NCBI GenBank assembly: GCA_017645945.1
Contig: JAGCNL010000031.1
Location: forward strand, 140,615-204,614
Length of the DNA stretch: 64,000 nt
Direction of reading: 5' to 3'
Source of the DNA: Salinivirgaceae bacterium
GTDB lineage: Bacteria; Bacteroidota; Bacteroidia; Bacteroidales; SZUA-534
This document shows positions 1 through 64,000 of the stretch, piece after piece. How positions within the stretch are numbered: the stretch's first letter is position 1; every line of letters begins with the position of its first letter. Under the pieces are notes generated by a model, which was given only the letters and a program-made list of their open reading frames with translations, was not told the origin of the DNA and did no database searches. A program made the translations under genes and the position numbers.

Positions 1-1701
1 AATGCGGAAATAGTCAATGCAGCCCATTTTGCCCATCGTCTTGCCGAAAATGCTGCCGTGGTCGAAGCCGCACCACAGGCAATGCCCACCGCGCCACTCA
101 AGGCCTTTGTAGCCGTCGTTCACCAGCAAATCGGCCCAGCCAGCGTCGTAAACGCCAGGGCGAGTGGACGTTGTGCTACTGTATTCCGAAACCAGCGACG
201 GCACGCCAGGGCGGATAAACGCAGGAATGGTTGCGCCATCGCCGTTGTAGCCCACAGCGTCGCCAATCAGGTCGAAGCGGTCGTTGCCCAGCGGACGTTG
301 CGCGCCGCCAATGGCCGCGTAGCGTGTCGGGTCGAGTTCGTGGCTGCGGTCAACCATCTTTTTCAGAAGTTTCTTGGTGCTTTCAATTGTCTGTCGTTGA
401 GTGAAAAACACCTCGTTGCACATCGACCACGCAAACACCGACGGTTGGTTGCGGTTAATGATAATCATCTCTGAAAGTTGCTGCAGAATGCTGCGCTCAA
501 AGGCCGCCGTGTCGGCATCGTTCACAGGATAGGCACTTGCGTACCAGTAGCCATCTTGCTGATTTCCACCAGTTCCCCAGAACGGTGCTTCCGACCAGAA
601 CAGAATTCCCTGCCGCGAGCATTCGTCGGCAAAGGCGGGCGAGTGCGGATAGTGCGACCCGCGAATCATATTGAAACCAGCCTCTTTAATCATCCGCACG
701 TCGCGGCGGACGGCCTCTTCGGTAATGGCGTCGCCCCAACCTGCGTGGTCTTGGTGCACGTTAGCACCCTGTAAATAAAGGTGTTGGCCGTTCAGGAAAA
801 AGCCTTTGTCAGCGGTCCATTCAATCCAGCGGAATCCCAAAACCGACGACTGCGAGTCAATCACCTCACCACTGTCAACAATCTGACATTCAGCCGTATA
901 AAGCGTTGGCGTGTCAACCGACCAAAGCATTGGGTTGACAATTTCCGCTGTCGCGATATTGGCGGTTAAGCGCTCGCCAGCCTTCATTTTAAGTTCTTTA
1001 TCGCTTTGCGCGACGATTGCGCCTTTGCTGTCCTTGACAATCAGTTTCAAAGTGGCCGTCTTGTCGGCATTTGCCTGATTTTCAATAGTTACATCAGCGT
1101 TGACTGCAGCCTGTTTGCCATCCGATTCCTTCAGACCAGGCGTTGTCAGTTGCAGGCCGCACCACGCAATGTGTGTGGGATTTTTCTTCATCAGCCTGAC
1201 GGTGCGGTAAATGCCGCCGTTGAATTGGTGCTCGCCAGCGCGCGGTGCCACATCGGCCTTCCATAAGTTGTTGACTCTTACTGCGATAACATTGTCGCCA
1301 CGTTTTGCATTTTTGCTGATATCAACCGAAAAACCAGTGTAACCACCTACGTGTGAGCCTGTTAGCTTGCCGTTGACATACACTTCGGCATCCTGAAAAA
1401 CGCCGTCAAACTCAAGAAAAATATTGTTTTTCAAGTCGTTGGCATCAAGATTGATATGCTTGCGATACCAGCCGTAGCCCACATAAAAATCGCGTGCCAT
1501 AAAATATGGCATTCCGAACGAGTGCGGCAGCCCGATTTTCTGCCAGTCAGAATCGTTAAAGTTCGGTTTTTCAGCACCTTGAATATCGCCGAACGTAAAA
1601 GTCCAGCCGTTGTTCAGTGTTCCTGCAGGTGTGACAGATTTGTCTGCGCACGACGCAAATATCAGTGCCACAAATAGTTGTAGTAGAATTGCCCGTTTCA
1701 T
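1..1701 (-). CDS. Glycoside hydrolase family 2 (beta-galactosidase-like); N-terminal ~567 codons only, C-terminus lies beyond the window start
   Basis: Absent from the ORF track because it runs off the window. My minus-strand translation from ATG 1701-1699 gives MKRAILLQLFVALIFASCAD (lipoprotein-type signal), NGWTFTFGD, DSDWQKIGLPHSF, GGYTGFSVDIS and AWSMCNEVFF (GH2 acid/base NE context). The frame stays open to base 1. Plus-strand ORFs at 58-1677 are antisense shadows. Confidence 0.8.
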   Translation of the reverse strand, partial: MKRAILLQLFVALIFASCADKSVTPAGTLNNGWTFTFGDIQGAEKPNFNDSDWQKIGLPHSFGMPYFMARDFYVGYGWYRKHINLDANDLKNNIFLEFDGVFQDAEVYVNGKLTGSHVGGYTGFSVDISKNAKRGDNVIAVRVNNLWKADVAPRAGEHQFNGGIYRTVRLMKKNPTHIAWCGLQLTTPGLKESDGKQAAVNADVTIENQANADKTATLKLIVKDSKGAIVAQSDKELKMKAGERLTANIATAEIVNPMLWSVDTPTLYTAECQIVDSGEVIDSQSSVLGFRWIEWTADKGFFLNGQHLYLQGANVHQDHAGWGDAITEEAVRRDVRMIKEAGFNMIRGSHYPHSPAFADECSRQGILFWSEAPFWGTGGNQQDGYWYASAYPVNDADTAAFERSILQQLSEMIIINRNQPSVFAWSMCNEVFFTQRQTIESTKKLLKKMVDRSHELDPTRYAAIGGAQRPLGNDRFDLIGDAVGYNGDGATIPAFIRPGVPSLVSEYSSTTSTRPGVYDAGWADLLVNDGYKGLEWRGGHCLWCGFDHGSIFGKTMGKMGCIDYFRI

Positions 1702-2006
1702 TGTTTAGAGTTGTTTAGTAGTTATTTAAGTGTTTCCCATTTTTCTTTCCGCAGAATTGCATCGTCTATGCGGCATAAAAGTATAAAAGTATTTTATACT
1801 TTTAAAAATATTGGGGAAATATTGGTGGGTGCTTTTGGCAAAAACAATGTATTCGACAAATGTTTGCCGCGAAAAGTGCTGAAATGAGAAATAATTTTTG
1901 CGTTTGAGCACTTTATAAGTACGAAAACTGCTGAAACGAGATTTTTTAATGGCGTTTCAGCAGTTTATAAGGTCAAGTTTTGTGATTGTGAATTGATTAT
2001 AAACAC

Positions 2007-2035
2007 GTAGGGCTGCCACAGTGTGACAGCCCTAC
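2007..2035 (-). terminator. Hairpin downstream of the 579-aa gene
   Basis: 9-bp stem GTAGGGCTG/CAGCCCTAC (2007-2015 / 2027-2035) with an inner CACA/TGTG, 23 nt past the stop at 2058. The minus strand continues GUGUUUAU. A second 13-bp hairpin (AACTGCTGAAACG/CGTTTCAGCAGTT) sits at 1926-1965. Confidence 0.45.
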
Positions 2036-2057
2036 AATATTTATATGGTATACACAA

Positions 2058-3797
2058 TTATTGCCTGAAAATGCCTTGCTCATAAAGTTGTTGCGTAACC
2101 TTTGGTGATAATAGATATACGTCTTCCTTATTTATTATAAGAATGGTATTCCAATCAGTTGCATCGCCAATATATAATATCATATTGTCATCACCAGTGC
2201 AACGTATTTCAGGTAGTCGATAACCCGCATTAGGCTTATAAACACCTTCGTATGGTTCTCCGTTAGAGTTTGTTAGAGTATATTTTGTAAAGTTGCCTTG
2301 TATTTGTTCTTTTTTTGGCGTATAAAAAATGACTTTACTACCCTCGATTGAGATTTTCTTAATTACAGGCTTATTTTTATATTCATTAAAAACATTTGAT
2401 AGAAATTGTGTTGTCTCTTCTTCTGCAATCACTTTACCACGTTTTTGGGATAAATCTTTTTCGGCAACATTAAGCATTGTCTGTATGCGGTTTAATTTTG
2501 CTTCGTATTTCCTTAATTCTGCATAAGAATAACTTGACAACAAATCACCACGAAGAGTAATGTCTATATTTTCATAATACGTGAAATCGTTGTCTTCATC
2601 TTCAGAGTCTGGTTCATAATCCATAAACCAGCTTTCAAAGTCACTATACCCATAGTCATCTTTAAGTTTATTAATTCTTCTTTTTATAACTTCTCTATTG
2701 TCGTTTAGTTTGTTATAATAGGTTTTTCGATTGGCATTATATTCCTCACTTGTAAAACAGTGATTTTTCAGTTCATCGCTGATTTCACCATAGCCAAATT
2801 TTATGTCTTTGAAGCATATACGCAATGGTGCAGTTTTAGCCGTTGTTGTGAATTTGGTTTTAAAATAACCAGTTGTTCTACCTTCATATTCTGATTCCAC
2901 TGGAACAATCCATTTGCCATCAACACAAACTTTAGTTACGGTTCCCATCTCATAGTCCTGTGCTCTGTCTATGGGTACAGAACTCACAAGAGAAACTTGA
3001 CCTTTGTATGAATCATCACCATAAATAATTGTAGCAATATATTGTTCTTCGTCTGGGTCATAGTGTGTATTAACAACTTTTTTTGCTGGCGACCCAAAAC
3101 AAATTCCTTTAGCAATTAGTGCGTTACATATGCTATCAAACTTTGCTATACCTTGTGTGTTCAGGCGATTTTGATAATCTATGGTCTTTTCATAGGTTCC
3201 TCGCTTGGCCCATTTTTCGAAATCTTTTCTTACAAGTTGAATCATTTTGTCAATGGTTCCGCCAGTAGGTTTGATTTTGTATTCTCTGGCAATATCCGCT
3301 TGTGTGCGCGTTTTATCAAGTGCATTGCGCTTTTCTTTCCACGAGTTATATATGTCTATTAACGCTCGCCTATAGGAATAATTTTGAATAATATCATAGC
3401 CATAAAAGGTGGTTGAACCTGTACCTGCGGCTTCTATTAGTTCCTCTACATAATACAATTCTCCCAATTTGCCTTCAATATCATTGTTTGTTATTAGTTT
3501 AATTCCAACTAAAGCGAGAAATGCTTCTTTTTCATCACCTAATTTATTCGCCATTTGGTCAATGGTCTCTTCTGCTAATTTGTACCGTTTTTGTTCATAA
3601 GGGGATAGTTGTTGTGCAGAAGCGGATAGTGTCATACTCAAAAACACGCAGCATATGGCTATGGTTTTGGTAAAATTTCTAAACATATAGGCTGTTTTGT
3701 TGCCCGTAGTTTCTGTGGTTAATCGATAACGTGTCATAATGCTATAAATTAAATTGTTAAACAATAAAATACTTCCAACAATCTCACATTTAGGCAT
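2058..3797 (-). CDS. Hypothetical secreted protein (orphan, AT-rich)
   Basis: 579-aa track ORF. The likely real start is ATG 3686-3684 (MFRNFTKTIAICCVFLSMTLSASAQQ, a signal peptide), because the first ATG at 3797 abuts the U-tract of the upstream terminator. I recognise no family. Visibly more AT-rich than the flanking GH genes. Confidence 0.7.
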   Translation of the reverse strand: MPKCEIVGSILLFNNLIYSIMTRYRLTTETTGNKTAYMFRNFTKTIAICCVFLSMTLSASAQQLSPYEQKRYKLAEETIDQMANKLGDEKEAFLALVGIKLITNNDIEGKLGELYYVEELIEAAGTGSTTFYGYDIIQNYSYRRALIDIYNSWKEKRNALDKTRTQADIAREYKIKPTGGTIDKMIQLVRKDFEKWAKRGTYEKTIDYQNRLNTQGIAKFDSICNALIAKGICFGSPAKKVVNTHYDPDEEQYIATIIYGDDSYKGQVSLVSSVPIDRAQDYEMGTVTKVCVDGKWIVPVESEYEGRTTGYFKTKFTTTAKTAPLRICFKDIKFGYGEISDELKNHCFTSEEYNANRKTYYNKLNDNREVIKRRINKLKDDYGYSDFESWFMDYEPDSEDEDNDFTYYENIDITLRGDLLSSYSYAELRKYEAKLNRIQTMLNVAEKDLSQKRGKVIAEEETTQFLSNVFNEYKNKPVIKKISIEGSKVIFYTPKKEQIQGNFTKYTLTNSNGEPYEGVYKPNAGYRLPEIRCTGDDNMILYIGDATDWNTILIINKEDVYLLSPKVTQQLYEQGIFRQ

Positions 3798-3833
3798 AAA
3801 AAAAGCGTGAAACCCGAATTACCCGTTTCACGC
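3798..3833 (-). terminator. Rho-independent terminator
   Basis: On the minus strand: 9-bp stem GCGTGAAAC/GUUUCACGC (plus coords 3825-3833 / 3805-3813), 11-nt loop, then seven U (3804-3798). Confidence 0.7.
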
Positions 3834-4050
3834 ATTGAGGCTCTCGCATTGCCCGATTAGTCGAAACGAGCAATAACGAACCTCACGCCGTTATGATATA
3901 AATACACCACAACACGTAAGCATTCATTATTGCTTTGCATTTGACTAATCAATAGAAACTTGCGAGATTTCAATGCGTCAAAACAAAGCGCAATAAACGC
4001 TTTCAATATGTCTCTCTACAATTCAGTCTCTTGCAAGACAAGAATGCAGA
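3798..4050 (-). ncRNA. Candidate ~250-nt structured RNA (stand-alone sRNA, or attenuator-type leader of the 579-aa gene)
   Basis: Bounded by a TACATTTG promoter motif (4064-4057) and the terminator at 3833-3798. Only a 27-codon ORF lies inside. Nested complementary segments form a ~145-nt imperfect rod:
- 3970-3976 / 3832-3838
- 3961-3966 / 3843-3848
- 3943-3950 / 3855-3862
- 3927-3934 / 3869-3876
- 3915-3920 / 3882-3887
The last helix has one position that is a G-U wobble on the minus strand and a C-A mismatch on the plus strand. Small hairpins also lie at 3985-4003 and 4029-4038. Confidence 0.45.
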
Positions 4051-4300
4051 ACAACACAAATGTATAAAAGTCAATTTGAAAAAAGAAAATGTTTTTGAAT
4101 GTGCGTTATGAAGCACCGTATTGCCACTATTTCACAGCGTTGAGCACGGTTTCGGGCTGCGTTCCCATAAGTGTGATTGCAGAGAGTTTACGGCCAATGT
4201 CTTTTAGCGAGTGGCCGCAGTGGTAAAGGTTGTTATCGACAATGAGCCAGCGGTCGTGCGACGGGGTGGGCCAAATGTGAGTGTCAATCGGCTCAACGCC
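4047..4300 (-). repeat. Direct repeat: near-identical copy of 6171-6424 (gene 3' end + intergenic + promoter cassette)
   Basis: Constant offset of 2124 nt with no indels. I count 5 substitutions by eye over 254 nt. A third, more diverged copy lies at about 5210-5475. Confidence 0.85.
4057..4064 (-). promoter_or_regulatory. Bacteroidetes -7 promoter motif TACATTTG (TAnnTTTG)
   Basis: The plus strand reads CAAATGTA. It is an exact copy of the motif upstream of the three array genes (5220, 6181, 7117). Here no ORF follows it directly, only the structured RNA candidate. Confidence 0.5.
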
Positions 4301-4313
4301 AGCGGCAGAGTTA
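4127..4313 (-). pseudogene. Orphan 3' fragment (~61 codons + stop) of a RhuM/PLD-like-tail paralogue
   Basis: Matches the last ~61 codons of the 6251-7078 gene, including HDRWLIVDNNLYHCGHSLKDIGRK. Its last ~13 nt (4301-4313) match the 5290-6141 copy instead. No N-terminal part or start codon. It begins 21 nt after the stop of the 4335-5198 gene. Confidence 0.75.
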
Positions 4314-4334
4314 GAGAATCATTTCAATTGCGGT

Positions 4335-5198
4335 TTACAATCTCGCCATAATATCGGCAATGAAACTAGAATCGAACAAATCGAAGGCGAAACAGCGCTT
4401 GCCCAAATCTTTAAGCGAAGCGCCAATGTGGTAGAGTGTTTGGTTGTCGATAATCAGAAATCGGTCGTGCATTGCGGTGGTGTGCTTCACTTCGAGTAGC
4501 GGATATTGCGCATTAAAACGCAGAACATCTTGTGTCGTAATAGGCGTTTGCGGAATGGTGTAAATGGTTACCTGCACGCCAGCGTTCTTTTTTGCGAAAC
4601 GTTCAAGAACCGAAAGGTCAATATAATTATCAATCAAAACAATAGACTGTCGTGCTTGTGCAATGAAACTTTCAAATTTCGCGTAAGCGTCGAAAATCTG
4701 CCCTTGAAAAAATATGCCTTGAGTGTCGTCAATCGCATAGCGGTCCATTCGGTCGAAAAGTTCATTAATGCGTTTATCGGATTCAATTCGGTGCATTTCG
4801 AGTGAATCGAGCCGCTGGAAAATCTGGGCGTTGGATAAAAGGAACTTACGCATTGATACAAAAGCCTTTACTATTTGAATACTTGCTTTGACGGCAGTTT
4901 CACTTTTTAAAACAGTGGCAAGCATTGTTACTCCGTGCTCTGTAAACGCGTATGGCTTTTTGCGAAGTCCCATTTTGTCCGAATTGGAAGTCGCAATTTG
5001 CGACTTCCAATTGTGGAATTCGCTGTCGTTCAGTTGAAAACAAAATTCATCTGGAAACCTCTCTATATTTCGCTTCACTTGTTCGTTTAAGCGTTTCGTC
5101 TCCACGCCATACAACTCTGCAATGTCGCGGTCAATCATAACCTGTTGGTTACGAATCACTAATATTTTGTTTTGTATGACTGCTATTTCGTTTGTCAT
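4335..5198 (-). CDS. ORF6N/KilA-N-type DNA-binding domain protein with C-terminal single PLD(HKD)-like domain
   Basis: The track ORF (to 5237) starts at TTG and overlaps the promoter motif, so I use ATG 5198-5196. The head MTNEIAVIQNKILVIRNQQVMIDRDIAELYGVETKRLNEQVKRNIERFPDEFCFQL...KPYAFTEHGVTMLATVLKS fits ORF6N as I recall it. The tail ARQSIVLIDNYID...MHDRFLIIDNQTLYHIGASLKDLGKR fits an HKD-like pattern. Confidence 0.75.
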   Translation of the reverse strand: MTNEIAVIQNKILVIRNQQVMIDRDIAELYGVETKRLNEQVKRNIERFPDEFCFQLNDSEFHNWKSQIATSNSDKMGLRKKPYAFTEHGVTMLATVLKSETAVKASIQIVKAFVSMRKFLLSNAQIFQRLDSLEMHRIESDKRINELFDRMDRYAIDDTQGIFFQGQIFDAYAKFESFIAQARQSIVLIDNYIDLSVLERFAKKNAGVQVTIYTIPQTPITTQDVLRFNAQYPLLEVKHTTAMHDRFLIIDNQTLYHIGASLKDLGKRCFAFDLFDSSFIADIMARL

Positions 5199-5219
5199 TG
5201 GTTTAAACACAAAGCAAGA

Positions 5220-5227
5220 CAAATGTA
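5220..5227 (-). promoter_or_regulatory. -7 promoter motif TACATTTG
   Basis: CAAATGTA on the plus strand, 22 nt upstream of ATG 5198. Confidence 0.5.
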
Positions 5228-5289
5228 TAAAAATCAAGTTGGAAAAGGAAAACGTTTTTGAATGTGCCGCACGAAAGCCCCGCCTGCCA

Positions 5290-6141
5290 CTATCTTACAG
5301 CGTTAAGCACCGTTTCGGACAATGTCCCCATAAGGGTTATGGCAGAGAGTTTGCGGCCAATGTCTTTAAGCGAGTGGCCGCAGTGGTATAGGTTGTTATC
5401 GACAATGAGCCAGCGGTCGTGTGAAGGGGCGGTCCAAATGTGCGTGTCAATCGGCTCAACGCCAGCGGCAGAGTTGTGGATATTGCGCAGCGCGGTCAGG
5501 TCTTTGCCAGAATAAATGTCGGCGGAAACGCCAGAGCCGCGCACATCGAGTATTTCAAATGTTGCGGCATCAACATACGCATCGATTATGACAACTCGCT
5601 GTGTGGCGCTTTTTATGAGCCGCTCAAGCAGAACCCGCGCCTCGAAAAACTGCCCGTCGAAAAACACCTGTTCAACGGGCAGAGCGTTGGTTCGCACAAA
5701 GAAATCGATTTTTTGTTGGTGGTCGGCAAGTATTTTCCGCTGTGTTTCGATTTGATTTTCAATATTTGCAAGTCGGCTATTTAAAGCGTACCCTCTTAAA
5801 AGATAGTCTTTTAAAATGCTTGTTGCCCATATTCTGAATTGTGTGCCTCTTTGGCTTTTGACACGATAACCTACAGAAATAATAACGTCGAGATTGTAGT
5901 ATTGGGTTCGGTATTTTTTCCCGTCTGCGGCAGTTGTCAAGTAATCCTTGACAACTGAATTTTTATCTAATTCCCTCTCTTTAAATATGTTATTAATATG
6001 AAGGCTGACATTTTGTTTGGTAGTCTCAAAAAGTACGGTCATTTGCTGTTGCGTGAGCCACACAGTTTCCTCGCTTAACCGCACTTCGAGTTTTACGGCT
6101 TCGTCAGGTTGGTAAAGTATGATTTCGTTTCTATCGGTCAT
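5290..6141 (-). CDS. RhuM-family DNA-binding domain protein with C-terminal single PLD(HKD)-like domain
   Basis: The track ORF (to 6240) starts at GTG and covers the promoter motif, so I use ATG 6141-6139 (MTDRNEIILYQPDEAVKLEVRL). YYNLDVIISVGYRVKSQRGTQFRIWATSILKDYLLRGY is the RhuM signature as I recall it. The tail reads ATQRVVIIDAYVD...SHDRWLIVDNNLYHCGHSLKDIGRK (His codon at 5419-5421). Confidence 0.75.
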   Translation of the reverse strand: MTDRNEIILYQPDEAVKLEVRLSEETVWLTQQQMTVLFETTKQNVSLHINNIFKERELDKNSVVKDYLTTAADGKKYRTQYYNLDVIISVGYRVKSQRGTQFRIWATSILKDYLLRGYALNSRLANIENQIETQRKILADHQQKIDFFVRTNALPVEQVFFDGQFFEARVLLERLIKSATQRVVIIDAYVDAATFEILDVRGSGVSADIYSGKDLTALRNIHNSAAGVEPIDTHIWTAPSHDRWLIVDNNLYHCGHSLKDIGRKLSAITLMGTLSETVLNAVR

Positions 6142-6180
6142 AAAATCTTGCCCGTCAATGATATTTTGCGCAGAGCAACA

Positions 6181-6188
6181 CAAATGTA
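6181..6188 (-). promoter_or_regulatory. -7 promoter motif TACATTTG
   Basis: CAAATGTA on the plus strand, 40 nt upstream of ATG 6141. Confidence 0.5.
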
Positions 6189-6250
6189 TAAAAGTCAATT
6201 TGAAAAAAGAAAATGTTTTTGAATGTGCGTTATGAAGCACCGTATTGCCA

Positions 6251-7078
6251 CTATTTCACAGCGTTGAGCACGGTTTCGGGCTGCGTTCCCATAAGAGTGA
6301 TTGCAGAAAGTTTACGGCCAATGTCTTTTAGCGAGTGCCCGCAGTGGTAAAGGTTGTTATCGACAATGAGCCAGCGGTCGTGCGACGGGGTGGTCCAAAT
6401 GTGAGTGTTAATCGGCTCAACGCCTGCTGTACTATTGTGGATATTGCGCAGTGCGGCAAGGTCTTTGCCTGAATAAATGTCGGCAGTAACGCCAACGCTG
6501 CGCACATCGAGCATTTCAAACGTTGCGGCATCAACATACGCATCGATTATGACAACTCGCTGCGTGGCGGTTTTTATGAGCCGCTCAAGCAGAACCCGCG
6601 CCTCAAAAAACTGTCCGTCGAAAAACACTTGTTCAACGGGCAAGGCGTTGGTGCGCACAAAGAAGTCGATTTTGTTTTCGGCATCAGTCATTCGCTGTTC
6701 AAGCCTTTCAAAACGCTGATTAACAGCATATCCTTTAAGCAAATAATCTTTCAGAACACGGTTTGCCCATTGGCGAAACAAAATTCCTTTTTGCGACTTT
6801 ACTCTGTATCCGACAGACAAAATCATATCGAGATTATAATACTCAACTTTGTATGTTTTACCATCGTTGGCAGTTGTCGCAAATTTTGCGACAACTTGAA
6901 AAGCCGACAATTCTTCTGCAAGAGCATTGGCGATATGCTTTCCTATGGTTTTCACATCACGTCCAAATAATGTGGCCATTTGATTTCTATTAAGCCACAC
7001 CGTTTCCTCGCTCAACCGTACTTCAAGTTTTACGGCTTCGTCGGGTTGGTATAGTATGATTTCGTTTTTGTCGGTCAT
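6251..7078 (-). CDS. RhuM-family DNA-binding domain protein with C-terminal single PLD(HKD)-like domain
   Basis: The track ORF extends to 7168, but that extension covers the promoter motif and the GH97 terminator, so I use ATG 7078-7076 (MTDKNEIILYQ). YYNLDMILSVGYRVKSQKGILFRQWANRVLKDYLLKGY places it in RhuM. The C-terminal half is near-identical to the 5290-6141 gene. Confidence 0.75.
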   Translation of the reverse strand: MTDKNEIILYQPDEAVKLEVRLSEETVWLNRNQMATLFGRDVKTIGKHIANALAEELSAFQVVAKFATTANDGKTYKVEYYNLDMILSVGYRVKSQKGILFRQWANRVLKDYLLKGYAVNQRFERLEQRMTDAENKIDFFVRTNALPVEQVFFDGQFFEARVLLERLIKTATQRVVIIDAYVDAATFEMLDVRSVGVTADIYSGKDLAALRNIHNSTAGVEPINTHIWTTPSHDRWLIVDNNLYHCGHSLKDIGRKLSAITLMGTQPETVLNAVK

Positions 7079-7116
7079 AATGCTTGCTTGGCAAAGTGTT
7101 CTTGTACAGAGCAATA

Positions 7117-7124
7117 CAAATGTA
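7117..7124 (-). promoter_or_regulatory. -7 promoter motif TACATTTG
   Basis: CAAATGTA on the plus strand, 39 nt upstream of ATG 7078 and directly downstream of the GH97 terminator. Confidence 0.5.
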
Positions 7125-7125
7125 T

Positions 7126-7164
7126 AAAAAAAACGAACCCGTGAGTGGCACTCACGAGTTCGTT
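7126..7164 (-). terminator. Rho-independent terminator of the GH97 gene
   Basis: 15-bp stem with one mismatch (7132-7146 / 7150-7164), 3-nt loop, then a run of eight U on the minus strand (plus-strand A-run 7126-7133). Confidence 0.75.
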
Positions 7165-7187
7165 TCAATCAAATATGCGTTTCCAAA

Positions 7188-9134
7188 TTATTTCGTAATC
7201 ACCACACCGCCATTGCACGGAATGGTGATTGCCATTTGCTGTTTCTTGTTTATTTTCAAATCTTTAACGCTACCATTCAAGTTAGCGTCATCGCTGTAAA
7301 GTTTGACGGTCTGATTGGCATCAAACATCGGCAGGTTCAGATTGAGTTTCAGTGGCTCTTTCTGTGCGTTAATGCCCACCACGAACCATTTGTCGGCGTG
7401 GCGGCGCGCAAGAACAGCGTACTTGCCAGGATAGCCGTCGATAAACTTCACTTCGTCCCAAGTTGTCGGCACTTGTTTCATAAAATCGACGGCCCAGGCG
7501 GGTGCGTCGGTAAGGTTGTTCGGCGCCATAGCAAAGTGGTTTACAGCCGTTTGGAACATAACCGAAATGGCCAGCGCAAACACATCGGAAGTGCGGCGGG
7601 TGTTGCCGTGGGTGTTGTCGTAGGCGTAATGCTTGTTGAGCGTGCTGCCGCCCCAGTCCATACTGCCAACGGTGTTGCGAATGAACGGGTGAAGCGTGGC
7701 GCAGAAGGCCTCGTTGTCGCACTCGTTTTGGCCAAAGGCAAGGTTCTCGCTTGCGCGGACGGCCTCACAAGCCGCAAAATTGGGGTACATACGTTCCCAA
7801 CCGCGTGGAAGCGTACATCCGTGGAAAATCACCAGCAGACCGTAGTCGTTGGCGTCGGCCAGAATATCCTCGTAGAGTTGCATCATCGGCTGCTTGTCGC
7901 TGCCAAAGAAATCGACCTTAATTCCGCGAATGCCAATGCTTTGCATCCATTTCATTTCGGCGCGGCGGGTGATTATGTTGTCCATAATTCCGCGTGGCGA
8001 TTGCGGCGCGTCGTTCCAGTAGCCGTTCGAGTTGTACCACAAGTAGATACCAACGTTTTTCTGCTTTCCGTAGTCGGCCAGTTCTTTGATTTTGTCGCGG
8101 CCGATTTGAGTGTCCCAAAGGGCGTCAATCAGCACCGATTCGAAGCCCATTGCAGCCGAAAAATCGATATACTTTTTCTGCACGTCGAAGTTGGTGTTGC
8201 CGTCCATTCCGATAATCCACGACCACGAGCCGCGTCCGTATTGGTATTCCTGCGACGCCTCGTAGAGCGGCTTCACGTAGTCGAAAGCCACTGTTGTCTC
8301 AACAATCGGGGCCAGAGTTTTACCCAAAGTGATTGTGCGCCAAGGTGTTGACGACGGCAATGTGAGTCCAGGTGTCGATGAGCCGAGTCCGTTCATCTCG
8401 CCCTCTTGCGGAAGACCGATAGTGTAGAGTCCGCCGTTGCCGCCCATAAGTCGGCCGCCAAAGTAGCGCCCGTTAACGCCAGTTTCCGAAATCAGAATCC
8501 AACCCTTGTCGGCGTTCTTGAACAAGCACGGGAAGGTGTAGCCTTGTCCCCAGCCGTTCTTTCCAAGTGCGTCATCCACAGTGTAATGCGTCTCGTACGA
8601 CGGTGTGGTGCGCGCAAAACCGCCCATTGGTGTAGCCTGTGGGCAAAGGAACGTTGTGGTGCCTTCGGGCAAACGGAATCCCGACGCTTCCTGCTTTACA
8701 ACACAGCAGAACGTAGGACGCTGTGCCATAAGATTATAGCGGAACACCACATCGCGGTTCGACACGTAGAACTCGACGCTGTAAACGTTTTTGCCGTCTT
8801 TGGCAAAAGTGAAAATGCCGCCGTTGGCCTCAACGTCAATCTTGCTCTGCTTCGAGTTTTTGAGCGTGTAACTGTCGGTGTATTTCAAACCTTCCTTGCT
8901 GTCAGTCAGCGACATACCGTTGGTGAAGTCGCCCAAATCGAGCACCAAACCCAGCGGCGACTGCTCAAGAAACGCCACGCCGTTCAGTTTCACCGAATAC
9001 GACGGCTTGCCATCAGCATCCGACACGGTTACAACTATCTGTCCATCAGGACTTTTAATCTCTTTCTCTGTCGATTGCGCACCAAAGAATCCGCACGCCA
9101 AAACCAGACTTAATAAAACTTTCTTCATTTGCAT
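7188..9134 (-). CDS. Glycoside hydrolase family 97
   Basis: Signal peptide MKKVLLSLVLACGFFGA. IKSPDGQIVVTVSDADGKPSYSVKLNGVAFLEQSPLGLVL is a GH97 N-terminal signature. Also GIRGIKVDFF and FHGCTLPRGWERMYPNFAACEAVRASE. Confidence 0.85.
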   Translation of the reverse strand: MQMKKVLLSLVLACGFFGAQSTEKEIKSPDGQIVVTVSDADGKPSYSVKLNGVAFLEQSPLGLVLDLGDFTNGMSLTDSKEGLKYTDSYTLKNSKQSKIDVEANGGIFTFAKDGKNVYSVEFYVSNRDVVFRYNLMAQRPTFCCVVKQEASGFRLPEGTTTFLCPQATPMGGFARTTPSYETHYTVDDALGKNGWGQGYTFPCLFKNADKGWILISETGVNGRYFGGRLMGGNGGLYTIGLPQEGEMNGLGSSTPGLTLPSSTPWRTITLGKTLAPIVETTVAFDYVKPLYEASQEYQYGRGSWSWIIGMDGNTNFDVQKKYIDFSAAMGFESVLIDALWDTQIGRDKIKELADYGKQKNVGIYLWYNSNGYWNDAPQSPRGIMDNIITRRAEMKWMQSIGIRGIKVDFFGSDKQPMMQLYEDILADANDYGLLVIFHGCTLPRGWERMYPNFAACEAVRASENLAFGQNECDNEAFCATLHPFIRNTVGSMDWGGSTLNKHYAYDNTHGNTRRTSDVFALAISVMFQTAVNHFAMAPNNLTDAPAWAVDFMKQVPTTWDEVKFIDGYPGKYAVLARRHADKWFVVGINAQKEPLKLNLNLPMFDANQTVKLYSDDANLNGSVKDLKINKKQQMAITIPCNGGVVITK

Positions 9135-9196
9135 TGTGTTGATTACGTATTGTTTATAAATAGTGTTAATAGTTTCCCATCATCGATTTGTTAACA

Positions 9197-9204
9197 CAAA
9201 TGTA
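9197..9204 (-). promoter_or_regulatory. -7 promoter motif TACATTTG
   Basis: CAAATGTA on the plus strand, 63 nt upstream of ATG 9134. Confidence 0.4.
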
Positions 9205-9307
9205 ATCAAAATTTTTTATAAAAAGTAAAAAATACTTTTATTCTTTTATTCAAAAAGAAAAAGGTAGTTACCTTACCACCTTTTAACTAACTTTTGGAAA
9301 TAAGTGC

Positions 9308-9330
9308 AAAAAAAAGAGCCTTGCGGCTCT
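9308..9330 (-). terminator. Rho-independent terminator
   Basis: AGAGCC/GGCTCT stem (9315-9320 / 9325-9330), followed on the minus strand by about eight U. Lies 27 nt past the stop at 9357. Confidence 0.6.
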
Positions 9331-9356
9331 CTTTTAAACGTCTGTGTTATAATTGT

Positions 9357-10073
9357 TTATTCTGCGGCTTTTTCACCACCAAACAGATTCTTTGTGATTT
9401 GCTTTCCAGCGGGTGTCGCCTTGTCGGCATCTGACAGGCGTTTGTAGATTTCAGTCATTCTCGGGTAGGTTGGCCAATCGGTGCCTTCGTCGTTGATAAT
9501 GTCCGTGGCATCGGCAAATGCTTCAAGCCAATATTCATCAACAGGCAACGTTTCCATTGCCGTCCAACACGCCTCGTTATATTTTGCTTGCGCCTCGTTA
9601 TATTTTTCAATTAGTTCGGGGCCACCATTGTCTATCGCTTCCGAATGAAGTCTCTCGTATTCAATCTTAATATCTTTGGTTGCATCGTTAAACTTGTTAC
9701 TGAACTGTTGACGGGGATTCTCACTTTCAACAGTCCAGTTTTCAGCATAAAAACCAGAACCTGTGACCGTCGTGTTGTAGCCACTCTTAACATAAATATC
9801 ACGGCCGCTTCCTAAATGGTTGTTTCCATTTCTTGAACTGACACCATAAATTGCTCCCGCGGAATTTGAGCCACAAGTATATGTATAACAAAAAGTTCCA
9901 TTAACTGCAGCGCTGTCAAAAAAAGTTTCGCCTACATCTTCTTCCCATTTGAGAATCTCGATAACCGTTCCTTCGGGAAGGTCGGTAATGTTGAAACTGA
10001 TTGTTGTTTCGGCTTTTTGGCAGGCCGTGAGCGCAATGGCAGCAATGGCCGTCAATAATAAAATGCGTTTCAT
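9357..10073 (-). CDS. Hypothetical lipoprotein
   Basis: MKRILLLTAIAAIALTAC lipobox. I recognise no catalytic motif. Confidence 0.7.
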   Translation of the reverse strand: MKRILLLTAIAAIALTACQKAETTISFNITDLPEGTVIEILKWEEDVGETFFDSAAVNGTFCYTYTCGSNSAGAIYGVSSRNGNNHLGSGRDIYVKSGYNTTVTGSGFYAENWTVESENPRQQFSNKFNDATKDIKIEYERLHSEAIDNGGPELIEKYNEAQAKYNEACWTAMETLPVDEYWLEAFADATDIINDEGTDWPTYPRMTEIYKRLSDADKATPAGKQITKNLFGGEKAAE

Positions 10074-10175
10074 TGGTTTGTTGGTTATTTAAGTGAATAT
10101 AAGGTTGTTACATATCTTACAAAACGCATAAAATGACGTTTTATTGCCAGCAACCCACAAAAGTTTGTTGATTAT

Positions 10176-10298
10176 TTAAATTAATAAAAGTTCGTCAACA
10201 AGAACTGTTCTAATTTCGGTGACTTGGCGAAGTTGCTTGTCGTTAGTCAAAAATGCATCGCACCCGTTTTGAATGGCAATCATTTGAACGCAATTCAT
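10176..10298 (-). pseudogene. C-terminal remnant of a PIN-domain (VapC-like) toxin
   Basis: A frame different from the antitoxin reads MNCVQMIAIQNGCDAFLTNDKQLRQVTEIRTVLVDELLLI*, which resembles the last ~40 aa of PIN toxins. The N-terminal acidic residues are missing. Confidence 0.4.
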
Positions 10299-10488
10299 TT
10301 ACAACACTTTGCGCGTCGGCATTCCAAATATGGGTTGCTGTTTCATATTTCGAGAAGTCAAGTGGCTGCTTTGTTTCGCGCTTTTTCTGCTGATTTTGGA
10401 ACAAAAGGAAATCGATATACGACTCCACATTTTGCTGTTGCATTGCTGTAAGACTGCCTATCTTTTTTTCTAAAACTGCGTATGTCAT
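10243..10488 (-). CDS. Putative type II antitoxin (DUF2281-like), its 3' end fused into the toxin remnant
   Basis: ATG 10488-10486 (the track start at 10503 is TTG). MTYAVLEKKIGSLTAMQQQNVESYIDFLLFQNQQKK...THIWNADAQSVVNELRSND resembles Bacteroidetes antitoxins paired with PIN toxins. The last ~12 codons read through toxin-remnant DNA in another frame. Confidence 0.4.
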   Translation of the reverse strand: MTYAVLEKKIGSLTAMQQQNVESYIDFLLFQNQQKKRETKQPLDFSKYETATHIWNADAQSVVNELRSNDCHSKRVRCIFD

Positions 10489-10584
10489 TTTCTTTCCCTC
10501 CAATTATTTGAGAATCGGAATTGATTCACAATAAGTTTAAATCAATACAAAACTAATAAAAAACAATTATGTTGGTACGCGCAC

Positions 10585-10654
10585 AAAAAAAGAGCCTTTC
10601 GGACTCTCTTTAAAAAAGAAGGAATCGGGCAACCGAAGTTACCTAATTCCTTCT
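10585..10654 (-). terminator. Two tandem rho-independent terminators
   Basis: First: 9-bp stem AGAAGGAAT/ATTCCTTCT (10617-10625 / 10646-10654), then U5 on the minus strand. Second: bulged stem at 10591-10607, then about U6-7 on the minus strand. Both lie just past the stop at 10669. Confidence 0.6.
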
Positions 10655-10668
10655 ATATCAGCGATTGA

Positions 10669-12627
<1,959 letters not shown>

Positions 12628-12690
12628 TTAAAAGTTTAGTGTTATATACGTTTAGAAACATTATTGAATCGGATAATCGATTCTTAAATG

Positions 12691-12698
12691 CAAATATA
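12691..12698 (-). promoter_or_regulatory. -7 promoter motif TATATTTG
   Basis: CAAATATA on the plus strand, 70 nt upstream of ATG 12621. Confidence 0.35.
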
Positions 12699-12718
12699 GC
12701 ATTTCATCAGATAAACCA

Positions 12719-14626
12719 TTACTGCTCCACAATCACAAATCCGCCGCGTGGCAAGCATTTCACCGTTTGTGGCAGATTGTTGGCATCGAGATTTGTTATT
12801 GTCCACGGGCTGTCGGCGTTGCCGCTGTCGGCAAACATTTTGAACTTTCCGCTCTTTATAAAACCAAGATTGACAGCAATTTCGCGCTCGCTGTCGCTAC
12901 CGTTGATTCCAGCCACATACCACTTGCCGTTGCGCTCACGAGCCATCACAACGTATTCGCCAGGATAGCCGCAAACAAGTTTTGTCTCGTCCCAAACGGT
13001 TGGCAGATTGGTAAAGAACTGCTGAACATCAGCAGGTTGTGACAAGTAACTCGACGGGCGGTCAGCAAGGTGCAGCAGTGCCGATTCATAGAGCACCGTC
13101 AGCGCCAACTCGTGGGCGTGAGTTGTTATGTGCGGGAACTGCGAGTCGGTGAAGGTGCAAGGCGTGTAGTCCATTGAGCCCACCACGCCGCGGGTGAACG
13201 GCAGAGTGGCGTTGTGCATTGCGGCCCTGTCGGTCAGGAATGGGGCGTTGTTGTACCATTCGGCACCCATAACTGCTTCTGTACTAACCAGATTCGGGTA
13301 GGTCCGCTGCCAGCCGCGCGGCAGCGTTGCGCCGTGGAAATTGACCAGCAAATGGTGTTTTGCGGCGCTCTCGAGCAGTTCGATGCAATATTGGTTTGTG
13401 CGCTGCTTGTCGCCTTCAAAAAAGTCGATTTTAACGCCAGCAATACCATTGTCTTCCAGCCATTTGAATTCCTTTTCGCGGTCTTCGGCCTTGTTCAGGC
13501 GATATTTCGGTCCAGGGGCGCGGTCAACCCATTTAGTGGTTGAATTATACCACATTAGCAGTTTCACGCCCTTCTGTTTCGCGTAGGCGATGGCTTCGTA
13601 GATGTTGCCGCCGTGCATTTCGTCCCATTCGGCGTCGATGAGCGTGTATGGCAGTTTCAGTTCTGCGGCCATATCAATGTATTGTTTTACAATCTGATAA
13701 TCGCTCGAACCGTGGTTGTAGGCCCAGTAAATCCACGATGCCACACCAGGCTTAATCCATTCATTATCAGCAATTCTGCACGGCGTGCTCACGTCCGTCA
13801 CAAGAGTCGATTCCACCACGTCGGCCAGCGACCCGATGATGGCCACGCGCCACGGCGTCTGCCAGCCGTCGCTCAGCGCAAGGCGGTTTTCGTCGTTTTG
13901 GATTTTGTAACCCGATGCGGCGGTGCTTCTCAAACCAGAACCGCTGTTTTCGCTAGTCATATCTGCTTCTGTAATAAGAATATACAGACCATCTTTCGGC
14001 GCGAAAAGCGACGGGTAACCCCAATGGCAGCCTTCGCGTTCTTTCGGATTCGGCCAGTAAAACTTCTCGTACGAATCGTCGAAGCGCTGCAGCCAGCGTT
14101 TTGCCGAATCAGCAAAATGGTAAGTGGTCTGCTCTTGCAGGAAGTTGCACTCTTTGTAGCCTTTGGCCAGAGCGAAACGGAACGCCACGCCGTCGTTGTA
14201 GGCGCGGACAATCAGGTTTTGCGTGCGGTTGTTGCGGTCAACAAAACTGAAGGTGCGTTCGGTTGCCTGATTGACACAGTGTAACCGCTTGCCCGACAGC
14301 ATCATATAGTTGTCATTTACATCGATGGTCTTCGATGCGTTTTTGTACGACAGAAAAGCGTCAGTTCCTTCGGTGAGACCGAAATTAGGCATCGAAATGA
14401 TTTTATCCCACTCATTGCCTGTCATATAATAGACATTTAGCGAAGGGATGTTGTCAACATTCAATTCGCATTGAAAACGGATTTTGCCGTTGGGCGATGT
14501 CAGGCCCAATTTTTGGTCGAACTTGCCGTCAGCGGCACTCGACGCGCCCAACAGTGCAACTATCAGGCACACAGCCGATAAGATGATGCACGCAAGAGCA
14601 CAAATCAGAAGAGAGCGTTTGTTCAT
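12719..14626 (-). CDS. Glycoside hydrolase family 97
   Basis: N-terminal membrane anchor/signal. GIAGVKIDFFEGD and FHGATLPRGWQRTYPNLVSTEAVMGAEWYN. Paralogue of the next gene. Confidence 0.8.
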   Translation of the reverse strand: MNKRSLLICALACIILSAVCLIVALLGASSAADGKFDQKLGLTSPNGKIRFQCELNVDNIPSLNVYYMTGNEWDKIISMPNFGLTEGTDAFLSYKNASKTIDVNDNYMMLSGKRLHCVNQATERTFSFVDRNNRTQNLIVRAYNDGVAFRFALAKGYKECNFLQEQTTYHFADSAKRWLQRFDDSYEKFYWPNPKEREGCHWGYPSLFAPKDGLYILITEADMTSENSGSGLRSTAASGYKIQNDENRLALSDGWQTPWRVAIIGSLADVVESTLVTDVSTPCRIADNEWIKPGVASWIYWAYNHGSSDYQIVKQYIDMAAELKLPYTLIDAEWDEMHGGNIYEAIAYAKQKGVKLLMWYNSTTKWVDRAPGPKYRLNKAEDREKEFKWLEDNGIAGVKIDFFEGDKQRTNQYCIELLESAAKHHLLVNFHGATLPRGWQRTYPNLVSTEAVMGAEWYNNAPFLTDRAAMHNATLPFTRGVVGSMDYTPCTFTDSQFPHITTHAHELALTVLYESALLHLADRPSSYLSQPADVQQFFTNLPTVWDETKLVCGYPGEYVVMARERNGKWYVAGINGSDSEREIAVNLGFIKSGKFKMFADSGNADSPWTITNLDANNLPQTVKCLPRGGFVIVEQ

Positions 14627-14667
14627 AGCGAATCGAATTTAATTTGTTTATATCAATTCATTGATTA

Positions 14668-16542
14668 TCAATCGTTTTGCGCGATTACAAATCCGCCGCG
14701 TGGCAGCATTTTCACCGTTTTCGGCAGGCTGTTGGCGTCGATATTTGAGATTGCCCACGGACTGTCGGCATTGCCGCTGTCAGCGAACATCGTGAACTTG
14801 CCGTCTTTAATAAAATCAAGATTCACAGCAATTTCGCGCTTGTTATCGGTGCCGTTTATGCCAGCGACAAACCACTTGCCGTTGCATTCGCGTGCAATAA
14901 CCACATAATCAGCAGGATATCCACCAACAAATTTCGTATCATTCCACGCTGCAGGAAGTTGTCCGAAGAAATCCTGAACTTCTTTCGGCTGTGCCAGAAG
15001 GCTTTCGGGGCGGTCGGCAAGGTGCTGCAAACCAGACTCATAGAGCACCGTCAACGCCAGTTCGTGAGCGTTCGACGTAATGTGCGGGTTCTGCGAATCG
15101 GAAAAAGCGCAAGGCGTGTAGTCCATCGAGCCGACAACGTTGCGGGTAAACGGCAGCGTGGCATTGTGAGCGGCGGCCTTGTTGGTGAAGGTAGGCCCGT
15201 TGTTGTACCATTCGGCACCGTAAACCGCCTCTGTGCTCAACAGATTGGGATAGGTGCGCTGCCATCCGCGCGGAAGCGTGGCACCGTGGAAATTAACCGT
15301 AAGGTGGTGTTTTGCAGCCGATTGCAGAAGGTCGATACAATAGTTCATATTGAATTGGTTGTCGCCCGAGAAGAAGTCGATTTTCACGCCAGCAACCCCG
15401 ATTTTTTCGAGCCAAGCGAACTCTTTCTCACGGTCTTCGGGCTTGTTCAGGCGGAACTTCGGACCAGGCGCGCCGTCAATCCAGCCAATCGACGAACTAT
15501 ACCAAATCAGCGGCTTGACATTGTGGTCGACGGCATATTTTACGGCGTCCTCAATGGTCTTGCCGTTTTTCATCTCGTCCCATTCGGCATCGATTAGCAT
15601 ATACGGAAGTTTCAGACTGACAGCCAAATCCACATATTTTTTGATAATCTCGTAGTCGTTCGAGCCGTGATTGTAGGCCCAGTAAATCCACGAAACCACA
15701 CCAGGCTCAATCCACGAAACATCGTCCAACTTGCAGTTTGTGGCCACATCGGTAATCAGTGTAGATTCCACAATATCAGCAAGATTGCCAATAACAGCCA
15801 CGCGCCACGGCGTCAGGTACGAGCCAGTGATTTCGGTCTCGTTCTTGTCGGGGCGGACGTTGAAAATCTCGATGTTGTCGCCGTCGTTCCAAAGGCACGA
15901 AGCGCTGTTGTCGGCGCCCACGCCCGATTCGCTCAAAAGCACGAAAACGCTGTCCGACGGCTGCATAAGCGCAGGGTACGACCAGCGGCAGCACCAGCCG
16001 TTTTTCACGAAAGTGCCCGAAAAACTGAACACTGCCTTTTGCTTTGCTGTGGTGTCGGGTGTGAAAAATCCTTCGTACGACTCGGCCCACTGCATAAACC
16101 AGCGGCGCGTGCCTTCCTGAATCTCGTAAGATGTTAATTCTGTGGGGATTGCCATTGCTTCGGCCACGTTGTGGAACTGATAGCGGAAGGCGATTCCGTT
16201 GTTATAGACGCGGAAAATAAGGTCGGTGTTCGCGTCCAGCGCGGCCGTGTACTCGTTGGCCTGATTAGTGCAGTGCGAGCGTTTGCCCATAAGCATTGTG
16301 TAGTCGGCGTTCACCGCTTGCGCGAATTTCAGTTTGGGTGCGGCGGCAAGGCTGTCGTAGCCGAATCGGGCGATTGTAAGTGCGTCATTATCAAGAAATT
16401 TGACAAGATACTTGCCCGCTTCGGCGTAAACGGTTATCCGTCCGTCGGGCGAAACCGCAACTTGCTCTTTTTTTGAATTGCAACTTACTGAAATCAAGGC
16501 GATTGCAATCGCAAACAACGATATGGCACTGCGTCTTTTCAT
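14668..16542 (-). CDS. Glycoside hydrolase family 97
   Basis: Lipobox LISVSC. AVSPDGRITVY, GVAGVKIDFFSGD and FHGATLPRGWQRTYPNLLSTEAVYGAEWYN. Confidence 0.8.
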   Translation of the reverse strand: MKRRSAISLFAIAIALISVSCNSKKEQVAVSPDGRITVYAEAGKYLVKFLDNDALTIARFGYDSLAAAPKLKFAQAVNADYTMLMGKRSHCTNQANEYTAALDANTDLIFRVYNNGIAFRYQFHNVAEAMAIPTELTSYEIQEGTRRWFMQWAESYEGFFTPDTTAKQKAVFSFSGTFVKNGWCCRWSYPALMQPSDSVFVLLSESGVGADNSASCLWNDGDNIEIFNVRPDKNETEITGSYLTPWRVAVIGNLADIVESTLITDVATNCKLDDVSWIEPGVVSWIYWAYNHGSNDYEIIKKYVDLAVSLKLPYMLIDAEWDEMKNGKTIEDAVKYAVDHNVKPLIWYSSSIGWIDGAPGPKFRLNKPEDREKEFAWLEKIGVAGVKIDFFSGDNQFNMNYCIDLLQSAAKHHLTVNFHGATLPRGWQRTYPNLLSTEAVYGAEWYNNGPTFTNKAAAHNATLPFTRNVVGSMDYTPCAFSDSQNPHITSNAHELALTVLYESGLQHLADRPESLLAQPKEVQDFFGQLPAAWNDTKFVGGYPADYVVIARECNGKWFVAGINGTDNKREIAVNLDFIKDGKFTMFADSGNADSPWAISNIDANSLPKTVKMLPRGGFVIAQND

Positions 16543-16548
16543 ATCAAT

Positions 16549-17547
16549 TTATTTTGTCTGATTAACGAATTTGATTGTTCCGTCGGCGTTGAATTCCATT
16601 TCGTCAACGCAAACCGAGCGGCGTCCTATGGCGCCCTTCACGCCGTCGATTTCGAGCGTGGCATTGTGGTAGAACAGCCACCATTTGCCGTTGAACTCAA
16701 CCACCCCAGGATGGATTGTGAAACTGTTTGCGGCTTCGCCCGTAACCTGTCCGCGGGGTGTCCACGGACCGCTGAACGACGGCGCTGTGGCATAGTCGAT
16801 GGCTTCGCCGCCACGGCCCCACGACGCGTAAATCAGGTAGCAGGTGTCGTTGTGCTTTGTGAGCCACGGACCTTCGGTGTATTTCGGCACGTTAATCACC
16901 TGAATATCACCGTCCAACTCAATCATATTCGGTTTCAGTTTGGCGATGAAGCAGGTGCCGTTACCCCAGCAGAGCCAGGCGTCGTCGCCGTCGATGTAAA
17001 CGGTCGGGTCGATGTCGTTCCACCAGCCGCGAGCACCGTTCGAAGTCATTGTGTCACAAACGATTGGCTTGCCAAGTGCGTCAACAAACGGGCCTGTTGG
17101 CGAGTCGCTCACAGCCACGCCGATTGCGTAGCCGCTGTACGGTTGCTTACCCTGACAGGTGATGTAGTAATAGAATTTGCCGTCGCGTTCAACCACTTGC
17201 GCAGCCCAGGCCGTGCCCACTTTGGGCGTCACGGTGTCGGCCCACGCAAAATCGCCAGGACGCAGCACCGAGCCGTGGTCGGTCCAGGTTTTCATATCGG
17301 CGGTCGAGTAGCAGAGCCACTCGGTGATGTTGAATTCCTTGCCGCCGCCAGCGCTATCCTGACCAGGATAGAACTCGTCGTGGCCAACGTACAGATAGAG
17401 CCTGTCGCCCGAAACCATTGGCGCGGGGTCGGCAGTGAACTTATTGCGAATGAGCGGGTTGCCTTCGAATGTGAAGGTGTTTTGCGATTGCTGCGCCGTG
17501 CAGCCCACCGCCAGCAGAGCCAGCCCGAAAAGAAGGTTCTTGTTCAT
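16549..17547 (-). CDS. Glycoside hydrolase family 43 (xylosidase/arabinofuranosidase-like)
   Basis: The track start at 17598 is GTG inside repeat DNA, so I use ATG 17547-17545 (MNKNLLFGLALLAVGCTAQQ). FTADPAPMVSGDRLYLYVGHDE, DPTVYIDGDDAWLCWGNG and EGPWLTKHNDTCYLIYA are the GH43 Asp/Asp/Glu blocks. Confidence 0.85.
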   Translation of the reverse strand: MNKNLLFGLALLAVGCTAQQSQNTFTFEGNPLIRNKFTADPAPMVSGDRLYLYVGHDEFYPGQDSAGGGKEFNITEWLCYSTADMKTWTDHGSVLRPGDFAWADTVTPKVGTAWAAQVVERDGKFYYYITCQGKQPYSGYAIGVAVSDSPTGPFVDALGKPIVCDTMTSNGARGWWNDIDPTVYIDGDDAWLCWGNGTCFIAKLKPNMIELDGDIQVINVPKYTEGPWLTKHNDTCYLIYASWGRGGEAIDYATAPSFSGPWTPRGQVTGEAANSFTIHPGVVEFNGKWWLFYHNATLEIDGVKGAIGRRSVCVDEMEFNADGTIKFVNQTK

Positions 17548-17570
17548 TTTTGATTTCTGATTTTCGATTT

Positions 17571-17714
17571 TTAATTCGATATTGAACGCAGATGACACAG
17601 ATTCAACAGATTAACGCAGATTTTTCAATAGCAAAGCGTCTAAACTTCTTAACTTCTCAACTCTTAAACTTGTTCAACCTGTTCAACAGCGAAGCGTTTC
17701 AACATTCGAATTAA
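17571..17714. repeat. Imperfect ~20-bp inverted repeat pair enclosing ~104 bp of short tandem repeats
   Basis: TTAATTCGATATTGAACGC (17571-17589) pairs with GCGTTTCAACATTCGAATTAA (17694-17714). The interior contains ACGCAGAT twice and AACTTCT / GTTCAAC-type 7-8-mers. Confidence 0.6.
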
Positions 17715-17747
17715 TAACTTATATCTTAAATACTTATAACTTAAAAC

Positions 17748-18899
<1,152 letters not shown>

Positions 18900-18930
18900 T
18901 TATAGTTTTTTGACATTAAATTCATATTGG

Positions 18931-18938
18931 CAAACATA
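18931..18938 (-). promoter_or_regulatory. -7 promoter motif TATGTTTG
   Basis: CAAACATA on the plus strand, 35 nt upstream of ATG 18896. Confidence 0.4.
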
Positions 18939-19163
18939 ATTAAATGGTTTTTAACCACAATTTTCCGCAATATTGAAAATCGGCTTATTCGTGCGCCGCA
19001 GATTGGTGTTCGTAGATTTTTTGTTTTGCCTTGCGGCGAATGGCAGCGAATGGCGGCTGTTTTCGCGCATTGTCCCGATAGTATGGACACAGAATTGTTT
19101 TATCGCACAGATGACGCAGATAACGCTGATTGACAACAACTTGCCAAAATGCGGTGATAGAAA

Positions 19164-19961
19164 TCAAGCATCAATTTCTATTTCCGCGTAATTCTCGGCA
19201 TTATTGCGTATGTCATTCGCTAATTCTGCAAGTTGCGAATAATCCTTTCCTTCGATTTCAGGTAATGTGAAATAACGGCAGTAGGCACCATTCTCATCGC
19301 TGAATACCACCGATATTATTTCTTTTTCATCAGTTTTATAAACGGAATAATCCATATCACCGTAATAGACAAGATTTTCTTCATTTATTATTGATGATTG
19401 TTCTTTATAGTCTATGTCGGTTGGCTCGCTGTCGTTATCTTCGGGATAGACTTTTACTAATGTTCTTATAATGGGACCTGCAGAATCAAATTCACCTTTG
19501 CGAACTTCTTCATTACGCTGTTTTATCATAAAAGGAATTATAAACAGACCAATAAGGCATAACCAAACAGAAAAACGATTGTAGTTCCACCAGCTATATT
19601 TAAAAATCATATTCTTATTAATTATCAACTGAGTAATACACTTTTGAGAATGGTCATCTAATTGAACTATACTATAGAGAATTTCAGCATAATCACCATT
19701 TTGAATTTTGGATTTATCAATACGGCTATTTAAATAAAAAGACTGCTCCTCTCCTTTTATCTTAATTGTTGTTGTATCGATTGAAATATAAATGATTTCA
19801 CCTTTGGCTTCGTTTTTTGTGTCACCAATATTTTGATATGATTTTATAATGTTAAACAAACCAACAAAAAAAATAATAAATGGTACGGCAAAACCTCTTC
19901 TTTTTGCCAATTTCAATGTCCAATCATCATTCTTCTTCATTTTCAAGTGATTTAATCTCAT
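19164..19961 (-). CDS. Hypothetical membrane protein (orphan, AT-rich)
   Basis: 265-aa ORF with two hydrophobic segments (FAVPFIIFFVGLFNII and VWLCLIGLFIIPFMI). An alternative start lies at 19940. I recognise no family. Confidence 0.55.
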   Translation of the reverse strand: MRLNHLKMKKNDDWTLKLAKRRGFAVPFIIFFVGLFNIIKSYQNIGDTKNEAKGEIIYISIDTTTIKIKGEEQSFYLNSRIDKSKIQNGDYAEILYSIVQLDDHSQKCITQLIINKNMIFKYSWWNYNRFSVWLCLIGLFIIPFMIKQRNEEVRKGEFDSAGPIIRTLVKVYPEDNDSEPTDIDYKEQSSIINEENLVYYGDMDYSVYKTDEKEIISVVFSDENGAYCRYFTLPEIEGKDYSQLAELANDIRNNAENYAEIEIDA

Positions 19962-20196
19962 TAATTAACTGATTGATACCTGTTTTGATTTCATTCGGAC
20001 ATGATTGAAAATCAGGGGTAAGTTTATATTCATCCCATACGATTACAAATGAGTCGAACGCCTTTATCGACTCCTCGTATGTTATTAATGATTTAAGGGA
20101 TTCTGATAATTCCATAGATTGGAAAGAATAATCCAATCCTTTAATAATCATTATCCATTCTCCTTCTTTATTTTCTTGTTTCCGCAAAATTGTCAT
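19927..20196 (-). CDS. Hypothetical small protein (orphan, AT-rich)
   Basis: 89-aa ATG ORF that overlaps the downstream gene. I recognise no family. Confidence 0.45.
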   Translation of the reverse strand: MTILRKQENKEGEWIMIIKGLDYSFQSMELSESLKSLITYEESIKAFDSFVIVWDEYKLTPDFQSCPNEIKTGINQLINEIKSLENEEE

Positions 20197-20267
20197 AGGC
20201 CAAAGTTAAGAAACTTTTCGCACTATTGCGCAGACGGTGTTGAATGGGAATAGGTTGCGTGCGGGCG

Positions 20268-20314
20268 AAAAAAATCATCCCGATAGTTATCGGGACGATA
20301 GTTTTCGGGATGAT
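20268..20314 (-). terminator. Rho-independent terminator with alternative inner palindrome
   Basis: Stem ATCATCCCGA/TCGGGATGAT (20274-20283 / 20305-20314), then about six to seven U on the minus strand (20273-20268). The inner palindrome CCCGATAGTTATCGGG (20279-20294) offers an alternative fold. Confidence 0.6.
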
Positions 20315-20326
20315 AGTTATCAGTAA
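20282..20326. repeat. Three tandem 15-bp direct repeats, GATAGTT(A/T)TCGGGA(C/T)
   Basis: GATAGTTATCGGGAC, GATAGTTTTCGGGAT and GATAGTTATCAGTAA run head to tail. Confidence 0.8.
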
Positions 20327-20343
20327 GTCAATAAATCTGCCAA

Positions 20344-21213
20344 TCAGTTTTTCGCCTCGCGGATGGTGGTGTTAATCATTCGAACCTCGGTCAGGTGGCC
20401 GCCCATCCAAACACTCCAATACAAGCCGCGTCGGCCGTTTCCGCCGTCAAAATCAATCATATATCGGAGGTCGCCCAGGCGGCAGTCGAACGATTGCTCG
20501 CCGATTTTCTTTAAGATGATTTGCCTTCCGCGACAGACGTTCTCGTTGATGTCGGCGCTCGAGCAGATTTTGCCAATGCCCCAGTTGTCCATCGGCTTAA
20601 CAATGCCGCTGTCAACGTGAATCATCAGGCCGTCAACAAAATAGTTGAACGATACGAGCGCGTCGTCGCTGTAGCCTTTGAATTCCGATGCGTCGATATA
20701 GCCGTCGCGGCTCTTCAACTCTCGCTCTCGGCCATATTTTGTTGCTTGGCGGAACGATGCGCTTTTCACAACAAGTTCGCACGGGCGCTTGCTCATTACG
20801 TAGGCTTCAAGCACGTGCGATTTCCCGACAGAATCCAATTTGGCACGCAGGGTTGTCTGCCCGTCGATAATCGGGGCGGAAGTGTTTGTTACAATGTCAG
20901 ATGTTGTGTATCTGATATTTAGGAATAATGTGGTAGTGTCGGTGGATATGTTGTCAACAGTTACAACCAGTTGGTCGTAGGCGCTGAAATCGGCCGCTGG
21001 TCTGATGCTGTCGTCGCCAAACCACCATCCGCAGCCAGCCCAGTTTTCTTTGTAGTGCATACAATGCTTTTCATGGTCATATTCACCGTACCAGGTCAGA
21101 TTAACCTCGTTGGGGTCAAGTTCGAATTTTGCTTTGTCAGGAACGCTGCAGGCAACGGCAACCACGGCCATCGCCAACAGCGATATTTTGCTGATAATCT
21201 TATCTATATACAT
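20344..21213 (-). CDS. Hypothetical lipoprotein
   Basis: The track ORF reaches 21297. The internal ATG 21213-21211 gives MYIDKIISKISLLAMAVVAVACS (lipobox). I recognise no family. Confidence 0.65.
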   Translation of the reverse strand: MYIDKIISKISLLAMAVVAVACSVPDKAKFELDPNEVNLTWYGEYDHEKHCMHYKENWAGCGWWFGDDSIRPAADFSAYDQLVVTVDNISTDTTTLFLNIRYTTSDIVTNTSAPIIDGQTTLRAKLDSVGKSHVLEAYVMSKRPCELVVKSASFRQATKYGRERELKSRDGYIDASEFKGYSDDALVSFNYFVDGLMIHVDSGIVKPMDNWGIGKICSSADINENVCRGRQIILKKIGEQSFDCRLGDLRYMIDFDGGNGRRGLYWSVWMGGHLTEVRMINTTIREAKN

Positions 21214-21719
21214 TTTATTGTTATCTGAATTTGTGCTCACAATCATTTTGCCTTTCGTTGTTATTCGCAGATATTCTAAATTGCTGTCAACCAACATTTT
21301 TTCTCACCCTCCCTGGCTTCTTGTCTTACAGATTGTTGCGTTCGCATTGCTGCGAGAAAGTTGCCGTTTCCAGTGAGCATTTTTCTTTTGCAAAGAAATC
21401 AATAAATCGGTTCACCGCCGTCTTTTTAGTAAAAAACATCGTGTGGGCGGTTGATGGCAGGCCATTTATTGGCGGAACTCAATCGCCATGGAAGGATGAA
21501 AATTGACAAAGAGAGATAGAGAAAAGACCAAGGTGATAGAATTGCAGCGCAGAATAATTATTTTTGTATGACTTTTGCTCGGCAAAACAACCGGGCCGAT
21601 TGGTGCAAATTTGAAATATGGATATTATATAACATTGTCGAAATTCGAATAGCAAAAGCAATTACGAGCCATCGATGACAAACATCCAACATCTGTAAAA
21701 ACCACAAAAAGAGCCAAAT

Positions 21720-23321
21720 ATGGAACGAATCAGGACAAAATTATTGTTTGCAACATGCCTGCTGGCAATGGCTGGTTGCATAAAAGATGACGTTGAAATC
21801 GACGAGTTTAAGTACACGCGCATGCCGAATCTTGCCGCGCCTGTCTTCTACGCCAACGTTGACTACAACGGCATTTTCAAACATCTGGCAAAAAACAAGC
21901 CTCAAAACAATGCCAAAGTCGAGTTCGACAACGACGGGCTTATCTACCTGACATACAAGAAGAACTACGAGGTCTCGTGGAACTCGGTTGCCGACATCAA
22001 CAATATACATTGGTCGGTCAACCAGTTATTCCCGACAGTCGAAGGCAAGGAAGTTTCGCACAACATATCGGACAGAATAACGATGAATGCCGACAGCAGC
22101 CAACGGTTCGACACTATAATAATTTCGAAATCGACCATGACCGTGAAAGCTCAAAAAATGGATGTTGACGGCGACGGAACAATGATTTTCTCCGAGATGA
22201 CAAAAGACGGCAAAGCGCTGGAAGTCAAATGGAAACTCAATGAAGGAACTGAACAGACCATCGACGTTTCCGGCTACAAAATCGTTCCCGGACATTCATC
22301 GGAAACGAGCTATATGACTACAAATATTGTATTGGAAGGAACTGCCACGGCCACTTCAACAACATCGTACCTGAATATTGAAATGACGATGACAGAAATT
22401 GTTCCGCAAGTTCTTTTCGGATACTTCGGCACCAAAGACGCCCTCAACCGCAAGTCAATCATGGATATCAGCTTCTTCCAAAGCCACGAATTTCCTGACG
22501 AAATTGAATTCAACGGCGCGTTCATCAATCTGGATGTCAACAACTGGACAGGCACCCCGTTCAACCTGAAAATGGACGACAGGTTCATTGTCAAAAGCAA
22601 CAAAGATTCTTTGCCAGTCAGCCTGTTGAAAGACAGCGCATTATACATCGAGCAGATTAATTACACCGATTACCGCGCCGACGGGAAATATGCACCGAAG
22701 CACAACTATTTCCTGATTGACACTACCAACTCAAACCTCAACGCCATACTGAACTGCTCGCCGAACAGTTACGACTACATTCTGCAAATCACAACCAATC
22801 CGCACGGAGAGCAATCAGAGAACTTCCTGACCGAAGAATCAAAGCTCCAGGCCGATGTCCAGCTTTATATTCCGTTCTGGCTGAAAATCACCAATTTGAC
22901 ACGCGAAGACACCATCGATTTCGACCTGAACAGCATCATTCTCGATGCCGACAACGCAAAATATGTTGACGCCATATCACTCTATTTCGATTTCGACAAT
23001 GGCTTCCCGATAACTCTGTGGTCGCAAGCCTACCTTGTTGACGAGAAAAACACTATTGTCGACTCGTTGTTCAACGGCCGCGAGCAATTATGGAACACTC
23101 CGAAATTAGACCAGAACAAGCGAGTGTCGAAATGGGCCGCAACCCACAGCCAAGTCACAATGGACAACAAGAAAATTGTGGACTGCTCGAAAAAAGACGT
23201 GAAGAAAATAATACTCCACACCGGAATATCAACAACCAGCGCCCCGGACCAATATCTGAAATTCTATAAGGAGTACGGGCTGACAATGAATCTATCGTTC
23301 GAAGTATTAAGCAAAAAGTAA
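21720..23321 (+). CDS. Hypothetical lipoprotein
   Basis: MERIRTKLLFATCLLAMAGC lipobox. 533 aa. The stop overlaps the next start (TAATG). Confidence 0.7.
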   Translation: MERIRTKLLFATCLLAMAGCIKDDVEIDEFKYTRMPNLAAPVFYANVDYNGIFKHLAKNKPQNNAKVEFDNDGLIYLTYKKNYEVSWNSVADINNIHWSVNQLFPTVEGKEVSHNISDRITMNADSSQRFDTIIISKSTMTVKAQKMDVDGDGTMIFSEMTKDGKALEVKWKLNEGTEQTIDVSGYKIVPGHSSETSYMTTNIVLEGTATATSTTSYLNIEMTMTEIVPQVLFGYFGTKDALNRKSIMDISFFQSHEFPDEIEFNGAFINLDVNNWTGTPFNLKMDDRFIVKSNKDSLPVSLLKDSALYIEQINYTDYRADGKYAPKHNYFLIDTTNSNLNAILNCSPNSYDYILQITTNPHGEQSENFLTEESKLQADVQLYIPFWLKITNLTREDTIDFDLNSIILDADNAKYVDAISLYFDFDNGFPITLWSQAYLVDEKNTIVDSLFNGREQLWNTPKLDQNKRVSKWAATHSQVTMDNKKIVDCSKKDVKKIILHTGISTTSAPDQYLKFYKEYGLTMNLSFEVLSKK

Positions 23322-24763
23322 TGGATATGAAAAGATATATAGCACCCCTTCTGATTGCGTTGCTGGCCGTAAATGCCACCGCGCAGACATCGTTGTCGCT
23401 CTACCACATGGAGGTTGTTCCGCAATCGTCGATGCTGAATCCGGGACGAGCACCGCGCTGCAATGTTTTTGTAGGCATGCCAAGCGCAAACATATCGTTC
23501 CGCGGCGAGACGAACATAAAACTGTCGCAAATGTTCCAAAAGGTGGACGGCGAATGGAAGTTTCTTACCGAAAATGATTTCGACTACACCGACATCAACC
23601 GCCGCCTCAAAAAAGGCGCCCGGGCCAACACACAGATGAACCTCGGGCTGATTAATGTCGGATGGCGGCAAGCAGAGAACTATTGGTCGGTGAATTGGAA
23701 TTTCCGCATCAGCTCCGGAGCATCGATGCCCAAAGCATTCATAACCATGCTCGACAAAGGTCTCCCCGACGGCACACGCCTCAATTTCAGCAGAATGCGT
23801 TTCAACATGATTTCATACCACGAACTGTCGTTAGGCTACACCCGCGCTCTCGACGAGCAACTGACCATAGGCGGTCGGCTGAAATACCTGTCGGGTGTTT
23901 TTGGGGCAAAAACCAAATTCAGCAAGTTCGATGTGACCACAGGCCGCGATCAGTGGGCATTCGACGTTGACGGCGAGGCCAACCTCTCGTTCCCTCTGAA
24001 GATGAACCCCGATAAAAACGGAGCCATCGCAGTCGACTCAATCGAATGGAAGGAAATGAGCGCCTTGGAAATCGTCGGGCGCACACTTATCGGATTCCAC
24101 AATCCTGGTGCAGCCATCGACCTTGGCGCCGAATACAAAATCGATGAGAATTTCAAGGTTTCGGCATCTGTCACCGACCTTGGGTTCATTATATGGTCGA
24201 AAGACGCGAACAAACTCAGCGCAAAGAACCAATACGAATACAACGGCTTCGAAGTTGAGTTCAACGATTTCTTCGACGGCATCAACCTATCCGACAGATT
24301 CAGTGATGTGGTTGATTCTGTGAAAAATGCGTTTTCATCGCACACAACCACCAAGACTTTTGCAACCGGAGTGCACCCCAACATCTATCTCGGCGGCGAG
24401 TTCACTCCTTACCAGTTTATGAGCGTCGGACTCGTGTCGCGGACAACCTTCTGGGGAAATGGCGTCACGCAGAATTTCAATCTCACGCTCAACATGAAGC
24501 CCTACTCGTTCGTTTCGGTGATGAGCGGATACACGGTCGACATAAAAGGCTGTATAACAGGCGACTTCGGATTCTCAATCAACATGGGGCCGCTGCAATA
24601 CTATCTGATGCTCGATGGCCTTCCACTTGTTCAACGCCGCATGACATTTGAAGGCGAAAAAATTGTGATGCCATACAATTTATGCGATATGAGCGTCAAC
24701 ACAGGCTTTAATATTATTATAGGTGCTAAAGGTCCGAAGCCAAACCATAATTCAAAATATTAA
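23321..24763 (+). CDS. Putative outer-membrane beta-barrel protein (possibly DUF5723-like)
   Basis: Signal MKRYIAPLLIALLAVNATAQ. SLYHMEVVPQSSMLNPG resembles the N-terminal motif of PorP/SprF-like or DUF5723 barrels, from memory only. The sequence has an alternating beta-strand-like pattern. Confidence 0.55.
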   Translation: MDMKRYIAPLLIALLAVNATAQTSLSLYHMEVVPQSSMLNPGRAPRCNVFVGMPSANISFRGETNIKLSQMFQKVDGEWKFLTENDFDYTDINRRLKKGARANTQMNLGLINVGWRQAENYWSVNWNFRISSGASMPKAFITMLDKGLPDGTRLNFSRMRFNMISYHELSLGYTRALDEQLTIGGRLKYLSGVFGAKTKFSKFDVTTGRDQWAFDVDGEANLSFPLKMNPDKNGAIAVDSIEWKEMSALEIVGRTLIGFHNPGAAIDLGAEYKIDENFKVSASVTDLGFIIWSKDANKLSAKNQYEYNGFEVEFNDFFDGINLSDRFSDVVDSVKNAFSSHTTTKTFATGVHPNIYLGGEFTPYQFMSVGLVSRTTFWGNGVTQNFNLTLNMKPYSFVSVMSGYTVDIKGCITGDFGFSINMGPLQYYLMLDGLPLVQRRMTFEGEKIVMPYNLCDMSVNTGFNIIIGAKGPKPNHNSKY

Positions 24764-24799
24764 TAAGCAAATATTTAGCAAACCATTCAGATAATAAAC

Positions 24800-24831
24800 A
24801 AGCCCCGATTCAATAAACTGAATCGGGGCTT
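24800..24831. terminator. Hairpin between convergent genes
   Basis: 13-bp perfect stem AAGCCCCGATTCA/TGAATCGGGGCTT with a 6-nt loop. U-tracts are weak on both strands. Confidence 0.55.
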
Positions 24832-24864
24832 GCCGTTCTATCCTATCGTCAATTAGTCAATCCA

Positions 24865-27471
24865 TCACTTTTTGTTTACAATATCTTTCAGCGCCGAGCC
24901 AAAGATGATGTACTGCGTATTTCCTGCGATTGTACCCTCGTTCTGTCCCCAGAGGAACGGCCAGTCATCGAAATTCTCAAAGTGGTCAGGACGGCGGAAA
25001 AGCAAGCCTGGAGCCACATTGCCAGGAATGGCCGAGAAGTCGGCGCGGTTGTTACCGTAGAAGACCGCCTTCGGACGGGTTGCCCCCACAACAGCCACAA
25101 ACGAATAGTTGTGATACGGATGGCAGCCGTAGAGCCAGTTGGCCGTGCGGAACACATCGTCACGCTTTATGATGTCTGGGAAATAGCGGTGGGCGAAGCA
25201 AACTGTGGTGCCAAAGTTGATGGTGGCATTGCCTCCTGCCCAGTTGCCAAGTCCGATTGGAACTCCGTAAGGATTGTCTTTTGACAAGCTGTCGATGTAG
25301 GCTGCGTACTTCTCAACGTACGGACGCAGTTTGTTCTTATAGTTGTCGTCCATGTAAGGGATGGCGTCGAGAGCTGTCTGAATGGTATAGGTCACGCCAA
25401 AGTCGAGGGCTGGCCAAATCTGCTTCTCAAAATTGTCGCGATACTGCTGCTCGCCCGTTGCGGCATAGAGTTGCAGATTAGTGCCGAGGTCGCTGCGGTT
25501 GTTGCGGGCATTCTGCTGGCGGCGACGATTGTTATTCTGGTTGGTGTTACCATCGCCGGCACCTGTCAGCCAGTCGGCATCAGCCTGAGCCTGTGCATCC
25601 GGGCGCGGACCACGACGTTGGTTCATCAACTCTGTTGCCTCCTGCATCAGTCTTTTCGACTGAGTGAGAGCACGTTGCGCAAGGTCATCGTTGTAACCCT
25701 TCAGAGCACGGCTTGCGGCAGCAAACATGGTTGCGGCTTGGAAATCGAGCTGCGGATTGCGGGTTGTGAAGGCCCACATGTCGTCAGGCGTGCCGCTGCT
25801 CTTGCCGTCAGCCGACACCTCGTAAGGCTTCAGCGACGGGTCGTAATGCAAACCATCGGTAATGCTGGCTGCATCACCCAAATGGTGGTAATTATCAAGT
25901 ACAGAGTTAGATAGCGTCGATGCCATGTGTCCAATCTGCTCGGCTTGAGCCACAAGGTTCAGCACGCCGTGCTCAATGAACTGCAGCACGTCTGGCGTGC
26001 CGTCAGGACGGTGGAGGTCAACATAGCGCTGCTCCTGGCTGACGAAAGTCTCGTCGCGCTGCGGCTTGAAAAGTTCCCAAGTACGGATGAAATTCTGCAC
26101 AACGTTGATGTTTGAGCCAGTCTCAATGTCGAAATCGCCTGCATCGAAGAATCCGCCGACGTTCAGCCCAGGAATCAACTCAAGCGGTTTGTACTTGGTG
26201 TCGGTTGTTTGTCCTTGGCGGTGAAGGTCGAAGTGGTCGCTGGGCGGTGCCTGCAAATAACCCTCACGGAACGGCTCGCCATGCCAAGTGCGGTAACCTT
26301 CGGTCACGTACATGTGGTTCATGTGGATTGGCACCCAAACGTCGGTTGTGGCATCGGTGATGCGGTCGTAAACATGGCTGTCAATCAGGAAATCGTTGGT
26401 GCGCGTATCGCCATATTTTATATAGTATACGCCAGGCTCAGTGACTTTCGAGAAGTCGAACTTGACATAATTGTATTTAAAATATTCGCCCCACGGCTTG
26501 ATGTCAGCGCTGAAAGCCTCAACTGTGGTGCCATCGGTATTGATGCGCATGAGCGATGCCTTCGGAAGCGGTTTGTCTGCCTTATCAAGCTCAATGACAG
26601 CCACTTTCGGTTGGTCAGGAATGTAACCCACCTGTGAGAAACCGATGTTCGGCTGACGAATCCAACCAGCAATGGCGTTCGGCTCCACAGTCCAGGTTAT
26701 CACCTTGCCAGTCTTGTTTTTCGGCAGTGCGCTGTGCAGAACAAACCAACCATTTTGCGCAATCATGCGGCCGTCGTAAAGCTCTAGGTCGGCGTCGTTG
26801 CAGCTGATGGTAATCATGCGCTCGGGGTCGTCAGTGGCCATGGTAATCTGGTGGCCTTTCTCCATTGGCAGAGGGTCGACAAAGCGGTCGGTTCCGCGGT
26901 CATCGTAGGTCTTGAAGCCCTTGAACTGGCGCGGTTTCTCGCTGTTCGGCCGCGTGATGGTCTGGCTGGTGGCGTATCGCGGGAAACGATTGAGCCGTCC
27001 GTCCATGACAAATGTTTTCAGCCAGTACTGCGACGGCAGAAACTCGAGATTGAAGCCTGCGTCAGTAAGTGTCTCTGGAACTGGTTTGTCGAGCCAAACA
27101 GCAATCTCAACGGCCTTGCCTTTGGCAGTCACCACCACACGGCTGTCGAAATCATAATCGTCGTAGCGCATGGCCACTTCGATGGAGCCATTGGCGCGGT
27201 CAACCTTGCGGTTGGTCATTTTCGGCACCAAATCCCACTGCTCAGGCGTTTTGTTCAACCTGACGGCGCCGCCTTGAATCGTACGCACACCATGATGGAT
27301 AATCTCGATACCGGAGTTCTTCTCGTCATTGAATCCGCCATTGAAACTATTGCTGAAAACCAGCACGTTGACACCTTGCCGCTCAAAATATTCGCGGTCG
27401 TTCAGTTGCAAATTCTGGGCAAAACCCGCCGTGGCGGTCATCAGAATCGCAATTGCAATCATCTTCCTCAT
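24865..27471 (-). CDS. Glycoside hydrolase family 9-like enzyme
   Basis: Signal peptide. IGFSQVGYIPDQPKVAVIE (GH9 N-terminal Ig-like domain pattern), GGFFDAGDFDIE (DAGD block) and WGQNEGTIAGNTQYI (NE block). Confidence 0.6.
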   Translation of the reverse strand: MRKMIAIAILMTATAGFAQNLQLNDREYFERQGVNVLVFSNSFNGGFNDEKNSGIEIIHHGVRTIQGGAVRLNKTPEQWDLVPKMTNRKVDRANGSIEVAMRYDDYDFDSRVVVTAKGKAVEIAVWLDKPVPETLTDAGFNLEFLPSQYWLKTFVMDGRLNRFPRYATSQTITRPNSEKPRQFKGFKTYDDRGTDRFVDPLPMEKGHQITMATDDPERMITISCNDADLELYDGRMIAQNGWFVLHSALPKNKTGKVITWTVEPNAIAGWIRQPNIGFSQVGYIPDQPKVAVIELDKADKPLPKASLMRINTDGTTVEAFSADIKPWGEYFKYNYVKFDFSKVTEPGVYYIKYGDTRTNDFLIDSHVYDRITDATTDVWVPIHMNHMYVTEGYRTWHGEPFREGYLQAPPSDHFDLHRQGQTTDTKYKPLELIPGLNVGGFFDAGDFDIETGSNINVVQNFIRTWELFKPQRDETFVSQEQRYVDLHRPDGTPDVLQFIEHGVLNLVAQAEQIGHMASTLSNSVLDNYHHLGDAASITDGLHYDPSLKPYEVSADGKSSGTPDDMWAFTTRNPQLDFQAATMFAAASRALKGYNDDLAQRALTQSKRLMQEATELMNQRRGPRPDAQAQADADWLTGAGDGNTNQNNNRRRQQNARNNRSDLGTNLQLYAATGEQQYRDNFEKQIWPALDFGVTYTIQTALDAIPYMDDNYKNKLRPYVEKYAAYIDSLSKDNPYGVPIGLGNWAGGNATINFGTTVCFAHRYFPDIIKRDDVFRTANWLYGCHPYHNYSFVAVVGATRPKAVFYGNNRADFSAIPGNVAPGLLFRRPDHFENFDDWPFLWGQNEGTIAGNTQYIIFGSALKDIVNKK

Positions 27472-27914
27472 AATCTGACAATTGTTATTTGTTTAAAAAA
27501 TAGCAGGTTCCCTTTCGCCTCATCGGACTCCATCGCCAATTTTGCCCGATTTCCCCCAAAAAGATAGTCCGAAACAGAACACAACATTGAATTCACGGGT
27601 AAAAGATAGGTTGTTTTTTTGATTTCGGCGGCAAAACAACCAACATAATCGACTATCTGAGTGCTGCGGCTGACAAATCGGGCGAACCATCGGACAACCA
27701 ACACGGGCATCTCCGCCCAAACGGCGGCCTAAAATTCGACCATTTATCTATAAATTAGCGCGATTCATCTTTGCCAAGGCAGCACAACACGCTGATTCAG
27801 CGCAAAATATCAACCACAAGTTCCACACAGCCCGATTCGACGGAAAAACTAACAGCGCACATTCACCCTCGGCCAATTTGTAAAAAAAAGAAGCATAACA
27901 AATAGAAAAATAAC

Positions 27915-27922
27915 TATATTTG
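27915..27922 (+). promoter_or_regulatory. -7 promoter motif TATATTTG
   Basis: Exact TAnnTTTG, 291 nt upstream of ATG 28213. This implies a long leader. Confidence 0.3.
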
Positions 27923-27986
27923 CTTTTATTTTAAAGGAAAAGGAACATTACAACAATGTTGTATTTGGCTGACAATCAACAATTTA

Positions 27987-27995
27987 CCCCCCCCC
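27987..27995 (+). repeat. C9 homopolymer tract
   Basis: Nine consecutive C. They lie between complementary arms 27968-27984 and 28025-28047 (GCTGACAA/TTGTCAGC and CAACAATT/AATTGTTG). Confidence 0.9.
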
Positions 27996-28212
27996 TATTT
28001 TGGACAATCCAGAATCGGGCGAATAATTGTTGCAGCCATTTGTCAGCAACCTTTAAAGGCGATCAGGCTATATGTCTGTACCGCCTTTTGTGCGTTTGCA
28101 CCAATCCATTCAACATCAAAGATTTACACACATATTCTGCCGCAACATTGACGGATTCCTCTGCTTGCGGCGGAAATTATTTAATCAATAGAATCCATAA
28201 AAAGAACAAACT

Positions 28213-29703
28213 ATGAAGAATTTATTGAAAACCACAGGCATTATGATGCTTGGCGCAGCAGTATTGTTTACGGGCTGCAAAAAAGACAAAGACGAGAAGT
28301 TAACCGTGACCGTAACGGCCAACAACCCTGAATGGGGCGTTGTTGTGGGCGGCGGCGAGTTTGACGAAGGAACCGAAATTGTTCTTGCCGCAACGGCGAA
28401 CGAAGGTTACCACTTTGTGAAATGGAGCAACGAACTTACCGACAATCCGCTCAAACTGGTTGTTACCAAAAACGAGTCGCTGATTGCCTACTTTGCCGAA
28501 GGCAATGGCGGCAACCCTGGCGGAGGCGGCACAAGCGACCCGCAGTCAATCACCCTGAGCGGAACCATCAACGAGAACACCACTTGGAAAGACCTTGGTC
28601 TGCCTGTGGATTACATTGTTGACGGCGAAATCTACCTTGACGGCAATGCTCTTGTAACCGTTGATTCGGGCGTGACCATTATGTTCACAGGCACAAATGG
28701 AGGCATCGAGGTTGGCGAAAACGCTGGCCTGAAAATGGTGGGAACAGCCACAAAGCCAATCATTTTCACTGGTCCTGCCAACAACCAGAATGTTGGCGCG
28801 TGGGCTGAAATCTCAGTTAGTTCAAAACGCACTGACAATGTTTGGGAATACGTAACCTTCAAAAATGGCGGCTCGGGCGACAATGTGGTGGCCATATTAG
28901 GTTCAGTTTCAATTAAGAATTGCACCATTGACGGCTCGGGGAAATATGGTCTCGGCATGTATGGCGATCAAGCAACACTTGCCGCCTTTGAGAACAACAC
29001 AATTAAGAACTGCAAGAAGTATCCAGTTTTCGCTGAATATCAAACATCTGCATTCGGTTTGACCGCCAATAATACATTCGACGCATCGAACACCGAAAAT
29101 GTTATTGCAATGTCAAACGGTCATTTTGAAATTGACCAATCAGCCACTCTGAAAAATCTTGGCATTCCGTATCTGATGCTTTCACCTTACCGCGTTGGAG
29201 GCTCGTCAACTCTGACTATTGAGGCTGGAGCAGTTATCAAAATGACAGGTGATGCAGGTCTTGCAATTTACGAAGACGTTACTTTGGTTGCCGAAGGAAC
29301 TGCCGACAAGCACATTGAGATTAGCGGCTACGAAAATCAGAAATCGTATTGGGAACCAATCGACTACAAATCAACAAAGTCGGCTTCAGTAATGAAATAT
29401 GTCGATTTCAAGAATGGTGGCAAGGGCGACGAGAATGCCGCAATCCTGCCAATCTACAGCAATGTGAAACTGACTATGGAAAACTGCACGTTCAGCGAGA
29501 CCGACGGTGCAGGAATCAGCATTGAACATGCCAACGAAATAGCCGGTCTGAGCATCAGCGGCGACACCTACACAAACTGCGGCAGCAATGTGAAGGTGCT
29601 TGGCGAATACGGCAAGGATGACGAAAACGGTGAATGGCAAGTAATTATTTCGGAAGGCCAGACTTTCGACAACTTTGCAGCCGTAAAAGCTGCTATGGAA
29701 TAA
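28213..29703 (+). CDS. Surface lipoprotein: Listeria-Bacteroides (InlB B-type) repeat head + parallel beta-helix-like repeats
   Basis: Lipobox LFTGC. TVTVTANNPEWGVVVGGGEFDEGTEIVLAATANEGYHFVKWSN is the repeat signature. The C-terminal part has recurring G-rich/N-rich beta-helix-like periodicity. Confidence 0.65.
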   Translation: MKNLLKTTGIMMLGAAVLFTGCKKDKDEKLTVTVTANNPEWGVVVGGGEFDEGTEIVLAATANEGYHFVKWSNELTDNPLKLVVTKNESLIAYFAEGNGGNPGGGGTSDPQSITLSGTINENTTWKDLGLPVDYIVDGEIYLDGNALVTVDSGVTIMFTGTNGGIEVGENAGLKMVGTATKPIIFTGPANNQNVGAWAEISVSSKRTDNVWEYVTFKNGGSGDNVVAILGSVSIKNCTIDGSGKYGLGMYGDQATLAAFENNTIKNCKKYPVFAEYQTSAFGLTANNTFDASNTENVIAMSNGHFEIDQSATLKNLGIPYLMLSPYRVGGSSTLTIEAGAVIKMTGDAGLAIYEDVTLVAEGTADKHIEISGYENQKSYWEPIDYKSTKSASVMKYVDFKNGGKGDENAAILPIYSNVKLTMENCTFSETDGAGISIEHANEIAGLSISGDTYTNCGSNVKVLGEYGKDDENGEWQVIISEGQTFDNFAAVKAAME

Positions 29704-29726
29704 TCAGTCTTCACTGACAAATAAAA

Positions 29727-29752
29727 AGCCGGAGTGTTCTCCGGCTTTTTTT
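29727..29752 (+). terminator. Rho-independent terminator
   Basis: AGCCGGAG/CTCCGGCT stem with a 4-nt loop, followed by a run of about seven U. Confidence 0.8.
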
Positions 29753-29866
29753 GTGCCGAAACACCAACAAGAATCCAATGCTGACATTTTGCAACATCTG
29801 TTAGAAGTTGACCGATTTTATTGCTTGTTTTGCAAAAAAAAGCAAACGCTCCTCGGTCATTAGAGT

Positions 29867-31336
29867 ATGAACAGTTTAGAATCAAAGGTTGTAACCGCCA
29901 CCAAATGGTCGGCCCTGACGGAGATAGCATCAAAGTTGGTCTCGCCCATAGCGGGAATGATTCTGGCCCGCCTGCTGACACCTGAAGCATACGGCGCCGT
30001 GGCCACCACAACTATCATCATATCGTTTGCCGAACTTTTTACCGATGCAGGGTTTCAGAAATACATTATCCAACACGATTTCACTGATGACGACGACCGC
30101 AACAAAAGTATAAACGTCGCCTTCTGGACCAACTTGGTAATGAGCCTGATAATCTGGGGAATTATAATCGTCTTCCGCTACCCTATAGCAAGCCTTGTCG
30201 GCAGCCCTGGCCTTGAAACCGCCATTGTTGTAGCCTGCGCCGCCATTCCAATTGCTGCATTCTCCAGCATACAAAGCGCCATCTACAAACGGAACTTAAA
30301 TTTCAGGATTCCGTTCATTGTCAGAATGATAGGATTAGGCATAACATTCTTCATCACCACCCCCCTCGCCTTCTGGCTACGAAGTTATTGGGCATTGATA
30401 ATAAGCAGTCTAATACAAGGATTGGTTGCCGCCCTAACACTCACATTATACTCCGATTGGAAACCATCGTTTTATTACAGTTTTAGGCGGTTGAAGGAAA
30501 TGTTTGGGTTTTGTGCTTGGATAATTATTGACCACATATTGAGTTGGACAAACAATTATTTAGACTTGTTTATTGCTGGAAGAAAATTCAATCAGCACAC
30601 ATTAGGAATATATAAAACATCAATCAACACTTCAACCAACATACTTGGTATCATTTCAAAAAGCTATATTCCCCTTCTGCTACCCACATATTCAAAATTG
30701 CAAAATGACATTCCGCAATTAAAACAAACGTTTCTGAAAATGCAGAAATATATAAGTGTGATTCTTTTACCCATCGGCTTTACGATTTTTCTATACAGCG
30801 ACTTAATCACAAAGATTCTGTTAGGCAGTCAATGGACCGAAGCAGCACCCCTTATTGGCATTTGGGGATTAATTCACTCATTCAGTCTCATTATCAATCG
30901 ATTTTGTGGCAACACATATATTGCTATTAACAAGCCTCATATTTCTGTTATTCTTTCATTGATATACGTTTGTGTTGCAATTCCTTCAATTTTGATATCT
31001 TCAGAACATGGGGTTCAAACAATGTTTTTTACACGAACTATAACAAAATTATGGATGCTTATTCTTCATACAGCAACCATTTTCATACTCATCCGCCTTT
31101 CCCCATTCAAAATCATTGGCAACATATTGCCCGAACTTATTGGCTGCGGACTTATGATAGCTATCACACACTCAATATCAACTATATGCAACACTACACT
31201 TTTACAATTGGTATCTATGGTTGTTTGCATAACGGTCTACTTGGGGTTTCTATTCGCCATGAAAAAAGAACGTGATATAATCAAACAAATATGGGATAAT
31301 ACGGTAAAATCGACCATAAACAAATTACGACAATAA
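29867..31336 (+). CDS. wzx: Polysaccharide flippase (Wzx/MOP family)
   Basis: Polytopic 489-aa protein. The N-terminus KWSALTEIASKLVSPIAGMILARLLTPEAYGAVA is typical of Wzx-type polysaccharide biosynthesis proteins. Confidence 0.75.
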   Translation: MNSLESKVVTATKWSALTEIASKLVSPIAGMILARLLTPEAYGAVATTTIIISFAELFTDAGFQKYIIQHDFTDDDDRNKSINVAFWTNLVMSLIIWGIIIVFRYPIASLVGSPGLETAIVVACAAIPIAAFSSIQSAIYKRNLNFRIPFIVRMIGLGITFFITTPLAFWLRSYWALIISSLIQGLVAALTLTLYSDWKPSFYYSFRRLKEMFGFCAWIIIDHILSWTNNYLDLFIAGRKFNQHTLGIYKTSINTSTNILGIISKSYIPLLLPTYSKLQNDIPQLKQTFLKMQKYISVILLPIGFTIFLYSDLITKILLGSQWTEAAPLIGIWGLIHSFSLIINRFCGNTYIAINKPHISVILSLIYVCVAIPSILISSEHGVQTMFFTRTITKLWMLILHTATIFILIRLSPFKIIGNILPELIGCGLMIAITHSISTICNTTLLQLVSMVVCITVYLGFLFAMKKERDIIKQIWDNTVKSTINKLRQ

Positions 31337-31420
31337 ATGTTCCTAACAACACAGCCTACTTAACAAATTTATTGTTTGCTTTGTAAAAAATGTTAATAGA
31401 AATTCTTCGCTGGGAATACC

Positions 31421-33022
31421 ATGAGCAATAAAAGAAATTTCCTTTCAAGAATACAACAACTGTTCACTTTAGACAATGCACTTTGCCTCATTTTATCCAT
31501 ATACTGTTCCTTAAATGCGTTTTGTTCTATAAATATGTCCTCGTGTTTTCAAAGAGTTAAAGATTATTCATTACCTATTTGCATTTTTATTGCATCCACT
31601 ACGTTCTGCATTTTTAAGTTTGTTTTCAAAAAATCAAATAATATACAACTATCGAAATACGGGAGCTTCAAAAAAAAAGAGTTATCGGTTTATGCATTGC
31701 TGATATTCATTGCCTGCACAATCTCGATTTTATGGAACTATCCAGCAACTATGCACAATGACGCAATAAGTCAATACCAACAAACAATATCTGGCCAATA
31801 CAACGACACACATCCCCTATTACATACTCTCATTTTTTTTAAAATACCCACTATTATTTGGAATAGTTATACATCGTGCGCCATTTTTCAGTGTCTGTTC
31901 ATTTCTGTAATATTGATATACTTTTGTTACTTCAGTCGAAAATACTTCTTAAATCAAACACAAACCATAGTACTTTTAACTTATATTCTAATCAATCCGA
32001 CTTTTCTTAAAATGGCGACAACGCTACTGAAAGACGTTCCTTTCTCTTATTGCCTAATGATAGGCACAATGTTTCTAATAGAGATTATCATCACCAATGG
32101 TGAATGGCTTAAAAACACTAAAAACAAAATCTTGTTTTGTCTTATGTGCTTGGGCGTTGTTTTCTTCAGACATAACGGCATTGCCAACTTTATAATGATG
32201 ACCATTCCATTGATCGTTGTTTATAAAACTAACAGAAAATTATTGGTGATTCTCTGCGTTGTACTTACCTTGTCTAAAATAATGGTTGCTCCTATTTTAA
32301 ATAAATTAGGTGGAGGGGAGAGTTGGCAAGCGTCAGAGATTATTGGTGTTCCACTAAACCACCCACTCAATACCATTTCTTACATTTACAACAATAACGG
32401 TATCGTATTGGAACACGAGAAGGAAATAATGAGCAACATCAACAGACTTGAGAATTGGAAGAAATATTACGACAAATACAGTTTCTACAATTTTAAAAAA
32501 GCACAAAATGGATATAATGATACTTACGTTGCTCAAAACTGGGACTCAATACTAAAAACATGGTTGCAGATGACTTATACAAATCCTGTTTTAGCAATAA
32601 AAAGTGAAGTTTATATCACATCGGGTATATGGCGTATTTCAAATACATTCAATTTTATGAGCAAAAAACATTTACAAGTCAATTATACTGGCCCACAATG
32701 GATTTCAAGAATAATGAATGGGTATGTGCAAATCCTTCAACGTACATATTTGAAAAATATAATGATAGATGTTGGGGAAGGCTTACTGTTTATAATATTC
32801 TCTCTATGCCTAACTATTAGAAAAAAGCCTCACAATAAAAATGCATATTTGCCATACGTTCTTGTATTATCCAATGTTTTAGTAATAACTTGCCTTGTAA
32901 CATCTGGCACACCTCGTTTTGTTTACTCTTCAATCCTATGCGCATATCCGTTAATATTGTACGCGTTATACAATAAACAAACTAAAATGGCAACCTCAAA
33001 TAAAGAGCTGACGTTAGCATAA
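31421..33022 (+). CDS. Large polytopic membrane protein (candidate polymerase or GT-C-like enzyme)
   Basis: 533 aa with many hydrophobic segments and a ~200-aa soluble region. It sits where Wzy would be expected. I do not recognise a family. Confidence 0.5.
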   Translation: MSNKRNFLSRIQQLFTLDNALCLILSIYCSLNAFCSINMSSCFQRVKDYSLPICIFIASTTFCIFKFVFKKSNNIQLSKYGSFKKKELSVYALLIFIACTISILWNYPATMHNDAISQYQQTISGQYNDTHPLLHTLIFFKIPTIIWNSYTSCAIFQCLFISVILIYFCYFSRKYFLNQTQTIVLLTYILINPTFLKMATTLLKDVPFSYCLMIGTMFLIEIIITNGEWLKNTKNKILFCLMCLGVVFFRHNGIANFIMMTIPLIVVYKTNRKLLVILCVVLTLSKIMVAPILNKLGGGESWQASEIIGVPLNHPLNTISYIYNNNGIVLEHEKEIMSNINRLENWKKYYDKYSFYNFKKAQNGYNDTYVAQNWDSILKTWLQMTYTNPVLAIKSEVYITSGIWRISNTFNFMSKKHLQVNYTGPQWISRIMNGYVQILQRTYLKNIMIDVGEGLLFIIFSLCLTIRKKPHNKNAYLPYVLVLSNVLVITCLVTSGTPRFVYSSILCAYPLILYALYNKQTKMATSNKELTLA

Positions 33023-33027
33023 TTGAC

Positions 33028-34062
33028 ATGAAAATCGCCATTCATCATCGGGCAAACTCTTATAGTGAGCATTGGATAAAATACTGCCAAACGCACAATA
33101 TCCAATACAAGATTGTTGATGCATACGCCAATGATATTATAGAGCAAGTAACTGATTGTGATGCTTTTATGTGGCATTTTCATCACTGCATCCATAAAGA
33201 CAATTTATTAGCAAAACAATTAATTTATGTGATTGAAAAACAAATGGGCAAAATCACCTATCCAGACTATAATACTTGTTGGCAATTCGATGACAAGATT
33301 AGTCAGAAATATCTATTGACGGCTATTGGTGCTCCATTTGTTCCGACATACATATTTTATACTCGAAACGAGGCCGTTGAATGGATTAAGAGCACATCTT
33401 TTCCTAAAGTTTTCAAATTGAAAATCGGGGCGAGTGCATCAAATGTTCAATTAATAAAATCATACAAGCAAGCAAAACGCACAATAAACAAAGCCTTTGG
33501 AAGGGGCATTAAAACATTCCGTTACCTTGGACGAATAAAAGAGCAGCTCCTAAAATACAAACAAGGATTGGTATCCATTAGAAACCTTTTAGGGTTAATC
33601 AAAATGTGGCTATTACATATCTGCCCTAATGAATTCTTCCGCTTTCACCCTAATGAAATAGGGTATGCATATTTTCAAGATTTCATACCAAATAACGAAT
33701 TCGATATTCGAGTATTTATCGTTAACAACAAGGCTATTGCATTAAAAAGAATGAACAGAAAAAACGATTTTCGCGCATCTGGAAGTGGAATCCTAATTTA
33801 CGACAAAGATCAAATTGATGAGAATTGCATTAAAATGGCATTTGAAACAAATCAAAAGTTACAAATGCAAAGTGTTGCATTCGATTTCTTACATGACAAT
33901 AACGGCAAACCCATAATAACAGAAATCTGTTATTGCCGTGACAATAAAAACAAAGGGCATAAAGGTTATTGGAGCAACGATATGCAATGGCACAAATGCG
34001 ACAATATAAACATATGTGATTGGATTATAGAAGGTGTTATTGAGAAAGCACATGAGCAATGA
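33028..34062 (+). CDS. ATP-grasp-fold protein
   Basis: DKISQKYLLTAIGAPFVPTYIFYTRNEAVEWIKSTSFPKVFKLKIGASASNVQLI fits the ATP-grasp central-domain pattern. EPS-locus context. Confidence 0.5.
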   Translation: MKIAIHHRANSYSEHWIKYCQTHNIQYKIVDAYANDIIEQVTDCDAFMWHFHHCIHKDNLLAKQLIYVIEKQMGKITYPDYNTCWQFDDKISQKYLLTAIGAPFVPTYIFYTRNEAVEWIKSTSFPKVFKLKIGASASNVQLIKSYKQAKRTINKAFGRGIKTFRYLGRIKEQLLKYKQGLVSIRNLLGLIKMWLLHICPNEFFRFHPNEIGYAYFQDFIPNNEFDIRVFIVNNKAIALKRMNRKNDFRASGSGILIYDKDQIDENCIKMAFETNQKLQMQSVAFDFLHDNNGKPIITEICYCRDNKNKGHKGYWSNDMQWHKCDNINICDWIIEGVIEKAHEQ

Positions 34063-35111
34063 AAATTCTGTTTTTTATTAATAAATTATATGGTGGCGGA
34101 GCCGAACGTGTCGCAACAATTCTGACGAATCATTTATGCAACAATCATAATGTTTGTGCAGTGATTTTCGATGACAAGGAAAAATCATATCAATTAAGCG
34201 ACCGTATCCCAACACATAAAATATCCACCAACGGCAGATGTAGAATAATACGATTGATTAAACGCGTCGGTACTATCAGAAAAGAGATAAAAAAGGAGTC
34301 GCCTGACATTATTATTTCATTCCTAACACCCATCAACATATATGTAATAATATCGAGCTTATTCCTCCGAAAAAAAATCATCATTTCTGAACGCAACACT
34401 CTAAACCGTGTACAATCGAGATTTGTCAGACTTCTACGACGAATTGTATATCCTTTAGCCGACGAAATAGTTTTTGTAACAGAAGCTGACCGTATTAGAT
34501 TCGGTCTATCACAAAAAAGCACTACCATTTACAATCCAGCCATATTCGAGCCATACCCAAACTATGATAATAGGCAGAATACCATAATAACTATAGCCCC
34601 AACTGACAGATGGTATAACAAAGGTCTTGACCTACTTGTAAAAGCATGGACAAGAATTGCATCTCAAAATCCTGATTGGAATTTGGAAATATACGGGCGG
34701 AAAAACGACACTCAACTACCAATAGCTATTAGTCAACATCACGAAAGACTATTATGGAAAGGCTGGAACAACGATATTGCAGAAGTGCTGCGCACAAAAA
34801 GTATTTTTGTGTTGGCTTCACGATTCGAAGGTTGCCCCAACAGTCTCATCGAGGCCATGAGTCAAGGATGTGCCTGTATTGGTTCAAATTGTGAAGGCGG
34901 CATAAAAGAAATAATAACCGACGGCATTGACGGACTGATTATCCAAAACGGGAATGATGTTGACATTGCGGAAAAAATACAAATACTGATTGAAAATAAG
35001 AATCTGCGTCACAAGTTATCATCTGGTGCAATTGAAAAAGTAAAACAATTTGACAAAAACGTTTTTTTTACCAAATGGGATGACTTGATTGATGAAGTTA
35101 CAGCAAAATGA
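34059..35111 (+). CDS. Glycosyltransferase family 4
   Basis: KLYGGGAERVATILTN at the N-terminus and SRFEGCPNSLIEAMSQGCACIGSNCEGG (E-x7-E region). ATGA overlap with the upstream gene. Confidence 0.8.
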   Translation: MKILFFINKLYGGGAERVATILTNHLCNNHNVCAVIFDDKEKSYQLSDRIPTHKISTNGRCRIIRLIKRVGTIRKEIKKESPDIIISFLTPINIYVIISSLFLRKKIIISERNTLNRVQSRFVRLLRRIVYPLADEIVFVTEADRIRFGLSQKSTTIYNPAIFEPYPNYDNRQNTIITIAPTDRWYNKGLDLLVKAWTRIASQNPDWNLEIYGRKNDTQLPIAISQHHERLLWKGWNNDIAEVLRTKSIFVLASRFEGCPNSLIEAMSQGCACIGSNCEGGIKEIITDGIDGLIIQNGNDVDIAEKIQILIENKNLRHKLSSGAIEKVKQFDKNVFFTKWDDLIDEVTAK

Positions 35112-36172
35112 AAATACTTGTATTCATAAGTAAACTATATAATGGCGGTGGCGAACGTGTCGCTTCTATTCTCTTGAATCATCTATGTGAAAAACATAAT
35201 GTAACAGCCGCCGTATTCGACACCAAAGAGAAATCCTATCCTATAAACGATAAAATAAAACTTATTGACCTATCTTGCGGAAAACGAATAAGACCATATC
35301 AACTCAATAGAATTATAAAAAGTCGAGAAACAATTAAAAAAATCCAGCCTGACTTGATAATATCTTTTATAGTTGAACTTAACAGGTTCGTTATAATATC
35401 AAATGTATTTTGCAGAAAAAAACTAATTGTATCGGAAAGGACAACGATTCAAAGGCGGCAGTCGCTTTTTCACACCTTCACACGCCACATTCTATATAGG
35501 CTCGCGAATAGAGTTGTCCTCGTATCTAAATGCGATTATGATTATGCAAAATGGCTGAAGAATAAAACATTAATTTACAACCCACTAGTGTTCCCAACAA
35601 TCACCAACTATAATAAACGTGAAAATACAATTGTCACTATAAGTTCACAACACCGATGGCATGTAAAAGGCTTTGACTTGCTAATTCAAGCATGGGCTAA
35701 AATCGCGCCATCGCACCCTAACTGGAAATTACAATTTATCGGCACAAACGATTGTAATTACATAAGCAACATGGTAAAATCCATAGGACTTGAAAATCAA
35801 GTTGATTTTTTAGGTTGGACTTATGAAATTGACAAAATACTTCAAACCAAAAGCATATATGTCCTATCATCGCGTAATGAAGGATTCCCGAACAGCCTTA
35901 TCGAAGCCATGAGCCAAGGTTGCGCTTGTGCGGCGTTCGACTGCAAAACCGGACCAAACGAGATTATTACTGATGGTGTCAGCGGCCTCCTAGCTAGAAA
36001 TGGTAACATTAATGACCTGGCTGCCAAACTGCAAACACTAATTGAAGATAAGGAGTTGCGACAACGATTATCTGCCAACGGTGTGGAAGAAGTTAAACGG
36101 TTTGATAAGGAATTGATAATGAGACAATGGGATGAGTTGATTGAAGATGCTACACAGAGAGCGCAGAGGTAA
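35108..36172 (+). CDS. Glycosyltransferase family 4 (paralogue of the preceding gene)
   Basis: KLYNGGGERVASILLN and SRNEGFPNSLIEAMSQGCACAAFDCKTG. ATGA overlap with the upstream gene. Confidence 0.8.
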   Translation: MKILVFISKLYNGGGERVASILLNHLCEKHNVTAAVFDTKEKSYPINDKIKLIDLSCGKRIRPYQLNRIIKSRETIKKIQPDLIISFIVELNRFVIISNVFCRKKLIVSERTTIQRRQSLFHTFTRHILYRLANRVVLVSKCDYDYAKWLKNKTLIYNPLVFPTITNYNKRENTIVTISSQHRWHVKGFDLLIQAWAKIAPSHPNWKLQFIGTNDCNYISNMVKSIGLENQVDFLGWTYEIDKILQTKSIYVLSSRNEGFPNSLIEAMSQGCACAAFDCKTGPNEIITDGVSGLLARNGNINDLAAKLQTLIEDKELRQRLSANGVEEVKRFDKELIMRQWDELIEDATQRAQR

Positions 36173-36379
36173 TGGAGGACACGAAGATTTAAGGCTCTGT
36201 CACCAGTCCACTTCGTAAACAAAATACAACAATTTGTCAACAAATGCTTTTTTATATAGTGGTATAATGTAACTTTAACATCGAATATATGTATAAAAGA
36301 GTGTTTGGGAACATACAACAAATTGTATTGTATAGAAACATAACAAAATAGAATTTAATAACCTTTAAATAATCGCACT

Positions 36380-39300
36380 ATGAAACGCAGATTTACACTT
36401 TTAGCAATTGCGACATTTTTGTCATCAACATTGATGGCACAATGGAATGGTTCCGACACAGAAGAACCCACCATAGTTGGAGGCAAGTATCAAATTGCCA
36501 AAGCAGAGAATTTGGCTTGGATTGCAGCAAACCCATCGCACTGGGGAGACAGCTACGAGCAAACCGATGATATTGATTTAAACAATAAACCTTGGACTCC
36601 TATTGGCGATGGCACAACACAATTTACAGGTTCATATGATGGAAATGGATATGTTATCAGTAATTTGTATTACAACAATCTAAACCAAAATTATGTGGGT
36701 TTATTTGGTTACATAAAAAGTGCTAAATTACAAAACATTACTATTGCAAGCGGCTTTGTTCAAGGAAGTGGGTATACTGCTGGCGTTTGTGGTGGAGCAA
36801 ATGGTGTGTCAGGTAATAAATCAGAAATATCATGCTGCACAAACAATGCCACTGTATATAGTAAAAATGAGCGTAATGCCGGTGTGTGCGGATGGGCAGA
36901 GAACACAACAATAACAGATTGTATTAACTATGGTCTTATATCAGGTTTCAATTTTACAGGTGGCATACTAGGGCATTGCAACAAAAATACTGTATCTATT
37001 ACACGCTGTGTAAATGTAGGACAAGTGTTTGGCATGCGCTATACATGTGGAAATTTAGTGGGATTTAACAATGGTTCTAAAGCCATTTTAAAAAACTGCT
37101 ATTATGACAACCAAATAAACGCATCACTTGGTGTAACCACTCAAACTGGCATAATTGAAACAGACACAGATGATTCAGAAAAGATTGAGGGGAAAGCCAC
37201 ATCTGCAATGATTAGTGGAGAACTTGAATCTGCTTTGGGTGAGAAGTGGTATTTTGAGGATGGCTTATATCCTCGATTGAAGATACAAGTCGGTAATACT
37301 TCAAAATTCAGTTATATGAATAATGCAATAATTCTGGCTGCCACACCTGTCAAATTTCATAATGACACCGACAAAGCAGACAATGTGACAGAGGACTTTG
37401 TTGTTTCCACAAAAAATAGTGTGTCTTGGGAAAGTGGAGAAAGTTCATATCTATCAATCAGTAAAGATAGTATTGCGACAATAAATTTTTCGACAGCCGT
37501 TGTTCTAACAGCTACAAAAGGAAGCTATACTAAAAAAGTGTATTTGAAAACAAACAAAATCAACGCAACACCTATTGGCTCAATTGATAATCCGCTACCT
37601 GTTGCTAACGAAGCAGACCTAAAAGAATTGCGTGATGCAGTGAACAACTATGGCTCGTATAAAAAATGTGCCAACTATGACGGTTTTAAAGGTATATATT
37701 TCAAACAGACTTCCCATATAATATTGGAATCATGGACTGAATCTATTGGCATACACAATTCATTTAAAGGCAACTACAATGGTAACAACAATACTATAAA
37801 GAATATTAACACAAATGGTTCTGTTAATGTCGGAGGTTTGTTTAGTCTCGCCTCGTATGGTAAAATTGAAAATTTGACCATATATGGCAATGTCAGTGGA
37901 GAATCTTTTGTTGGTGGTATTTGTGGAAGTACATTCAAAGAAACGTTAGAAAATTGTACTTCAAACTGCACAGTAAATGTCGGTTGGAACAATTCTTATG
38001 CTGGTGGAATGGTTGGCGTTGACAAAGGTTTTTCAGAGCTTATTAATTGCACAAACAATGGTAATGTTACCGGCGGGCAGTATTGTGGTGGTATTATGGC
38101 AACAAGCAATATGGAAACCACATTTGACAATTGCGAAAACTTTGGAACAATAGACTGCTCAGAAGGTACTACCGCTACCTATCCTGGTCTCTATGTTGGC
38201 GGTATTTGCGGCGCACTATCATCAACAAGTGGTAAGTGCACAATTATCAATTGCAAGAATTATGGTAAAATAAAAGCCAAATCTACTGCCGGCGGTATTG
38301 TTGGTACAGCAATGAAACCTTCAGCTGATTGCGAAATAAACAACTGCATAAACACGGGGGACATTGAAGGAGCATCACCTATAGGAGGTATTGTTGGAGC
38401 TTCGACTAAAACAAATGTTTCAAATTGTTTGAATTTAGGTACAATTAATGCTGGCGGTGGTATCGCAGGAAGTATTGAATCTGGCTATTCGGTTTACAAT
38501 TGCTTCAATGCAGGAATTGCAAGCAACGCAATAGCTTCTTCTGGCGAAATCGACTCTTGCCTCAATATTGGCAAAGTAACATCCGTTCCAGCAGGATGCC
38601 ACAACGACTCGCAGATGAGCTCAAAAAGTGGATACAACACATCTGACATGCTTGGTACCGAATTGCAAAGTGCTTTAGGTACAGAAAAATGGACATTCAC
38701 CGATGGAATGTACCCAATGATAAAAGCTCTAGAAAATTCTGACTATATGATTGTTGCGGCAACGCCCGTGATTCTGAATGAGCCAGATGACGTAGACGGA
38801 GTTGAAACTGCATTCACATATGTCACAGGAAATACTGTGAATTGGGTTTGCAACAAGCCTTCGTTTGTTTCGTTCATAAACGGAACCGCATATCTATCCA
38901 ACCCAAATGAAGATCCAGAGAATGTTGAGCTTACAGTTTCAAAAGGCAACGCAAGCAAAAAAATTGCAATGGCAATCAAGCATGTGGAGGGAACTACACC
39001 AACAATCAGCTGGGTTACTGACCTCGGCGTAATTGAATATGGAAATTCGTTTACTCTATCAGAAGAACAAAAAGCTACAATATCTCCTGCTGAAGTTCTC
39101 TCTGAAGGTAGGATTGAGTATAGTGTGACAGAAGGAACCACCTTAAACGCAGGTTCTTATAACATTTCAGCCACATATATTCCAAATGCAGGCAGTTCTT
39201 GGTTGACAACGTCAACAAGTGCCCATCTGCTTGTTTCCAAAAAAGAAGTTCCAGCATTTACCTGGAGACCCGAAGACAAATCGTACCCCTATGGAAATGC

Positions 39301-42300
39301 TGACAACAATAGTAAAATCATGTGTGCCGTTGCCAAAGATGGAGACAAGGTCATTGATGGTACTTTCACATACGATATACCTGCACTTAACGCTGGCGAA
39401 CAAACAGTTAAATTAATTGGTTTTGAGAGCACAAACTATGAGATTTCAACTCTTCCAATAGAAAAAACAATCACTGTTGACCCGATACCCGTCTCAATTT
39501 CGTGGACTCAACCAAAAGCTATTGCTGAAGGAACTGCCATCTCTAATCTTCAACTTGGAGCGTTCTGTGCCATTGGAGGAACCATCTCATACCAAAAAGT
39601 TTACAATGAAGATACAACATCTATCGAAGTTGGTGATGTGTTGCCTGTTGGAAAATATAAGTTGAGAGCGACGTTTATGCCTTCTGCAGAAAACAGCAAC
39701 TATGCCGAAGCCTTCAAAGAAGTCGATTTAGCAGTAAAGGCTATTCCGACAATCACATGGAGTAAGCCTGATGACATCGCTAATGGTACAGCTCTGTCGG
39801 AAACTCAATTGAATGCATCTGTTTCTCCTGCATCAGCTGGAACAATCAAATACTCACTTGACAAAGCTGGCAATACCCCTGCTCTTGGTGCAGTGCTTTC
39901 AATAGGTATACATCCGCTCTGGGCTACAATTGACGAATCAGAGGACTATATGGGGGCACAAAAAAGCGTTTCAATTGAAGTTGTAGAAAATCCTATTGTG
40001 TTCGATTGGACTCCGCAAGGTTTCACCTATGGCGCTTCTGAAGAAGAAATTCAAACCAAAATCAAAAATGCTACCGCAACACAAGGTGGAGCAACTTTAA
40101 GCGGTTTAGTATACACTATTCCCGAGGAACTCAATGCGGGTAAGCAAATTGTATCTGTAACAGTTAATGGCGTTTCAGCCGAAAGAACTATTACCGTTTC
40201 ACAAGCCACCCCAGAAATCACTTGGGGCACACCAGCCGACATCACCGTTGGAACCGCCCTTTCAACTGAAACACAATTGAAGGCTGAGGCTAAATATAAC
40301 AACGAAGTTGTCGCTGGCACTTACGCCTATACTTACAAAGGCAAAGATGCTGATGGCGCAATTCCTACTGTAGGTAATAACCAAACGATTTCGGTAACCT
40401 TCACTCCGACAAGCAAGAATTACACTTCGGCTTCAGCTTTGGTGAAAATCAATGTCACCAAAGCCACTCCAGTTGTAACATGGGACGACATTGAGCCGAT
40501 TACTTATGGTACCAAATTGTGGACAAAACAACTGAACGCCTCAATAGAAAAAGGTGAAGGTAGTATCGACTACACCTTAGCTGATGGCACCAATGCTACA
40601 AATGCACTTCTTGATGCTGGAACTCATGAAATTACCGCCACTCTTGAACAATCACCAAATTACAGTGAGTGGACAATGACCAAAACCATCCTCGTCAACC
40701 AAGCTGAGCCTGTCATCACATGGGAGCTGGGAGAAGTTGCTTGGGGCGCATCGGAAGAAGAGATTGAAAACAATGTGAAGAATGCTGTGGCGAAAGACGC
40801 GAAAGGTAATGTGCTTGAGGGCAATTTCACATACGTCATTCCTGAACTCAATGCTGTTGGCGAGGTTGAGGTTAGCGTATCGTTCGAAAACAAGAATTAC
40901 AAAACAGCTGCTGCGACAACTAAAAAACTGAATGTCACAAAGGCTTATCCTGTCATCACATGGACTCCGCAAAGTGTCACTTATGGTGCTTCAGTTGCTG
41001 AGATGTTGAGCCTTGACAACGCAGAAGCTTCGTACAACGGTGAAGAAGTGAAAGGTTCGTTTGCGTTCGACAATCTCTCAACTCTGCATGCAGGAACACA
41101 AAACATCAATGTGACGTTCACACCCGAAAATACCGAACTGTTCAATCCTGTTGTGGGAACTGCAGAACTCACTGTTTTGAAAGCCACCCCGACAATCGAA
41201 TGGAATCCGAAGGAGGAAATTGCCTTTGGAACTGCTCTCAACGACGATGTTTTGAATGCAAAGGCAAATGTTGATGGAACATTCAAATATGAACCGACAG
41301 CTGATTCAGTTCTGAAAGTTGGTTCGCTGAAGATTACAGCCACCTTCACTCCTACTGATGCCGAAAATTACGAGAATGCAACGGCTTCTGTTGAAATCAA
41401 TGTGGTGAAAGCCAATCCGGTAATCACTTGGAACACACCGGAGGACATCACCGTCGGGACAGCTTTAACTGATGCACAGCTGAACGCGAAGGCCAATGTT
41501 GATGGAACCTTTGCTTACACTCCTGACAAAAACTCTGTTTTGGAAGTTGGCGAGCACCAGAAACTCACTGTATTGTTTACTCCGGCTGATGCCGAAAGCT
41601 ATAACAGTGTCAGCGACTCGGTATTCATCAACGTTACCGCCGCTGCTAACGACACCACAACAACGATTGACACTGCTGCTGCAATTGTTTGGGTACCAAG
41701 CGAGATTGTTTACGGCACTCCTGTGGGCGAGACATTCAACGCTGTATCTAAAATCGATGGTAAAATAACCTACTCACTGGCAGCCGACAGCATTCTGGAT
41801 GCTGGTGAATACAAAGTCATTGCAACTCTGTCGCCCGTCAACGGCAACGACACCACAATTGAAAGAATTGTCAAAGTGGCCAAAGCCGAGCTGACAGCTA
41901 CTGCCGCTAACGACACCATCGTGAAAGGCGATACGATGCCGAAGTTTGAAATCAACTACAAAGGTTTTGTTGGCAACGACAACGCAGCCAGCCTGACCAC
42001 TGCTCCTACAGCCACTTGCAGCGCTTCGACCGACTCGGTTGGCTCATTCGAGATTGTGGTTTCGGGTGGCGAGGCCAAGAACTACAACTTTGTACATGTG
42101 AATGGTTTGTTAGTGATTCTGGCGAAAAACGATACCGCTCTTATTCCAATTGACACTGTGCCGCACAACGACACTCTGCCGCACAACGATACTGTTATCG
42201 TGCCAGTCATCACTTGGGTTCCTGCTGTTGACACAATAACATACGGCACACTCATCGATTCAACAATTCTGAATGCGACCGCAAATGTTGAGGGTAAATT

Positions 42301-43006
42301 CAGTTACGCAGCTGTGAAGATTGAAATCCGACCAATCGCCTACATTCCTGAAACAGTATTTACCGGAAATGAACCCGAGGCTGACACTATTTACACAACT
42401 CGCAGTCTGGCTATTGGCGATACATTGAATGCCGGCACGTACGAACTAATTGCAACATTCATTCCTGACGATTCTACTATGAATGCTGTCAATGATACTG
42501 TTATGCTGACTGTCAACAAAGCGGTTCTGACTGTTTCAGTTGCTGATGTAACAATAAATCAAGGAGATGAATTGCCAACGTTTACTATATCATGCAACGG
42601 ATTTGTATTAGGTGAAAACGAAAGCAATTTAGAGTATGCTCTTCAAGCAAAATGCGACGCATCAACCGACGAAGCAGGCACCTACGAGATTATGATTTTG
42701 GGTTGCATATCTAACAATTACGAGTTTGACAAAAAGAATGGCACACTGACCGTTCTCAAGAAAGACGACGATGTTGCCATCAACGAGACTGCCGCTATCT
42801 TCGAAGTGTACCCGAACCCGTCAAATGGAGCATTCTTTGTCAATGCTGGCGACGAGGCACAAGAAGTACGCATCTTCAACTCAACTGGCAAACTTGTGAA
42901 GGTTGAAACCATCGAAGGTGTTACCCGCATCGACATCAGCGAGTATGCCGACGGAATGTACTTTGTCAAACTCGGCAACCAGTCAAAGACTATCATCAAG
43001 CAATAA
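36380..43006 (+). CDS. Giant T9SS-secreted surface protein/adhesin: GLUG-like beta-helix region, long series of MBG/Ig-like repeats, T9SS C-terminal sorting domain
   Basis: Signal MKRRFTLLAIATFLSSTLMAQ. GLUG-type repeats (YVGLFGYIKSAKLQNITI, GGICG, AGGIVG). Many ~80-aa modules carry (I/V)TW..(P/E)..I.YGT.L...QLNA. Two KGF.G.D...L modules (MBG/YGX-like). The C-terminus VYPNPSNGAFFVNAG...MYFVKLGNQSKTIIKQ is a Por/T9SS sorting domain. Confidence 0.85.
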   Translation: MKRRFTLLAIATFLSSTLMAQWNGSDTEEPTIVGGKYQIAKAENLAWIAANPSHWGDSYEQTDDIDLNNKPWTPIGDGTTQFTGSYDGNGYVISNLYYNNLNQNYVGLFGYIKSAKLQNITIASGFVQGSGYTAGVCGGANGVSGNKSEISCCTNNATVYSKNERNAGVCGWAENTTITDCINYGLISGFNFTGGILGHCNKNTVSITRCVNVGQVFGMRYTCGNLVGFNNGSKAILKNCYYDNQINASLGVTTQTGIIETDTDDSEKIEGKATSAMISGELESALGEKWYFEDGLYPRLKIQVGNTSKFSYMNNAIILAATPVKFHNDTDKADNVTEDFVVSTKNSVSWESGESSYLSISKDSIATINFSTAVVLTATKGSYTKKVYLKTNKINATPIGSIDNPLPVANEADLKELRDAVNNYGSYKKCANYDGFKGIYFKQTSHIILESWTESIGIHNSFKGNYNGNNNTIKNINTNGSVNVGGLFSLASYGKIENLTIYGNVSGESFVGGICGSTFKETLENCTSNCTVNVGWNNSYAGGMVGVDKGFSELINCTNNGNVTGGQYCGGIMATSNMETTFDNCENFGTIDCSEGTTATYPGLYVGGICGALSSTSGKCTIINCKNYGKIKAKSTAGGIVGTAMKPSADCEINNCINTGDIEGASPIGGIVGASTKTNVSNCLNLGTINAGGGIAGSIESGYSVYNCFNAGIASNAIASSGEIDSCLNIGKVTSVPAGCHNDSQMSSKSGYNTSDMLGTELQSALGTEKWTFTDGMYPMIKALENSDYMIVAATPVILNEPDDVDGVETAFTYVTGNTVNWVCNKPSFVSFINGTAYLSNPNEDPENVELTVSKGNASKKIAMAIKHVEGTTPTISWVTDLGVIEYGNSFTLSEEQKATISPAEVLSEGRIEYSVTEGTTLNAGSYNISATYIPNAGSSWLTTSTSAHLLVSKKEVPAFTWRPEDKSYPYGNADNNSKIMCAVAKDGDKVIDGTFTYDIPALNAGEQTVKLIGFESTNYEISTLPIEKTITVDPIPVSISWTQPKAIAEGTAISNLQLGAFCAIGGTISYQKVYNEDTTSIEVGDVLPVGKYKLRATFMPSAENSNYAEAFKEVDLAVKAIPTITWSKPDDIANGTALSETQLNASVSPASAGTIKYSLDKAGNTPALGAVLSIGIHPLWATIDESEDYMGAQKSVSIEVVENPIVFDWTPQGFTYGASEEEIQTKIKNATATQGGATLSGLVYTIPEELNAGKQIVSVTVNGVSAERTITVSQATPEITWGTPADITVGTALSTETQLKAEAKYNNEVVAGTYAYTYKGKDADGAIPTVGNNQTISVTFTPTSKNYTSASALVKINVTKATPVVTWDDIEPITYGTKLWTKQLNASIEKGEGSIDYTLADGTNATNALLDAGTHEITATLEQSPNYSEWTMTKTILVNQAEPVITWELGEVAWGASEEEIENNVKNAVAKDAKGNVLEGNFTYVIPELNAVGEVEVSVSFENKNYKTAAATTKKLNVTKAYPVITWTPQSVTYGASVAEMLSLDNAEASYNGEEVKGSFAFDNLSTLHAGTQNINVTFTPENTELFNPVVGTAELTVLKATPTIEWNPKEEIAFGTALNDDVLNAKANVDGTFKYEPTADSVLKVGSLKITATFTPTDAENYENATASVEINVVKANPVITWNTPEDITVGTALTDAQLNAKANVDGTFAYTPDKNSVLEVGEHQKLTVLFTPADAESYNSVSDSVFINVTAAANDTTTTIDTAAAIVWVPSEIVYGTPVGETFNAVSKIDGKITYSLAADSILDAGEYKVIATLSPVNGNDTTIERIVKVAKAELTATAANDTIVKGDTMPKFEINYKGFVGNDNAASLTTAPTATCSASTDSVGSFEIVVSGGEAKNYNFVHVNGLLVILAKNDTALIPIDTVPHNDTLPHNDTVIVPVITWVPAVDTITYGTLIDSTILNATANVEGKFSYAAVKIEIRPIAYIPETVFTGNEPEADTIYTTRSLAIGDTLNAGTYELIATFIPDDSTMNAVNDTVMLTVNKAVLTVSVADVTINQGDELPTFTISCNGFVLGENESNLEYALQAKCDASTDEAGTYEIMILGCISNNYEFDKKNGTLTVLKKDDDVAINETAAIFEVYPNPSNGAFFVNAGDEAQEVRIFNSTGKLVKVETIEGVTRIDISEYADGMYFVKLGNQSKTIIKQ

Positions 43007-43029
43007 CGCAAGTTGAAATATCACAGAAA

Positions 43030-43065
43030 CGGTCAATGTTCAACATTGGCCGTTTTTGTTTTATT
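43030..43065 (+). terminator. Rho-independent terminator of the giant gene
   Basis: 9-bp stem CGGTCAATG/CATTGGCCG (one G-U pair) at 43030-43038 / 43044-43052, then UUUUUGUUUUAUUUU. Confidence 0.7.
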
Positions 43066-43073
43066 TTGCAGAT

Positions 43074-44360
43074 ATGGAAGCCGCGGTAAAATATATTATT
43101 GATTTTCTGCTGAAAGGGAACACCCATTTGGCAACGCGCGTGGGCTACACAAACGACGAGACGCTGTTTCCGAACTATAGCGTTGCCATCGTGCCATCTG
43201 GATTTTTCAATGCTGAAACCTACGGAACCACGGGCTCGGAGCCGCAACTGCCACTCAAAGAAATTGACGGCACCCCTATCCTATTCGGCACTCCTGAAAT
43301 CAAAAGACAAGGCAACATCATCGTTATCCATGCCGACTTGGTTGCAAGCGCTTTTTTTCTGCTTGCGCGATACGAGGAATTCATCCATCCAGCCGACAAC
43401 CGCGACGCACACGGCCGCTACATGGGGAAAAAATCGCTGCCGTACCGCGCAAATTTCATCAACCGACCGATTGTTGACGAATATGGCGACATTCTGCTGA
43501 AATGCCTGTCGGATGCAGGTTGCGAAGTCAAGTTTCCGCCAAAAGCCTTCAATAGCATCTGGCTGACACACGACATTGATTTTCTGACCAACTATCGGCA
43601 TTTGCGCGGTTTTTTAGGCGGCATAAAGCGTAATTTATTGTCGCCGAAAGGATTATGCCGAACTGTAAAATCGGTTTTCAGTTTGGAGAACGACCCTGCG
43701 TTCACATTCCCCTGGATTTTGGAACAAGACTGCAAAGTGGCTGACGCTCAACAAATTTACTTTATAAAATCGGCTGTTGCCCAAGCCGCTGCCGACTATC
43801 CTGGCTACAATCTGAACGGAAAAGACTTCAAAAAACTTTCGCAACTGCTGAAGAAAAACAACTGTAAACTCGGTCTGCATACCAGTTACAATTCGGCTAA
43901 CCATCTGGAATACATCAAGATGGAGAAGGCAAAATTGGAGCAAAGTTTGGGGATGACTGTAACCGCCAGCAGATGGCACTTTCTTCGAACCACACAACCA
44001 TTTGATTATAAAGAACTTCTATCAGCAGGAATAACCAACGATTTCACAATGGGTTACGCCGACACGGCTGGTTTCCGTTTGGGGACATCGCGTGCTGTGC
44101 GCTGGATAAATCCTGAAAATCTTGAAGTTACAAATCTAACATTGCATCCGCTCACGGCTATGGACTGCACGTTCAGCAATCAGGAATACATGAATTTGTC
44201 GGAAGCCGAAGCCGAAGAAAAAATTGTAGGGCTGCTGAATCAGATAAAAAAACATAACGGCGAAGTGGTACTTTTGTGGCACAACACCGTTTTTTCAGAA
44301 TTAGACGGGTGCTATCATAAATCGTTATATACCAATATCATAAAAGAATTGGCAAGATGA
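43074..44360 (+). CDS. Polysaccharide deacetylase-like protein
   Basis: The track start at 43056 is TTG inside the terminator U-tract, so I use ATG 43074. WLTHDIDF and LGLHTSY blocks resemble CE4-like or related deacetylases. Confidence 0.55.
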   Translation: MEAAVKYIIDFLLKGNTHLATRVGYTNDETLFPNYSVAIVPSGFFNAETYGTTGSEPQLPLKEIDGTPILFGTPEIKRQGNIIVIHADLVASAFFLLARYEEFIHPADNRDAHGRYMGKKSLPYRANFINRPIVDEYGDILLKCLSDAGCEVKFPPKAFNSIWLTHDIDFLTNYRHLRGFLGGIKRNLLSPKGLCRTVKSVFSLENDPAFTFPWILEQDCKVADAQQIYFIKSAVAQAAADYPGYNLNGKDFKKLSQLLKKNNCKLGLHTSYNSANHLEYIKMEKAKLEQSLGMTVTASRWHFLRTTQPFDYKELLSAGITNDFTMGYADTAGFRLGTSRAVRWINPENLEVTNLTLHPLTAMDCTFSNQEYMNLSEAEAEEKIVGLLNQIKKHNGEVVLLWHNTVFSELDGCYHKSLYTNIIKELAR

Positions 44361-45445
44361 GGATTCTCACTATCATCGGGGCAAGGCCACAATTCATCAA
44401 AGCCGCAGCCGTCAGCCGCGCCATAAATGCGCACAACAAAAGCGGAGGCTGCCGCATCGACGAACTGATTCTGCACACAGGCCAGCATTACGACCACAAT
44501 ATGAGCCAGATATTCTTCGACGACCTTGCGATTCCGAAACCCGCTTGGCAACTTAACTGCAGCGCCATGATGCCCGAACCGATGTCGGAAGAAATCATTG
44601 CAACAGTGAGAAGTGAAAAGTTTGATTGCGTGCTGCTTTACGGCGACACCTATTCAACTCTTGCTGGCGCGTTAGCCGCTGAAAATCTGCAAATTCCAGT
44701 CGCTCACATCGAGGCGGGGCTGCGCAGTTTCAACAACGCCATGCCCGAGGAGCACAACCGCATTGAAACCGACCGACGGGCCGAGTGGTTGTTCTGCCCC
44801 ACACACACTGCCGTCGAAAATCTTGCCAACGAAGGCCGTGAAAAAAATGTTTTTTTGGTTGGTGACGTGATGTACGACGCCGCGCTCATGTTTGCAGGCA
44901 TTGCCAGCAGAAAATCGGACATTCTTACACAACTAAACCTTCAGGACAAAGGATTTTATCTGGCGACAATCCACCGCGCAGAAAATACAAACATTGAGAA
45001 ACTAACAGAAATATTTTCAGCACTTTCCGACATTGCAACAACCGAAACGCCAATCGTTCTGCCGCTGCATCCACGCACGCGAAATGTGATTGACAGTGAT
45101 GCGTGTCTGAAAGCGCAAGCATTCGGTAACACCGCGATAAAAATCATTGAACCAGCCAATTACTTGGATATGATTATGTTGGAAAAAAGCGCAAAACTGA
45201 TTCTGACCGATTCGGGCGGCATTCAGAAAGAGGCATACTTCCATCAAACGCCATGCGTGACACTGCGCGAAGAGACCGAATGGGTTGAAACCGTGACCGC
45301 AGGCTGGAACAAGATTGTGGGAACCGATGCCGAAAAAATCAAAACGGCCATAAACTCGCCATTCGCCAAACAGGCGATAACCGATTATGGTTCAGGCGAT
45401 AGCGCACAAAAAATCATCGAGATACTATGCAACGGAAACTATTGA
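44357..45445 (+). CDS. wecB: UDP-N-acetylglucosamine 2-epimerase (non-hydrolysing)
   Basis: MRILTIIGARPQFIKAAAVSRAI, HTGQHYDHNMSQIFFDDLAIP, GDTYSTLAGALAA and DSGGIQKEAYF. Confidence 0.9.
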   Translation: MRILTIIGARPQFIKAAAVSRAINAHNKSGGCRIDELILHTGQHYDHNMSQIFFDDLAIPKPAWQLNCSAMMPEPMSEEIIATVRSEKFDCVLLYGDTYSTLAGALAAENLQIPVAHIEAGLRSFNNAMPEEHNRIETDRRAEWLFCPTHTAVENLANEGREKNVFLVGDVMYDAALMFAGIASRKSDILTQLNLQDKGFYLATIHRAENTNIEKLTEIFSALSDIATTETPIVLPLHPRTRNVIDSDACLKAQAFGNTAIKIIEPANYLDMIMLEKSAKLILTDSGGIQKEAYFHQTPCVTLREETEWVETVTAGWNKIVGTDAEKIKTAINSPFAKQAITDYGSGDSAQKIIEILCNGNY

Positions 45446-46629
45446 TAGTGTGCGACGCCTTTCCGCCTGATTTTGCCCCAAGGATTGGCTACCTGTGCAA
45501 ATTCCTCGACGCCGACTACAACGTGACGGTTGTTGCCGAAACGTCTGGCCACCACTCCTGGCCCGTTAGTTTTGAGCGGCCTAATTTCAATTTGCACAAA
45601 TTTACGCTCACATCGACTAATCCACTGATTTGCAACCTTCAAGCCATTGGCGACTATCTGTTTTCGCGCAAAGACCGCAAACTATACAAACTTGCAGTTA
45701 AAACGCTAAAAGACAACCATTTCGACATGGTTTTCTGCACAAGTTACTACATATTCCCGCTCCTCTGCGGCAAAAAACTTGCACAGCATTTCAACATCCC
45801 GCTTTGCATCGATTTACGAGACATCAAGGAACAGGAGGCAAAACCTATTGGTTTACACCGAATTAGGCATTTTTTCCGTTTGCAGTGGCTGAACATTTGG
45901 CGCCGCAATCGAATAATGAAATCGGCCCAATGCGTGACTACCATTTCGCCGTGGCATGTTGAAACACTATCGAATTTCCACAACAATGTCCGCCTTGTGT
46001 ACAACGGCTACGATGACGAGGATTACCGATATAAAGAAACCAAAACAGACTATTTCACAATCACTTACACTGGTCGGATATTGGATTTGAGTTTGCGGAA
46101 TCCGATTCTGCTTTTTGAGGCGGTTCAAGACTTGTGCAAAAACGGAGAGTTTGCCAAAGCGCTAAAAATCAAATGGTTTGTGGATAATGAAAGTATGCGT
46201 CAAATCAACGAGTTGACGGCAAAATATGACTTGACGGCTTATACCGAAATCAGTCCGACAATATCAGCCGAGCGAATGCCCGAAGTGCTGAATAACAGTT
46301 CGATAGTACTGGTTCTGACCAACTTGTCGACACCGAAAGGCCCGCACGGAATCATGACCACAAAATTTTTCGAAGCCCTGGGCTGCGAAAGACCAATTTT
46401 GTGCGTCCGCAGCGACGAGAGTTGCCTTGCCGCTGCCATTGCCGAAACAAATTCAGGAATTGCAGGCCGCAATGTTGAAGAAGTTAAAGGCTTTATTATG
46501 AGTAAATTCCACGAGTGGCAGCAAAATGGTTTCACGCATCAGAATGTCCGACTGAAGGAACAATTCACACGACAAACCCAAGCCGTGCAATTCAAGGAAA
46601 TATTTGATCAAACCATACAGAAGCAATAA
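45427..46629 (+). CDS. Putative glycosyltransferase (GT-B fold)
   Basis: 400 aa; overlaps the end of wecB by 19 nt. KFFEALGCERPIL resembles the GT4 C-terminal motif region. Weak call. Confidence 0.5.
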   Translation: MQRKLLIVCDAFPPDFAPRIGYLCKFLDADYNVTVVAETSGHHSWPVSFERPNFNLHKFTLTSTNPLICNLQAIGDYLFSRKDRKLYKLAVKTLKDNHFDMVFCTSYYIFPLLCGKKLAQHFNIPLCIDLRDIKEQEAKPIGLHRIRHFFRLQWLNIWRRNRIMKSAQCVTTISPWHVETLSNFHNNVRLVYNGYDDEDYRYKETKTDYFTITYTGRILDLSLRNPILLFEAVQDLCKNGEFAKALKIKWFVDNESMRQINELTAKYDLTAYTEISPTISAERMPEVLNNSSIVLVLTNLSTPKGPHGIMTTKFFEALGCERPILCVRSDESCLAAAIAETNSGIAGRNVEEVKGFIMSKFHEWQQNGFTHQNVRLKEQFTRQTQAVQFKEIFDQTIQKQ

Positions 46630-46704
46630 CTCTATCGCATTGTCGGACACATCATTGTTTCTTTTCTGTTGATAAATTGCTGTCGGCAATCAACGCGCGC
46701 CGAT

Positions 46705-46712
46705 TACCTTTG
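46705..46712 (+). promoter_or_regulatory. -7 promoter motif TACCTTTG
   Basis: Exact TAnnTTTG, 16 nt upstream of ATG 46728. Supports the shorter murB start. Confidence 0.4.
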
Positions 46713-46727
46713 CCCAAAACAGCGGAC

Positions 46728-47753
46728 ATGCTACAGATTATTGAAAACGCGAGACTTAAAGATTTGAATTCGTTTGGGTTAGATGTGACGGCCGAACAAC
46801 TTTGCATCTACAATTCACCCGACGACATTCGGCAACTCATCAGCCAGAACGGAGACTTGACCAACAAGCGGATTCTGATTCTTGGCGGTGGCTGCAACAT
46901 CTTGTTTGTCAACAATTTCGATGGCATGATAATCCATCCTGCCAATTCTGGCATCAGCATTGAAAGCGAAACCGACGACTACTGTCTTGTGAAGGCTGGC
47001 GCGGGAACCGTGTGGGACAGCCTTGTGGAATGGGCTGTTGAGCACAATCTGGGCGGAATTGAGAACCTGTCGCTGATTCCAGGAACGGTTGGCGCATCGC
47101 CTGTGCAGAACATTGGCGCGTACGGCCGTGAAGCCAAAGACGCCATTGAAAGCGTGAACGTTGTGAGCCTCTCCGATGGCTCGCTGTCAACCTTGAGCAA
47201 CGCCGACTGCAAGTTCGGCTATCGCGACAGCGTGTTCAAACACGAGTTGAAAGACAAGTATCTGGTTGATTCTGTGGTTTATCGGCTATCGAAAAAGCCG
47301 CAATTTGTGACACACTACGGCAGTTTGAGCGGCGAGATTGAGAAACTGGGCGGGCCATCGTTACGCACTATCCGTCAGGCAATTATCAATATCCGCAACA
47401 GCAAACTACCCGACCCGAAAGTACTGGGCAATGTGGGCAGTTTCTTCAAAAACCCAACTGTGGGCGCCGAAGAAGCCGAAATGCTGATAGCGCAATACCC
47501 CGACATGGTGACTTACCCCGCAGGCGAAGGCCGCGTGAAGATTGCCGCTGGCTGGATGATTGACCACTGCGGGCTGAAAGGCTACACCAACGCAGCCAAA
47601 ACGGCTGGCGTGCACACCAATCAGGCACTGGTGCTTGTCAATCTGGGTGGCGCCACAGGCAAAGACATTGTCGCCGTGGCTCGACACGTGCAAAACTCCG
47701 TGGCTAACGAGTTCGGCATTAAGATAGAGCCTGAAGCAATTATTATTGATTAA
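46728..47753 (+). CDS. murB: UDP-N-acetylenolpyruvoylglucosamine reductase
   Basis: The track ORF starts at TTG 46677; ATG 46728 gives MLQIIENARLKDLNSFGLDV. ILGGGCNILF, GAGTVWDSLVEWAV and GNVGSFFKNP are MurB blocks. Confidence 0.85.
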   Translation: MLQIIENARLKDLNSFGLDVTAEQLCIYNSPDDIRQLISQNGDLTNKRILILGGGCNILFVNNFDGMIIHPANSGISIESETDDYCLVKAGAGTVWDSLVEWAVEHNLGGIENLSLIPGTVGASPVQNIGAYGREAKDAIESVNVVSLSDGSLSTLSNADCKFGYRDSVFKHELKDKYLVDSVVYRLSKKPQFVTHYGSLSGEIEKLGGPSLRTIRQAIINIRNSKLPDPKVLGNVGSFFKNPTVGAEEAEMLIAQYPDMVTYPAGEGRVKIAAGWMIDHCGLKGYTNAAKTAGVHTNQALVLVNLGGATGKDIVAVARHVQNSVANEFGIKIEPEAIIID

Positions 47754-47851
47754 TGAGTAATGAGTAAAGTTTAATGCAGCATCGCTCGTAATTCGTAATT
47801 CATAACTTGCAATTAAATTCCAACACCTAACACCCAATCCCAAACACCTAA
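47751..47851. repeat. Intergenic spacer built of degenerate heptamer tandem repeats
   Basis: TAATGAG x2 (47751-47764). CGTAATT x2 followed by CATAACT (47787-47807). CACCTAA, CACCCAA, TCCCAAA, CACCTAA (47824-47851), ending 4 nt before ATG 47856. Confidence 0.8.
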
Positions 47852-47855
47852 CCCC

Positions 47856-48497
47856 ATGACTTTCACCACCCTAATTGACTACATCGGAACTTTCGCTTTC
47901 GCGATAAGCGGCATCCGTATGGCGGCGGCGAAGAAATTCGACTGGTTTGGAGCATACGTTGTGGGCCTGGTGACGGCTGTGGGCGGCGGCACCCTCCGCG
48001 ACCTTCTGCTCGGTGTTACGCCTTTTTGGATGCTTCAGCCCTCCTATCTGATTGTCACGGGGGTTGCTCTGCTGGTAGTGATAATTTTCGGCAAGCAACT
48101 CATTAAAATGAACACCACAATGTTCCTGTTCGATGCCATCGGGCTTGGACTGTTCACTGTCGTGGGATTCGAAAAGAGTCTTGCGGCAGGCTTCCCAATT
48201 TGGGTGAACATCATCATGGGTACGCTGACGGGCGCCGCTGGCGGCATTCTACGCGACACGCTGATTAACGAGGTGCCGCTCATCTTCCGCAAGGATGTTT
48301 ACGCAACCGCTTGTATATTAGGCGGTTTCATCTTCTTCATTTGTCAAAAAACTGGCATGGGCAATGCCATGTGCGAGATTTTGAGCGCATCATCAGTGAT
48401 ACTGATTCGCATTTGGGCTGTACGGAAAAGCGCCAGCCTACCGCTTATGAAAGATGACACTGCCGACGAAGACGAAGCGCTGAAAGGGCGAAGTTGA
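47856..48497 (+). CDS. Trimeric intracellular cation channel (UPF0126/YadS) family membrane protein
   Basis: Two repeats of the G-rich motif, VGGGTLRDLLLG and AAGGILRDTLIN. Polytopic. Confidence 0.8.
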   Translation: MTFTTLIDYIGTFAFAISGIRMAAAKKFDWFGAYVVGLVTAVGGGTLRDLLLGVTPFWMLQPSYLIVTGVALLVVIIFGKQLIKMNTTMFLFDAIGLGLFTVVGFEKSLAAGFPIWVNIIMGTLTGAAGGILRDTLINEVPLIFRKDVYATACILGGFIFFICQKTGMGNAMCEILSASSVILIRIWAVRKSASLPLMKDDTADEDEALKGRS

Positions 48498-48500
48498 ACG

Positions 48501-49421
48501 TCACACCGCCCTATATTGATTCGGCGTCAACCCCGTCTGGCTCTTGAAGAATTTCGAGAAAAACGACTGGTTCGGGAAGTTCAGTTCAATTGATATCTCC
48601 TTGATAGTCATATCGGAAAACCTCAACATCGATTTTGCCGACATAATCACAAATCCGTCAATCCACTCTGGAGCCGAGCGGCCGCTTACCTCACGCACGA
48701 CTTTCGACAGATATTTCGGCGTAACGCACAGTTTATCAGCATAAAAGCCAACCATTCGCTCGGTATTGTGATTGTCTTTCACTAGTTTCATAAACGCCTC
48801 GAACATTCGGCGCTGGCGCGTGTTGTCGGGCAAGGCGGCGGCGCGGATGTTCTCGTCGCGCAGATAATCGTCGACGTAACTGGCAAACTGGTAAAACACC
48901 GACGACATAACCGCCCCCACGCTCTCGCGCACATATTTGGCCGTTGAGCCAGTGATTTTGTAAATCAGGTCGACATAGTTTGAAAGCAGGCGTATCTCGC
49001 TGTCAGTTATCTTGATACACGGATTCTGCAGCAGCGCCAGAGCCTCGGAGAAAAGCGAGTTGAAATCGACGCTCGCATTCGAGATGTAATCGACCGAAAC
49101 GGCTATAAACGTGAAACTTGCGTTGCTCAAGGCCTGCTCCAAATCGGGCGAGGTGATGCGCACAATGTTGCCTGGCGTGATGACCATAAGCATTCCGCGG
49201 CTCAGCGTGTACTCGTTCATATTCAGCATACACGAGATGCTGCCGCTGCTGCAAAACACTGCCATATAGCAATTTATGCGCAGCGGATGGCTGAACGCCG
49301 AAATGTTGTTAAGGTTCCGCTGCCGCGATACAACAAAATCGTCGCCAATTGAAATATTGGTGCCCGAGGTGAGCATGCTGGTGATGACTGACGGCGTAAT
49401 GTGAGTTTCCTTATTCTTCAT
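48501..49421 (-). CDS. AraC-family transcriptional regulator
   Basis: C-terminal HTH region LCVTPKYLSKVVREVSGRSAPEWIDGFVIMSAKSMLRFSDMTIKEISIELNFPNQSFFSKFFKSQTGLTPNQYR. Confidence 0.85.
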   Translation of the reverse strand: MKNKETHITPSVITSMLTSGTNISIGDDFVVSRQRNLNNISAFSHPLRINCYMAVFCSSGSISCMLNMNEYTLSRGMLMVITPGNIVRITSPDLEQALSNASFTFIAVSVDYISNASVDFNSLFSEALALLQNPCIKITDSEIRLLSNYVDLIYKITGSTAKYVRESVGAVMSSVFYQFASYVDDYLRDENIRAAALPDNTRQRRMFEAFMKLVKDNHNTERMVGFYADKLCVTPKYLSKVVREVSGRSAPEWIDGFVIMSAKSMLRFSDMTIKEISIELNFPNQSFFSKFFKSQTGLTPNQYRAV

Positions 49422-49564
49422 ACTTATTATGTATCACTCGTTTTGTCTATTTTTTCGACAAATAAAGCACAAATATTTCATATTTTAATTTATTAAGCCG
49501 ATTTTTTCGACCTTTTGACCAATTCTTACTACAAATACGTAACCACTATCCGAATTGGCCACCA

Positions 49565-49572
49565 TATTTTTG
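49565..49572 (+). promoter_or_regulatory. -7 promoter motif TATTTTTG
   Basis: Exact TAnnTTTG, 20 nt upstream of ATG 49592. Confidence 0.4.
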
Positions 49573-49591
49573 CAGCAAATAAGAACGAGAT

Positions 49592-51085
49592 ATGAATATT
49601 AGAGTTAAAATTTTGACACCGCTTGTGCTGATTTGCCTGACAAACATTGCTTTAGGCCAATCGGCACTAACTCTTCAAGAGTGCCGCGACATGGCTCTCA
49701 AAAACAATCAACAGTCGAAAATCGCGCATGAGAAGTTAAGCGCTGCCGAGTACGAGAAAAAGGCCGCCTTTGCCAACTATCTGCCAAAGATTTCAGCCAC
49801 AGGCGCTTACCTACACAATAGCGAGAACATCTCGCTCATTAGCGACGACCAGTCGGCTGCGCTGACAAATTTGGGTACGAATATGGTGACTTCAATCGGC
49901 AGCCGCTTGCCTGGACTTATGCAAGACCCTGCGCTCGCAAATTTAATCCAGAACAGCCCAGCAGTGCAACAAATGATAGGAAAACTCCAGAATGGTGAAA
50001 TAGCCACAGCGCTCAACGAGATTGGCTCAAACCTCGCTAGCGAGTTCGAAATGGACATTGCCAACATTTATGTGGGTGCTGTGACAGTTGAAGAGCCACT
50101 CTACGCTGGCGGCAAAATCCGCGCCTACAACAAGGTTACGGCTTATGCCAAAGAGTTGGCCGAAGCCCAAATGTCGGGCGAGGATCAGAAAGTGATGGTA
50201 AGCGTCGATGAAGCTTACTGGCAGATTGTGTCGATAGCCAACAAATTGAAACTCACCGAGAAATACGTCGAACTTCTGCGCAAACTGAATGCCGATGTCG
50301 AGAAGATGCGCGGCGAGGGTCTTGCCACTCAAGCCGACCAATTCTCTGTAAAAGTGAAACTTAACGATGGCGAAATGAAGTTGGTGAAAGCCCGCAACGG
50401 ACTGGCTTTGTCGAAAATGCTGCTCTGCCAACTTTGCGGAATGGACCTTCACACCGACATTACTCTTGCCGACGAAACCAATGAAAATCTGACAGTTCCT
50501 GCCGACACCGTTATTTACACACAAGAGGAAATCGATGAGAATCGCGTTGAGTTGAAAAGCCTGCGGTTGGCATCTGAAATGTACAATCAGAAAGTATCGA
50601 TTGTACGTGCCGATTACCTGCCAACTGTAGCATTGTTAGGCAGTTACACGCTTACAAATCCGTCGGCGCAGAACGGGTTCCAGAACAAGTTTGGCGATAT
50701 GCTGAGTTTTGGCGTTGTGGCACGAATTCCAATCTACCACTTCGGCGAGGGTATGAACAAGGTGAACAAAGCCAAAGCCGAAGCGCGAATCGCGCAGTAC
50801 CAATTGGACGAGGCCCGCAACAAGATAACGCTGCAAGTAACTCAATATGAGCAACGTATCAAAGAGGCTGACTCGCGGCTCGAACTGGCGTCGGGCAATA
50901 TGGAAAATGCCGAAGAGAACCTGAGAATGGCCAACATCGGTTTCAAAGAAGGTTATCTGGCATCGACAAGCGTGCTCGAGGCTCAAACTGCTTGGCTGCA
51001 AGCCCATTCCGAAGAAATCGACGCTAAAATCGACAAGATTATGGCGATAGTTTATCTGCGGCAAGCGACAGGACAACTTAAATAA
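49592..51085 (+). CDS. TolC-family outer-membrane efflux protein
   Basis: Signal peptide. LTLQECRDMALKNNQQSKIAHEKLSAAEYEKKAAFANYLPKISATGAY is a typical TolC/OEP N-terminus. Two-repeat architecture. Confidence 0.85.
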   Translation: MNIRVKILTPLVLICLTNIALGQSALTLQECRDMALKNNQQSKIAHEKLSAAEYEKKAAFANYLPKISATGAYLHNSENISLISDDQSAALTNLGTNMVTSIGSRLPGLMQDPALANLIQNSPAVQQMIGKLQNGEIATALNEIGSNLASEFEMDIANIYVGAVTVEEPLYAGGKIRAYNKVTAYAKELAEAQMSGEDQKVMVSVDEAYWQIVSIANKLKLTEKYVELLRKLNADVEKMRGEGLATQADQFSVKVKLNDGEMKLVKARNGLALSKMLLCQLCGMDLHTDITLADETNENLTVPADTVIYTQEEIDENRVELKSLRLASEMYNQKVSIVRADYLPTVALLGSYTLTNPSAQNGFQNKFGDMLSFGVVARIPIYHFGEGMNKVNKAKAEARIAQYQLDEARNKITLQVTQYEQRIKEADSRLELASGNMENAEENLRMANIGFKEGYLASTSVLEAQTAWLQAHSEEIDAKIDKIMAIVYLRQATGQLK

Positions 51086-51127
51086 TTCAGAATGTAGAAT
51101 TTAGAATTCAGAATGAAGAATTTGGAA
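51086..51127. repeat. Six tandem heptamers TNNAGAA directly after the tolC-like stop
   Basis: TTCAGAA, TGTAGAA, TTTAGAA, TTCAGAA, TGAAGAA, TTTGGAA. Weaker 7-8-nt periodicity continues to ATG 51174. Confidence 0.85.
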
Positions 51128-51173
51128 AATTCAATAAATCAGAAAATCAATTAATCAATAAATACTTAAAGTT

Positions 51174-52163
51174 ATGGAAATCAATAAACAAGAAAAAAAC
51201 ATCATCCTATCGCTGGTAGCCCTGGGCTCGGTCATTGCGATAGTGTGCATTATCGGCATCGTCATCTTCCACCAGAAAGAGACCGAATTCATTCAGGGAC
51301 AGGCCGAAGTGAACGAATACCGCGTGTCGAGCAAGGTGCCTGGGCGCATTCTGGAAATCCGCGTACGCGAAGGCCAACGTGTGAAGGCTGGCGATACTCT
51401 GGCGATTCTCGAGGCACCCGATATTGAAGCAAAACTTGCTCAGGCAAAGGCTGTTAAGACTGCTGCTTCGGCACAGAACGCCAAGGCTCAAAAAGGCGCT
51501 CGCCAAGAGGAAATTCAAGGTGCATACGAGTTGTGGCAGAAGGCCAAAGCAGGACTCGAGATTATGGAAAAATCGTACAAGCGTGTCGAAAATCTTTACA
51601 ATGAGGGCGTTGTGAGCGAGCAGAAACGCGACGAGACCAAAGCTCAGTACGATGCTGCCGTGGCCACCGAGAAAGCCGCTCACGCACAATACACAATGGC
51701 TCAAAACGGCGCCGAGAGCGAGACCAAGGCAATGGTCGCCGCGCAAGTGCGTCAGGCTGAGGGCGTTGTGGCTGAGGTGAACGCCTATATCGACGAGACA
51801 ATCCTCACCGCCTCAATCGACGGCGAGGTGAGCGAGATTTTCCCAATGACGGGCGAACTCGTGGGCACAGGCGCACCCATTATGAACATTGCCGTTATCG
51901 ACGACCTTTGGGCAACATTCAACGTGCGCGAGGACCTTCTTCGTGACCTGAAAATGGACGCAGAAATTACAGGTTACGTTCCCGCACTTGACCGCAATAT
52001 CAATCTGAAAATCAACTATATGAAAGATATCGGCTCGTACGCCACCTGGAAGGCCACCAAAGCCACAGGCCAGTACGACCTCAAGACGTTCGAGGTTCGC
52101 GCCGTGCCAACCGAAAAGGTTGAAGGCTTGCGACCTGGAATGTCGGTGTTGATTGAGAAATAG
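51174..52163 (+). CDS. HlyD-family membrane fusion (periplasmic adaptor) protein
   Basis: N-terminal TM segment. VSSKVPGRILEIRVREGQRVKAGDTLAILE is a lipoyl-like domain. Followed by a coiled-coil and a beta-barrel C-terminus. Confidence 0.85.
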   Translation: MEINKQEKNIILSLVALGSVIAIVCIIGIVIFHQKETEFIQGQAEVNEYRVSSKVPGRILEIRVREGQRVKAGDTLAILEAPDIEAKLAQAKAVKTAASAQNAKAQKGARQEEIQGAYELWQKAKAGLEIMEKSYKRVENLYNEGVVSEQKRDETKAQYDAAVATEKAAHAQYTMAQNGAESETKAMVAAQVRQAEGVVAEVNAYIDETILTASIDGEVSEIFPMTGELVGTGAPIMNIAVIDDLWATFNVREDLLRDLKMDAEITGYVPALDRNINLKINYMKDIGSYATWKATKATGQYDLKTFEVRAVPTEKVEGLRPGMSVLIEK

Positions 52164-52232
52164 TTACAAGTGACAAGTTGCAAGTGATAAGTAATTAGTT
52201 AAAGAGGCATAAGGCACAAGGCATAAGGGAAT
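52163..52232. repeat. Ten tandem heptamers in two families
   Basis: First family: GTTACAA, GTGACAA, GTTGCAA, GTGATAA, GTAATTA, GTTAAAG (52163-52204). Second family: AGGCATA, AGGCACA, AGGCATA, AGGGAAT (52205-52232). TAAAC-rich repeats follow up to ATG 52347. Confidence 0.85.
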
Positions 52233-52346
52233 TGATTTAAAAGGTTAAGAGGGTTTAGAAAACAGCGAATCGCTAAACTTTAAACCCGTTAAACCTGTTA
52301 AACATTAAACTAAACACTTACCTCTCACCTTCTCAACTTTAAAGAA

Positions 52347-53522
52347 ATGGGCTCAAAAAAGAGAATACGATTGCTGTTGTTGTTGCGACGTGAAATGCGG
52401 CGGCTGGCTTCGCGGCCGATATACTGGATGAGTATGGTCGGCGCACCGCTTATCTGCTTCATTTTCTTCACAACACTGATGAGCGACGGTCTGCCGCAAA
52501 ACATTCCCGTGGCCGCTGTCGATGCCGACAACACTGCCACCTCGCGGTCGATTCTGCGCAACCTCGACGCTTTCCAGCAGACCGAGATTGTGCACCAATA
52601 CTCGAACTTCGCCGAGGCGCGAAAGGCAATGCAGGAAGGAAAAATCTACGGATTCTTCTACATTCCCGAAGGCACCACTCGCAAGGCCAACCGCAGCGAG
52701 CAGCCGCGCATATCGTTCTACACCAACGCCTCGTACCTGATTCCCGCGTCGCTGGTCTATCGCGATATGAAGATGATGGCCGAACTGGCTGCTGGTGCCG
52801 CTGGACGCACCTCGCTACTCGCCCGCGGCTACACCGATGACCAGGCGATGGCCTTTCTGCAACCAATCAAAATCGACACTCACGCAATCAGCAATCCGTG
52901 GCTTAACTACTCTGTCTATCTGAGCAATACACTGCTTCCTGCCGTGCTGATGCTGATGATTTTCCTTGTGACCATTTTCGCGGTTCAAACCGAACTGAAA
53001 GACGGCACTGGCCGCCAATGGATTGAACTCGCGGGCGGCCGCACCTGGCTTGCGCTCTTTGGCAAACTGCTGCCGCACACCGTCATTTTCACACTGATGA
53101 TAGTCTTCGCGCAGATTTACCTCTACAAACTGCTCAACTTCCCGCTCAACGGCGCTATGTGGCATATGCTGTTGTTGGGACTGATGTTTGTGCTGGCGTC
53201 GCAGAATCTGGCGCTGTTCATTTGCGGACTGATACCGTCGCTGCGGTGGTCGCTGAGCCTTGCCACGCTGTGGGGCGTGCTGTCGTTCCCAATCTGCGGC
53301 TTCTCGTTCCCCGTGATGGCAATGCCGCCAGCCATTCAGAGCCTTTCGGCGATGTTTCCGCTGCGGTACTATTTTCTGATTTACGTCGACCAGGCGCTCA
53401 ACGGATGGTCGCTGCAATATTCGGCGCAATACTATGCCATATTGCTGATATTCATTCTGTTGCCGTTGACCAATATGCACCGACTCAAACACTCGATGCT
53501 GAATTACGAATATCTTCCATAA
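52347..53522 (+). CDS. ABC-2-type transporter permease
   Basis: One N-terminal TM segment, a large periplasmic loop and a C-terminal 5-TM bundle, as in YhhJ/YbhS-like ABC-2 permeases. Confidence 0.75.
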   Translation: MGSKKRIRLLLLLRREMRRLASRPIYWMSMVGAPLICFIFFTTLMSDGLPQNIPVAAVDADNTATSRSILRNLDAFQQTEIVHQYSNFAEARKAMQEGKIYGFFYIPEGTTRKANRSEQPRISFYTNASYLIPASLVYRDMKMMAELAAGAAGRTSLLARGYTDDQAMAFLQPIKIDTHAISNPWLNYSVYLSNTLLPAVLMLMIFLVTIFAVQTELKDGTGRQWIELAGGRTWLALFGKLLPHTVIFTLMIVFAQIYLYKLLNFPLNGAMWHMLLLGLMFVLASQNLALFICGLIPSLRWSLSLATLWGVLSFPICGFSFPVMAMPPAIQSLSAMFPLRYYFLIYVDQALNGWSLQYSAQYYAILLIFILLPLTNMHRLKHSMLNYEYLP

Positions 53523-53532
53523 CCCACTGACT

Positions 53533-54744
53533 ATGAGTTTTATAAAGAATGTCATAAATGTTTGGAACGTCGAAACCCGCAAGTTTATCGTTGACGATGG
53601 CGTGCTGGTTTTCTTCCTGGTAGTGCCGTTCCTCTACCCTCTTCTTTATATGTATCTATATAGTAGAGAGGTGGTTAGAGAAGTGCCAGCGGTGGTTGTC
53701 GATGACAGTCATTCGGCCTTGAGCCGCGAGTTTATCCGCAATGTCGATGCCTCGCCCGATGTTCAGATTATTGACCACTGCAGCGATATTGAGTCGGCTA
53801 AGTTGCAGATTAAGAACCACAACGCTTACGGCGTTATCTGGATTCCAGCCGATTTCAACAAAGACATTGCCGAAGGTCGGCAGACGCAGGTTAGCATTTA
53901 CGCCGATATGAGCGGCCTGCTCTACTACAAATCGCTCTTGAGCGCCTGCACCGAGGTCTCGCTCGATATGAACAAAGAGATTAAGGCCGTGCGGCTGTCG
54001 GGCTTGAGCGACCGCGAGAAGGAAGTGGCCGTACAACCAATTGAGTATGATTACGTTCCGATGTTCAACTCGCAAAACGGCTTTTCAACATTCATACTTC
54101 CAGCCGTGCTGATGCTGCTGCTTCAGCAGACACTGGTTTTGGGCATAACAATGATGGCTGGAACCGAGCGTGAACGCCGCCGCCACAAGCACCTGCAACT
54201 GTCAGAGCACTACGGCAGCCCAATCGATGTGCTTACAGGCAAGGGGCTCGCCTACTTCATTTTCTATTGCCTGATTTCGTTCTACGTTCTGTGCATTGTG
54301 CCGAAATTGTTCGGCTTCAACCAGTTGTGGAACTTCTTCGATTTGGCGATGTTCACCATTCCGTTCCTGCTGGCCTCGGTGTTCTTCGCAATCAGCCTGT
54401 CGACATTTGTCAACGACCGCGAATCGTGCTTCTTGCTGTTCGTCTTCATATCGGTGCCGCTGCTGTTCATTTCGGGCATTTCGTGGCCTGCTTGCAGCAT
54501 TCCAACATTCTGGAAATATGTGTCTTACATTTTCCCGTCAACCTTTGGAATAAACGGCTTCGTGCGGATGACCAACTCTGGCGCCCTCCTGCCCGACGTC
54601 AAAACCGAGTACATTGCCCTCTGGGTGCAGGCTGGCGTTTACTTTATGACCGCGCTGCTGCTCTACATTAAACTCTACCGCTCCGAATCAACCCCCGAAA
54701 CCGAGGAGGAGATTGTGATGGATTTGGATGTGGAGAAGGATTGA
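53533..54744 (+). CDS. ABC-2-type transporter permease (paralogue)
   Basis: Same architecture as the preceding gene. Confidence 0.75.
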   Translation: MSFIKNVINVWNVETRKFIVDDGVLVFFLVVPFLYPLLYMYLYSREVVREVPAVVVDDSHSALSREFIRNVDASPDVQIIDHCSDIESAKLQIKNHNAYGVIWIPADFNKDIAEGRQTQVSIYADMSGLLYYKSLLSACTEVSLDMNKEIKAVRLSGLSDREKEVAVQPIEYDYVPMFNSQNGFSTFILPAVLMLLLQQTLVLGITMMAGTERERRRHKHLQLSEHYGSPIDVLTGKGLAYFIFYCLISFYVLCIVPKLFGFNQLWNFFDLAMFTIPFLLASVFFAISLSTFVNDRESCFLLFVFISVPLLFISGISWPACSIPTFWKYVSYIFPSTFGINGFVRMTNSGALLPDVKTEYIALWVQAGVYFMTALLLYIKLYRSESTPETEEEIVMDLDVEKD

Positions 54745-54817
54745 GCGCTCAATGTTTTTTAATCGACAGTAAACGCAATAATCTATCTTTCAATATATCA
54801 GCAATAATAAAAATATA

Positions 54818-54825
54818 TATCTTTG
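54818..54825 (+). promoter_or_regulatory. -7 promoter motif TATCTTTG
   Basis: Exact TAnnTTTG, 28 nt upstream of ATG 54853. Confidence 0.4.
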
Positions 54826-54852
54826 GAATTGTAATCATTAAATCACTGAACA

Positions 54853-55866
54853 ATGAAGAAGATATTACTATCTGCTATCTGCATTGCCGCATGCGCTTTT
54901 ACAGCCAATGCGCAACTTGGCAGCAGCATGCTGAAACAAGCTGCAAGCAAAGCTGCAAAGAAAACCACCGAAAAAACGATTGAGAAAGCAACCGACAGAA
55001 TTTCGGACAAGGCCTCCGATGCAATCGACAAAGAGATTGAAAAAGGTTTGTCGAGCGAGCCTTCGCAATCACAGTCGCAGTCGCAGGCCCAATCGCAAGA
55101 GCCTGTTAAACCTCAATCGATTATCGATATTATGAAGCAACTGCCTGCCGTTCCAACGGTTCAGCAACTGGCAAACTACAAATCGGCTGAACTTAACGAA
55201 CAGACAATCAGGCTAATGGCAAGCCCTGTTATGTCGTTCAAGACCAAATCAACCACTCTCGCAATTCAGGCAATGACATTCTCGTACGCCAATGCCGACA
55301 GCGCACAAGTAATGGAGACAGCCTACAAGCAGGCCGAAATGATGACTGGCTTGACCCGCGAGGAGATTGACAAACTGTCGGAAATGTCAGAAGAAGAACA
55401 ACAAGCTTATCTTGAAGCCCACTACAAACAAGGGCAGGCTGAGGCCGCCCTTCTGGAGCAAGCCGCCGACGCTGGCGAGTATCTGGAGCCACTCCAACCG
55501 CTGATTGACGAGTGGGATGCCATTGGAAAGAAAGTTGAAGGAATTTTTGCCGATGCCGACAACCAATGCAAAACAATATACGCCAAATATGCCAAAGACC
55601 TTGAAAACCAGGGCGAAGCATACAAATCGGCGGCTTTGAAATACTACACTGAGATTGCGCCAATCCAGCGCAAGGCCGTTCTCGAAGCCATGAAGATTCG
55701 CATGGACGAACAGATTCCCGCAGCCGAAAAAATCGAAAAAGAGATGATTCCAATCCGTGCCGAGCACCACGATATAATATCGGCCTTGCTAAACTATCCA
55801 CAATTAACTGCAACACAATATTTTACTGACACCGAACATTTGTTTGGCATCCCCACATACAAATAA
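54853..55866 (+). CDS. Hypothetical secreted helical protein with an SQ-repeat linker
   Basis: Signal MKKILLSAICIAACAFTANAQ. SQSQSQSQAQSQ is encoded at 55063-55098. I recognise no family. Confidence 0.65.
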   Translation: MKKILLSAICIAACAFTANAQLGSSMLKQAASKAAKKTTEKTIEKATDRISDKASDAIDKEIEKGLSSEPSQSQSQSQAQSQEPVKPQSIIDIMKQLPAVPTVQQLANYKSAELNEQTIRLMASPVMSFKTKSTTLAIQAMTFSYANADSAQVMETAYKQAEMMTGLTREEIDKLSEMSEEEQQAYLEAHYKQGQAEAALLEQAADAGEYLEPLQPLIDEWDAIGKKVEGIFADADNQCKTIYAKYAKDLENQGEAYKSAALKYYTEIAPIQRKAVLEAMKIRMDEQIPAAEKIEKEMIPIRAEHHDIISALLNYPQLTATQYFTDTEHLFGIPTYK

Positions 55867-55886
55867 GCCGGGGAACACAACTTTTG

Positions 55887-55926
55887 AACCACCATACACA
55901 ACCTGACAAAGGCTGGTATGGTGGTT
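55887..55926 (+). terminator. 11-bp hairpin after the 337-aa gene (no clear U-tract)
   Basis: AACCACCATAC/GTATGGTGGTT with an 18-nt loop, followed by AATTGTA x2. Confidence 0.4.
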
Positions 55927-55961
55927 AATTGTAATTGTAAAACACTTTAAACCTTTATTTT

Positions 55962-56546
55962 ATGGAAATTAAAATGCCGACACTGCCGTATGCACCCGAT
56001 GCGCTGGCACCTGTCATCAGCAACAAAACTATTGATTTTCACTACGGAAAACATCTGCAAGGCTATGTGAACACGCTTGCAAAACTCATCGAAGGAACCG
56101 CATTTGCCGGCAAGAGCGTTGAAGATATTGTCCGTGAGGCTCCTGACGGCCCTGTTTTCAATAATGCAGGACAGATTTTTAACCACACTTTCTATTTCAT
56201 GCAGTTGCAACCCGCCACTGCCGACAACAAGCCGCAAGGCCGCTTGGCTGAGGCTATCAACGCCGCGTTCGGCAGCTTTGAGGAGTTTAAAACACAGTTT
56301 GCACAGGCGGCAACCACACTTTTCGGCTCAGGCTGGGCTTGGCTTTCACAGGATGCCAATGGTAAACTGCTGATAACCAAAGAGACTAATGCCAATTGCC
56401 CTCTGCGGAACGGTTTGAACCCGCTGTTTGTGATTGATGTTTGGGAACATGCCTATTACATTGATTACCAAAACCGTAGAGCCGATTACGTTGCCGACTT
56501 CTGGAACCTTGTGAATTGGAATGTGGTGGCAGAAAGGCTGAAATAG
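55962..56546 (+). CDS. sodB: Fe/Mn superoxide dismutase
   Basis: MPTLPYAPDALAPVISNKTIDFHYGKHLQGYV, FNNAGQIFNHTFYF and DVWEHAYYIDYQNRRADYV are the metal-ligand blocks. Confidence 0.95.
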   Translation: MEIKMPTLPYAPDALAPVISNKTIDFHYGKHLQGYVNTLAKLIEGTAFAGKSVEDIVREAPDGPVFNNAGQIFNHTFYFMQLQPATADNKPQGRLAEAINAAFGSFEEFKTQFAQAATTLFGSGWAWLSQDANGKLLITKETNANCPLRNGLNPLFVIDVWEHAYYIDYQNRRADYVADFWNLVNWNVVAERLK

Positions 56547-56590
56547 GCACAAGCCGACGAGAAAAATAAACTCACAATTGGCCAAATATA

Positions 56591-56619
56591 AAGCCGCTCC
56601 CATCAGGAGCGGCTTTTTT
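56591..56619 (+). terminator. Rho-independent terminator (shared by convergent genes)
   Basis: 10-bp stem AAGCCGCTCC/GGAGCGGCTT with a 5-nt loop, then U6. Confidence 0.8.
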
Positions 56620-56671
56620 ATTGTCTTTATAACCGATTTGCCTAAGTCTGTCAAGGATTTTTGAAGAATCA

Positions 56672-58441
56672 CTACTCCTTCATCGCTTCCGCCACCAGTT
56701 CGGCCACGTCGGCGACGGGTGCCATTTGGGTGCGGTTGAGAGTTTTTTTGCAGAGCGGACAGGCGGTGGCAACCACGTCAGGGTGGTTGGTGGTAAGGCT
56801 TGTCATTGTTTGTTGGGCAATGCGCATTTTGTCGGCCGAAGGCAGCGTCAGGTTGGCCAGACTGCCGCCGCAGCAGAGCGAGTTTTTGCACTCGTCGGGA
56901 ACGGGTGTGAGAGTGGCAACGGCGTCGAGCACGGCACGCGGTTCGGCGTAGATTCCCGCACCGCGACCGAGTTCGCAGGGGTCGTGATAGGCCACGGCGG
57001 TATTGAGTTTGCCGACCTTGATTTTTCCACTGTCAATCAGGCGTTTGATATATTCGGTGTGGTGCAGAATCTCAATATCGAGATTGTAATCCTCGCGGAA
57101 AACCTTGTAGCAGATTGGGCACGACGTCACAAGCGTGCGGGCTCCGCTGTCGATAATCGACTGACGGTTTTTGGCCATCAGTTTTTCGGCGGCGGCGGTC
57201 TGTCCCGCAAGTTTCATCGGGCGGCCGCAGCATACGCCTCCGTCGGCGTCCATAAACCAGTAGTTGTCGCCCGAAGCGTTGAGAATCTTCACCATAGCGT
57301 CCTTTGTTTTCGGCACCAAATGGCCCATACAGCCAGTGAAAAAGACCACATCGACCTTTCGCGCTTCAGCGTTATTGTATTGCGGCACAAAGGTTTCGGG
57401 CGTGAAGTTCTGACGGTGGCGCAGGCGGATTGCGTTCAAATCTATCCCGACAGGGCAGACTGACTCGCATCGGCCGCACATCAGGCAGTTTTTGGCCTGC
57501 GCCGAATGTTCCTCGCTGTTGCGGATTCGCTGCAGGAAATAGACGGCCTGCGTATCGTGGTTGCCCACGGCGGTGTTGAGTTGGCAGCGGTCGATACAAA
57601 CGCCGCAGCGCGGGCACGAGAGCACCATCACCTCCTCGAGTATCGGATTGTCGGGCTTCAGGCGTATGCCCCAGTTGCGGAAGAAGATAAGCACCATCTC
57701 GGTTGGAATGTGCATATATCGGCTGAAGGGCAGCCCAATGAAGAACAGGCAAAGGTCGATTGAGTAGACCCACCAGAGCGGGTACTCCATCGCCTTGAGC
57801 GGCAATGTGGCGGCCATCAGTTGGCCTACGGGATAGGTCAGGAAGCCGCCCGAGCCGTGCAGGCCGCAGGTGGCGCTTTCGGCCAAAAGCCTCAACGGGA
57901 AAATGAGCCACAGCGAGTAGAGCACCATCTTATCGCGCAAGCGCAGTTGGGTGGTGCTTTTCATCCCCACAATGCGCTTGTAGAACCGCTTGACAATGGC
58001 CACCACCACGCCCGAGAGAACGAGCAGCAGCGCGGCGTCCATCAGTTGCACAAAGCCGCGGGCGAAGAAGAACGACTCGTCGTCGGGCACGAAATAGACG
58101 AAGAAAATGGGAAAATAGAACGGCGCGGCGCCACCCATATAGGTGTGCCCCTCGACGGCGCCAATGACTATGAGCAGAAACCAGCCAAAGGCCAGGCTCA
58201 TATGCATATAGCCTAACCGCTTGTTTACCAAGAACATCTTGCGGTGAATCAGGCTCTCGAGAAATATCTCCTTTGCGGCCTTGAGCGATTTCAGGCTGAA
58301 CAGTCCGCGAAGGATTTTGAGTTTGTCGTCGCGGTCGAAATACCAAATCCAACTTGCGTATTTCAGTATGAGATAGGCAAATAGCAGGCTCATTCCGACG
58401 GTGAACGGCAGCACGAATATGTCAAATGGTGTCGGATTCAT
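56672..58441 (-). CDS. Membrane-anchored Fe-S oxidoreductase: polytopic N-domain + 2x[4Fe-4S] + two CCG domains (HdrD/DsrMK/EMO-like fusion)
   Basis: About 5-6 N-terminal hydrophobic helices. CPRCGVCIDRCQ and CLMCGRCESVCP. CCG-domain cysteines GGVCCGRP, TSCPICYKVF, SLCCGGSL and TACPLCKKTL. Confidence 0.8.
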   Translation of the reverse strand: MNPTPFDIFVLPFTVGMSLLFAYLILKYASWIWYFDRDDKLKILRGLFSLKSLKAAKEIFLESLIHRKMFLVNKRLGYMHMSLAFGWFLLIVIGAVEGHTYMGGAAPFYFPIFFVYFVPDDESFFFARGFVQLMDAALLLVLSGVVVAIVKRFYKRIVGMKSTTQLRLRDKMVLYSLWLIFPLRLLAESATCGLHGSGGFLTYPVGQLMAATLPLKAMEYPLWWVYSIDLCLFFIGLPFSRYMHIPTEMVLIFFRNWGIRLKPDNPILEEVMVLSCPRCGVCIDRCQLNTAVGNHDTQAVYFLQRIRNSEEHSAQAKNCLMCGRCESVCPVGIDLNAIRLRHRQNFTPETFVPQYNNAEARKVDVVFFTGCMGHLVPKTKDAMVKILNASGDNYWFMDADGGVCCGRPMKLAGQTAAAEKLMAKNRQSIIDSGARTLVTSCPICYKVFREDYNLDIEILHHTEYIKRLIDSGKIKVGKLNTAVAYHDPCELGRGAGIYAEPRAVLDAVATLTPVPDECKNSLCCGGSLANLTLPSADKMRIAQQTMTSLTTNHPDVVATACPLCKKTLNRTQMAPVADVAELVAEAMKE

Positions 58442-58763
58442 ATTTCATCAAGGCTTCGCGTGTGTTAAGAACAATGTTGCGGATATTGACGCCGCGCGGG
58501 CAGACGAGCGTGCATTTGCCGCACAGCATACAGTTGTTGAGTTCGTTGCGCAGTTGCGTGTACTCGCCGCGTTGCAGCAGTGTGTTAAGGCGGCGTATGT
58601 TGAATGTGGGCAGCAGGTTCCCCGCCGAGCAGGTCGACGTGCAACCGCCGCAGGCCATACAAACGCGCAGCGACGGCTCGTTGTCCAAGACCGTCCGCAT
58701 TATCTCCTTGTCGTTGCGGTCGTAGTTGATACTCTGCGATTTTGCTATCTTAAAGCCCCACAT
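58422..58763 (-). CDS. 2x[4Fe-4S] ferredoxin-like protein (HdrC-like)
   Basis: CMACGGCTSTCS and CMLCGKCTLVCP. Overlaps the downstream gene by 20 nt. Confidence 0.75.
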   Translation of the reverse strand: MWGFKIAKSQSINYDRNDKEIMRTVLDNEPSLRVCMACGGCTSTCSAGNLLPTFNIRRLNTLLQRGEYTQLRNELNNCMLCGKCTLVCPRGVNIRNIVLNTREALMKYESDTI

Positions 58764-58770
58764 TTCTTAA

Positions 58771-58800
58771 TGTTTAGAAGTTTAGAGTTTAGAAGTTTAG
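58771..58800. repeat. Tandem 7-8-mers (A)AGTTTAG x4
   Basis: TGTTTAG, AAGTTTAG, AGTTTAG, AAGTTTAG fill the gap between the lipoprotein stop and the ferredoxin gene start. Confidence 0.8.
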
Positions 58801-58804
58801 TTTT

Positions 58805-60025
58805 TTATTCCTCAACATCCATAACTAAACGGACAGGTAAACGAGAAAATCGTTTATAAGACCAACCCATATTGGAATTCAACATATCGCTAATTCCTAC
58901 AGCCTTCGCTGAAAATTCGTCAGAGTAGTTCGCTATCCAATGTTCTTTTAAAGTTTCAAAATACAACAAGTTATTATATTTAGACAAATCATTTGGGGTA
59001 TTAATTACTTCGTTATCTTTTAAAGGATAGTCGCCACTATAAAAAACAAAACCATTTAAACACCTAAAATACTTTTCAATATAGTATGTGCACAAGAAAG
59101 ATTTGAATTCATCTCTTGTTAATGTCCGCCACATACCTGGTTTGTCACCACCATTTGATATTGGATTATAAACTCCCCAGTCGGCATAGGCATAATCGCC
59201 CGTCAAATCATATTCTCCTTGTGGTCCGTAGAGTTTACCAACAGAATCGGGAATTTCAGAGATATCATCAGAATTGTATCCATCGTATGGCCGATAATAA
59301 GTGGCGCCGCTTCCACTCCATCCACTTGTTCCCCACGCAAAATCATCAATCCAACCATCGTATGTGGCGCTAACATTTAAATCGCTATTAATCATATTGG
59401 TTTGATTTTCAGCAAAACGCCAGGTGCCAGGTGCTGTTGTTCCGTCGGCTCGTGTGTGAGTACCCAATGAAGGATTAAATTGCAGATAGCCTTTTGAGAA
59501 AATCACACGCTTGGTTGGACTAACAAAAAACAATGCGTGGATTGAACCTTCAGGGTATGGTTTGAATGTCGCAGTCAAGTTTTCTCCCGCAGAAACATCT
59601 ACTTTTTTGGATAGTTCATAAGAACCGTCGCTCCATTTTACAAAATAACAATTCTCATTAGGGATTGCCTCATAAAGATAATAAGTGCCGCCTTCCGAAA
59701 TTGTTATTTTAACGCTTCCATATTCACTACTTTCAATTTTTCCGAATATTGCAGAAAGTGACTTATTGGCTGTTACTGTGATTGTTAAAACGCTATCTTC
59801 AGACTTATAGTCGCCAACCCACCTTGCGAAATAATACCCAGGATTGGCAATTGCAGTTAAAGTTGCTTTTTCTCCTTCCTCATACTCACCACCACCAGTA
59901 ATGGTCCCTTGTTCGGGGTCGCAGGCAACTTCAATGTGGAATTTCGTTTTTTCCTCTTTACACGAGTTGAAAGCAACCAAAAGTGCCAAAGCGGCGATAG
60001 CGGATTTGAAAATGTTGGTGGTCAT
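58805..60025 (-). CDS. Lipoprotein with Listeria-Bacteroides (InlB B-type) repeats and a DUF1566/FISUMP-like C-domain
   Basis: Lipobox VAFNSC. GTITGGGEYEEGEKATLTAIANPGYYFARWVGDY and NENCYFVKWSDGS. C-terminal part has WRTLTRDEFKSFL. Visibly AT-rich relative to the flanking hdr-like genes. Confidence 0.7.
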   Translation of the reverse strand: MTTNIFKSAIAALALLVAFNSCKEEKTKFHIEVACDPEQGTITGGGEYEEGEKATLTAIANPGYYFARWVGDYKSEDSVLTITVTANKSLSAIFGKIESSEYGSVKITISEGGTYYLYEAIPNENCYFVKWSDGSYELSKKVDVSAGENLTATFKPYPEGSIHALFFVSPTKRVIFSKGYLQFNPSLGTHTRADGTTAPGTWRFAENQTNMINSDLNVSATYDGWIDDFAWGTSGWSGSGATYYRPYDGYNSDDISEIPDSVGKLYGPQGEYDLTGDYAYADWGVYNPISNGGDKPGMWRTLTRDEFKSFLCTYYIEKYFRCLNGFVFYSGDYPLKDNEVINTPNDLSKYNNLLYFETLKEHWIANYSDEFSAKAVGISDMLNSNMGWSYKRFSRLPVRLVMDVEE

Positions 60026-60052
60026 AGTTGGTATGGTTTTAAATTTTCAATT

Positions 60053-60099
60053 TATTCTGAATTCTGAATTCTGCATTCTGAATTCGTAATTTCTAACTC
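60053..60099. repeat. Tandem heptamers AATTCTG-type
   Basis: TATTCTG, AATTCTG, AATTCTG, CATTCTG, AATTCGT, AATTTCT, AACTCCT. The series runs on into the last codons of the HdrA-like gene. On the transcribed (minus) strand it reads CAGAATT-type, the same family as 51086-51127. Confidence 0.85.
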
Positions 60100-61131
60100 C
60101 TAACTCCTACCTTCTAAATAATTGTGTATCGAAATCGCCGCGGCTCGGGCGTTGGCAATGGTGTCGATAATGTTCATTGGGGCGGTGCAGGCGCCAGCGG
60201 TGAACACGCCAGGCAGGTTGGTGCTGTTGTAGCGCGTGTAGTTGTCGGCCGAGCGGAAGAATCGGTTTGCGCCGCGCTCAATGCCAAGTTGTTTGGCGAC
60301 GGGCTCGTCGGTGTCGGCCTCCATTCCGCACATCAGCACCAGAAGGTCGGTGCGCATATGCAGGGGCTTGCCAATGAGAGTGTCTTCGGCTTTTATCTGA
60401 ATCTCGCCGTCGAGATTGGCTGCCGCCTCCGAAATCTTTCCGCGCACAAACGTCACTTTCCATTTCTCCTGCGCCTCGCGGTAAAGTTCCTCATAGTAAG
60501 GCCCGAACATTCGAATGTCCATATAGAAGCAGAAAACCTCGGTTTCGGGGTGGCGGCGTTTGATTTCGATTGCCTGTTTCACAGCCGTCACGCAGCAAAC
60601 CTTTGAGCAATAGTGATTTCCGACCTTTTCGTCGCGCGAGCCAATGCAGTGCAGCAGAATCACTCGCCGCGGCACTTCGCCTTTCACGTTCTTGAGAGCG
60701 TTGTTTTTCAGCATCGCCTCGAGTTCGAAACTGTTTATCACGCCAGGATAGATTCCGTAGCCGTACTCCTCCTTGCGAGCGGCATCGAACAGGCGGTAGC
60801 CAGTGGCCATCAGCACGGCGTCGGCCTCAAGCGTTTGGCCTTTGTCGGTTTTCAGCGCAAAGCGATTGTCAATCTGTTTGCAATCAGTCACTTGCGTTTC
60901 GGTTAGAATATCGATATTGGCATTTTTGACGTGCGAGAGCATCTCCTGCAGAACCTCGTTGGCGGGGCGCTTGTCGGGGAAGAGATTGTACATCTGCCTT
61001 AAATGGCCGCCAAGTTCACTGTCCTTCTCGATTAGCCACACGTGGTGCCCAAGCCCCGCAAGGCTTGCCGCTGCCTCAATTCCAGCAGGTCCGCCACCAA
61101 TTATTGCTATGTTTTTCTGTTGCATAATCAT
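60100..61131 (-). CDS. HdrA-like FAD-dependent oxidoreductase (short form)
   Basis: The track ORF reaches 61152. ATG 61131-61129 shares its A with the upstream TGA (TGATG). IAIIGGGPAGIEAA (FAD fold) and HCIGSRDEKVGNHYCSKVCCVTA (HdrA Cys cluster). Confidence 0.8.
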   Translation of the reverse strand: MIMQQKNIAIIGGGPAGIEAAASLAGLGHHVWLIEKDSELGGHLRQMYNLFPDKRPANEVLQEMLSHVKNANIDILTETQVTDCKQIDNRFALKTDKGQTLEADAVLMATGYRLFDAARKEEYGYGIYPGVINSFELEAMLKNNALKNVKGEVPRRVILLHCIGSRDEKVGNHYCSKVCCVTAVKQAIEIKRRHPETEVFCFYMDIRMFGPYYEELYREAQEKWKVTFVRGKISEAAANLDGEIQIKAEDTLIGKPLHMRTDLLVLMCGMEADTDEPVAKQLGIERGANRFFRSADNYTRYNSTNLPGVFTAGACTAPMNIIDTIANARAAAISIHNYLEGRS

Positions 61132-62162
61132 CACTGTTTTTTGCCGCGCCACTGATTTTTTGGCACATATTCGATTCCCATCTTGTCGAGCAGTGGCTCC
61201 ACGTCAATTTGGTGCATCTGCAGGCCCAACTCCCACGGGTCGTAGCCCAGCACAAGACCAGCCATTTCCTCGTAGGTGAGCGACGGAATGCCTTGTCCGT
61301 CAGGTCCGTATGTGGTGCCTTCCATCTGTTGGATTGTATATTGCCAGCGGTCAAGGAACATTGCGCAGCCAGGGCAGTTGGCAACAATGAAATCGGGGTT
61401 GTATGGCGCCATCGACTCAAATTTCTTCTTCGAGTTGGCGATTGAATATCCGCGGTTGGCCATCACCAGATAGTTGCGGAAGCCGAAACCGCAGCAGTGG
61501 CGGCGTTCGGGGTAGTCAATCGGGGTGCCGCCCCACGCATCAACCATTCCTGTGAGCACGCGCGGGAACTCCGCTCCGCCAACGCCCTTCGTGGGGAACA
61601 TCTTTGCATAGTGGCAGCCAATGTGGTCAACCACCTTGAGCGGCTCGCCAGTCTTCACATTCACCAGTGGGTGAACCATTTGCGCGGCAATCTCGTTGCG
61701 GAATTTATAGATAGTGTCCGACGTGTGGGCAATGTTTTTCGGTTTCTTGAACTCGCGGCGGGTGGCGTCCCAAAGATATTGGCGCACCCGAGCCTCCTCT
61801 TCGGGGAACTCCTCCCAGGTGTGCAGCAGTTCGGTGTAGAGTCCGAACGACGTGACGCACGAAATGGCCATATTCTCGTATCCAGCCTCCGTCATCAGCG
61901 CAAAGTGCCGCGCAATGACGGTTTCGGTGGTCTGCATCGGCACAAGGTCAGAGTGATAGGCAATGCCCGTGCAGGTAGTGTGGTTGGGGTCGTCGAAAAG
62001 GTCCTTGCCCAACTTGTCGCGCATAATGTTCAGATAGGCCTTCTCCGAAGCGGGGAAGAACGTCTGACGGATACAACTCCGACAGTAGTAGTAGTGGTCG
62101 TCGGCTATATCTTTTTGATATTTAGCCCACAAGTTCTGTTTTGCAACGCATTGTTCACTCAT
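61131..62162 (-). CDS. HdrB-like CCG-domain protein
   Basis: VDHIGCHYAKMF, RRHCCGFGFRNY and ANCPGCAMFLD. Confidence 0.8.
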   Translation of the reverse strand: MSEQCVAKQNLWAKYQKDIADDHYYYCRSCIRQTFFPASEKAYLNIMRDKLGKDLFDDPNHTTCTGIAYHSDLVPMQTTETVIARHFALMTEAGYENMAISCVTSFGLYTELLHTWEEFPEEEARVRQYLWDATRREFKKPKNIAHTSDTIYKFRNEIAAQMVHPLVNVKTGEPLKVVDHIGCHYAKMFPTKGVGGAEFPRVLTGMVDAWGGTPIDYPERRHCCGFGFRNYLVMANRGYSIANSKKKFESMAPYNPDFIVANCPGCAMFLDRWQYTIQQMEGTTYGPDGQGIPSLTYEEMAGLVLGYDPWELGLQMHQIDVEPLLDKMGIEYVPKNQWRGKKQ

Positions 62163-62850
62163 CGTAGTCGGAATTTGTTTTGAAAACCATATTCAGATAG
62201 TCGCCGTTCTCAAAATCGACGCCCATCTCTTTGGCCTTTTCGGCCGAATATTTTTCAATGCAGTCGTACATCTCTGTGCCGCCCGTCACGTCGAAGATTT
62301 TCTTGAGTTCGTCAAGGTTCTTTTGGTCGATTTTGCGCAGCGGTCCAGGGCCTTCTTTCTTGTACGGAATGCCCAGATTCTGCATAAACTCTTCGGTGTT
62401 GTTGTAGATATTCTCCCAGTTGGGGCCCTGTTCGGGGTGCATCCACGGTGTCACAATGTCGGGATAGACGCAGTAGCCGCGCTCCAGAATGCTCTGCCCC
62501 ACGGTGCGCTTGATTGCAAACTGCTGACGGCCCTTCTCCGAGCAGGTGAAGTAGCCCAGTTTGACCGACAGTTTGCGCAGCGCCTGAATGACGAATCCAG
62601 GCGTGTTTCCGCGCGGACAGCGGGTTTTGCAACTCATACACTGCCCGCAGTACCAAATGGTCTCCGATTTCAGAAGGGCCTCAATCACGGCCTCGTCTTT
62701 CTTCTGCACCTCGTCCACAATGCGGCGCGGGTCGTAGTCGTAGAACTCGGCGGCAGGGCACACGCCCGTGCACATTCCGCAGTTCATACAGGCGTTCAGT
62801 CCCTCGACAAAACGCACATCTTCCATCAATTGGTCGTAAAGTTTGCCCAT
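62155..62850 (-). CDS. HdrC-like 2x[4Fe-4S] protein
   Basis: The track start at 62856 is GTG; ATG 62850-62848 gives MGKLYDQLMED. CMNCGMCTGVCP and CGQCMSCKTRCP. An 8-nt overlap with the next gene. Confidence 0.8.
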   Translation of the reverse strand: MGKLYDQLMEDVRFVEGLNACMNCGMCTGVCPAAEFYDYDPRRIVDEVQKKDEAVIEALLKSETIWYCGQCMSCKTRCPRGNTPGFVIQALRKLSVKLGYFTCSEKGRQQFAIKRTVGQSILERGYCVYPDIVTPWMHPEQGPNWENIYNNTEEFMQNLGIPYKKEGPGPLRKIDQKNLDELKKIFDVTGGTEMYDCIEKYSAEKAKEMGVDFENGDYLNMVFKTNSDYDE

Positions 62851-62868
62851 ACCCACCTATTAACGCTG

Positions 62869-62876
62869 CAAAAGTA
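62869..62876 (-). promoter_or_regulatory. -7 promoter motif TACTTTTG
   Basis: CAAAAGTA on the plus strand, 19 nt upstream of ATG 62850. Confidence 0.4.
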
Positions 62877-63022
62877 GGGGTTAATAGGCAGACGCGATAG
62901 CCATTTTATGCCTAAAAAAAGGTGGTATTTATACTTAGTGGCTAGCAAATATGAAGGATTGAGGGTGAGATTGTCTTGATTTTTGACGGAGAAAACTCGT
63001 TTTTTTTAGCAATTTTGCGGCC

Positions 63023-63838
63023 ATGCGAAACACCGTTACCGATATGAACGCAAACCAACAGCACCACACTCACGGGCGGGCAGCCAATCTGCTCCGCGGC
63101 GTTGCCGTGTGCGTGCTGTGTACAGCGCTTTCGCAACCATCAGCGGCCTCTTTTCGCGACAGCGTTCCCGCCATCGACGACACTCCCTGCCAATTCCGTC
63201 CGCAGCAACTTATCGCTCCTGCAGTACTCATCACGGTTGGCTCCATTGGCGTCTCAAACGACTGGTTTGTTGACCTGAAAAACGACTGGCGCGACAATCT
63301 CTACGACTGGCGCGGCAACCACCGTTTCCACATCGACGACCATGTTCAGTATCTGCCCATCGCCTCGAACGTTGGGCTCGGGTTTGTTGGCGTGCCAGCG
63401 CGTCATCCGTTCCGCGAACGGCTGGTGGTGTCGGCCACTGGCTATGTCACAATGCAAACAATAGTGTCGGTCACCAAGCATTTTGTGAACGAGAAACGCC
63501 CCGATACCAACGGCCGCAACTCGTTCCCGTCGGGGCACACGGCCATGGCTTTTGTGGGTGCCGAGATGATTCGCAAGGAATACGGAAACGCCTGGGGTGC
63601 AGGTGCTTACGTATTTGCAAGCGGCATTGGCTTCATGCGGACGTACAACGACCGCCACTGGCTGAACGACGTGATTGGCGGCGCAGGTTTTGGCATTCTG
63701 GCGGCCAACATCGCCTATTGGGTGCTCCCGCTTGAGCGCCGCATCCTGCATTGGGACCAATCGACCGAGATGAGCATCGTCCCCACCTACAATTCCGACA
63801 ACCACAGTTTCGGATTCGCTTTCACAGCCGTGTTTTAA
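63023..63838 (+). CDS. PAP2-family (type 2 phosphatidic acid phosphatase) membrane phosphatase
   Basis: KHFVNEKRP, PSGH and MRTYNDRHWLNDV match the three PAP2 motifs. Confidence 0.85.
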   Translation: MRNTVTDMNANQQHHTHGRAANLLRGVAVCVLCTALSQPSAASFRDSVPAIDDTPCQFRPQQLIAPAVLITVGSIGVSNDWFVDLKNDWRDNLYDWRGNHRFHIDDHVQYLPIASNVGLGFVGVPARHPFRERLVVSATGYVTMQTIVSVTKHFVNEKRPDTNGRNSFPSGHTAMAFVGAEMIRKEYGNAWGAGAYVFASGIGFMRTYNDRHWLNDVIGGAGFGILAANIAYWVLPLERRILHWDQSTEMSIVPTYNSDNHSFGFAFTAVF

Positions 63839-63849
63839 ATCAATAAAAA

Positions 63850-63879
63850 AAGCCGCAAACCCTTTCGGATTCGCGGCTT
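63850..63879 (-). terminator. Hairpin between convergent genes, U-tract on the minus strand
   Basis: 13-bp stem with two mismatches (63850-63862 / 63867-63879). The plus-strand A-run at 63845-63851 gives a U-tract for the minus-strand gene that stops at 63908. Confidence 0.5.
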
Positions 63880-63907
63880 CAATAAACTTATTATCTAACC
63901 TAATTTT

Positions 63908-64000
63908 TTAAGCCTCTGCAGATGCCATCTTCTCTGCCGCAACTGTCTCTTTAACAGTCTCGTTGGCAGTTTGTTTCTGCTGCTCGCAAACATTGTCATC
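63908..64000 (-). CDS. 3' end of an unidentified gene (30 codons + stop)
   Basis: My translation reads ...DDNVCEQQKQTANETVKETVAAEKMASAEA*. It is in frame to the window edge and followed by a terminator. Product unknown. Confidence 0.35.
   Translation of the reverse strand, partial: DDNVCEQQKQTANETVKETVAAEKMASAEA

Follow-up and report, generated by a model that had tools for sequence, protein, structure and literature searches.

The minus strand of the window, the whole 64,000-nucleotide stretch of DNA that was analysed, carries between positions 4064 and 3798 a promoter, a structured non-coding RNA and an intrinsic terminator. A gene for a protein with a signal peptide follows on the same strand. 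In the order of transcription, the features are:

4057 to 4095, minus strand: promoter including a conserved upstream segment (AAAACATTTTC...), its upstream limit taken from the start of the homology with the related locus L001 at about 4095
4064 to 4057, minus strand: Bacteroidetes-type −7 box TACATTTG
4015 to 4050, minus strand: P1, a 5′ hairpin with a GCAA tetraloop
3985 to 4003, minus strand: P2, a small hairpin of the form AAAGCG(U)-loop-(G)CGCUUU, its 3′ arm overlapping X0
3981 to 3988, minus strand: X0 (CUUUGUUU), which flanks the rod on its 5′ side and can pair with the terminator 5′ arm and loop start (X′)
3970 to 3978, minus strand: 5′ strand of helix A (ACGCAUUGA), partner of 3838–3830
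3961 to 3969, minus strand: AA bulge (3969–3968) and 5′ strand of helix B, UCUCGCA (3967–3961), partner of 3848–3842
3849 to 3960, minus strand: upper rod with the conserved internal-loop segments Y (3945–3928), X (3875–3860) and GGGCAA (3854–3849)
3830 to 3848, minus strand: 3′ strand of helix B (3848–3842), conserved GCC bulge (3841–3839) and 3′ strand of helix A (3838–3830)
3798 to 3833, minus strand: intrinsic terminator with 5′ arm (3833–3825), 11-nt loop (3824–3814), 3′ arm (3813–3805) and U7 (3804–3798)
3738 to 3797, minus strand: 5′ UTR spacer of the downstream gene, with UUGGAA at 3778–3773 complementary to the terminator 3′ arm
2058 to 3737, minus strand: putatively gated gene for a 559-aa protein with a signal peptide (...LSMTLSASA/QQ) and no assigned function

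The earlier note had read the −7 box at 4064–4057 as a duplicated array promoter that is followed by no gene. Further copies of the promoter are located upstream of array genes at 5210–5260 and 6171–6220. The box and the non-coding stretch behind it were confirmed, the ownership by the array was not. In L001, the closest relative, the RhuM/ORF6N array is missing and a Fic gene is in its place; promoter and RNA are retained from about 4095 onwards. The promoter was therefore assigned to the RNA unit. L001 lies in another genome and has an equivalent unit with 92% identity over the RNA. Between the −7 box and the end of the terminator, the minus strand has about 250 nt of non-coding sequence without a conserved ORF, in agreement with the unit described before. 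In the family introduced below, the leader RNA is 250–390 nt long, and TAnnTTTG is located 49–67 nt 5′ of P2 in 86 of 132 members.

More than 140 homologues were found in genomes of Prevotella, Segatella, Muribaculaceae, Bacteroidaceae and relatives and in metagenomes. A 5′ motif recovered 45 genome loci. An independent 3′ motif recovered at least 120 metagenome loci; among the matches listed, 98 also carry the 5′ block. The family was defined by P2, X0 (CUUUGUUYUUGAC), helix A, the AA bulge and helix B, followed by GGGCA, the helix B 3′ strand, the GCC bulge and the helix A 3′ strand, and by a U-run behind a terminator whose loop starts with ACGRG. Every one of these blocks can be aligned in the window, with HMM scores of 54.9 bits for the 5′ block and 59.3 bits for the 3′ block, itself being part of the seed alignment. 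Divergent forms at L007 and L016 were compared by eye only. The HMM searches found one copy per locus and no arrays, and a genome can have more than one copy (RUG13583, RGIG2154). The family occurs patchily and in accessory regions. No match was obtained by BLASTN in collections of phages and plasmids. A loose 19-base pattern had ten matches on viral contigs, all by chance inside G+C-rich phage tail-fibre genes. Cultivable carriers are Segatella copri AF10-17, Palleniella muris NM73_A23, Prevotella sp. AGR2160 and Prevotella sp. B2-R-102.

The predicted fold of the 266-nt stretch has an energy of −102.4 kcal/mol, compared with −65.7 ± 4.3 kcal/mol for 200 dinucleotide shuffles (z = −8.64; no shuffle as low). 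The homologue L005 has a z of −8.1. The imperfect hairpin of about 145 nt previously placed at 3832–3976 is present on the minus strand as a nested structure from 3978 to 3830. The pair said to form on the minus strand only, in the helix 3920–3915/3887–3882, is U3918–G3884; the plus strand would have an A–C. Covariation in homologous loci, a check proposed in the earlier note, is abundant. Over 35 pairs in 41 sequences, 98.1% are paired, against 90.4% in shuffles and about 40% in slid registers. The alignment has 17 compensatory pairs with 137 compensatory cells, and none of 500 shuffles was equally good.

The support is highest at the base of the rod. Helix A is canonical in 100% of the 41 sequences and 97.7% of the 132 sequences, with up to six pair types per column. 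Helix B is 99–99.7% canonical with compensatory changes at six of seven pairs, and the AA bulge is invariant in the family alignment. In the upper rod, the Y:X helix is 93% paired and has compensatory changes. The apex (about 3925–3880) is hypervariable; between 44 and 132 nt separate the conserved 5′ and 3′ blocks. Bulges and internal loops contain about 100 conserved nucleotides (AA/GCC, GGGCA, GCUCGUU and others), and the rod-leader core is about 90% conserved across families. Of the flanking elements, P2 has 98% canonical pairing in the 41 sequences. P1 folds locally and is variable in sequence; nearly all members have a hairpin at its place. The GNRA loop is not a family feature, being present in 12 of 41 members, and was rejected as a conserved tertiary contact.

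X0 pairs canonically with X′ in 99% of the 41 and 97.4% of the 132 sequences. In the larger set, two columns alternate between UA, UG and CG and between CG, UG and UA. The pairs are mostly G–U, with few double changes. X is also complementary to X′, with four compensatory pairs. Across the 132 sequences, G–U cells outnumber A–C cells by 88 to 5 in helices A and B, 142 to 6 in P2 and 511 to 10 in X0:X′, which indicates pairing on the transcribed strand. An inverted repeat in double-stranded DNA or an invertible segment was rejected because the mismatches are G–U on one strand and the promoter lies outside the repeat. An early hairpin of X0 with Y is about 95% complementary and was seen in prefix folds, yet it has no compensatory changes and was thus kept only as a possible folding intermediate.

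The terminator was recognised before as a 9-bp stem with U7, and the sequence agrees: the arms GCGTGAAAC and GTTTCACGC form a hairpin of −12.3 kcal/mol, and the U-run completes an intrinsic terminator. At least four T follow directly on the 3′ arm in 125 of 132 members. A generic terminator scan missed the window's terminator, since the loop of 11 nt exceeds the allowed 3–8 nt. The family has long loops of 11–17 nt. A long terminator loop usually lowers termination efficiency.

The outer helix of the rod and the terminator share sequence. This overlap had been given as 2 nt and is in fact 4 nt (3833–3830), all within the covariation-supported helix A. Helix A can be extended by five to eight pairs, 3988–3981 with 3829–3822, which takes up the remainder of the terminator 5′ arm. 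Hence 3833–3822 pairs either with 3988–3970 or with 3813–3805, two mutually exclusive helices as in an attenuation leader. The energy of the fold with a forced terminator minus that without differs by −0.2 kcal/mol on average (range −3.9 to +4.3 in 41 members; window +1.4). In folds of the RNA before the terminator 3′ arm emerges, X′ is paired with X0 in most members, in the window within the minimum-free-energy fold. When the full terminated RNA is folded at equilibrium, 34 of 41 members have a minimum-free-energy structure that lacks the canonical terminator, so termination would have to be kinetic. The exact antiterminator is ambiguous because X0:X′ is mostly G–U and X is a second partner of X′.

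The U-tract had been described as abutting the first ATG of a 579-aa ORF. An ATG adjoins it at 3797, but it is not the start codon: the equivalent ATG runs into a TAA in L001, L010, L012 and L013. The conserved start is ATG 3737, 60 nt further 3′. The resulting 559-aa protein belongs to only 14 clusters in a search of 5.8 billion proteins. Pfam and NCBIfam searches gave no match. Its AlphaFold2 model has a pLDDT of 72, and comparison with PDB folds found nothing at an E-value below 0.3. Genes of this family have the leader or a divergent form of it in all seven contexts examined. The RNA is not specific to this gene family, which was ruled out by the comparison of its 14 protein clusters with 75 unrelated clusters behind the RNA.

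The spacer between terminator and gene (3738–3797) has no −7 promoter box in the window, and TAnnTTTG was found in only 2 of 43 family spacers. Judged by these promoter motifs, the downstream genes would depend on read-through. In the subgroup with a 560-aa gene, the spacer is about 95% identical between loci whose proteins are about 50% identical. A small hairpin is located 15–30 nt ahead of the start codon; its stems differ among close relatives and its G-rich loop is kept. Family-wide, duplexes of the spacer with the cognate terminator 3′ arm average −12.1 kcal/mol, non-cognate ones −9.5 kcal/mol, and none of 5000 permutations was as low. The window's own spacer has no excess complementarity to its terminator (−8.6 vs. 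−9.2).

The position ahead of a gene is a constant feature. Nearly all genome loci have an ORF on the same strand about 30–140 nt past the U-run. In the metagenome loci among the matches listed, this holds for 81 of 88, with a median distance of 70 nt. The genes themselves differ widely. The downstream proteins among the matches listed form 75 clusters, 57 of them singletons, and include Acyl_transf_3, GDSL, OMP beta-barrel, BspA-LRR, Sel1, TerD, LytTR, small HTH, UpxY, DUF4007 and sulfatase proteins and many of unassigned function. An N-terminus of the signal-peptide, lipoprotein or membrane type is present in about 52%, and surface or envelope is the only loose theme. In 8 of about 125 loci, the gene immediately 3′ of the leader is of the UpxY family (NCBIfam NF033644, 139 bits); the window is not among them. 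One conserved chromosomal site has the leader at the head of a slot with hypervariable gene content, and the flanks of this slot are conserved.

Together, the region 3798–4064 is probably the promoter and 5′ leader of the secreted-protein gene and belongs to a family of probable conditional intrinsic terminators. The earlier note had left the choice between a small RNA and an attenuator-like leader. The structured RNA stands, and the leader is favoured over the stand-alone RNA because the gene is co-oriented, close and promoterless, because the terminator shares a strand with a helix of nearly equal energy and because the 5′ UTR covaries with the terminator 3′ arm. We infer that the rod leader modulates termination. 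Transcription would start a few nucleotides past the −7 box, and the nascent RNA would fold into P1, P2 and the long rod. The rod base with helix A, the AA/GCC bulge, helix B and the internal loops is the conserved part, the tip a freely evolving spacer hairpin. The segment GCGUGAAACGGG (3833–3822) could then pair backwards with the helix A 5′ strand and X0 (GUUUUGACGC). This would extend the rod, leave the U-run without a hairpin and allow read-through into the gene. Alternatively, GCGUGAAACGGG could pair forwards with the near-copy GUUUCACGC (3813–3805), forming the terminator and releasing a rod-like RNA of about 250 nt. As the two partners are nearly identical, the choice would be a strand exchange with almost no energy difference. 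A binder of the conserved rod base could tip the balance; it might be a small molecule, an RNA-binding protein or a specialised NusG/UpxY-type elongation factor with NusA-dependent pausing. After read-through, the G-rich 5′ UTR segment may pair with the freed terminator 3′ arm.

Several features would also suit a constitutive, non-sensing 5′ UTR element. It could damp horizontally acquired genes as a partial terminator of fixed strength, or serve in stabilisation or processing of the RNA, for instance as a substrate of RNase III or RNase E. So extremely diverse a cargo points to a generic expression module more than to a specific sensor, the leader stands at the head of the hypervariable slot, and RNase III could plausibly cleave a rod with this much double strand. 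We consider this unlikely: the roughly 100 conserved loop and bulge nucleotides exceed the needs of a passive damper or stabiliser, and so does the maintenance of a near-isoenergetic strand exchange in 41 members.

The terminated rod of about 250 nt could instead be the product itself, a stand-alone, trans-acting structured RNA (a small RNA, a protein sponge or a 6S-like RNA) with incidental expression of the gene. It has its own promoter and terminator, is very highly conserved across genera and can occur in several copies per genome. In the full terminated RNA, the 5′ AAAGCG pairs with the 3′ ACGCUUU, giving a closed and probably nuclease-resistant rod. An independent gene would not be expected to keep a near-invariant orientation and spacing to the next gene. 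The downstream genes have no promoter of their own, and the sequence beyond the terminator covaries with the terminator 3′ arm. The poised alternative pairing of the terminator arm would be purposeless in a simple small RNA, and the patchy distribution in accessory regions is not that of a housekeeping RNA. A stand-alone RNA is thus improbable.

A function at the DNA level, as a recombination or integration site folded from single-stranded DNA like attC or as a homology handle, is very unlikely. The shape with conserved base, extrahelical bases and variable tip resembles attC, the cargo varies directly 3′ at one chromosomal site, and the strand-specific G–T asymmetry is equally compatible with single-stranded DNA that folds on itself. 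Against it, each locus has a single copy without arrays, the upstream neighbours include no recurrent recombinase family, and the promoter 5′ and the terminator with U-run 3′ are conserved at fixed distances. That terminator and antiterminator helices compete, and that the downstream UTR covaries, makes sense in RNA only. A coding origin was rejected as extremely unlikely, be it a coding region in decay or a leader-peptide attenuator whose fold is set by translating a short ORF. The window has a TTG-started ORF of 49 codons at 4006–3857 and many members have an open frame across the conserved 5′ half, but there is no conserved start codon (most are TTG or GTG and fall in different columns), the frames split into 24, 11 and 6 members with the window in a minority frame, single-nucleotide indels are tolerated and the substitutions follow paired helices and not codons.

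Rfam 15 had no match to the whole window at the gathering threshold. For 3500–4400 with E-values up to 10, it gave only two matches at chance level, which scored 15.3 and 14.6 bits where the thresholds are 86 and 180. This agrees with the earlier remark that the RNA is not recognisable as 6S, SRP, RNase P, tmRNA or a known riboswitch. Searches with sequence strings found no match in the literature full texts searched, in the first 200 of the 408 supplementary files of a human-microbiome structured-RNA survey or in the supplements of a Segatella copri transcriptome preprint. As far as these sequence comparisons reach, the rod leader is a previously undescribed, widespread RNA family in gut and rumen Bacteroidales.

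The leader resembles riboswitch and attenuator leaders that have terminator/antiterminator expression platforms, such as T-box and c-di-GMP-I. They share an own promoter, a covarying structured domain, a co-oriented gene 3′, a basal helix with one strand in the intrinsic terminator and finely balanced states. In contrast to their multi-helix junctions, the rod leader consists of one long rod that ends in a hypervariable tip. Its segments X0, Y, X, X′, X″ and X‴ are complementary to one another in several layers, its cargo has no common pathway, and no Rfam class fits. A metabolite riboswitch normally heads pathway-related genes, so a diverse cargo is unusual. The 75 clusters among the matches listed do not form one pathway and give no hint of a ligand. 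A rod is also an untypical shape for an aptamer.

Leaders for NusG paralogues (RfaH with ops/JUMPstart, UpxY with opsX, PMC11685472, and the LoaP hairpin, PMC12691694) likewise handle termination in the 5′ leader of accessory, often surface-related or horizontally acquired operons, and the rod leader precedes a UpxY-family gene in the eight loci mentioned. Unlike these systems, most rod-leader loci, including the window, have no NusG paralogue nearby. The Bacteroides UpxY/opsX elements are short pause sites and pause hairpins, and their description includes no rod of 250–390 nt (PMC11685472). The opsX pause hairpins resemble the small hairpin before the start codon. EAR and put antitermination RNAs are structured leader RNAs of surface-polymer operons that also influence termination. 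They modify the polymerase to ignore downstream terminators, whereas the terminator of the rod leader is built in and competes for a strand. The Rfam scan found no sequence or model similarity to EAR.

6S and SRP RNAs share the long imperfect hairpin with paired ends and an own promoter and terminator. The rod leader differs from 6S RNA by small internal loops instead of a large central bubble and matches neither the 6S nor the 6S-Flavo model of Rfam. Unlike these housekeeping loci, it is patchy, accessory, sometimes multi-copy and always coupled to a downstream gene. Integron attC sites are likewise imperfect hairpins beside variable genes, with bulged bases, a base that is conserved and a tip that varies. 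In contrast to attC, the rod leader is located 5′ of the gene between promoter and terminator, in a single copy per locus and without integrase or cassette arrays.

Prevotella/Segatella and related Bacteroidales dominate many gut communities of humans, rodents and ruminants. To our knowledge, little is known about RNA-based regulation in gut Bacteroidales. The rod leader adds an orphan riboswitch-like class with many sequences and clear helices and marks a hypervariable gene slot. It heads BspA-like adhesins, O-acetyltransferases, outer-membrane proteins, lipoproteins, UpxY-led operons and small regulators. Should the leader act as a switch, surface variation would be controlled at a shared point, and interactions with phages and the immune system would be affected. 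A more far-reaching idea, which we regard as rather doubtful, is that the leader serves as an RNA ‘licence plate’ by which Prevotellaceae, Bacteroidaceae and Muribaculaceae address a dedicated system acting in trans, and at the same time as a homology arm for cargo swapping. The two together would make a recombinase-free functional analogue of an integron expression platform. The trans-acting part might be a specialised elongation factor of the NusG/UpxY type, a different RNA-binding protein or a small-molecule signal with global reach. Passage through the built-in terminator would be reserved for RNA polymerase or RNA that has been modified by this factor, and the horizontally exchanged, mostly surface-exposed accessory genes would be switched as one set. 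The conserved leader would double as the arm for swapping cargo in a fixed chromosomal slot. The rod leader offers a concrete hypothesis for how a host may control newly acquired genes.

The unit at 3798-4064 on the minus strand, called the leader here, is a long imperfect hairpin (the rod) followed by an intrinsic terminator. The earlier note had described a promoter at 4064-4057, nested hairpin segments and a terminator with a 9-bp stem and U7. These details were correct, including the ~250 nt without a conserved ORF between the -7 box and the terminator hairpin. The window has exactly one copy of the leader. All relevant genes are on the minus strand.

Genes and leader elements in the window
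7188-9134, minus strand: GH97 gene; the array lies downstream of it
6251-7168, minus strand: RhuM gene of the array, tandem paralogue
5290-6240, minus strand: RhuM gene of the array, tandem paralogue
4335-5237, minus strand: ORF6N/Rha gene of the array, tandem paralogue
4095-4057, minus strand: promoter, with the -7 box TACATTTG at 4064-4057
4050-4015, minus strand: P1, variable 5' hairpin
4003-3985, minus strand: P2, AAAGCG-loop-CGCUUU
3988-3981, minus strand: X0, 5' flank of the rod, CUUUGUUU
3978-3970 with 3838-3830, minus strand: helix A
3969-3968 facing GCC at 3841-3839, minus strand: invariant AA
3967-3961 with 3848-3842, minus strand: helix B
Minus strand: conserved internal loop AGUUUCU / GGGCAA
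3945-3928 and 3875-3860, minus strand: conserved segments Y and X of the upper rod, then the hypervariable apex
3833-3805, minus strand: terminator hairpin GCGTGAAAC-N11-GTTTCACGC, with the U-run (U7) at 3804-3798
3797-3738, minus strand: spacer
3737, minus strand: start codon of the downstream gene
2058-3737, minus strand: downstream gene, secreted 559-aa protein with signal peptide

The overlap between outer helix and terminator is 4 nt and not 2 nt, as first counted. The ATG at 3797 beside the U-run had been read as the start of a 579-aa ORF. Relatives have a TAA after this ATG, so the true ORF has 559 aa and starts at 3737. The promoter had been assigned to the array. It belongs to the RNA unit: homology with the closest relative, L001 (protein 92% identical), starts at ~4095, just upstream of the promoter.

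The three array paralogues (4047-7168, minus strand) have a C-terminal domain of ~100 aa in common. Each is followed by a ~300-nt repeat of gene 3' end and promoter; the promoter part duplicates that of the leader. The last of these repeats (4047-4346) consists of a gene-end fragment and a promoter, with no gene after it; 4130-4319 (minus strand) is a remnant 3'-end fragment of a fourth array copy. L001 has a Fic gene in place of the array. The surroundings (1-1700 and 7188-16542) resemble a polysaccharide-utilisation region: 1-1700 holds what looks by eye like a glycoside-hydrolase gene, and two GH97 genes and a SASA/esterase gene are also present. Leader, downstream gene and array look like an insertion into this region.

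The downstream protein belongs to a very rare family of ~560 aa: a search of 5.8 billion proteins gave 14 clusters. Neither Pfam nor NCBIfam yielded a domain, and the AlphaFold2 model (pLDDT 72) had no fold match in the PDB. Seven independent genomic contexts of this family were compared. All seven have the leader, or a divergent form, upstream of the gene, while the neighbours vary (Fic, T5orf172, HSDR_N_2 and unrelated housekeeping genes). In loci with proteins only ~50% identical, promoter, hairpin base, terminator and 60-nt spacer are ~90-95% identical, and the hairpin tip is unrelated in sequence and length. Across the window, L001, L010, L012 and L013, the spacer, which contains the palindrome TTGTTTAACAA, is ~95% identical between loci whose proteins share only ~50% identity. 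The divergent, shorter subtype (L007 200-480, L016 2680-2900) was compared by eye and is missed by the family HMMs. It keeps the core of helix A, AA, helix B and GCC (AAGUCUGGUAAAUUUUAA / UUUACCAGAGCCUUCGG) and has an HTH and a T5orf172 gene between leader and 560-aa gene. L007 has no local terminator hairpin; there, CGAAAACGACGAGCGC, which precedes the U-run, complements the rod tip's 3' arm.

A degenerate pattern for the 5' part matched 45 loci in a set of bacterial and archaeal genomes with one genome per species. Bacteroidales is the label of nearly all (Prevotella, Segatella copri, Palleniella muris, Muribaculaceae, Paludibacteraceae and numerous MAGs from rumen or gut). Three are labelled differently, as Anaerovoracaceae, Bacillota and Salinivirgaceae. 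L030 may be mis-binned because it is near-identical to L062, on a contig labelled Bacteroides. An independent 3'-part pattern matched at least 120 metagenome loci. Among the matches listed, 98 also had the 5' block, 14, mostly at contig ends, had just the 3' block, and 7 were chance matches. Truncated copies (L089 10818-10908, L135 9816-9899, L173 3846-3932) retain the rod 3' half and terminator, with unrelated sequence in place of the 5' half. One contig (JAFQUE010000094.1) carries identical 345-nt leader copies on opposite strands (L039 7638-7982, L064 6777-7121). The earlier note recognised no known RNA class. No Rfam 15 family matched, neither at the gathering threshold nor at E up to 10. 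The core strings were not found in the searchable literature or the searchable supplements of two relevant surveys. We could not find a description of this family in searchable literature or Rfam 15.

The 266-nt stretch folds at -102.4 kcal/mol, compared with -65.7 +/- 4.3 for shuffles (z = -8.64). Covariation, suggested earlier as a check, was found. A 35-pair model (P2, X0:X' extension, helix A, helix B and Y:X helix; X' is the terminator 5' arm and loop start) was evaluated on the 41-sequence alignment A3. Of all cells, 98.1% were paired; column shuffles gave 90.4% and slid registers 38-47%. Seventeen pairs changed on both sides, in 137 cells, and on four of five measures none of 500 shuffles equalled the observed value. 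Helices A and B were 100% and 99% canonical in these sequences, and 97.7% and 99.7% in 132 sequences, where a column has as many as six pair types. Non-Watson-Crick cells are mostly G-U rather than A-C (88 vs 5 in helices A and B, 142 vs 6 in P2, 511 vs 10 in X0:X'), therefore pairing occurs on the transcribed strand. This excess ruled out a double-stranded inverted repeat. The strand-specific pair noticed earlier in helix 3920-3915 / 3887-3882 is indeed U-G on the minus strand and A-C on the other. In 86 of 132 members a -7 box precedes P2 by 49-67 nt, and in 125 a T-run follows the terminator hairpin. The distance between 5' and 3' blocks varies from 44 to 132 nt, so the apex is a dispensable spacer hairpin. 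A real structured RNA in a large family is strongly supported.

Nearly all genome loci with available sequence have a same-strand ORF 30-140 nt past the U-run, mostly at 44-75 nt. The same holds for 81 of 88 metagenome loci among the matches listed (median offset 70 nt). TAnnTTTG occurs in just 2 of 43 spacers, and the leader's promoter is apparently the only one that the downstream genes have. A small hairpin occurs in most spacers; its stem differs between close relatives and its G-rich, UGGGGACUG-like loop is kept. The sequence of this loop region complements the terminator's 3' arm together with the 3' portion of its loop. Cognate duplexes average -12.1 kcal/mol, non-cognate ones -9.5, and none of 5000 permutations was as low. 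In the window's own subgroup the match is limited to 5 bp (UUGGAA, 3778-3773), with no excess complementarity. Judged from sequence, these relations are evidence that the leader acts in cis on the next gene.

Among the loci listed, 124 downstream proteins form 75 clusters, 57 of them singletons. BspA-type LRR giants (10 loci), UpxY-family NusG paralogues (8 loci; NCBIfam 139 bits), the 560-aa family (7 loci) and Acyl_transf_3 (6 loci) recur, as do LytTR, a small HTH protein and lipoproteins with RHS-like repeats. Single cases are a GDSL hydrolase, an OMP beta-barrel, Sel1, TerD, DUF4007 and a sulfatase. N-termini of signal-peptide, lipoprotein or membrane type occur in about half of the proteins. 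The sole shared theme is an accessory role, often at the cell surface or envelope. In L061, L068 and L069 (Prevotella sp. B2-R-102, Segatella copri), the leader precedes an UpxY-family antiterminator gene and a ClpB/ClpV-like AAA+ ATPase gene (753 aa). Group II intron reverse transcriptase-like ORFs lie up to ~1.5 kb upstream (judged by eye from translated sequence).

One Bacteroidaceae MAG clade (L033, L037, L038, L040, L048, L051, L052, L054, L064, L066) has the leader at the same chromosomal site throughout, flanked upstream by a predicted amidohydrolase gene and downstream by three conserved genes. Between these flanks, individual genomes carry quite different cargo: an acyltransferase, lipoproteins of various kinds, a 1423-aa protein resembling adhesins, an HTH gene with two more genes, or a GDSL hydrolase. 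The gene slot headed by the leader is thus hypervariable.

Two partners of X' (3833-3822, GCGUGAAACGGG) are well supported. Backward pairing completes helix A (4 bp) and continues with X0 beyond a 2-nt bulge (99% canonical; C-G/U-A and U-A/C-G alternations in the 132 sequences). Forward, X' pairs with 3813-3805 to form the terminator. The competing strands nearly repeat one another: the window has GUUUUGACGC and GUUUCACGC, and the consensus reads GUUCUUGACGY and GUUCC(U)ACGC. The choice is thus a strand exchange. In prefix folds of most members, X' pairs with X0 on emerging. The RNA was folded to the end of the 3' arm with the terminator enforced or the 3' arm single-stranded. The difference was +1.4 kcal/mol in the window and averaged -0.2 (range -3.9 to +4.3) in 41 members. 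An expression platform would need such a predicted balance, which is kept although apex sequences differ widely and is hard to explain otherwise. X in the rod 3' arm (GCUCGUUUC) is a third complementary partner of X' (95% canonical, four compensatory pairs). This pairing is possible only with an open lower rod and could be part of an alternative three-hairpin conformer with an early X0:Y hairpin.

The leader is probably a cis-acting conditional terminator. The attenuator-like alternative of the earlier note gains support from the cis relations and the shared terminator arm. Stabilisation of the rod base, including the X0 extension, would let the polymerase read through into the gene. Otherwise, the terminator would form and a rod-like RNA would be released. 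The structures, their competition and the genomic logic are shown by the sequences; we infer that the balance is shifted in cells, and in this direction. The effector may be a protein or a specialised elongation factor, an option that fits the diverse targets, the surface-gene theme, the loci followed by UpxY and the small hairpin ahead of the start codon. This hairpin recalls the published opsX pause hairpins in leaders of Bacteroides UpxY operons (PMC11685472). A small molecule reporting global state or purely kinetic control through pausing could also act.

A constitutive damper or stabiliser is unlikely. A stand-alone sRNA would agree with the closed panhandle of the terminated product, but the ORF spacing, the apparently promoterless next genes and the spacer/terminator pairing are not expected of an independent sRNA gene, which makes it quite unlikely. 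A DNA-level recombination site is poorly supported and very improbable. A coding or leader-peptide function is poorly supported and very unlikely, since the longest leader ORFs have differing, mostly non-ATG starts in three frames, with the window in a minority frame.

As a conditional terminator, the leader most likely represents a known principle, that of the terminator/antiterminator leader. What would be unusual is the form: the sensor is a rod whose tip evolves freely, strands are exchanged in several layers, the downstream UTR takes part in pairing, and the element stands first in a variable gene slot.
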